A stretch of 13,310 nt of DNA from Candidatus Heimdallarchaeota archaeon (GCA_019057635.1 DXJL01000092.1:1-13310); one strand, 5' to 3'. Positions 1 through 13,310 are shown, counted from the stretch's first letter. Made by a program: numbers and translations. The notes: generated by a model from the sequence alone, not told the origin.

Positions 1-702
1 ACAGGACCAAAAAATTATCCTGTTGTCCCTGGTGTTCCCATTGCTGATATAGGTGGAGGAAGCTTACCGACCGTGATCACAGTTTTAGGTGCCTTGCTTC
101 AGCGTAAGGAAGAACCTCAATATTTTGACATTTCAATGGTTGAGCACCTTCTTCCATTCCTATCAGTTGTTGCGGCAGAATATATAGCAGGTTTAGGAGA
201 ACCTGAGAGAACTTTGCATGCTCTTTCAGGCTATATCCCTTGGTATGGTGTTTACCAAACAAAGGATCAGAAATTCATTTCATTTGCTCCCATTGAAAGC
301 AAATTCTGGAAGAATTTTTGTAATGCCGTAGATCGTTCTGATCTAATTGACAAACAACATAATTTAGAATTATGTGAGGTGGAACTCCCCAAAATCTTTT
401 CCTTGCGTACAACAGATGATTGGATTAATCTATTTGTTAAATTTGATATTCCAGGAGGAGAGGTTCTTACTTTAGATCCTATTTTCCGAAAGAAAGACAG
501 ATTGACAGAGGTAAATCATCCTGAATTGGGAGCAATTAAATTAATTTCTTCTCCATATCTTAATCCTAAAATATCACGCGATTGTCAAGTTGCTCCTAGC
601 TTAGGGGAACATACTAGAGAGATCTTAGAAGAAATCGGAATGAATGAAGACATAGAACGGTTCATGAAAAAAGGAGTAATAAGAACGAATAATTCTGAAT
701 AG
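1..702 (+). CDS. CaiB/BaiF (family III) CoA-transferase, 5'-truncated by window edge
   Basis: Frame 1 is open from base 1 (TGPKNYPVVPGVPIADIGGG..., with the catalytic Asp motif ADIGGG). It continues through DISMVE, YGVYQTKD and the typical C-terminal APSLGEHTREIL. The ORF-track start at 73 is internal. Ends in TAG at 700-702. Confidence 0.92.
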   Translation, partial: TGPKNYPVVPGVPIADIGGGSLPTVITVLGALLQRKEEPQYFDISMVEHLLPFLSVVAAEYIAGLGEPERTLHALSGYIPWYGVYQTKDQKFISFAPIESKFWKNFCNAVDRSDLIDKQHNLELCEVELPKIFSLRTTDDWINLFVKFDIPGGEVLTLDPIFRKKDRLTEVNHPELGAIKLISSPYLNPKISRDCQVAPSLGEHTREILEEIGMNEDIERFMKKGVIRTNNSE

Positions 703-758
703 AAAAATTGATCCTATCCTTCTAGTTGACTTATTGTATCTGATTATTCCATCTATTT

Positions 759-1871
759 TTACTTGGATGGAAGTGGTACAACCAGAGGGTATTCATCCTT
801 GATTCCCATTTCTGCGATCGTATCATTTGGATAAACAGTCATCTTTGTTTGGAGTGATACCATATACCCATCGTATTCAGTTCGTATGTAGCCATCATCT
901 AGAGGCCTACCGACAATATCTGTAAATTTTGCAATTGGTTGTCCCTTAGTAACATAATCTCCTGCCTTTACAATAAACCTGACTATACCTGATCTCTTTA
1001 CCCGTGGATGATCAAATCTTCTAACTCGCTCTGTCGGTTTTGGTACGGGAAATTCTGTTATTTGTTCAATAGATCCATCGAGCATTCCAGCCCATTTTAA
1101 AACATTCCTTGTACCTTTTACGGATCCAGTAATTACCTCAGGAACTAAAAATCGATTTTCCCCTAGCTCTGCAGTGAATGCAGGTATTCCTAGACTATTA
1201 AATGTAGATCCAGAAACCGATCTGTGAAGTTTCATTTTTAAGTATTTATTGGCTGGAAATTCGGCACATACTAGCATTCCAAAAGAATCAACCATTTCTT
1301 TTTGTTGTTTAAAGAGTTTTTCAGCTGCTTCTTTCTCGGATTCATCTTTATAGAATAATCGATCCAGGATCGCGTACGGAATTGATAAGAGTGAATGATT
1401 GTGGAAATCAATGTGATAATCTGCATATTTTTCAAAAATTGAGAAAATTTTGTTTGTTATATGCTCATATAATTTCGGGTATTCTTTATCACCGTTATCG
1501 CTATCTTTTTCCTTAAATTTTCCTTCTGGAAATAATCTATTTGGGTCTCTATCGTCATATTCAGCCTTGTGATGATACTTACGAAAGGCTGAAGGATTTA
1601 AGGTTGGAATTGCGATAACTGTACCTTTCAATTCTTGAGCTAGCTGTTCAGTTACCAATTCATGAATGACAGCCACTCCAGTAAGTTCAAAGCCATGGAC
1701 ATTTGCTGTTAAAAAGAAGGTTGGCCCATCCTTAAGGCCTTGAGCAATCATGACGGGAATTTTTTCTATAATTCCTGTAGGAAGCTCAATACCGTCAATG
1801 AATCCATAGGTTAATTTTCCAGGTTCACTCTTAGCGCTACCAATTTTTATTGCTTTCACCAGTTTAATCAC
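759..1871 (-). CDS. Succinylglutamate desuccinylase/aspartoacylase (AstE/AspA, M14-like zinc hydrolase) family protein
   Basis: HxxE zinc motif (NVHGFE), PTLNP, DPNRLFP, IDFH, catalytic Glu in TAELG, and a C-terminal biotinyl-like hybrid motif (VKAGDYVTKGQPIA). The true start may be GTG at 1859, because a GGTGA SD-like motif overlaps the 1871 GTG. Confidence 0.88.
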   Translation of the reverse strand: MIKLVKAIKIGSAKSEPGKLTYGFIDGIELPTGIIEKIPVMIAQGLKDGPTFFLTANVHGFELTGVAVIHELVTEQLAQELKGTVIAIPTLNPSAFRKYHHKAEYDDRDPNRLFPEGKFKEKDSDNGDKEYPKLYEHITNKIFSIFEKYADYHIDFHNHSLLSIPYAILDRLFYKDESEKEAAEKLFKQQKEMVDSFGMLVCAEFPANKYLKMKLHRSVSGSTFNSLGIPAFTAELGENRFLVPEVITGSVKGTRNVLKWAGMLDGSIEQITEFPVPKPTERVRRFDHPRVKRSGIVRFIVKAGDYVTKGQPIAKFTDIVGRPLDDGYIRTEYDGYMVSLQTKMTVYPNDTIAEMGIKDEYPLVVPLPSK

Positions 1872-2134
1872 CCTTATATTGATGTGAAAAGAGATTCTGA
1901 AAACTAGAATTTTGGTTCTTTAACAATCTTTAGTTCCCGTCAATCCCTATCCTAATAATTTTGAACAAAAGACCTAATGCATTTATGGATATATTTAATC
2001 GTGGATTGAATTTGGCATCTAATCCATTTAAGTGACAATCATTGATAGAAACATAGTTGATAGAGGACCACAGATTGCTAGATCTGGAAGTATCGTCCAC
2101 AGCTTAAATAAAAGGAAATTTGAGGTTCTGAACA

Positions 2135-3337
2135 GTGAAATCGATATCTTTCTTCAATTTCAACATATATACTTTAGCTACTACGAATTTTCTATGGGGA
2201 TTTGTCAATTTCGCGTTTATGATTCAAATCCAGCCATATTTAGTTTCAATATTTGAATCCAATCAAGCAGTTTTACAAATTGTCGGTATATTAATATCTA
2301 TAGGATCGCTTGCTGCAGTTATCCCTCTTCTTCTCGGTTTTCTTGCGGATTCATATGGAAGAAAAATAAATTTACTTTTTGGCCAGATTCTGAGCATTCT
2401 GGGATTATTAGGATTCGCAACAGGGATAACGGATATTTTTCTTCTATTACCAAGTTTTGTTCTATTCAATTTGGGTGTGGGGTTTTATGATGCGCCTCTA
2501 CAGGGACTTATTCACGAATCATCCACAAAAAATCGAGGGTTGGCTTTTTCTATAGTATATAATTCCTCCTATCTTGCTGGGATAATTGCATCATTTTTAC
2601 TTAGGGTCGGAGAAATGGACTTCAAGTTCTTCTTTCAACTAGGATTGTTCTTACTTCTCATAAGCGTTGTGATCAACCTTTCATTGCTTCACGATATCAA
2701 GCCTAATGCTCAGGAACTAGATTTTCCCTTGATTAGAATATTAAGGAATCCGACTTCACGATTAATTGTAATTACCTTTGCGATTGATGCCTTTATCTGG
2801 GGATTACCGCTATCTATTGCAAACACCATATATATACTTGTATTTAAAGTAGACATATCTTTTATTGCAACCTTAACATTGGTTGAGACAATAGTAATGG
2901 TTCTACTTGCCTATCCCGCAGGAATCTTTGTTGATAAATTTGGTAGGATCGCTGGACTCATTGTGGGTGAAATCGTGGGAATAATTTGGATCATCTTTGT
3001 TTTTGCTGCATTTTTTATGCCTGATCATGCTCAGAATTTTATTATTATAGCATATGCGTTTCTAGGGGCTGTAATAGCTTTTTGGCGTCCTTCAGTCACT
3101 CTCAGCTTTATCTCCATTGATTCAAATGCAGCGACCACAAATTTTGGAATCCTTGCTTTTTTCCAGCGTTTAGGTCGCGTACCTTCTGCATTTTTCGCTG
3201 GACTTCTTTTCCCATTTCTTGGATTTCCTCCCCTTCTATTAATAACCTTCTTTGGAACTTTCATAATCATAGGGATCTTCTATCGTATGGATAAGGACGA
3301 GAAAAACGAAAATGAGATAGAGATTATACTTAATTGA
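2135..3337 (+). CDS. Major facilitator superfamily transporter
   Basis: 400 aa with about 12 hydrophobic segments. MFS motif A appears in both halves (GFLADSYGRK; GIFVDKFGR). GAGGT SD-like motif at 2122-2126 precedes the GTG. Substrate is not determinable from sequence. Confidence 0.9.
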   Translation: MKSISFFNFNIYTLATTNFLWGFVNFAFMIQIQPYLVSIFESNQAVLQIVGILISIGSLAAVIPLLLGFLADSYGRKINLLFGQILSILGLLGFATGITDIFLLLPSFVLFNLGVGFYDAPLQGLIHESSTKNRGLAFSIVYNSSYLAGIIASFLLRVGEMDFKFFFQLGLFLLLISVVINLSLLHDIKPNAQELDFPLIRILRNPTSRLIVITFAIDAFIWGLPLSIANTIYILVFKVDISFIATLTLVETIVMVLLAYPAGIFVDKFGRIAGLIVGEIVGIIWIIFVFAAFFMPDHAQNFIIIAYAFLGAVIAFWRPSVTLSFISIDSNAATTNFGILAFFQRLGRVPSAFFAGLLFPFLGFPPLLLITFFGTFIIIGIFYRMDKDEKNENEIEIILN

Positions 3338-3407
3338 TATTTTTCCATATTCAGGACATAATATTCTCTTATTCTTGATTTGAAGAAAAAATTTTGGGAT
3401 GACCTCT

Positions 3408-4637
3408 CTACCATACTTTTTTCAGAAGTCTTAACGCATTTCCACCGATTACTTTAACAATTTCAGGATCGGAATACCCATGTTTGACCATCCATCGTGT
3501 AATATTCTGTAAGCATTCTGTTGGATTTTCCATCCCTTTTACGTAATCTGGTAGAACAGAGACTACTAACCCATCACCTTTTTGTCCAGGTCTTGTATAA
3601 TGTCCCAAACCTCCAGACTTTAGTTGCTCATCTTCCAAACGATATAAACCAACATGGTCCCCATAGAAACTATCAGGACCACAACCTACATATTCTATTC
3701 CTACTAAATCAATACAATATTCAAGATGTTGCATGTATGTTTCAATACTTGGAATAGGATCATCTTTTGTAGCTGTATAACCAGGAGCGGCCTCTATTCC
3801 GATCAAACCTCTGTTCTCAGCTAACTTATGAATAACCTCATCAGGAAACATTCGAGCAATTGGATTTAGTTCACGAGCTCCAGCATGAGAGACGATTAGG
3901 GGTTTTTTGCTTGATTCAATTGCATCTAAAGCTGTCTGATCACTTACATGACTCACATCTATCAAGATCCCCACTTTATTCATGCGGACTATGCAATCAT
4001 ATCCAAAATCTGTTAGTCCTCCATCACGTAGCTCGGCAAGACCAGAACCCAACATATTAGATTCACTGTAATTCAGACCCATTGAGCGTACCCCAAGGCC
4101 ATATAAGATATCCAATCGGTCAACTTCATTTTCAATACTAGAAACAGACTCAAGGACTGCAACCCAGGCAAGTTTCCCTGTCTCAAACGCGGTTACTATG
4201 TCTTTCACTGATTTACAATGAATTACGAATTCTTGATGTGCAATATCGCATAATCGTTGACCCAAATCATGAATTGTATCACTCCATTTCCAACCATGCT
4301 TACTGGTGATATTACAGCTACCATTCATTAAATTATCAAACACAGCATCTATACCTGAGTGGCTTAAAGCCTCATATGCCAAGTATTCGCGCCCTTCTCT
4401 TGAAATTGCACTGGATTCGCGTGCATTTTCTGGCATAATAGTTGGATGTTCATGTAAGTCAATCACGATACTTTTTTCCAGTATTTCTTCTACCCTCTCT
4501 TCTTCAGCCTTCAATAAAGGGACTAAATATGCCCATTCTTTTTTTATTGCATCTCTTAATTTGAATACACGATAATCAATTCCTGGAGTCAAGTATTGAT
4601 ATGCTTTGTATCCAGTGTATGTTTTATTTCTACCCAT
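3408..4637 (-). CDS. Membrane/renal dipeptidase family (peptidase M19) protein, no obvious signal peptide
   Basis: IDLHEH, AVLES, LYGLGVRSMGLNY, GLTDFG...MNKVGILIDVSH, IVSHAG, VGCGPD and the typical terminus GGNALRLLKKVW*. Confidence 0.92.
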   Translation of the reverse strand: MGRNKTYTGYKAYQYLTPGIDYRVFKLRDAIKKEWAYLVPLLKAEEERVEEILEKSIVIDLHEHPTIMPENARESSAISREGREYLAYEALSHSGIDAVFDNLMNGSCNITSKHGWKWSDTIHDLGQRLCDIAHQEFVIHCKSVKDIVTAFETGKLAWVAVLESVSSIENEVDRLDILYGLGVRSMGLNYSESNMLGSGLAELRDGGLTDFGYDCIVRMNKVGILIDVSHVSDQTALDAIESSKKPLIVSHAGARELNPIARMFPDEVIHKLAENRGLIGIEAAPGYTATKDDPIPSIETYMQHLEYCIDLVGIEYVGCGPDSFYGDHVGLYRLEDEQLKSGGLGHYTRPGQKGDGLVVSVLPDYVKGMENPTECLQNITRWMVKHGYSDPEIVKVIGGNALRLLKKVW

Positions 4638-4664
4638 TTCTTTTCATTCCTTCTATTGGCTGTA

Positions 4665-5414
4665 TCAATGCTTGAAAACGGTTGAATTAAGCTTTGTAAA
4701 GTCAGTTCCTGGATATGTGATTCGGCTATGCTTAAGTTGAAGATTCACAAACATTTCAGCCGTTTTTATGCTTATTTTTAGGGGATTTACAACTGGAACG
4801 CCAGTTTTTTCTTCTATTACATCATCTACCATTAGAAATGCCATTGACATACATCCAAGGACAACACTCCCAGCTCCTGAGCGCTTTGCTTTAAGAACGC
4901 TTTGTGTCATTTGTTCAAAGACAATATCCTTCTCCTTTCCCCACATGTCCGTGATTGGAGTATGGACAAATTCTATTGATGCTAACCTAGCTTCAAGTCC
5001 TTTTTCTCTTACTAATATACGAGTACTATCTTCAGACTCGATACCTGATTGTAATACGGTTAGAATACTAAATCTATCAGAAATCATACATGCAAAAAGT
5101 AAAGATGCTTCAGCAGGTCCAATAACGGGAATATCAAGCAGTTCTCTTGCTGGAGCTAGGCCAGGATCTCCTGCACATCCTATAATTATGGCGTCATATT
5201 TGTTCTCTTCTCGAATTAGTACCAATTTTCGTAACATTGGCCCAATGGCCATATATTCTTCAACTGCAGACTCAATAGATAACGGTCCCTCTCCTACTTC
5301 CATTACAGAAACGTGTGTATCAGAGTTGGCAAGTGAATTCGCAATAGACGTACGACGATCAATTTCATCAGCAGACATCCCTTTTCCAGGTAAGAGATAA
5401 AGAATTTTCATCAT
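4665..5414 (-). CDS. Asp/Glu/hydantoin racemase family protein
   Basis: Two catalytic-Cys motifs (IIGCAGDPG and VLGCMSM), GPLSIES and PVIGPAEA. I chose ATG 5414 over TTG 5426 because a GAGG SD-like motif lies just upstream. A 27-bp gap separates it from the dipeptidase, suggesting co-transcription. Confidence 0.9.
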   Translation of the reverse strand: MMKILYLLPGKGMSADEIDRRTSIANSLANSDTHVSVMEVGEGPLSIESAVEEYMAIGPMLRKLVLIREENKYDAIIIGCAGDPGLAPARELLDIPVIGPAEASLLFACMISDRFSILTVLQSGIESEDSTRILVREKGLEARLASIEFVHTPITDMWGKEKDIVFEQMTQSVLKAKRSGAGSVVLGCMSMAFLMVDDVIEEKTGVPVVNPLKISIKTAEMFVNLQLKHSRITYPGTDFTKLNSTVFKH

Positions 5415-5691
5415 TTCTGTCCTCAATAAGTGACAATATTACTCTAGTATAAATTGACGATAAACGTGAGAATTAGGATAATTTAAGTGTGAGAGATTAT
5501 ATTTTTTCTTAGTAGCAAATTATGTCAAACACTATTTTTACATCTGGAGGAAGTTAATAGTAATATCACCGATAGGGAGATTACGCATTCTATCTGCTTA
5601 TGTGTTGATTTTTTATATGAATTCGGATTATTTCTAACATTTTAATATCGATAAAAATGAATTAGATATTGTTGCTCAACGTTGCGTAAGG

Positions 5692-5699
5692 TTTATAAA
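5692..5699 (+). promoter_or_regulatory. Putative archaeal TATA box (TTTATAAA) for the vWA/WD40 gene pair
   Basis: Consensus-like TTTATAAA lies about 75 bp upstream of ATG 5773, preceded by the palindrome CAACGTTG (5677-5684). The AT-rich context limits specificity. Confidence 0.4.
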
Positions 5700-5772
5700 G
5701 GATGATCAATAAGGTGAGATCAGAAAATTAAAGTAGTTTGATTCCTCCTAAGAGAGACCATAGAATAAAAAT

Positions 5773-7938
5773 ATGAGAAAAAAGTATGATGGAATGATAA
5801 GAATGAAAATAAAAACACTAATTGGATTGATAATTATATTAATGAGTATATTTGCCTATTTAAATCTCTATCAAGAAGGAAGCTTTCTTAATATCGAAAA
5901 AACTAGCGCTATTCCTTTAGTGGTACCAATTGAGTCTAATGATATAACAATTGATATTACAAGTAATGCTAGTGCAATAGGACCTTATTCAAATATAGAA
6001 TTTTCCGTAGGATTAACAAATACACTAGATAAGTCCCTTTATGATATTTCACTCAATGTGAGTGCAAAATCTAACGACATAATAATAGATCCAGCTAGTG
6101 ACCCTTTATTTACGGTTTCTTCTCTTGATCCTGAAATACCCACCAATTTTTCATTCATTACAAAGTATTTAGAAGATTCTTCATCCTCTGCAGTAGATTT
6201 AGTACTTTTAATTGATGCCAGCGGGAGTATGCAAGACGAGATTGACGCTGTAATTGCTGAACTTAATAATCTAATATCTACTTTAACGACCGAAATACCA
6301 GACTTACGTATAGGTGTTATTGTCTTTGGATGGGCGAAGCACTCCGAATATCCTATGTCGAGTCAGTATAACTACGTGCCTTTAACAGATGATTTTTCCA
6401 GCATTACATCCTTTATAAATGGTTTATATGCTCAAGGCGGCGTTGAACCTTGGGGTGATGCTTTTCATCTTGCAAACACTTGGGATTGGCGAGTAGAAGC
6501 GGCCAAATTAATAATATTGGTAGGTGATGAAGATTGTGATCCTGGTAAAATCATTGGTCAAGATATGCAATCATCTGATAGTTACAACGGTTCAGATTTA
6601 TTAGATGTAGTGACAGAAATCAAAAATAAGGAGATTATGATCAGTACAGTCATTTGTGGAGGAGCAGATGATTTGACCATAAATCAGTTTCAATGGATTG
6701 CGGAATTTACTGATGGTACTTCTGTTTTTTTACCTGAACTGATCGCTGAAGGGATTAGCCTTCCTGAAATTATCGAAGAATGGACACTGGAATTGGGACG
6801 TGAATATTTTAAATTTTTCAATCTAACAGTTTTTTGGAGAGATACCCCAGATAGCTCTGGTGATGACTTCATTAACACTCAAATAGAAACTTTTTGGTTA
6901 GATTTTACTCCCCCCTCTGCTATTATCTCAAAGATGATTACTCCCTCAGGAATGGATAGTTATTCGGTTGAATTCTTCATAGAAGTAAGCGATATCTCTC
7001 CGATTGGGTTTGTCACCTTTTACCATAATGCATACGGTCCCTGGACAGTAGAGTACCTAACAGCTCTCGAGAACACATCTAATTATCAATTTAAATTACA
7101 CAATGTTGTGGGAGGAGTAAATCTCTCGTATTTTGTTGAAAGTTCTGATGTTCTGAATAATGCTGGTCAATCATCTATGTCTTGGGTTATTGTAGAACCG
7201 AAATTTGATGAATTTGGTGAAGAAACGGCATTTTGGGTTGAAGCAAACAAAACTATTTACACAAATATAAAAATTCAATTCACAGGCTCATATTATTTTA
7301 TATTATCGGGATCAGAAGAACTTAACCAAATCACAATGGATCTTACAGTGTTAGCCACAAATAATACAGTCCTTCCAACTCAAACTAGTCACGTTAATAT
7401 TAGTTCTCTGTATGGCCGCAAAATTTTCAAATATAATTTAGGTCCTGGTGACCATGCCGTTATTTTGTCAATTCCTTCTAACCTAGGCAATTTTTCGGTA
7501 TCTTACGTCTGGATAGATATGAAACAACCTGTAAATAACATTTTTACTGGGTCTATGACCGATCTCATACGAGCTTTTGGATTTGAATGGGAAGCTTCCG
7601 CAGATGAATATTTCAGTTTCATCTATCAAGCGGGGTCCCCTTTGGTTTTAAGAGCAGAAGTTTATAGCAGTAGCTGGGAACTTATTTCCACCTTTATTAT
7701 CGGTGAAAGTTTACAGTTAACGAAAAACGACACTTATTACATTCTAGTATGGGCTACACTTCGAACAGGAGAATTCACCATCCAGCTAACAGAGGATTCA
7801 CCATTAACAACTTATGATCCATATTACACTTATACTCGGGATGCTATGGCGGGTGCATCTTTTTTCCTTGAATCAGTCTTTACAATATTCCTCATTAGTA
7901 TATTGACAACCAAAATCAAGAAAAAGAAAAGGAAGTAA
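5773..7938 (+). CDS. Secreted, C-terminally anchored vWA (MIDAS) domain surface protein with Ig-like/beta-sandwich domains
   Basis: N-terminal signal/TM segment (KIKTLIGLIIILMSIFAYL; alternative start ATG 5803). vWA domain with DxSxS (DLVLLIDASGSM), GGVEPWGDA and LIILVGD. Beta-rich C-terminal half, 12 N-x-S/T sequons by hand count, and a terminal hydrophobic stretch followed by KIKKKKRK. Confidence 0.85.
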   Translation: MRKKYDGMIRMKIKTLIGLIIILMSIFAYLNLYQEGSFLNIEKTSAIPLVVPIESNDITIDITSNASAIGPYSNIEFSVGLTNTLDKSLYDISLNVSAKSNDIIIDPASDPLFTVSSLDPEIPTNFSFITKYLEDSSSSAVDLVLLIDASGSMQDEIDAVIAELNNLISTLTTEIPDLRIGVIVFGWAKHSEYPMSSQYNYVPLTDDFSSITSFINGLYAQGGVEPWGDAFHLANTWDWRVEAAKLIILVGDEDCDPGKIIGQDMQSSDSYNGSDLLDVVTEIKNKEIMISTVICGGADDLTINQFQWIAEFTDGTSVFLPELIAEGISLPEIIEEWTLELGREYFKFFNLTVFWRDTPDSSGDDFINTQIETFWLDFTPPSAIISKMITPSGMDSYSVEFFIEVSDISPIGFVTFYHNAYGPWTVEYLTALENTSNYQFKLHNVVGGVNLSYFVESSDVLNNAGQSSMSWVIVEPKFDEFGEETAFWVEANKTIYTNIKIQFTGSYYFILSGSEELNQITMDLTVLATNNTVLPTQTSHVNISSLYGRKIFKYNLGPGDHAVILSIPSNLGNFSVSYVWIDMKQPVNNIFTGSMTDLIRAFGFEWEASADEYFSFIYQAGSPLVLRAEVYSSSWELISTFIIGESLQLTKNDTYYILVWATLRTGEFTIQLTEDSPLTTYDPYYTYTRDAMAGASFFLESVFTIFLISILTTKIKKKKRK

Positions 7939-7984
7939 ATTGGTACCATTTCTTTAGAAAAAAACAGATAAGCTTGGTGTCTTT

Positions 7985-10321
7985 ATGAAATACGAGAAAT
8001 TTGTACCATTTTTAGTATTTGCACTGATACTTCCTACTCAGTTACTTTGTCAAATTAACACAGTAGATAGTTTAGAGCATAAATCTTTTCATTCTAAACC
8101 CCTAACAAAAGTAAATCAAGGAGATTTCGTTGTACAAACTCTCATCGGTCATGAATCTGAAGTTTGGGATGTAGCTTTTTCTCCTCAAGGGGATCTCTTG
8201 GCTTCAGCCTCTTCCGATAATTCAATCTTGGTCTGGAATATCAGCACAGGTGCAATCTTTCAGAACCTCACTGGTCATAATAATTCGGTTTTTTCCGTAG
8301 CATTTCATCCGTACGACTCCGTACTTGCTTCTGGATCGTTTGATAGGACAATATTCGTTTGGAATTTGACTACGGGGGAAATAATGTATAATCTCACAGG
8401 TCACACCTCTTCCATTTGGTCTTTGGATTTTAGTCCTGATGGATCGTATCTTGCCTCTGGTTCTGGTGACTCATCTGTAAGACTCTGGGACTATTCATCA
8501 TCGATTTCTTATTTAAACCTCACAGGTCATACTGGTGCTGTTAGGTCGGTTCAATTTCTTCCTAATGGAATACTAGCCTCTGGCTCATATGATAATAGTA
8601 TAATTCTATGGAATATAACATCAGGAAGTTTAGAAACAATTATTTCTAACAATAGTGATAATATTCTCTCGGTAGCTATAAATCCAACTGGAACTAAGTT
8701 GGTTTCAGGATCACAGGATAATCTCCTGGAATCTTGGGATTTGAAAAATTATGGGTTAAAAACTCATCCTACAAAGCTATTAAATGATTGGGTTCGTTCT
8801 GTTGCCTATAGTTATGACGGGTACTATCTAGCCTCAGGTTTGGAAAATGGAGAAATCATTATCTGGGATGACATTTCAAATATACTCGTCATAAATCTTA
8901 CAGGCCACACTCAATCAATTCGCGGTTTAGATTTTCATCCAAAAATTCCTCTTCTTGCCTCAGCATCTGGAGATCAGACTATTAAACTCTGGAATGTAAC
9001 AGATTTAGATAAGGATCAATTACCCGATTCTTGGGAAATAGAGAATGGATTATATCCATCTAATGAAGATGACTGGGCTACCGATCCTGATGGTGATGGT
9101 TTATCGAATATTAATGAGTTTATATTTGGTACAAACCCCCAATTAGCTGATAGTGACTTAGATCAGATGTCAGATTATTATGAGTTTATCTATGGTTTAA
9201 ATGGCAGCTACAATGACGCAAGTGCTGATAATGATCATGATGGTATGCCTAATCTTTATGAATTTCTTAATAATCTCAATTCTGCATTAAATGATTCAAG
9301 CATGGATGCCGATCATGACGGTATGCCGAATATTTATGAATATAAAAATGGGCTTGAAGCTGGTAAAGATGACGCAGACAGCGATTTAGACAACGATGGT
9401 CTACCTAATATCTATGAATATCGTCATAACTTTATCATTGGAATTAATGATGGTGAAGACGACGCAGATTCGGATGGATTAACCAATAGAGAAGAATTTT
9501 TGCTTGGTACTAATCCTCGTGATCCTGACAGCGATAACGATTTTTTCAATGATTATCTAGAAAGTACATTTGGTAGTGATCCGAAAAATTTCTTTTCGAA
9601 TCCAATCACAATTATTCTTGCTATATTAGTAGTCATTTCATTTGTAGGAGTCATCATTTTCAGTACCATCAAGGCTTTTCCCAAGATAAAGGCAAAATCC
9701 AATGCTTACGGTAGAGACATAAAAACTAAGGCTAAAAACATTATTGAATATTACCGGCCTAAACCTCAACAAACATGGGTTCAAGATCTGGTAATGGGCA
9801 AAGCAATTCATGTTGATACGTTATCTTCAGAATTAGAAACTCGTAAACTTAAGCTACCAAATGCTGTCAAAGCTTCCTTAACCCCTCTAAGAATAATGAA
9901 TAAATCTCTTGTACTTAGATCCGATATGTTACTGTTAGAACCGACTCCGCCAAAGGAAACTAATTGTCAAGTTTGTATCGGAGAGATATCTGATCAGCAG
10001 TACCTGCAATGTAATTCTTGTAAAAGATTTGTCTGTATCCATGATTATGTTGATTTAGCCACAGTTGGTTCTACTAATTGTCCTAACTGCTCTGGAGACT
10101 TAGTTATGTTTCCTTTTAGTTGTAAGGGATGTGGATTAGATTTTAGCTCGGTAATTGAAATAACAGGGAAATCAGGTTGTCCCTTATGTGGTTATACACT
10201 AGCTGATCAATTAACTCTCATTAAAAGCGTAACAGCAGGGATTGCTCCTTCTAAAATTACAGAAACTCTTCAAGCAGAGAATGAACAGGACACAAAACCA
10301 GATCTAAAGAGAAAACCCTAA
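7985..10321 (+). CDS. Single-pass membrane protein: signal peptide, 7x WD40, 8x DxDxDG-type Ca-binding repeats, TM helix, cytoplasmic RING-like finger and zinc ribbon
   Basis: Hydrophobic N-terminus; WD40 repeats at aa ~51-338; acidic repeats at aa ~340-535; TM ITIILAILVVISFVGVIIFSTI (aa 541-562) followed by a Lys-rich stretch; Cys clusters at aa 661-702 and 713-735. GGTG SD-like motif at 7976-7979. Confidence 0.85.
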   Translation: MKYEKFVPFLVFALILPTQLLCQINTVDSLEHKSFHSKPLTKVNQGDFVVQTLIGHESEVWDVAFSPQGDLLASASSDNSILVWNISTGAIFQNLTGHNNSVFSVAFHPYDSVLASGSFDRTIFVWNLTTGEIMYNLTGHTSSIWSLDFSPDGSYLASGSGDSSVRLWDYSSSISYLNLTGHTGAVRSVQFLPNGILASGSYDNSIILWNITSGSLETIISNNSDNILSVAINPTGTKLVSGSQDNLLESWDLKNYGLKTHPTKLLNDWVRSVAYSYDGYYLASGLENGEIIIWDDISNILVINLTGHTQSIRGLDFHPKIPLLASASGDQTIKLWNVTDLDKDQLPDSWEIENGLYPSNEDDWATDPDGDGLSNINEFIFGTNPQLADSDLDQMSDYYEFIYGLNGSYNDASADNDHDGMPNLYEFLNNLNSALNDSSMDADHDGMPNIYEYKNGLEAGKDDADSDLDNDGLPNIYEYRHNFIIGINDGEDDADSDGLTNREEFLLGTNPRDPDSDNDFFNDYLESTFGSDPKNFFSNPITIILAILVVISFVGVIIFSTIKAFPKIKAKSNAYGRDIKTKAKNIIEYYRPKPQQTWVQDLVMGKAIHVDTLSSELETRKLKLPNAVKASLTPLRIMNKSLVLRSDMLLLEPTPPKETNCQVCIGEISDQQYLQCNSCKRFVCIHDYVDLATVGSTNCPNCSGDLVMFPFSCKGCGLDFSSVIEITGKSGCPLCGYTLADQLTLIKSVTAGIAPSKITETLQAENEQDTKPDLKRKP
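8135..8998 (+). repeat. Seven WD40 repeats (42-aa / 126-bp period)
   Basis: GH...LASGSxD..I..W[DN] units. The NLTGH codons start at 8264, 8390, 8516 and 8894, which are multiples of 126 bp apart. Confidence 0.92.
9002..9598 (+). repeat. Eight thrombospondin-type-3-like DxDxDG(L/M)x(N/D)xxE calcium-binding repeats
   Basis: Units start at 9002, 9083, 9149, 9227, 9305, 9383, 9461 and 9527. The five units from 9149 to 9461 have an exact 78-bp period. Confidence 0.88.
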
Positions 10322-10323
10322 TA

Positions 10324-11475
10324 TCAATCACTCATTGAGTTCATGAATCTATCACCTATTTCTTTTGGTGTTAAAGGGATTTTTCCGACCTCCGCATTTA
10401 ATGGTCTGATAAATATCTGAATGAATTGATAATCAGATAAATTAGGAACTAATGCCATTAAATTTGATCTATCACTGATATTAGCGAACTTAGACGGTTG
10501 GAATCCAAATCCGTGTACCACAATGCTAAAATCAATAAATCCTAAATTATAAAGGGTCGGTTGATTCCCTGTTGAACCATAACTCCCATTATTCAAACAA
10601 ATTATCGTTAAATTATTAGGCGAATATGCAGTAATCATTGGAAGAATACCAGGACTCATCAACATACTCCCGTCTCCTTCAAGGACATAAATTTGCTTAT
10701 TTGGTTGATACCTAGCTATACCAATGCCGATAGCACTCACTTGTCCAAAGCTCCCAGTCATATAGAAAAAATGTGATTGATCGTTCACATGGTATAATTC
10801 TCGTGCTGGAAATCCAATATTAGCGATGATAAGATCTTTCTTAGTCATATTATCAGTAAGGTCTTTAAGAACGTCTATTCGGGTCATACTGGGATTAACA
10901 GTGCAATTTTTTTGTTTCACCTCTTCTTGATAATGCTTTAGATGTGAAACTTCAAAAGTTTTTTCAGAGTACAGATCTTGCGACTTTGTCCATACTCTTG
11001 GGGAACAAAGGAGGACTAATACTTTCCGTTGTTCATACACTTGAAGAATTTTGTCTCCAAATGATGCTATATCGGTACTCTCATCTATTATGTGAGTTTC
11101 TATATCCAAAGCTGTAAGAAGCTTTTCTACAACCCTTCCAAAAATTTTCTGTGCAGCGATTGGTTCATCGATTACTCCTCTCCAGCTTGCCATTATCAGC
11201 AGGGGGAATTGATATGTTAATGTCAAGGAGGCAATAGTATTAAGGATGTTTCCTATTCCTGTACTCTATATTAGCATAGCTGGTTTCATACCAGCCATAT
11301 ATGCACCTGCAGCAATACCTACACCGTGTTCTTCACGGGTAATTTCTAGAATGTCAAATTCATCGGTTTCGGAAAGTAAATTCAATATTGTTTGTAACCG
11401 AGCACAGGGATTCGTTAAGAGAACATTTACTCCAGTCTCACTTAATACCCCTAATAATTGCTCCTCAAAGATCAT
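10324..11475 (-). pseudogene. comDE: Fused sulfopyruvate decarboxylase ComDE-like TPP enzyme (383 codons) interrupted by one in-frame TAG at 11266-11268; pseudogene, sequencing error or read-through
   Basis: ORFs 11266..11475 and 10324..11226 are in the same frame. Reading through gives ...[37 protein letters not shown]..., matching ComD-type 'MQNSGLGN..NAL.SL'. The ComE-like half has ANIGFPARELY, FYMTGSFG and the TPP motif GDGS...NNGSYGSTGNQ. Phosphonopyruvate decarboxylase is the main alternative call. Confidence 0.8.
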
Positions 11476-11481
11476 TCATTT

Positions 11482-12675
11482 TCACACATTAAACAGCGAA
11501 TAAAAACCTAGCAAAGCATACAAGGCGGTCCCTTTCCAAAGTACTGCTTCATCTACATCAAAGTGAGGATGATGATGGGGCGAAGTGATACCTTTTTCCT
11601 CATTATATATTCCCAAGGTTAGAAAGGCTCCCTTGGTCTTTTGTAAATAAAAAGCGAAATCTTCACCACCCATAGAAGGATCCATTGAGACATAACTTAG
11701 TTCAGTGCCTTTTAAAATTTCAATTACTTCATCTACTGATTGAGCATCATTTATTAGAGGAGGATATGGTATCATGTCACCTTCATTGAAGGCTACTGAT
11801 CCTTCACATCGCCAAGCTTTGCAATATCCTTGTACAATCTCTGGAATTCTTGTAACGATGTGATCTCTAATCTTGGGATCCATAGTTCTAAATGTACCTT
11901 CCAACTTCGCTTCTCGTGGGATCACATTAAACGCGTCGCTTGCTTGCATAACTGGAGTGGTAATAATAACATCACTAAAGGGGTCTATCTCGCGAGAGAC
12001 TATTTTCTGGAGAGCATTATAAATATCGACAAGAACTGCGGTGGGATCAATGGTTTGGTGAGGTGCAGCGGCATGGCCTCCTTTCCCAGTAATAATCACC
12101 GTAAATGTATCTGCAGAAGCCAACATAGCCCCTTTTCGTGAACCAATAATACCTGCTTCCAGTTCTCGCCAAACATGAATACCAAAGATTTTATCCACAT
12201 CATCCAGGTGACCTTCATCACAGATCAGTTTACCTCCTCCACCACCTTCTTCTGCAGGTTGAAAAAGGAGCTTTATGGTTCCAGAAAGTTGGCCACGATA
12301 TTTAAATATTAGTTTAGCAGCCCCTAACAACATAGCCGTATGTGCGTCATGCCCACAAGCATGCATCTTCCCAGGAATTGTACTTGCATATTCAACATCA
12401 TTTTCTTCTGTGAGATTTAAAGCATCAGTATCTGCACGTAATGCAATTGTTGGGCCAGTTTTCTTACCATTCAAAACCCCAATGACCCCTGTCCTAGCAG
12501 TTCTTATAGTATCAAAACCAAGTTTTTTTAATTCTGCTTCAATGAGATCACGGGTTTTTACTTCTTCAAAAGCTGTTTCGGGATGCATATGTATATATCT
12601 ACGTGTATTTATAACATAAGTCTCTATTTCCTTAGCTTCCTGTATAAGTAATTGCTTTAATTCTTTTACATTCAT
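11482..12675 (-). CDS. M20D family amidohydrolase (aminoacylase/carboxypeptidase-like)
   Basis: HMHPETAFEE, ALRADTDAL, MHACGHDAH, FQPAEE, GKGGHAA, GGEDF and HHPHFDVDE motifs. ATG 12675, with AAGGA upstream, is preferred over GTG 12690. A 6-bp gap separates it from comDE. Confidence 0.93.
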   Translation of the reverse strand: MNVKELKQLLIQEAKEIETYVINTRRYIHMHPETAFEEVKTRDLIEAELKKLGFDTIRTARTGVIGVLNGKKTGPTIALRADTDALNLTEENDVEYASTIPGKMHACGHDAHTAMLLGAAKLIFKYRGQLSGTIKLLFQPAEEGGGGGKLICDEGHLDDVDKIFGIHVWRELEAGIIGSRKGAMLASADTFTVIITGKGGHAAAPHQTIDPTAVLVDIYNALQKIVSREIDPFSDVIITTPVMQASDAFNVIPREAKLEGTFRTMDPKIRDHIVTRIPEIVQGYCKAWRCEGSVAFNEGDMIPYPPLINDAQSVDEVIEILKGTELSYVSMDPSMGGEDFAFYLQKTKGAFLTLGIYNEEKGITSPHHHPHFDVDEAVLWKGTALYALLGFYSLFNV

Positions 12676-13090
12676 TGTTACATCCTTCACTTGTCTTTTA
12701 GTTAAGAATTCATATTAATTATGACCTCATATTGATGATTATAAAACATATTTTGATATTGAAAGAGAATGAATATTGATAAAGGGTTGATAACTATCTG
12801 TTATTTTGGGGGTAAATAGGGACATTTATGGACAAATAGGAAAAGAAGATTTCAAGGGGATGAGAGAAACAGATAGCTAGTTACTGAAGGAAAAGGGAAG
12901 AAAAGGGGATAGAGATTAAAAAATAGCATTAACAGATGATTGAACCGATCTCATGAGATTATAACACTAGCAATGAACTAGTTTACCTCTTGATACTAGA
13001 ATAACGGAAAATAAGCAAATTTGATTTGGATCACGGGGTTTAATAGGTTTATAAGCAGAAAAGCTCCTACTCAATCAGTATTACTATATA

Positions 13091-13096
13091 TTTATA
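13091..13096 (+). promoter_or_regulatory. Putative TATA box for a leaderless or near-leaderless tnpB transcript
   Basis: TTTATA ends 26 nt before ATG 13123, which is typical archaeal TATA-to-start-site spacing. Confidence 0.4.
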
Positions 13097-13122
13097 GCTA
13101 GTACTAGTAAGGATGGTCAGGG

Positions 13123-13310
13123 ATGTTCCGTACACGAGGGTACAAGTACGAATTAAAAGTAAATAACAAGGAACGGACGCTACTAGCTAAATGTGTGGGC
13201 ATATCGCGATTTGCCTGGAACTGGGGATTAGCTGCGCGGAAATCGCGTTATCAAACCCAAACAGGTGCTGCTCGTTATACCGATGCCATGAAACAACATA
13301 AAGAATTAAA
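13123..13310 (+). CDS. tnpB: TnpB RNA-guided endonuclease (IS200/IS605/IS607 superfamily), N-terminal 62 aa, truncated by window edge
   Basis: Manual translation gives MFRTRGYKYELKVNNKERTLLAKCVGISRFAWNWGLAARKSRYQTQTGAARYTDAMKQHKEL. This fits the TnpB N-terminal pattern (A/G)YKxxL.P/N..Q...L....G..RF.(Y/W)N..L. It is absent from the ORF track because no stop codon lies in the window. Confidence 0.85.
   Translation, partial: MFRTRGYKYELKVNNKERTLLAKCVGISRFAWNWGLAARKSRYQTQTGAARYTDAMKQHKEL

Follow-up and report, generated by a model that had tools for sequence, protein, structure and literature searches.

A conserved gene pair of Asgard archaea encodes a candidate two-chain surface receptor that recalls integrins in outline

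Introduction

Do two neighbouring surface-protein genes of an Asgard archaeon encode the chains of one receptor, and would that receptor be built like an integrin? Asgard archaea are the archaeal group closest to eukaryotes. The question is raised by a stretch of 13,310 nt of DNA from Candidatus Heimdallarchaeota archaeon (GCA_019057635.1 DXJL01000092.1:1-13310; hereafter the window), in which two co-oriented genes, A and B, are separated by 46 bp (Table 1). A first-pass annotation of the window had proposed that A, an anchored protein with a vWA domain, and B, a propeller protein with a cytoplasmic zinc-finger tail, form a cation-dependent heterodimer analogous to integrins. Here we report that the A–B pair is real and conserved and that its products probably form a heterodimer. 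Domain content, topology signals, kept pairing, partner exchange and an upstream motif are established by sequence analysis and searches; the pair recalls integrins in outline, and neither chain is an integrin subunit.

Table 1. Features of the A–B locus, in window coordinates.
Feature	Position	Strand	Basis or remark
Candidate operator, tandem TTGC/GCAA-type palindromic repeats, then TATA box (5692-5699)	5672..5699	+	upstream of A
Gene A, exported C-terminally anchored vWA protein	5773..7938	+	721 aa
A, first part of split Ig-like domain (res 55-137)	5935..6183	+	strands 58-132 in model
A, vWA domain (res 138-343)	6184..6801	+	MIDAS D148-x-S150-x-S152
A, second part of split Ig-like domain, two strands (res 344-378)	6802..6906	+	model
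A, stalk of three further beta-sandwich domains (res 379-675)	6907..7797	+	model
A, hydrophobic C-terminal anchor, then basic stub; cytoplasmic domain absent	7849..7935	+	sequence
Gene B, single-pass type I membrane protein	7985..10321	+	778 aa
B, extracellular 7-blade WD40 propeller (res 46-338)	8120..8998	+	sequon-rich; predicted A-docking face
B, bacterial TSP3-type DxDxDG repeat stalk (res 339-538)	8999..9598	+	TSP3_bac
B, transmembrane helix (res 541-559)	9605..9661	+	hydrophobicity, model
B, cytoplasmic helix-strand unit (res 597-655)	9773..9949	+	predicted secondary structure
B, RING-like finger C661-x2-C-x11-C-x2-C-x4-C-x2-D687-x11-C-x2-C702	9965..10090	+	Cys pattern
B, second zinc ribbon C713/C716/C732/C735	10121..10189	+	Cys pattern

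Two exported and anchored products

Both reading frames and their spacing are as first annotated, and the likely start of gene A is Met11 at 5803, from which the database call of 711 aa also begins. By itself the 46-bp gap is uninformative, because the genome median is 45 bp (n = 1059 co-oriented pairs). Hydrophobic segments at residues 15-33 and 693-711 of A and 6-24 and 541-559 of B bear out the proposal that both products are exported and anchored. Both are also sequon-rich, with 12 sequons in 666 aa of A (1.8 per 100 aa) and 12 in the 517-aa ectodomain of B (2.3 per 100 aa), densities above the 99th percentile of 1.6 per 100 aa among 882 TM-less proteins of the same genome, so an outside location fits. 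Named homologues are mostly from Hodarchaeales or Heimdallarchaeota, with few under other labels.

In A, the Pfam VWA profile matches residues 142-306 (37.8 bits, cut-off 23.8) with DxSxS intact, and D148, S150 and S152 are invariant in 24/24 aligned homologues; E156, E225-P226, W239-R240 and D252-E253 are also invariant. A structural model built from 22 sequences (mean pLDDT 77.8) flanks the vWA domain with strands 58-132 before and 344-377 after it; as modelled, the vWA domain is plugged into an Ig-like domain, with three more beta-sandwiches behind. The Ig-like region of an A homologue gave a CARDB match (E 0.022), and searches with the first stalk sandwich matched a peptidylarginine deiminase, through its Ig-like domain (E 4e-4), as well as repeats found in large surface proteins. 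A search for related loci returned only 7 distant vWA proteins.

The vWA protein lacks a cytoplasmic domain, as had been noted: the C-terminal hydrophobic segment is followed by a basic stub of ~7 residues, and all 35 A-family C-termini inspected carry a short basic stub. Heimdall-/Loki-CTERM matches were obtained for the C-termini of 6/6 A homologues, one of them over the cut-off. The window copy of A gave no such match, and a search of the source genome (92% complete) for exosortase/archaeosortase PF09721 found none. A may undergo cleavage at a signal of CTERM type, and its Lys-rich stub would then be lost.

B combines seven WD40 repeats with a DxDxDG stalk (TSP3_bac, 34.7 bits against a cut-off of 25). 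All ten DxDxD-type motifs lie within the stalk (residues 340-515) and none in the propeller; the stalk is shorter in the copies of genomes G013 and G014. Of the 12 sequons in the ectodomain of B, nine recur in 12 or more of the 16 homologues. By fold search, the propeller is nearest to regular bacterial WD40s; in a wide fold search of B, WD40s took up the results, so that the folds of the stalk and tail were barely sampled.

The finger and ribbon are the most conserved parts of B (mean identity 65-67%, against 57% for the propeller). In the zinc-finger tail, 11 Cys are invariant in 16/16 homologues, but the RING-like finger falls under every Pfam RING cut-off (15.9 against 21 bits). Its spacing equals that of the p44 C4C4 RING, with Asp687 as sixth ligand, and a profile of 20 related fingers matches p44/Ssl1, CesA and CNOT4 RINGs (E 7e-4 to 4e-3); PHD fingers score similarly. 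After the last Cys, B has Ser where Arg is frequent in active RINGs. The source genome encodes 2 ubiquitins and 4 E2s over cut-off. The finger of B could have E3 activity of its own, at odds that we put somewhat short of even. Ahead of the finger, the order of predicted elements in residues 597-655 suggests an unconfirmed winged-helix-like unit, for which there was no Pfam match. The tail had no usable match in a feature atlas, and a tree of the tail has weak support at several nodes. We discounted a carbonic anhydrase match of the tail (E 0.004), which reflects the Cys pattern. The resemblance of both the A vWA domain and the B finger to parts of TFIIH p44 was taken as coincidence because the membrane separates the two.

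The tail module of B is found in other contexts as well: following a NosD-like beta-helix ectodomain, following a multi-TM domain and standing alone (L090:6682-8523; L092:3149-4387; L091:2790-3647; L086:10164-10712). Eight more source-genome proteins match the RING-like pattern, one loosely (contigs C72, C82, C111, C114, C127, C189 and C203); an E2 gene lies ~3 kb from one of them on C82.

Pairing within the window's own family

A is present in 13/24 genomes of the order, in 15 copies. Twelve of these form a main clade, and B is present in 12/12 of those genomes; the three paralogous copies are without B, and a full-length B without A was not found among the 24 genomes. A transducer directly adjoins A in 10 of the 15 copies. 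In four cases A and B adjoin in the same orientation, one of these pairs being divided between two contigs, and in six they adjoin but converge, with 4-33 bp between stops. In G014, ~8.5 kb and three genes separate A and B (two Rag/Gtr-like GTPase genes and a gene for a 1554-aa surface protein; L085:9729-13082). In G013, A and B are on two contigs with the same flanks as in G014. In an otherwise syntenic locus of G005 (L087:9835-11703), A and the 5' half of B are jointly missing, through a deletion or an assembly fault.

Does this arrangement point to one transcript? The genes are co-oriented in the window, and no common sequence was seen by eye in the four A–B gaps, so read-through in the co-oriented clade fits. 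However, 8/12 orthologous pairs face each other, which leaves no shared transcript for those. The orientation history is read from a quick tree, which groups all eight together (support 91) and has co-oriented outgroups; a single inversion therefore suffices. As one clade has flipped B, co-transcription is not required. Adjacency within the family is weak evidence on its own, because 64/105 sampled gene pairs also stay adjacent. The absence of flips among these (0/64) carries little weight, because the A–B flip is a single event.

The partner is exchanged between families

Across four Asgard families, a single-pass transducer lies next to A at 42/51 loci (10/15 in the window's family, 22/22 in family f4, 8/11 in f7 and 2/3 in f27). 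The survey of other Asgard genomes upheld the pairing, which, contrary to the caveat that adjacency might be chance, is kept far beyond chance. As a background, 10/49 gene pairs stay adjacent across families, all co-oriented. The 42 loci represent about four lineages, related genomes not being independent. Nine of the 51 A copies have no adjacent transducer, and for seven of those there is none nearby. Partner-type proteins are scarce in the source genome, where a TM segment before a RING-like pattern occurs in 4/2833 proteins and a type I protein with a long tail in 10/2833.

What persists next to A is a layout of one TM helix followed by a cytoplasmic output; the 7-blade propeller of the window's B does not, since the ectodomain differs by family. 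A occurs in 44/83 genomes of the class. In f4, a 435-aa gene with signal, ectodomain, TM and RING-H2 directly follows A at all 22 loci (stop-split in two genomes), and 4/4 partners tested reach the Pfam zf-RING_2 cut-off. In f7, a 1006-aa gene follows A in 8 of the 11 copies (8/9 genomes) and encodes a different ectodomain, a TM, a zinc ribbon and RING-H2. The zinc-finger region is the sole part that the f4 and f7 partners have in common with B. Beyond the class, 251 phylum genomes were sampled, and f27 was the only family in which full-length A turned up (3/61 in a second count); there, at 2/3 loci, it is followed by a signal-ectodomain-TM protein bearing a double winged helix (by Pfam for G164, judged by eye for G285). 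Judged from these sequences, the output is a RING in three Heimdallarchaeia families and a winged helix in one family of another class. The module is old and modular, with A retained and the transducer exchanged among relatives, and a functional link between A and B is very likely.

No propeller match was found in the f4 and f27 partners, and the f7 partner had no FG-GAP Pfam match and no integrin alpha match by profile. The f7 partner (L125-L131, L184) has DxDxD-type motifs in a probable propeller, then Ig-like domains, a TM, a helical region, a zinc ribbon and RING-H2; that its propeller may be FG-GAP-like comes from atlas features (score 0.85), as a lead only. A further gene pair, on contig C174 of the source genome, combines an anchored surface protein with a type I protein whose tail is HTH-like.

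An upstream site and the flanking genes

The 28-bp candidate operator is kept before A in G006, G007 and the three paralogous A copies. A matrix built without the window site scores that site at 37.4 bits; one other place in the genome scores, on C154 before a wHTH-ParA operon, and three shuffled genomes gave 0, 1 and 0 matches of at least 16 bits. The pattern occurs in 12/24 genomes, with none in a reversed control; upstream of A in 15 other genomes tested it was not found (best score 0.9 bits). The sequence at 5692-5699 is presumably a TATA box, as we take it from the archaeal consensus. A sigma-70 scan, unsuited to an archaeon, was at chance level (28 against 21.6 +/- 4.2).

In the C154 operon (G000:C154:3155-5972; L191), the operator is followed by genes for a wHTH-like protein of 147 aa, a ParA/MinD-like ATPase and a membrane protein of 495 aa; the wHTH identity of the 147-aa protein is weak (TrmB, E 0.002). 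The wHTH-ParA operon is head-to-head (divergent) with A in G004 and many f4 genomes. In G015, G020, G010 and G018 (L192, L193, L194 and L195), the operator lies between the wHTH-ParA operon and another surface-gene set, which comprises an anchored protein of 300 aa, a membrane protein of 560 aa and a zinc-ribbon protein with several TM segments; Pfam matches are mostly absent from this set. We infer that the wHTH protein may control A.

The window flanks (1-5426 and 10324-12690) encode CoA-transferase III, AstE/AspA deacylase, an MFS transporter, M19 dipeptidase, Asp/Glu/hydantoin racemase, a TPP enzyme and M20 peptidase. These genes stay near A–B only in the closest clade. The TPP reading frame, with 300 aa in the window against 383 aa in three relatives, may be truncated.

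A predicted A–B complex

We modelled A(50-480) with B(46-540), together with three controls. The A–B complex scored 0.70 and the best control 0.00; this mark is reached by 116/157 solved and 2/215 mismatched pairs, a calibration that is rough here, own alignments having been used. The runs share at least 96% of contacts, with a partner pLDDT of 81-84. On A, the confident contacts are residues 86-88, 116-117, 120-122 and 359. Every one of these belongs to the split Ig domain, whose first part (residues 55-137) contains the predicted B-binding loops 86-88 and 116-122. On B, they are residues 58-59, 77, 100-101, 119-120, 142-143, 161, 185-187, 202, 226, 287, 310-311 and 329-330, which fall in loops of almost all blades. 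The confident contacts include no vWA residue; residues not named here are uncertain and not excluded. The model thus supports the binding that had been proposed but does not support the proposed geometry of a vWA domain on a propeller: the dimer idea gains support, integrin geometry none.

The predicted interface is small (32-35 contacts). The WD40 face that it uses is the usual peptide-binding face, to which many peptides bind, so the score may partly reflect likeness to solved WD40-peptide complexes. On the strength of the model, we consider physical contact of A with B likely.

A proposed mechanism and its alternatives

Our preferred reading, to which we give slightly better than even odds, is that A and B are the two chains of one surface receptor, of co-component type. 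A is an anchored surface chain without a cytoplasmic domain, and its MIDAS vWA domain would bind an outside ligand via a divalent cation. The predicted docking is between the WD40 propeller of B and loops of the Ig domain into which the vWA domain is inserted, and this would leave the MIDAS free. The Ca-repeat stalk and single helix of B could then relay the state of the complex inward, and the RING-like finger and zinc ribbon might recruit an E2 or another protein partner, the least certain step.

Alternatively, A and B could be two surface proteins in one process, or members of a mere surface-gene island, that form no stable complex. High background synteny within the family would be consistent with this, as would the convergent and separated arrangements, the unrelated ectodomains of the partners and the other anchored-plus-type-I pair of the source genome. 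Against it stand the recurrent pairing, in four families, of A with proteins of a scarce type, the score of the A–B model relative to its controls and joint presence in 12/12 genomes, and we regard the absence of a complex as unlikely.

The same predicted contact would arise if B were a membrane ubiquitin ligase and A its client or adaptor, with turnover or sorting of A or of cargo and no signal. The RING-H2 partners of f4 and f7, the ubiquitin and E2 genes of the genome, the Lys-rich stub that ends A and a reported Asgard E1-E2-RING cascade tied to ESCRT (10.1101/2023.07.25.550441) are compatible with such a role. However, the f27 partner ends in a double winged helix of DNA-binding type, which fits signalling better than turnover, and the possible CTERM-type cleavage of A would deprive it of the Lys stub. 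We hold this reading, too, to be improbable as an account of the pair.

An integrin-type heterodimer, with the vWA domain on the propeller, a joint cation-dependent pocket and possibly ancestry shared with integrin beta, is very unlikely, despite the likenesses set out in the final section, since the confident contacts are confined to Ig loops.

Previous descriptions and significance

The asCOG tables of Liu et al. 2021 could contain the A and B families. A literature search, with supplements and most subscription papers outside it, found no description of the A–B pair. Term look-ups in PMC12962969 and 10.1101/2020.10.19.343400 gave no match. Integrin repeats in two Asgard phyla are cited in PMC9197732, and PMC9258230 describes a different family that is tubulin-linked and integrin-beta-4-like. 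The work on the Asgard E1-E2-RING cascade, which demonstrated that cascade, raises receptor internalisation as an open question.

The preferred reading, of a co-component receptor, bears on two questions: how Asgard archaea sense contact, and what the surface targets of their ubiquitin-ESCRT system are. It offers a concrete candidate: the interface loops, the metal site and the output finger are all specified, the genome supplies cognate E2s, a candidate operator lies upstream, and the natural partner swaps among families could serve as specificity controls. It also bears on the origin of integrin parts, the same parts being found here in a differently wired two-chain receptor. We would give rather little credence to a broader proposal, that of an Asgard heterodimeric receptor made of a beta-I-like vWA-Ig chain and an exchangeable single-pass chain and signalling by ubiquitylation, with the f7 version, whose partner may bear an FG-GAP-like propeller on Ig legs, as a living relative of the parts that gave rise to the integrin head and to receptor-type E3 ligases.

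Comparison with integrins and other known systems

The likeness to integrin alpha-beta heterodimers (beta-3, -6, -8 and -1) lies in the MIDAS vWA domain of A inserted in an Ig-like domain, its beta-I-like motif order, the 7-blade propeller of B and the predicted heterodimer. A family profile aligns the Ig-vWA junction of A to integrin beta-6, -3 and -1 (E 4.7e-4 to 5e-3), pairing LPLT-D, WR and D252, and Foldseek with A ranks integrin beta chains from 2 on. In the ADMIDAS region, E156 and D252 are invariant and residue 155 is variable, with E156 at an ADMIDAS-like position. These observations, with the FG-GAP-like lead in the f7 partner, are what an integrin-type reading has in its favour. Yet several other proteins fit the vWA core at least as well as integrin beta-8: TFIIH p44 (Z 20.7), a Catenulispora vWA (19.4), ITIH1 (19.0) and Mfa5 (18.1), against 17.7 for beta-8 (rmsd 3.6, 196 aligned), whose alignment to A reaches residue 381 and leaves the first Ig half unaligned. 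The beta-6 'PEG' Glu (MIDAS/SyMBS) faces Trp227 of A in a weak alignment segment, with the invariant E225 two residues earlier. A has 2 Cys in 721 aa and no tail, and therefore is not an integrin beta; the propeller of B resembles bacterial WD40s, and the f4 and f27 partners lack a propeller match.

Five or six strands precede the vWA domain in A and two follow it, a split unlike the strand split of the integrin hybrid domain. A is without PSI, I-EGF and an NPxY tail. In integrin alpha chains, DxDxD motifs sit in the propeller blades; in B they are placed in a separate stalk. The propeller is WD40 and not FG-GAP, so the original caveat against alpha-integrin orthology holds; the leg is a helical TSP3-type stalk instead of thigh and calf Ig legs, and GFFKR is absent. 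The predicted contact is made via the Ig of A and not its vWA domain, and it is the propeller chain that carries the output, a zinc finger.

Layouts with a vWA domain in a sandwich are widespread, PitA and SpaC being among the structural matches of A. In PitA, SpaC, Mfa5 and ITIH1, as in A, the vWA domain is plugged into a beta-sandwich on a stalk; these are pilus tips or secreted chains, and we know of no dedicated transducer gene beside them. For ITIH1, the layout is described in PMC10539598. The propeller of B shares its regular 7-blade form with T. curvata PkwA (5yzv; 40% identity, TM-score 0.96), differing in that topology places it outside the cell and that its N-glycosylation sequons are conserved.

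Eukaryotic receptor-type RING ligases such as RNF43/ZNRF3 and RNF13/GRAIL share with B a signal peptide, an ectodomain, one TM helix and a cytoplasmic RING or RING-like finger. B differs from them in having no PA domain and a finger nearer the C4C4 type (p44/Ssl1, CNOT4, CesA) with Asp at ligand 6.

Finally, the bacterial co-component systems VtrA/VtrC and ToxR/ToxS (10.1101/2022.04.08.487670) resemble A–B in having adjacent genes, an anchored outside sensor, a single-pass transducer with cytoplasmic output and fast-evolving outside domains, and the f27 version has a winged-helix output too. They differ in that A carries a vWA-Ig unit instead of the lipocalin of VtrA/VtrC, B is type I, the output in the window is RING-like, and the A–B pair is archaeal, with a heterodimer that is predicted. 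By analogy, A–B would work like a co-component system with an output like that of a receptor-type RING ligase.
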